A stretch of 12,397 bases of DNA, taken from the NCBI GenBank assembly GCA_044222065.1, contig JBGAOA010000091.1, forward strand, positions 1-12,397, read 5' to 3'. Each line of letters begins with the position of its first letter. Position 1 is the stretch's first letter. This document shows positions 1-12,397 of the stretch, in pieces. Source of the stretch: Candidatus Eiseniibacteriota bacterium. GTDB taxonomy: Bacteria > Eisenbacteria > RBG-16-71-46. The position numbers and the translations under genes were made by a program. The notes under the pieces are model-generated. The model made no database searches and had not been told where the DNA came from. It saw only the letters and a list, made by a program, of their open reading frames with translations.

Positions 1-13
1 GCCGATCGCGGTC

Positions 14-46
14 GCGGGACGCGGCCGCTACCGTGCCGCGTCCCGC
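14..46 (-). terminator. GC-rich stem-loop downstream of the alpha/beta hydrolase; putative terminator
   Basis: Perfect 12-bp inverted repeat GCGGGACGCGGC (14-25) / GCCGCGTCCCGC (35-46) with a 9-nt loop, 5 nt past the stop at 52-54. No U-tract. Confidence 0.55.
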
Positions 47-51
47 CACGT

Positions 52-1095
52 TCAGCGCAGCGCCGCGAGCAGCCCCCGCATCTCCCGCTCGACCCGCTCG
101 CCGTCCGACAGGAACACGTAGTGCGAGGCCTCGCGCAGCTCGACGATGCGCGCGGACGGCAGCGCGTCGGCGAGCTTCCGCCGCTCGTCCGCTTCCCAGC
201 GGTTCTGGGCCGAGCGGAAGCGCATCGCCTTGAGCTGCGCGACTCCGCGGCCCACGACCATGCGGCGGATCCACGGGAAGTCGCGCGACTCCGGCCGGTT
301 CACCGAGTAGATCGCGAGCACCGGCGCCCGCACCGCCTCGTAGCGCGGCGCGGTCTCGCCCTGCACGATCTTCGCGTTCGTCGAGGCCGGCGTCGCGTCC
401 TTCGTCCAGCGGCCGCGCGGATCGAACACGCGCGTCGCCGCGATCTCGGCGAGCGGCCAGCGCACGCCGTAGAGCCGCTCGAGGTAGTCGCGCGCCGCCT
501 CGGGCGAAGCGCGGTCGCGGCCGCCGGGGCCGGGCGGCGCCGGCGGAACCTGTCCGAGCACGGCCAGGGAGACGAGCCGGCGCGTCGTGTGCGAGCGGTC
601 GTACGCGGCGTCGAGGTACACGAGCCCCGCGACGCGTTCGGGGTGGCGCGCGGCGAACTCGGTCAGTTCGTCGCCCGCGACCGAGTGCCCGGCGAGCACG
701 GCGCGCTCGATGCCGAGCGCGTCGAGCTGCGCGAGCACGTCCTCGGCGAGCGTGCCGGTGTCGAAGCCGCCCTTCGGCCGGCCGCTCTCGCCGTAGCCGC
801 GCCGCGTGAGCGCGACCACGTGCGAGCGGTCGGTGAAGCGCGGCGCGAACTCGTCGTAGACGTGACCGGAATTGCCGAGCCCCGCGAGGAACACGAGCGC
901 CGGACCGTCGCCGCCGTAGTCCACCGAGTGAAGGGTCGTGCCGTTCGCGGCGATGCGGCGGTTCGCGAAGCCGTTCGCGTCCGTCCACGCCGCCGGCGAA
1001 AGCGTGTCGGGGAGCGCGCGGGCGCGCGCGGGCGAGGCGAGGACGAGCGGCAGGGCGAGGGCGGCGAGCGTGGTGAGGGCGGGCGAGCGATTCAT
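52..1095 (-). CDS. Secreted alpha/beta-fold hydrolase (Abhydrolase_1/6 type), 347 aa
   Basis: C-terminal part of the 52..3204 ORF. ATG at 1095 preceded by AAGGGGA. Signal peptide MNRSPALTTLAALALPLVLASPARA, then LVFLAGLG oxyanion region, RRGYGES, nucleophile elbow GHSVAG, LVYLDA, and catalytic His region ASHYVF. Confidence 0.9.
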   Translation of the reverse strand: MNRSPALTTLAALALPLVLASPARARALPDTLSPAAWTDANGFANRRIAANGTTLHSVDYGGDGPALVFLAGLGNSGHVYDEFAPRFTDRSHVVALTRRGYGESGRPKGGFDTGTLAEDVLAQLDALGIERAVLAGHSVAGDELTEFAARHPERVAGLVYLDAAYDRSHTTRRLVSLAVLGQVPPAPPGPGGRDRASPEAARDYLERLYGVRWPLAEIAATRVFDPRGRWTKDATPASTNAKIVQGETAPRYEAVRAPVLAIYSVNRPESRDFPWIRRMVVGRGVAQLKAMRFRSAQNRWEADERRKLADALPSARIVELREASHYVFLSDGERVEREMRGLLAALR

Positions 1096-1106
1096 GTCGG
1101 TCCCCT

Positions 1107-2261
1107 TCAGCGGCGCGCGTCGTCGGCGTTCGCCGCGACGGCTGCGTTGGAGTTCATGGCCGGGGCCATCGCGGTCACGATGTCGGTGATGACGGCGTCG
1201 CGATCGGGCGTGTCGGCGTTCATCAGCACGACGATGCCGTGCCGCTGGTTCTTGTAGAGCGCGACGAACGCGAAGAACGTGGCCGCGCTGCCGGTGTGGG
1301 TGAGGGCGGTGTTCCCGCCGGCCTCGATGACGGACCAGCCCATCGCGTAGTCGCCGACCGGCGCGTGCAGCCGCGTCCACGTCGTGTCGGCGAGCAGCGA
1401 AGGACGCCCGCACAGCGCGCGCAGGTGGAGCTGCGCGTAGCGCGCGAAGTCGCCGACGCTCATGCTCACGTCGCCGCCCGGCGCGACGACCGCCGGGATG
1501 TGCCCCTCCGACGGCTCGACCGGCCGCAGCGACACGCCGTCCGGCATGTGACCGCACGGTTCCTCGGGGCCGGCTTCGAGCGGCCAGCCGACGAACATCG
1601 ACACGCCGATCGGATCGAGCACGTCGGCGCGCAGCTCCGACGCCCACGCGCGGCCCGGGCGCGCCACGGCGATCGCCGCCGCGATCGCGAATCCCGCCGT
1701 CGAGTAGAAGTACGTGCCGCGTGCGACCGCCGGAGGCTGCGCGAGCAGCCAGCCCGCGAAGGCGCGGCGCTGCGCGACCGGATCGCCCGCGAACTCGGGC
1801 AGCGCGAGGAACTCGTCGAGGTCGTTGATCCCGGGAAGGCCCGCGCGGTTCTGCAGCAGCTCGGCGAGCGTCACGTCGCGATACGCCGGCCGCATCGAGG
1901 CGGCGAACTCGGGGAACGCGTCGGCGAGCGTGAGCGACCAGTCGAGCGCGCCGTCCTCGACGAGCTTCGCGATCGCGGTCGCGGTCATGCCCTTCGCGAG
2001 CGATCCGACGTGGAACAGGTCCGCGGTCGTGACGAGGTCGTTCGTGCCGAGGCGGCGCACGCCGCTCGCGGCCACTTCGATCGCGTCGAGCGAGAACGAC
2101 GCCGCGGCGATCGCGGGGATGCCGTGACGCACGCGCGCCTCGTTCACGGCGCTCGCGAGCGTGACCGGCGCGCGCGGCGCGGTGGGGGTGGGGTTCTTGC
2201 CGCATCCGGCGAGGAGTGCGAGCGGGAGCGCGAGCAGCGGGGTCCAGCGGGTGAGCTTCAT
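1107..2261 (-). CDS. Lipoprotein serine hydrolase of the beta-lactamase/AmpC-like (peptidase S12) family, 384 aa
   Basis: ATG at 2261 with AAGGAGG SD. Lipobox LLAGC. SxxK motif FHVGSLAKG, LLQNRAGL, Y-S-T at the YxN position, HTG triad motif (THTGS), terminal GIVVLMN strand. Stops 11 nt before the hydrolase start, so probably one operon. Confidence 0.9.
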   Translation of the reverse strand: MKLTRWTPLLALPLALLAGCGKNPTPTAPRAPVTLASAVNEARVRHGIPAIAAASFSLDAIEVAASGVRRLGTNDLVTTADLFHVGSLAKGMTATAIAKLVEDGALDWSLTLADAFPEFAASMRPAYRDVTLAELLQNRAGLPGINDLDEFLALPEFAGDPVAQRRAFAGWLLAQPPAVARGTYFYSTAGFAIAAAIAVARPGRAWASELRADVLDPIGVSMFVGWPLEAGPEEPCGHMPDGVSLRPVEPSEGHIPAVVAPGGDVSMSVGDFARYAQLHLRALCGRPSLLADTTWTRLHAPVGDYAMGWSVIEAGGNTALTHTGSAATFFAFVALYKNQRHGIVVLMNADTPDRDAVITDIVTAMAPAMNSNAAVAANADDARR

Positions 2262-2352
2262 GGCGAGCCTCCTTCGGGCCGCGGCGGCCGCCGCCGATCG
2301 GCGGCCCCGCAGCCACGGAGGCAGCGTGCCGATCGGGGGGCCGCGCCCGCGC

Positions 2353-2390
2353 GTGCCGGTGGTCACGAAATGAACCGTGACTTTCGGCAC
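2353..2390. promoter_or_regulatory. Double palindromic operator, putative NarL/LuxR-type response-regulator binding site
   Basis: GTGCC-ggtg-GTCAC (2353-2366), 10-nt spacer, GTGAC-tttc-GGCAC (2377-2390). The two 14-mers are inverted copies of each other (11/14). Lies between the divergent hydrolase and kinase genes. Confidence 0.6.
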
Positions 2391-2425
2391 TGGTGACCGG
2401 GCGGCGCGGCCGCCAGAATGCCGCC

Positions 2426-3604
2426 ATGCACGCGACGCTCACGCGCTGGTTCGGCCCGTCCCGCACGCTGCTCGCGCTGCGCCTCGCCATGACCGTGGCG
2501 TGGGGCTGGATCGCGATCACGACGCTGCTCGGGGCGCGGCCGCGCGGCGTTCCGACGGTCGTCGTCGCGGCGCTCGGCTTCGCCGCGTTCCTCGCGGCGC
2601 TGTGGATCACGCTGCTGCGCGCGCCGCGCTCGCGACCGACGGCGCTCCAGTGGGTCCTGCTCGGCGTCCAGGCGGCCGGGGCGTTCACGCTCGCGACCGA
2701 CCTCATGATGCTCGTCGCGATGGAGCTGCCGCTCGTGCTGCGGCCGCGCGTCGCCACGATCGCGTTCGTGTCGCTGCTCGCGGCGTCGGTGCTCGTCGGG
2801 CTCGCGCTCGCGCGCGCCGGCGCGTTCGTTCCCGCGGGCGAACTCGCGGGCCTCTCGGCCTCGCTGCAGGTCGTGCTGACGCTCGGGCTCGTCGCGGGCT
2901 GGCAGCTGCTCGCGTTCTGCGGCGGACTGCTCGCCGCGACCGAGATCCGCGCGCGCCGCGACGTGCACCGGCTGATGGCGGCGCTCAGGCTCGCGAACGC
3001 GCGCGTCGAGGAGTCGAGCCGCGAGGCCGAGCGGCTGCACATCGCGCGCGAGCTGCACGACACGGTCGGGCACCGGCTCGCCGCACTCGGCGTGAGCCTC
3101 GACTTGGAGAGCCGGCGCGCGGAGGGCGCCTCGGCCGCGTCGCTGCGCGAGGCACGCGACGCCACGCAGCAGCTGCTCGCCGAGGTGCGCGGCGTCGTCG
3201 GCACGATGCGGCAGGAGCGCGCGCTCGACCTGAAGCGCGCGATCGCGACGCTCGTCTCGAACCTCGGCGCGCTCGAGGTGGACCTCGCGATCTCGCCCGG
3301 GCTCGACGTGCGCGATCCCGCGACCGCCCACGCGCTCTACCGCGCCGCGCAGGAGGCGCTCACGAACGCGCTGCGGCACGCGCAGGCGACGCGCGTGCGG
3401 ATCGAGCTCAGGCAGGACGCGCGCGCGGTGACGCTCGCCGTGCGCGATGACGGCGACGGCGCCGCGGGGCCGCGCGAGGGGCACGGGCTCGCCGGGATGC
3501 GCGAGCGGCTCGAATCGCTCGGCGGCACGCTCGAGATCGAAACGTCCGCCGGGGCGGGCTTCGCGATCGTCGCGCGCGTGCCGCTCGCTCAGGAGGCGCG
3601 ATGA
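2426..3604 (+). CDS. Membrane sensor histidine kinase, HisKA_3 (NarX/DesK-like), 392 aa
   Basis: About 5 N-terminal hydrophobic segments. H-box ERLHIARELHDTVGH, N-box QEALTNALRHA, G1 DDGDG, G2 GHGLAGMRER. ATG at 2426 chosen over the GTG at 2393 used by the ORF track. Stop overlaps the next start (ATGA). Confidence 0.92.
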   Translation: MHATLTRWFGPSRTLLALRLAMTVAWGWIAITTLLGARPRGVPTVVVAALGFAAFLAALWITLLRAPRSRPTALQWVLLGVQAAGAFTLATDLMMLVAMELPLVLRPRVATIAFVSLLAASVLVGLALARAGAFVPAGELAGLSASLQVVLTLGLVAGWQLLAFCGGLLAATEIRARRDVHRLMAALRLANARVEESSREAERLHIARELHDTVGHRLAALGVSLDLESRRAEGASAASLREARDATQQLLAEVRGVVGTMRQERALDLKRAIATLVSNLGALEVDLAISPGLDVRDPATAHALYRAAQEALTNALRHAQATRVRIELRQDARAVTLAVRDDGDGAAGPREGHGLAGMRERLESLGGTLEIETSAGAGFAIVARVPLAQEAR

Positions 3605-4199
3605 TCCGCGTCCTGATCGCAGACGACCAGACGCTGCTGCGCCGCGGGCTCAAGGGCATGTTCGAGCTCACGCCCGACGTGCGCGCGAGCGCCACGAGGT
3701 GGACGTGCTGCTGCTCGACGTGCGGATGCCGAAGCGCACGGGGGTCGACGTGCTCGAGGAGCTGCGCCGCCGCGGCCGCGCGATTCCGGCGCTGCTGCTC
3801 ACGACGTTCGACGACGACGCGGCGCTGCTCGCCGGCGTGCGCGCCGGAGCGCGCGGCTGGTTGCTCAAGGACGTGGCCTTCGAGCGGCTCGCCGATGCCG
3901 TCCGCGCGCTCGCCGCCGGCGGCACGGTGCTGCTCCCGGCCGTGACCGAGCGCGCCGTGCGCGCGCTCACCGACGCGCCGCCGGCGTTCGAATCGCTCGA
4001 TCCGCCGGACCGACTCACCACCCGCGAGACCGAGATCCTGCGGCTGATGGCCGGCGGCTACAGCAATCGCGAGATCGCCGACGCGCTCCACTCGGGCGAG
4101 GGCACGGTCAAGAACCACATCTCGCACATCCTCTCGAAGCTCGGCGTGCGCGACCGCACGCGCGCGGTGCTGAAGGGCATCGAGCTCGGCTACGTGTGA
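3601..4199 (+). pseudogene. NarL/FixJ-family response regulator (REC + LuxR HTH), frameshifted by an internal deletion near 3685
   Basis: Frame from 3601 gives MIRVLIADDQTLLRRGLKGMFELTPDVR. The rest (ERHEVDVLLLDVRMP...LLTTFDDD...GWLLKD...LTTRETEILRLMAGGYSNREIADALHSGEGTVKNHISHILSKLGVRDRT) is in another frame ending TGA at 4199. The usual VVxEAxDGxEA segment is absent. Could be a real lesion or an assembly error. Confidence 0.85.
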
Positions 4200-4214
4200 C
4201 GTCCGAAGGCCGGC

Positions 4215-4952
4215 TCACCGATACAAGGACTTGAGCGCGCCCCACGAACCGCGCTGCGCGGCCGTCGTCGTGTCGGGCCCGATGCAGATCGAGTGAGCGC
4301 CCGGCCGCGCGATCTGCGTGAAGTCCACGCCGAGCCCCTCGGTGGGCACGAGGATCCGCGGCCCCGTGGGCGGCGTGATCACGAGGACGTCCACCCCCTT
4401 CACGCACGCGTTCGGGCGCAGCGGCTCGATCGGATGGACGAGCGTGACGGCCACCTCGGTGCCGGGCGGGAGCAGCCGGTCGAGCGAGAGCACGTGTGCC
4501 GACATTCCCGGGTCGCAGACGATCGGACCGATTCCGGCCGGCAGCGCGAAGTTCGACGCCGGCTCGATGAGCACCGAGCCGCTCGCGGGAACGGACGGGG
4601 CGCTCCACAGTCCGAAAACGTTCCACGACGTCGGCCATTCGGCCAGCAGCGGATCCTGGCAGTCGAGCGTCATCGTGACGTCGGCGCCGGGAGCGAATCC
4701 GCATACGGTTGGAGTGATCCCGCCGGACAGTTCGCACTCGGCCCAGGTCCAGGTCGGAATCACGCAACCCGTCTCGTCGGCCGTGAAGGTGACCTGCCGC
4801 TGGAGCGGGAACAGCGCGACGGTGATCGTTCCGCCCCGACTCTCGCCGGTCTCGACCGGCACGAATCCGAGGAAGAGACAACCCTGAAGGAGCCCTGCGA
4901 GGGCGAGCGCGACGGTGGTGAACAACGGGCGGGCGAACGAACGACGGACCAT
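4215..4952 (-). CDS. Secreted Cys-rich hypothetical protein (possible lipoprotein) with C-terminal SWGxxKxxYR tail, 245 aa
   Basis: ATG at 4952 with GGAGGAG SD. Signal peptide ending LLQGC, 8 Cys in total, beta-rich composition, ends DTTTAAQRGSWGALKSLYR-stop. Confidence 0.8.
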   Translation of the reverse strand: MVRRSFARPLFTTVALALAGLLQGCLFLGFVPVETGESRGGTITVALFPLQRQVTFTADETGCVIPTWTWAECELSGGITPTVCGFAPGADVTMTLDCQDPLLAEWPTSWNVFGLWSAPSVPASGSVLIEPASNFALPAGIGPIVCDPGMSAHVLSLDRLLPPGTEVAVTLVHPIEPLRPNACVKGVDVLVITPPTGPRILVPTEGLGVDFTQIARPGAHSICIGPDTTTAAQRGSWGALKSLYR

Positions 4953-5111
4953 GCCATCTCCTCCGGACCGAGGGTGGGCATGCAGTCCGCGTGATTCGAG
5001 GCGCGGGGTGCGCGGTGCGCGACCCCAAAGGGGGATCGCCGGGTGAGACCGGTCCGCCCCCCGGGGAATCACACGGGCGGCGCGCCGCGGCGTCGGAGGT
5101 GCCTCGCCGCC

Positions 5112-6059
5112 CTAAGGGGTCTTGACCGGCTGCCACCGCGGGAGCGCTCGGCGGACGAGCGCCACGAGACCGACGAGCGCGAATGCGACGACCCCGCCGA
5201 TCGGGACGAGCACGATCGCGGCCCAGATCGCGAAGTCGCCGAGCCCACGCAGCGCTCCCGTGAGCTGACGCAGGCTGTTCGCGAACGTCTCGCGCGGCCG
5301 CCAGCCCTCGGCATGGAGCGGCGCGGTCGCGGCGTCGGACACGAGCTGGAGCGTGACCGTGCTCAGGGTCGCGAGGTCTCGCAGCGATTCGAGCCGGCCT
5401 TCGTACTGCTCGATCTGCGTGCGGATGCCGGTCAGTTCGCGGTAGATCGCCATGACGTCGTCGACCTTGCGTCCCTGCGCGCGCGCGTCCTCGAGCAGCC
5501 CGATCAGCTCGGTCTCGGTCGCGCGCAGCGTTCGCAGCCGCGCCGCGACGTCGACGGCCTGCGCGGTCACGTCCTCGACGTTCTGGGATTCGGCCGCGAC
5601 CCGCACCGCGAGCGATCGCAGTGCCGCGAGCGAGCCGTCGAGCCGCTCGCCCGGCAGGCGGAGCACGTAGTTCCGATACGGGAATCCGCCGCGTTCGGAG
5701 ACCGAAGAGCCCGAGACGAAGCCGCCGCTCGCGGCGACGAGCGCCTCGACCCGCCGCGCGGCGCTGTCCACGTCGGCGACGACGAGCGTGAGCGCGACGT
5801 TGCGCACGAGCATGCGTCCCGACGCAGGGCGAGCCGGGTGCGTCCCCGCGTCTTCCGAGGGAGCGGCGGCGGAGACCGCCGCCTCCGCCGCCGCAAGGGG
5901 ACTCGCGGCGGGCAGGACGGCGAGACTTCGCTCGGCCGCGGTGTCGAACGACGCAGCGGACGGAGTGTCGTGGCGAGCGCAGCCGGCGGCTATCGCGAGG
6001 ACGCACGCGAGCACGACGGCGAGTCGAAGGGACGGGCGAGGCGCTCGGACTCGGCGCAT
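5112..6059 (-). CDS. DUF4349-like lipoprotein with coiled coil and C-terminal TM helix, 315 aa
   Basis: GGAGG SD and lipobox AAGC. Family-like motifs RMLVRNVALTLVV, GGFVSGSS, LRLP, EDVTAQAVDVAARL, coiled coil ELTGIRTQIEQYEGRL, STVTLQL, then hydrophobic IWAAIVLVPIGGVVAFALVGLVALV followed by RR. Confidence 0.85.
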   Translation of the reverse strand: MRRVRAPRPSLRLAVVLACVLAIAAGCARHDTPSAASFDTAAERSLAVLPAASPLAAAEAAVSAAAPSEDAGTHPARPASGRMLVRNVALTLVVADVDSAARRVEALVAASGGFVSGSSVSERGGFPYRNYVLRLPGERLDGSLAALRSLAVRVAAESQNVEDVTAQAVDVAARLRTLRATETELIGLLEDARAQGRKVDDVMAIYRELTGIRTQIEQYEGRLESLRDLATLSTVTLQLVSDAATAPLHAEGWRPRETFANSLRQLTGALRGLGDFAIWAAIVLVPIGGVVAFALVGLVALVRRALPRWQPVKTP

Positions 6060-6117
6060 GGCGACCTCCGGTGGAAGCGACGGCGCGGCGAAACGCCGCG
6101 AACGGGACCACGGGAGC

Positions 6118-6143
6118 TACGCCGGAGGGGCGAGGGGTATTCC
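6118..6143 (-). promoter_or_regulatory. Putative ECF sigma-factor promoter of the DUF4349-like gene
   Basis: Minus strand GGAAT (6143-6139), 17-nt spacer, CGTA (6121-6118), about 60 nt upstream of the ATG. Matches the general ECF GGAAy...CGTw architecture. Confidence 0.5.
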
Positions 6144-6250
6144 TCGTCGAAGCGTGATCTGCGGGCGGGCGGCGAGCGCGATTCCCCGGCGTGGCGCGCG
6201 CCCCGCGGACTCCGTGTCCCCTCCGGACCGGCTTCCGCGTTCGTTCCGGC

Positions 6251-6841
6251 ATGAGCCGCCCGTTCGCACCTCTCGCCCTCGTCAGCATCGTCGCGTGCCT
6301 CCTCGCCCTGCCCGCATCCCGGGCCGGCGCGGGCGCGCTCGCGATCACGCGCTGGACCGTGGACGGAGGCGGCCTGCGCTTCGTCCAGAGCGGACCGTTC
6401 GTGATGGGTGGAACGATCGGGCAGCCGGACGCCGGCCTGGTTTCGCGACTCAACTACGTGCTCGTCGGCGGCTTCTGGGTGCCCGGCGCGCCGGTCCCCG
6501 TGGGCGTGGACGGGAGCGAAGAGGGACCGCCGGGAGTGCCCGGGCCGCCACCCGGCGCGCCGCTCGAACTGCGCGTGTACCCCGCGGCCCCGAACCCATT
6601 CGCGGGGCTCACGTCGCTCGCGTTCGACCTGCCGGACGAGCGCCACTGCCGCGTGAACGTGTTCGACCTCGCCGGCGCGCACGTCGCGACGCTCGCGGAC
6701 GGGCGCTTCGGAGCGGGACACCACCGGCTCGAGTGGCGCACGCGCGACGCTCGCGGCCGGTCCGCCGGCCCCGGCCTCTACCTGCTCCGCGTCGAACTCG
6801 GCGCGCACGTCGAAACCCGGAAGCTCGTCATCCTTCATTGA
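6251..6841 (+). CDS. Small secreted protein: WTVDGGG...GTIGQPDAG...GGFW domain + Pro/Gly linker + T9SS type-A/FlgD Ig-like C-terminal domain, 196 aa
   Basis: Signal peptide MSRPFAPLALVSIVACLLALPASRAGA. Short Gly-rich domain at 6353-6478, linker PVGV...GPPGVPGPPPG. CTD motifs PNPF, FDL, VFDLAGAHVATL, LEW..RDARGR, GLYLLRV, TRKLVIL. Confidence 0.85.
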   Translation: MSRPFAPLALVSIVACLLALPASRAGAGALAITRWTVDGGGLRFVQSGPFVMGGTIGQPDAGLVSRLNYVLVGGFWVPGAPVPVGVDGSEEGPPGVPGPPPGAPLELRVYPAAPNPFAGLTSLAFDLPDERHCRVNVFDLAGAHVATLADGRFGAGHHRLEWRTRDARGRSAGPGLYLLRVELGAHVETRKLVILH

Positions 6842-6887
6842 GCCCGCATCACGCCCGGCCGCGCCGGACACCGAGGAGACCGATCCG

Positions 6888-8408
6888 ATGAACGTTCGTA
6901 CGCTGACCGCCCGCTCCGCGATCGCGCTCGTGTGCGCGCTGCTCGCGCCCGTCCCGGCTGCGCACGCCGGCGTTCCGATCGGCACGGCCTTCACGTACCA
7001 GGGCAGCCTGAGCGACGGGGGAGTGCCCGCGACCGGTGCGTACGACTTCAAGTTCACCCTCTACGACGCGCTCACCGGCGGCACGATCGTCGGCTCGACG
7101 CTCGTGCTCGACGACGTCCAGGTCGTGAGCGGCGTGTTCGCGGTCGATCTCGACTTCGGAGCGTCCGCCTACTACGCCGCCGAGGCGCGCTGGCTGCTGG
7201 TCGAGACGCGCGCCGGAAGTTCGACCGGCATCTACACCGCGCTGCCGCGGCAGCGCCTGAGCGCGACGCCGAGCGCGCTCGGTCTGTCGCTGCCCGTGAG
7301 CCAGCTCGCGCCGAGCAACTTCCCGTTGCTGACGCTCACGAACACCGGCATCGGATCGGGCGGCCTGTTCCTCTCCGGCGCGGGCACCACGCTCAATTAC
7401 GGGCTCGAGGGCATCACGCAGAGCAGCGCGTCGCAGTCGGCGGGCCTGCGCGGCTGGGCGACGGCGGCGAGCGGAAACGTGATCGGCGTCGAGGGCGTCG
7501 CGACCGCGTCTCCCTCGGGCACCGGCCTCGTCGGCACCGGCAGCGCGACCGGCGCCTACCTCTCGGCGACCGGCGCCAACTCGACCGGCCTCTACGCGTA
7601 CGGCTCGCTGCGGGGCATCTACGCGGAGAACACCTCGACCGGAGCGGCGATCGTCGCCGTCGGTCACGGTGGAACGGGCTCGGCGAGCGTGCAGGTGCAG
7701 AACAACGCCACGGGGCCCGCGATCTCGCTCACGGGCAAGGGATCGGCGGCGACGAACGCCACGCTGCAGGTCGAGAACACGAACGCCACCGACGGCATCG
7801 CCGCCTACGTCCGCAACTCGAGCGGCTTCGCCACCGCGCACCTGCGCAACGCGGGCTCGGGGCAGATCCTGTGGCTCGAGGACGCGGGCCCGAGCGGCGA
7901 CTTCATCGTCGCGACCGGCACGGGCGGGCTCAAGTTCTGGGTGGACGGAGCCGGCACCACGCACACGAAGGTGCTCGAGATCCTCGGCGGCGCCGACCTG
8001 TCCGAGACGTTCGACGTCGCGGACGACGAGGCGCCCGCGCCGGGTTCCGTCGTGAGCATCGACCCGGATCACGAGGGCCGGCTCACGCTGACCCGCGAGC
8101 CTTACGACCGCCGCGTCGCGGGCATCGTGAGCGGCGCCGGCGGCGTGAAGACGGGGATGCTGATGGGTCAGGCGGGCTCGGTCGCGAGCGGCGCGCACGC
8201 CGTCGCGCTCACCGGGCGCGTCTACTGCCGCGCGACCGCCGCGAATGGACCGATCCGGCCCGGGGACCTGCTCACGACGTCCGCCGTCGCGGGGTGCGCG
8301 ATGCGCGTGGACGATTCCGCGCGCGCCCAGGGCGCGATCCTCGGCAAGGCGATGGGCTCGCTCGAGGCGGGCGAAGGACTCGTGCTCGTGCTCGTGGGGC
8401 TGCAGTGA
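6888..8408 (+). CDS. Secreted fibre/tailspike-like protein: N-terminal FTYQG domain, GxxG beta-repeats, C-terminal Peptidase G2-like intramolecular chaperone, 506 aa
   Basis: GAGGAG SD and signal peptide ending AHA. TAFTYQGSL...GAYDFKFTLYDALTGG, repeats GLEG/GLRG/GVEG/GLVG/GLYA/GIYA, then GGADLSETF...PGSVVSID...VAGIVS...VALTGRVYC...GPIRPGDLLTTS...ILGKAM. Confidence 0.8.
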   Translation: MNVRTLTARSAIALVCALLAPVPAAHAGVPIGTAFTYQGSLSDGGVPATGAYDFKFTLYDALTGGTIVGSTLVLDDVQVVSGVFAVDLDFGASAYYAAEARWLLVETRAGSSTGIYTALPRQRLSATPSALGLSLPVSQLAPSNFPLLTLTNTGIGSGGLFLSGAGTTLNYGLEGITQSSASQSAGLRGWATAASGNVIGVEGVATASPSGTGLVGTGSATGAYLSATGANSTGLYAYGSLRGIYAENTSTGAAIVAVGHGGTGSASVQVQNNATGPAISLTGKGSAATNATLQVENTNATDGIAAYVRNSSGFATAHLRNAGSGQILWLEDAGPSGDFIVATGTGGLKFWVDGAGTTHTKVLEILGGADLSETFDVADDEAPAPGSVVSIDPDHEGRLTLTREPYDRRVAGIVSGAGGVKTGMLMGQAGSVASGAHAVALTGRVYCRATAANGPIRPGDLLTTSAVAGCAMRVDDSARAQGAILGKAMGSLEAGEGLVLVLVGLQ

Positions 8409-9583
8409 GGCTCGGGGCACGCGCGGCGCGCCGCGCGTGGGCGCCGGCCCTCGCGGCGCTGCTCCTCGCCGCGACCGCGTCCGCCGGCACGACGATCGGC
8501 ATCCGCGTTTCGGTGAAGGTGATCCTCGATCCGCTGACCGGCCAGCGCCCGCTCACGGCACAGGGCACGCCCATCACCGACTCCGAGATCGAGTCGATGT
8601 TCACGATGGCGAACGACACGTTGTTCACGACCTACCAGCGTGGCTACCGGTTCGTGCTCACCGGCCCGCCGCAGAACATCGGGTCGCCGTGCGCGATCTG
8701 CCCGGTCGGCAATCCGAGCCGCTGGTTCGCCGAGACGTTTCCCGAAGCGAACGCGGAAGGCCTCCTGCACGACTTCGAGGTGCTCGCCCTCAACAACGCC
8801 ACGTTCGGATGGGACCCGACCGCCGTGAACGTGTTCATCAACTCGGGCAAGGGCAACGGAGGCATCTCGTCGTTTCCCTTCCGCAGTTCGGGTTCGAACG
8901 CGCATCACCACGTCGTGTTCTGGGGCGGAACGCTCGTGGACGACGGCTTCGCGACGGCGTTTCCGGCGGCGATCGCACACCACGAGATCGGGCACTACTT
9001 CAACCTCTTCCACACGCACGACGGGCAACCGGCGTGCGTCGACACGCTGAGCTATCTGTGCTCGGCCTGCGAGGGGGCCCCGGTCGCGGCCGACAGCGTG
9101 CTCGACACGATCGAGGACCGGAGCTGTTCGCTGACCTGCCCGGGCTGCATCTCGGGCTGGCACACGGACGAACTGGCGCTCCACACGTACGGGGTGCCGT
9201 TCAACCAGCTCGGACCCGCGGAGGCGCAGGTCGTGCTCGACACGTACGAGAACAACATGTCGTACCACAATCACGTCAAGCCCTACGGTCGCGCGGTCAA
9301 CTACCGGATGACTGAAGGGCAGCTCGACCGCTGGGCGGACAACGCGAACAACGTGCGGCACGACGTCGTCACGGGGCGCACGCGCTTCGCCACCAGCTGT
9401 CCTTCGTGTGGGGGCAATGGCAGCAGCGCATCGCCCTTCGGCACCGTGTTCGCGGCGCACGCCGCGGCGAATCCCGGCGACATCCTGCTGCTGCGTCCGG
9501 GCAACTACGCCGAGACGCTGCTGCTCACGAAGCCGGTCACGCTGCGCGTCCCGCGCACCGGCACGGCGCGCATCGGGCAGTAG
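8405..9583 (+). CDS. Secreted zinc metalloprotease, M43 (pappalysin/ulilysin-like metzincin), with C-terminal DUF1565-like module, 392 aa
   Basis: GTG at 8405 overlaps the upstream stop (GTGA). Signal peptide ending ATASA, AVNVFIN strand, zinc motif HEIGHYFNLFHTH (from 8981), Met-turn NNMSY, MTEGQLDR. Tail GNGSSASPFGTVFAAHAAANPGDILLLRPGNYAE. Confidence 0.82.
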   Translation: MRLGARAARRAWAPALAALLLAATASAGTTIGIRVSVKVILDPLTGQRPLTAQGTPITDSEIESMFTMANDTLFTTYQRGYRFVLTGPPQNIGSPCAICPVGNPSRWFAETFPEANAEGLLHDFEVLALNNATFGWDPTAVNVFINSGKGNGGISSFPFRSSGSNAHHHVVFWGGTLVDDGFATAFPAAIAHHEIGHYFNLFHTHDGQPACVDTLSYLCSACEGAPVAADSVLDTIEDRSCSLTCPGCISGWHTDELALHTYGVPFNQLGPAEAQVVLDTYENNMSYHNHVKPYGRAVNYRMTEGQLDRWADNANNVRHDVVTGRTRFATSCPSCGGNGSSASPFGTVFAAHAAANPGDILLLRPGNYAETLLLTKPVTLRVPRTGTARIGQ

Positions 9584-9597
9584 CCGCCGCGCCACAC

Positions 9598-9618
9598 CGC
9601 GAGTTCCACGGGCTCGCG
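9598..9618 (+). terminator. Possible weak hairpin after the protease gene
   Basis: CGCGAGTTC-cac-GGGCTCGCG: 9-bp stem with two G-U pairs, 14 nt after the TAG. No U-tract. Confidence 0.3.
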
Positions 9619-9629
9619 CCGACCGCGCG

Positions 9630-9708
9630 TCATCGTCCGAGCAGCGTCGCGACCGCCTCGCGCCAGCGGCGCTCCTCGCCGCGCCGCCACGCGGCGCGCT
9701 GATGCGGC
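9630..9708 (-). repeat. Orphan duplicate of the glpK 3' end (direct repeat, copy 1)
   Basis: 79 bp, 77/79 identical to 11126-11204. Reads [29 protein letters not shown] versus [29 protein letters not shown] in glpK. Confidence 0.95.
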
Positions 9709-9884
9709 GACCTGCCGCCACGCTCGGTATTGCGCGCCGGGGCCGAACGTTCATCGCCGCACCTCCCGGCGGGAATCCGCCCGGATTTCGCGTGCAACCC
9801 CGGCCGATTGGCGCGGCGTTTCGCGGCGCAGTTCCGATCCCGTAAGTTGCAGCGGTCCCTACCGCCCAACCTGGAGGATGCGTC

Positions 9885-11099
9885 ATGGATCGCGTGAGCG
9901 AATTCCTCGCGGGAAACGGACGCTACGTCCTGCTGCTCTTCGCCTTGTTCGTCCTTCCGCGGATGCTGCAGCGATGGCGGCTGCCGGCGGCCGTGACGAG
10001 CCTCGCGATCGGCGCCGCCGTCGCGATAGGGCTCGGCTGGTTCCGGCATGACTCCACGATCTCGCTGCTCTCGACGCTCGGGATCGTCGCGCTGTTCCTG
10101 TTCGCCGGCATGGAGATCGACCTCGCCGAGCTGCACCGTCAGCGCGGCGTGCTCACGGGGCATCTCGTGCTCTACTCCCTTGCGCTCGTCGGGCTCGCCG
10201 GACTCGTGCGCGGACTGTTCTCGCTGCCGACGGCGCCGGCGGTGCTCGTGGCGCTCGCGCTGCTCACGCCCTCGACGGGCTTCATCCTCGACTCTCTCGC
10301 GAGTTTTGGATTCGAGGAATCCGAGCGGCAGGCGGTGAAGCTCAAGGCGATCGCGAGCGAGTTGCTCGCGCTCGTCGTGCTGTTCGTCACCGTGCAATCG
10401 TCCTCGTGGTCGCAGCTTGCGATCTCGGGCGGCGTGCTCGTGGCGATGATCCTGCTGCTGCCGCTGGCGTTCCACGCCTTCGCGCGCTTCATCGCGCCGC
10501 ACGCCCCGAACACGGAGTTCGCCTTCCTGCTCATGACGGCCGCCGTGTGCGCCTCGATCACGCGCGAGCTCGGCGTCTACTATCTCGTCGGGGCGTTCGT
10601 CGTCGGCCTCGTGGCGCGCCGCTTCGGCCTGCGCATCGCCGTCATGGGGAGCGGGAACTTCATCAAGGCGCTCGAGCTGTTCGCATCGGTGTTCATCCCG
10701 TTCTACTTCTTCCATGCCGGCACGGAGATCCGCCGCGAGGATCTCGGTCCGTTCGCCTGGATCATCGGGCTGGTATTCCTGGTCGCGCTGCTGCCGCCGC
10801 GCGTCATGCTCGTCGCGGGCTTGCGTCGCTTCGCCTCGCGCGAGACCGGGCGTGCGAGCCTCCGCATCGCGGCCTCCCTGCTGCCGACGCTCGTGTTCGG
10901 GCTGGTCATCGCACGGATCCTGCGCGAGCACTACTCCGTGGATCCGGCGATCTTCGGGGCCGTCGTCGTTTACACGATCGCGAGCACGGTAATTCCGGGT
11001 TTCTTTCTGCACGCCCCGACGGTCGAGTACGGCCGGCCGACCGCGGACGGCGGGTCGCCGGCGGACGAGCGAGCCGCGGCGGAGAACGATCGCACCTGA
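9885..11099 (+). CDS. Cation:proton antiporter, CPA2-like (Na+/H+ exchanger family), no C-terminal KTN domain, 404 aa
   Basis: GGAGG SD, about 12 hydrophobic segments. Motifs LGIVALFLFAGMEID, LLTPSTGFI, LVGAFVVGL and FIPFYFFHAG match the CPA2 pattern. Confidence 0.85.
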   Translation: MDRVSEFLAGNGRYVLLLFALFVLPRMLQRWRLPAAVTSLAIGAAVAIGLGWFRHDSTISLLSTLGIVALFLFAGMEIDLAELHRQRGVLTGHLVLYSLALVGLAGLVRGLFSLPTAPAVLVALALLTPSTGFILDSLASFGFEESERQAVKLKAIASELLALVVLFVTVQSSSWSQLAISGGVLVAMILLLPLAFHAFARFIAPHAPNTEFAFLLMTAAVCASITRELGVYYLVGAFVVGLVARRFGLRIAVMGSGNFIKALELFASVFIPFYFFHAGTEIRREDLGPFAWIIGLVFLVALLPPRVMLVAGLRRFASRETGRASLRIAASLLPTLVFGLVIARILREHYSVDPAIFGAVVVYTIASTVIPGFFLHAPTVEYGRPTADGGSPADERAAAENDRT

Positions 11100-11102
11100 G
11101 GG

Positions 11103-11123
11103 GGCGGGCTCGCGGAGCCCGCC
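11103..11123. terminator. Hairpin between convergent antiporter and glpK stops; putative bidirectional terminator
   Basis: GGCGGGCTC-gcg-GAGCCCGCC, a perfect 9-bp stem filling the 26-nt gap between the two TGA stops. Confidence 0.6.
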
Positions 11124-11125
11124 TC

Positions 11126-11204
11126 TCATCGTCCGAGCAGCGTCGCGACCGCCTCGCGCCAGCGGCGCTCCTCGCTGCGCCGCCACGCGACGCGCTGATG
11201 CGGC
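11126..11204 (-). repeat. glpK 3' end (direct repeat, copy 2)
   Basis: Matches 9630-9708 at 77/79; offset 1496 bp. Confidence 0.95.
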
Positions 11205-12397
11205 CGGAACACGCGCTCGACGCGGCGCGCGCGCGACGCGTCCGCCTGCGACGACCAGAACCCGGTCGCGAGCCCCGCGAGCAGCGCGGCGCCGAGTGCC
11301 GTCGTCTCGATGACGGCGGGGCGCTCGACCGGCACGCCGAGCACGTCGGCCTGGTACTGCATCAGCCAGTCGTTCGCCGCAGCGCCTCCGTCCACGCGCA
11401 GCCGCGCGATGCGCCGCCCGGCGTCGCGCTCCATCGCGCGCACGAGTTCGAGGCTCTGAAGCGCGAGCGACTCGAGCGCGGCGCGCGCGACGTGCGCGCG
11501 GCTCGTGCCGCGCGTGAGGCCGAGCAGCGCGCCGCGCACGTCGGGCCGCCAGTACGGCGCGCCGAGTCCGACGAACGCCGGCACGAGCACGACGCCGCCC
11601 GAATCCGGCACCGAGCGCGCGAGCGCTTCGCTTTCGGAGGCGCGCTCGAGGATGCGCAGGCCGTCGCGCAGCCACTGGAGCGCGGCGCCGGCGATGAACA
11701 CGCTGCCCTCGAGCGCATACGCGGGCTCGCCGCGCGCGCCGCACGCGACGGTCGTGAGCAGCCCGGAGCGCGAAGCGACGGGTGAACCGCCCGTGTGGAG
11801 CAGCAGGAAGCAGCCCGTGCCGTACGTGTTCTTGCTCTGCCCGCGCGCGACGCAGCCCTGGCCGAACAGCGCCGCCTGCTGGTCGCCCGCGATGCCCGCG
11901 ACCGGAATGCCGTCGGGGAGGAATCCCGCGCGCTTCGTCGTCGCGAACACGCCGCTCGACGGCCGGACCTCCGGCAGCAGCGCGCGCGGCACGCCGAAGC
12001 GGTCGAGCATCGCGTCGTCCCAGTCGAGCGCGCGCAGGCCGTAGAGCAGCGTGCGCGAGGCGTTCGTCGGATCGGTGACGTGCGCGCCGCCCGCGAGCTT
12101 CCACACGAGCCAGCTGTCCACCGTGCCGAACGCGAGTTCGCCGCGCGCGGCGCGCGCCGCCGCGCGCGGCACGTGGCGCAGCAGCCATTCGAGCTTCGTG
12201 CCCGCGAAGTACGGATCGGGCACGAGGCCCGTGCGGCGGCGGATGTCGCGCTCGAGCCCGCGCCGGCGCAGTTCGGCGCACCGCTCGCTCGTGGGCCGGA
12301 CCTGCCACACGTGGGCGCGGTGGATCGGGCGCGACGTCCGGCGCTCCCAGACGAGCGTCGTCTCGCGCTGGTTCGTGATCCCGATCGCTTCGATCGC
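11126..12397 (-). CDS. glpK: Glycerol kinase, 5'-truncated by the window edge
   Basis: Frame is open to 12397. Motifs [91 protein letters not shown]. Confidence 0.97.

What the first reader, a model, noticed from the sequence alone, without database searches (positions are those of the whole stretch)
6251..9583. Candidate undescribed three-part surface-display system: CTD-tagged adaptor + self-chaperoned fibre + protease cargo
Seen: three co-oriented, tightly linked genes (46-nt gap, then GTGA overlap), all with Sec-type signal peptides. Only the first carries a T9SS/FlgD-like C-terminal domain, and it has almost nothing else (a ~42-aa WTVDGGG...GGFW module plus a Pro/Gly linker). The second is a fibre-like protein whose C-terminus is occupied by a phage-type chaperone domain. 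The third is a metzincin with a small terminal module. Established: T9SS cargo needs a C-terminal CTD, and phage-fibre intramolecular chaperones are C-terminal and cleave themselves off, so a fibre could not easily retain both. Inference: the small protein is an adaptor that binds the fibre's N-terminal FTYQG domain (e.g. by beta-strand complementation) and supplies the export/anchor tag in trans; the protease is passenger or maturase. From memory only, GGFW-type and FTYQG-type genes recur as neighbours in other phyla with different anchors; this needs verifying. No phage genes are present in the window.
Basis: partly seen in the sequence, partly recalled or inferred. Interest (0 to 1): 0.85.

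Follow-up and report, generated by a model that had tools for sequence, protein, structure and literature searches.

The report
Plug-anchored fibre carrying tagged proteases
Three neighbouring bacterial genes encode a phage-like fibre, a tiny export-tagged protein predicted to plug into the fibre's three-fold base and likely hold it on the cell, and a protease whose short tail tag likely docks it on the fibre tip, a build-your-own surface display kit that recurs across several bacterial phyla.

Summary
The ~50-aa GGFW module lies within 6 kb of an FTYQG fibre in 60 of 72 cases in this phylum and 36 of 44 in Chloroflexota, and within 8 kb in 62 of 80 multi-phylum loci. It carries a lineage-specific C-terminal anchor: here a T9SS CTD, in a genome with SprA, PorV and PorU. 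A complex prediction (0.91, best control 0.01) sets one GGFW module on three fibre bases, one strand each. The tip has the phi29 gp12 chaperone fold. Of 32 fibres with this tip, 25 have a neighbour ending in the same ~68-aa beta-helix-cap tag; 0 of 36 other fibres do. Tagged cargos span 13 peptidase families, so the protease is likely swappable cargo, not a maturase. Tip-tag binding, tip cleavage and homology to Bdellovibrio MAT fibres are untested, and a tip-tag sequence co-evolution test gave no signal. It is not a prophage. Seven literature searches found no description; this scan reported the same module before on other DNA (six earlier findings).

The parts
6251..6841 (+). Adaptor gene (196 aa): signal peptide, GGFW module, Pro/Gly linker, T9SS-type CTD
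6338..6478 (+). GGFW plug module (aa 30-76), three Gly-flanked beta-strand pseudo-repeats; pLDDT 50-70 alone, at least 87 on the fibre-base trimer
6566..6838 (+). T9SS type A-like C-terminal domain (aa 106-196)
   Evidence: TIGR04183 at cut-off; 6za2 Z 12.2, 8qb1 Z 9.9, 8glk Z 9.8
6888..8408 (+). Fibre gene (506 aa): signal peptide, FTYQG base, Gly/Ala/Thr-rich stalk, gp12-CTD-fold tip; no CTD of its own
6972..7286 (+). FTYQG base domain (aa 29-133), Ig-like sandwich with no close solved relative; predicted trimer that takes the plug
   Evidence: (best Z 6.9)
7287..7994 (+). Variable stalk, likely a triple beta-helix (weak Foldseek hits to the streptococcal phage hyaluronidase HylP, E about 1e-3)
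   Evidence: trimer form inferred
7995..8405 (+). Tip domain C (D370-Q506), phi29 gp12 C-terminal fold; D370 aligns to gp12 residue 692, first of the released fragment; D-x-x-E kept in 75 of 79 tips
8405..9583 (+). Cargo gene (392 aa): signal peptide, M43 metzincin, terminal tag T; no CTD
8981..9013 (+). Zinc-binding motif H193-E194-H197-H203
   Evidence: sequence; PF05572
9380..9580 (+). Tag T (~68 aa), homologous to the N-terminal cap of right-handed beta-helices but placed at the extreme C-terminus, ending in a conserved G-x-[VA]-x-[IL]-G strand
   Evidence: 1ru4 17-73, E 3.6e-5

Best explanation
This is a three-gene secreted module in which the small protein's GGFW part is predicted to plug into the base of a trimeric fibre and likely anchors it to the cell through its T9SS tail, while the protease likely docks on the fibre tip through its C-terminal tag. 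Shown: the genes, the domains, the co-occurrence, that only the adaptor has a sorting tail, and SprA, PorV and PorU in the genome. Predicted: the three strands of one GGFW module (W35-V37, F50-T55, Y69-G74) each pair with the FTYQG strand of a different fibre chain, so one CTD serves one trimer. Inferred steps: (1) all three proteins cross the inner membrane by Sec; (2) the fibre trimerises, helped by the gp12-like tip; (3) the plug folds on the base and its CTD routes or fixes the complex through SprA/PorV/PorU, while other phyla swap in their own tail on the same plug; (4) the tip trimer, cut or not, stays on the stalk and captures the tag's terminal strand, as the same fold in phi29 gp8.5 captures C-terminal strands of its partners; (5) the cell thus holds interchangeable hydrolases, mostly proteases, away from its surface for contact digestion of protein or prey. 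My odds: plug binds base 0.88; it anchors rather than only escorts 0.75; tag binds the fibre tip 0.65.
For: Adjacency. Own genome: 3 of 3 strong GGFW genes directly precede an FTYQG gene; the two weaker FTYQG genes are followed by a divergent and an apparently frameshifted adaptor-CTD. Own phylum, 121 genomes: 60 of 72 GGFW have FTYQG on the same strand within 6 kb (about 0.35 expected) and 59 of 68 strong FTYQG have GGFW. Chloroflexota, 81 genomes: 11 have both, 1 and 1 only one, 68 neither; 36 of 44 and 42 of 62 adjacent. Best 80 of 551 GTDB loci: 62 have FTYQG within 8 kb. Anchors on 120 GGFW proteins, by regex: 22 FlgD/T9SS-CTD, 51 dockerin-like, 30 YLPL-type, 10 FYRL-type, 1 DGF-type, 5 other, 1 truncated; one SLH among 14 long forms. 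In own-phylum loci a CTD is on 69 of 71 adaptor ORFs, 0 of 68 fibre ORFs and 0 of 53 tagged cargos. Complex: 0.91, best of 3 controls 0.01; the mark was reached by 116 of 157 solved complexes and 2 of 215 mismatched pairs, counts that hold only roughly for this three-copy job with my own alignments; runs agree in at least 95% of contacts, partner pLDDT at least 87; no like solved complex was found by sequence. G and F distances correlate over 44 loci (rho 0.36, partial 0.35, 0 of 300 permutations; shared ancestry contributes). Tip-tag: 25 of 32 tip-bearing fibres vs 0 of 36 others have a tag within 8 kb; 16 of 16 tag loci have the tip and 0 of 55 tip-less loci have a tag. On the tip tree a basal clade (6 of 6) has no tagged neighbour, 69 of 73 derived tips have one, and a distinct tip clade (8 of 8, support 96, two phyla) goes with a different tail U. 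Cargos: 60 of 86 scanned entries are peptidases of 13 families, 4 beta-lactamase-fold, 8 other, 14 no hit; one gene counted twice. Precedent: gp8.5 N-base (Z 8.4 to the tip) has its missing strands completed by partner C-termini (PMC6542822, passages).
Against: No wet-lab evidence. Tip-tag binding was not modelled (the single complex job went to plug-base). Tag and tip distances do not correlate (rho 0.04; 84 of 300 permutations as high). The tip keeps the D-x-x-E motif (75 of 79), and in phi29 this domain is cut off and absent from the virion (PMC9863714, PMC6542822 passages), which conflicts with a retained dock. Many fibres have no adjacent adaptor: 3 of 18 in one Phycisphaerae genome and only 7 of 74 weak FTYQG hits with the narrow first model; 3 GGFW loci with full flanks lack a fibre (L042, L050, L109). 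One tag-like tail follows a fibre with another tip (L080). Four viral-contig tips of the derived type have no tag nearby. GldM, GldN and PorP were not found in the genome, but the controls were silent too. Kin are not independent, 5 tag seeds came from the phylum then tested, and some tails were added to the tag model by eye. How a folded fibre plus cargo passes SprA is unexplained.
Confidence: 0.68

Rival explanations
1. The plug anchors the fibre as above, but the tip is a true self-cleaving chaperone that leaves. The tag then caps the newly exposed stalk end, or tip and protease leave together as a released package.
For: Fold match to gp12 CTD with D370 at the first residue of the released fragment (mature gp12* ends at 691); D-x-x-E in 75 of 79; the tag is itself a beta-helix cap.
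Against: Cargo-less tips form their own clade with a different loop and the U tail goes with its own tip clade, which points to the tip surface. Residue 369 is mostly Ala, not the Ser of gp12, although phage relatives also have Ala.
Confidence: 0.14
2. The GGFW protein is only an assembly or export escort: it templates trimerisation or lends its secretion tag, and the fibre is then shed.
For: The module is poorly folded alone; T9SS CTDs can also direct release (recalled); more fibres than adaptors in some genomes.
Against: In other lineages the same module carries dockerin-like, SLH and IPTL-like tails that read as attachment modules, and it persists in Chloroflexota.
Confidence: 0.1
3. The tagged protease is a dedicated maturase that trims the fibre or the adaptor.
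For: Most tagged neighbours are proteases in tight operons with the fibre.
Against: 13 unrelated peptidase families fill the slot, several loci have 2-3 tagged genes, and Vps10/BNR, FG-GAP and formamidase-like proteins carry the same tag.
Confidence: 0.06
4. The fibre is a prophage or tailocin remnant and the neighbours are incidental.
For: The tip fold is common in phage fibres.
Against: All three genes have signal peptides; no G or F relative in viral contigs or GenBank phages; none of 15 viral tip loci has F, G, T or U; no phage structural genes among the window neighbours scanned.
Confidence: 0.02

Closest known systems
Bdellovibrio bacteriovorus MAT (mosaic adhesive trimer) fibres (Caulton et al. 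2024, PMC10769870; passages read)
   Same: [quoted passage not shown]
   Different: Homology of FTYQG to the MAT base could not be tested (a similar TYQG motif in MATs is recalled only). This tip is gp12-CTD-like, not S74. No adaptor or tagged cargo is described for MATs in the passages seen or in the 2026 review passages (PMC13689555).
phi29 gp12 C-terminal intramolecular chaperone (PDB 3GQH, 3SUC) and the same fold in gp8.5 N-base and capsid decoration proteins
   Same: Tip fold (Z 13.2; gp8.5 Z 8.4), position after a beta-rich stalk, D-x-x-E at the junction.
   Different: Not in a phage; Pfam Peptidase_G2 is not hit; the derived tips track a cargo tag.
T9SS type A CTD substrates and PorU/PorV sorting
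   Same: CTD sequence and fold on the adaptor; SprA, PorV and PorU in the genome; 142 ORFs end in such a CTD.
   Different: The tag sits on a 50-aa plug and would serve CTD-less partners in trans; the Gld motor and ring were not detected.
Cellulosome (cohesin-dockerin scaffolds; recalled)
   Same: Logic: anchor, scaffold, and interchangeable enzymes loaded through a small terminal tag.
   Different: Unrelated folds, a trimeric fibre as scaffold, mainly proteases as cargo.

Membership tests
MAT fibres | [quoted passage not shown] | tested here: met
   105-aa FTYQG sandwich right after the signal peptide; architecture only
MAT fibres | Sequence or fold homology of that domain to the Bdellovibrio MAT N-terminal domain | not testable with these tools
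   No Bdellovibrio sequence reached; no motif text in the readable supplements and one supplement file unreadable; no PDB hit
MAT fibres | Homotrimer with mosaic tips | tested here: inconclusive
   Base modelled as a trimer, pLDDT 92-93; tips vary widely across loci; full-length trimer not modelled
MAT fibres (S74 group) | C-terminal S74 chaperone with SDxxxK | tested here: not met
   No PF13884 hit; junction is A-D-L-S-E with the gp12-CTD fold. The NS74 group has no such requirement
phi29 gp12-type intramolecular chaperone | Beta-stranded CTD fold at the fibre C-terminus | tested here: met
   3gqh Z 13.2, rmsd 2.7, 112 aligned; 3suc Foldseek E 7e-4; tied within 1 Z with a viral capsid protein 8qsy (12.4)
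phi29 gp12-type intramolecular chaperone | Catalytic acidic residue after the cut (E695 in gp12: recalled, not seen in a paper) | tested here: inconclusive
   D370 aligns to 692; E373 invariant in 112 sequences; D-x-x-E in 75 of 79; PF11962 not hit
phi29 gp12-type intramolecular chaperone | Self-cleavage and release | not testable with these tools
   needs protein work
T9SS type A substrate (adaptor) | Signal peptide plus C-terminal CTD | tested here: met
T9SS type A substrate (adaptor) | Host encodes SprA, PorV, PorU | tested here: met
   SprA_N 89 bits (cut-off 27), PorV 8 genes over cut-off, PorU 469.5 (420)
T9SS type A substrate (adaptor) | Host encodes GldKLMN and PorP | tested here: inconclusive
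   GldM, GldN, PorP not found, controls silent, genome 94% complete; GldK and GldL not searched
M43 metzincin (cargo) | Extended zinc motif and Pfam match | tested here: met
   PF05572 over cut-off; H193, E194, H197, H203, with Asn for the usual Gly
Prophage tail-fibre module | Relatives in viral genomes, flanked by virion genes | tested here: not met
Cellulosome | Cohesin scaffold and dockerin-tagged enzymes | tested here: not met
   No cohesin or dockerin Pfam in the three window proteins; dockerin-like tails occur only on the adaptor in Planctomycetota

The most novel reading that the evidence does not exclude
A pan-bacterial, three-part surface display kit: a pseudo-three-fold 50-residue plug couples any lineage's sorting signal to any trimeric FTYQG fibre (and may be the missing anchor of Bdellovibrio MAT fibres), and a phage chaperone fold has been turned into a retained tip dock that loads proteases and other enzymes through an orphan beta-helix-cap tag, with a second orthogonal tip-tag pair in one clade.
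Probability: 0.5. Interest if true: 0.9.

Novelty: categorically new. Interest (0 to 1): 0.8.

Why it matters
It would explain how trimeric fibres whose C-terminus is occupied by a tip get onto the cell: one small plug with a swappable sorting tail, with a concrete 1:3 structural model to test. If the base is related to the MAT base, it addresses the open anchor question stated by Caulton et al. It would be a case of T9SS-type export or anchoring in trans outside Bacteroidota. It would show a phage chaperone fold reused as an enzyme dock, a cellulosome-like design for proteases. The plug also works as a reporter: its fused tails list candidate sorting signals in poorly known phyla. A cultured organism, Herpetosiphon aurantiacus, carries the fibre-plug pair (plug unannotated), so the anchor step is testable.

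Tried and rejected
Pfam, NCBIfam, PHROGs and PDB sequence searches gave nothing for the fibre, the base or the plug. PF11962 is not hit in the genome. ESM Atlas: plug hits under 0.9; base hits 0.90-0.93 to unnamed Verrucomicrobiota and Bacteroidota clusters, a lead only. No plug-fibre fusion among 14 long GGFW proteins (weak evidence). The base has no fold match above Z 6.9 in the full-length model and was not folded alone. The library-wide tag search was swamped by ordinary beta-helix caps: 13 of the top 150 had a terminal tag, so tag counts rest on locus context. The tag-tip distance correlation was null. MAT homology could not be tested. The deeper base alignment could not be used on viral contigs, so that negative rests on a three-sequence model and one tblastn. 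The careful tip tree did not finish; the quick tree was used. The metagenome scan and read tools were not used.
Full report
Observation. The three ORFs, the 46-nt gap, the GTGA overlap and the signal-peptide-like N-termini are as described. Gene 1 is a GGFW module (G) plus a CTD that passes TIGR04183 at its cut-off and folds like the PorU CTD (Z 12.2). Gene 2 has an FTYQG base (F), a variable stalk and a tip (C) with the fold of the phi29 gp12 C-terminal fragment. Gene 3 is an M43 metzincin with a terminal tag (T). The genome is 4.2 Mb, 72% GC and 94% complete; a close relative of the fibre is named Candidatus Eisenbacteria.

G and F travel together. In the own genome the three strong G genes each precede an F gene, and the two weaker F genes are followed by a divergent and an apparently frameshifted adaptor. 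In 121 genomes of the phylum, 60 of 72 G matches have F on the same strand within 6 kb (about 0.35 expected), in either order. Of 68 strong F matches 59 have G; of 74 weak ones only 7 do with this three-sequence model. In 81 Chloroflexota genomes, 11 have both, 68 neither and 2 only one; 36 of 44 G and 42 of 62 F are adjacent. Of the best 80 of 551 GTDB loci (Planctomycetota, Chloroflexota, Verrucomicrobiota, Eisenbacteria and others), 62 have F within 8 kb; 3 of the other 18 have full flanks. One Phycisphaerae genome has 18 F and 3 G, so adjacency is not obligatory: plugs are shared, or divergent ones are missed. Kin are not independent, so these counts overstate significance.

Only G carries the sorting tail, and the tail follows the lineage. 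Among 120 G proteins: 22 T9SS/FlgD-type, 51 dockerin-like, 30 YLPL-type, 10 FYRL-type, 1 DGF-type, 5 other (one IPTL-like) and 1 truncated (regex); one SLH form among 14 long ones. Named loci tie dockerin-like tails to Planctomycetota, YLPL to Chloroflexota and FYRL to Verrucomicrobiota. That YLPL, FYRL and DGF tails are sorting signals is recalled or inferred, not from a call. In own-phylum loci a CTD is on 69 of 71 G ORFs, 0 of 68 F ORFs and 0 of 53 T ORFs. The genome has SprA, eight PorV-family genes and PorU over cut-off and 142 ORFs ending in a CTD; GldM, GldN and PorP were not found, with silent controls.

Predicted interface. G alone is poorly ordered (pLDDT 50-70). Three copies of F (aa 27-160) with one G (aa 27-82) scored 0.91, best of three controls 0.01. 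The mark was reached by 116 of 157 solved complexes and 2 of 215 mismatched pairs; these counts hold only roughly for a multi-copy job with my alignments. Runs agree in at least 95% of contacts and partner pLDDT is at least 87. G strands W35-V37, F50-T55 and Y69-G74 each pair with the Y37-L41 strand of a different F copy, matching the three pseudo-repeats in the alignment. No solved relative of F or G was found by sequence, which makes recall of a known complex less likely. The model supports binding; it does not show it. G and F distances also correlate over 44 loci.

The tip tracks a cargo tag. A second own-genome locus has the same tip followed by two different secreted proteins (one a weak M10 hit) ending in the same kind of tail. 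A tag model seeded on 11 tails found tags in 16 of 80 GTDB loci, all with the tip, and in none of 55 tip-less loci (8 seeds came from these loci). In the own phylum 25 of 32 tip-bearing fibres and 0 of 36 others have a tag nearby, and 32 of 36 strong tag hits lie next to a tip on the same strand (5 seeds from this phylum; 37 weak tag rows were not listed and only 78 rows were used). Most exceptions resolve on the tip tree (79 tips, quick tree): a basal clade has no tagged neighbour (6 of 6), a separate clade in two phyla goes with a different tail U on C10-type peptidases (8 of 8), and 69 of 73 derived tips have T or U. T is homologous to the N-terminal cap of right-handed beta-helices (1ru4) but sits at the extreme C-terminus. 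Of 86 scanned cargo entries, 60 are peptidases (S1, S8, S53, C1, C10, C11, M4, M6, M10, M12, M36, M43, M66), 4 beta-lactamase-fold, 8 other (Vps10/BNR, FG-GAP, formamidase-like) and 14 unassigned. This favours swappable cargo over a maturase. Against: T and C distances do not correlate, L080 has a tag-like tail after another tip, and tip-tag binding was not modelled.

Is the tip cut off? D370 aligns to gp12 residue 692, mature gp12* ends at 691 (PMC6542822, passages), the chaperone is absent from the virion (PMC9863714, passages), and D-x-x-E is kept in 75 of 79 tips. The catalytic role of E695 and an ATP need for release are recalled, not seen. Cleavage is therefore plausible. The same fold in gp8.5 is a trimeric base completed by partner C-terminal strands, which fits a tag ending in a conserved strand. 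I favour a retained dock (inferred) and keep release as the main rival.

Not phage. No G or F relative was found in IMG/VR or GenBank phages. The tip has 15 viral loci, none with F, G, T or U. Window neighbours are ordinary genes.

Literature. Passages read: PMC10769870 (supplement search empty, one file unreadable and possibly relevant to MAT homology), PMC13689555, PMC8326128, PMC9863714, PMC4690869, PMC6542822. Searches (listings and abstract starts only) showed no description of the plug or the tag; the library lacks most subscription papers. This scan reported the module on other DNA in six earlier findings; my reading was noted before looking, I took the word 'plug' from them, and they are not independent support.

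Verdict. A real, widespread and apparently undescribed module. Added here: the 1:3 plug model, the tip-tag rule with a second tip-tail pair, and T9SS genes in the host. If the base proves homologous to the MAT base, the fibre itself is a variant of a known family, while plug and tag remain new. Interest 0.8.

Noticed in passing
window 4215-5072 (-): A 285-aa lipoprotein-like protein with no Pfam hit ends in a short W-G-x-L-K-x-x-Y-R motif; 39 ORFs of the genome end in this motif, possibly a second sorting signal.
   Followed up: partly
window 3601-4199 (+): The response regulator next to the sensor kinase is split over two frames (ORFs 3601-3945 and 3447-4199): frameshift or assembly error.
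   Followed up: no
L001 (G000:C10), L114, L117, L123: Genes ending in a CHAT-domain-like motif (name recalled) lie upstream of, or near, several fibre or tagged-cargo loci, hinting at a shared regulator.
   Followed up: no
L133:7650-8243 (Herpetosiphon aurantiacus pHAU01, after Haur_5099): An unannotated GGFW gene follows the FTYQG fibre in a cultured organism.
   Followed up: partly
P0278, P0280, P0283, P0288, P0314, P0339, P0349, P0355, P0361, P0405: Ten proteins end in two or three tandem tags (four with three), as if to fill several sites of a trimer; P0339 also has a fibre-like N-terminus and a partial tip, possibly a chimera.
   Followed up: partly
L174-L177: Short fibres without an FTYQG base in viral contigs carry the derived tip type but no tag within the flanks.
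   Followed up: partly
P0145; L086: One protein has two GGFW modules in tandem with an IPTL-like tail; one locus has two adjacent GGFW genes and no fibre found.
   Followed up: no
L131, L132: Pairs of weak-FTYQG fibres sit next to a CTD protein with no detectable GGFW module, perhaps a different adaptor.
   Followed up: no
G000:C20:60660-62740 (-): A fibre and its adaptor-CTD appear frameshifted.
   Followed up: no
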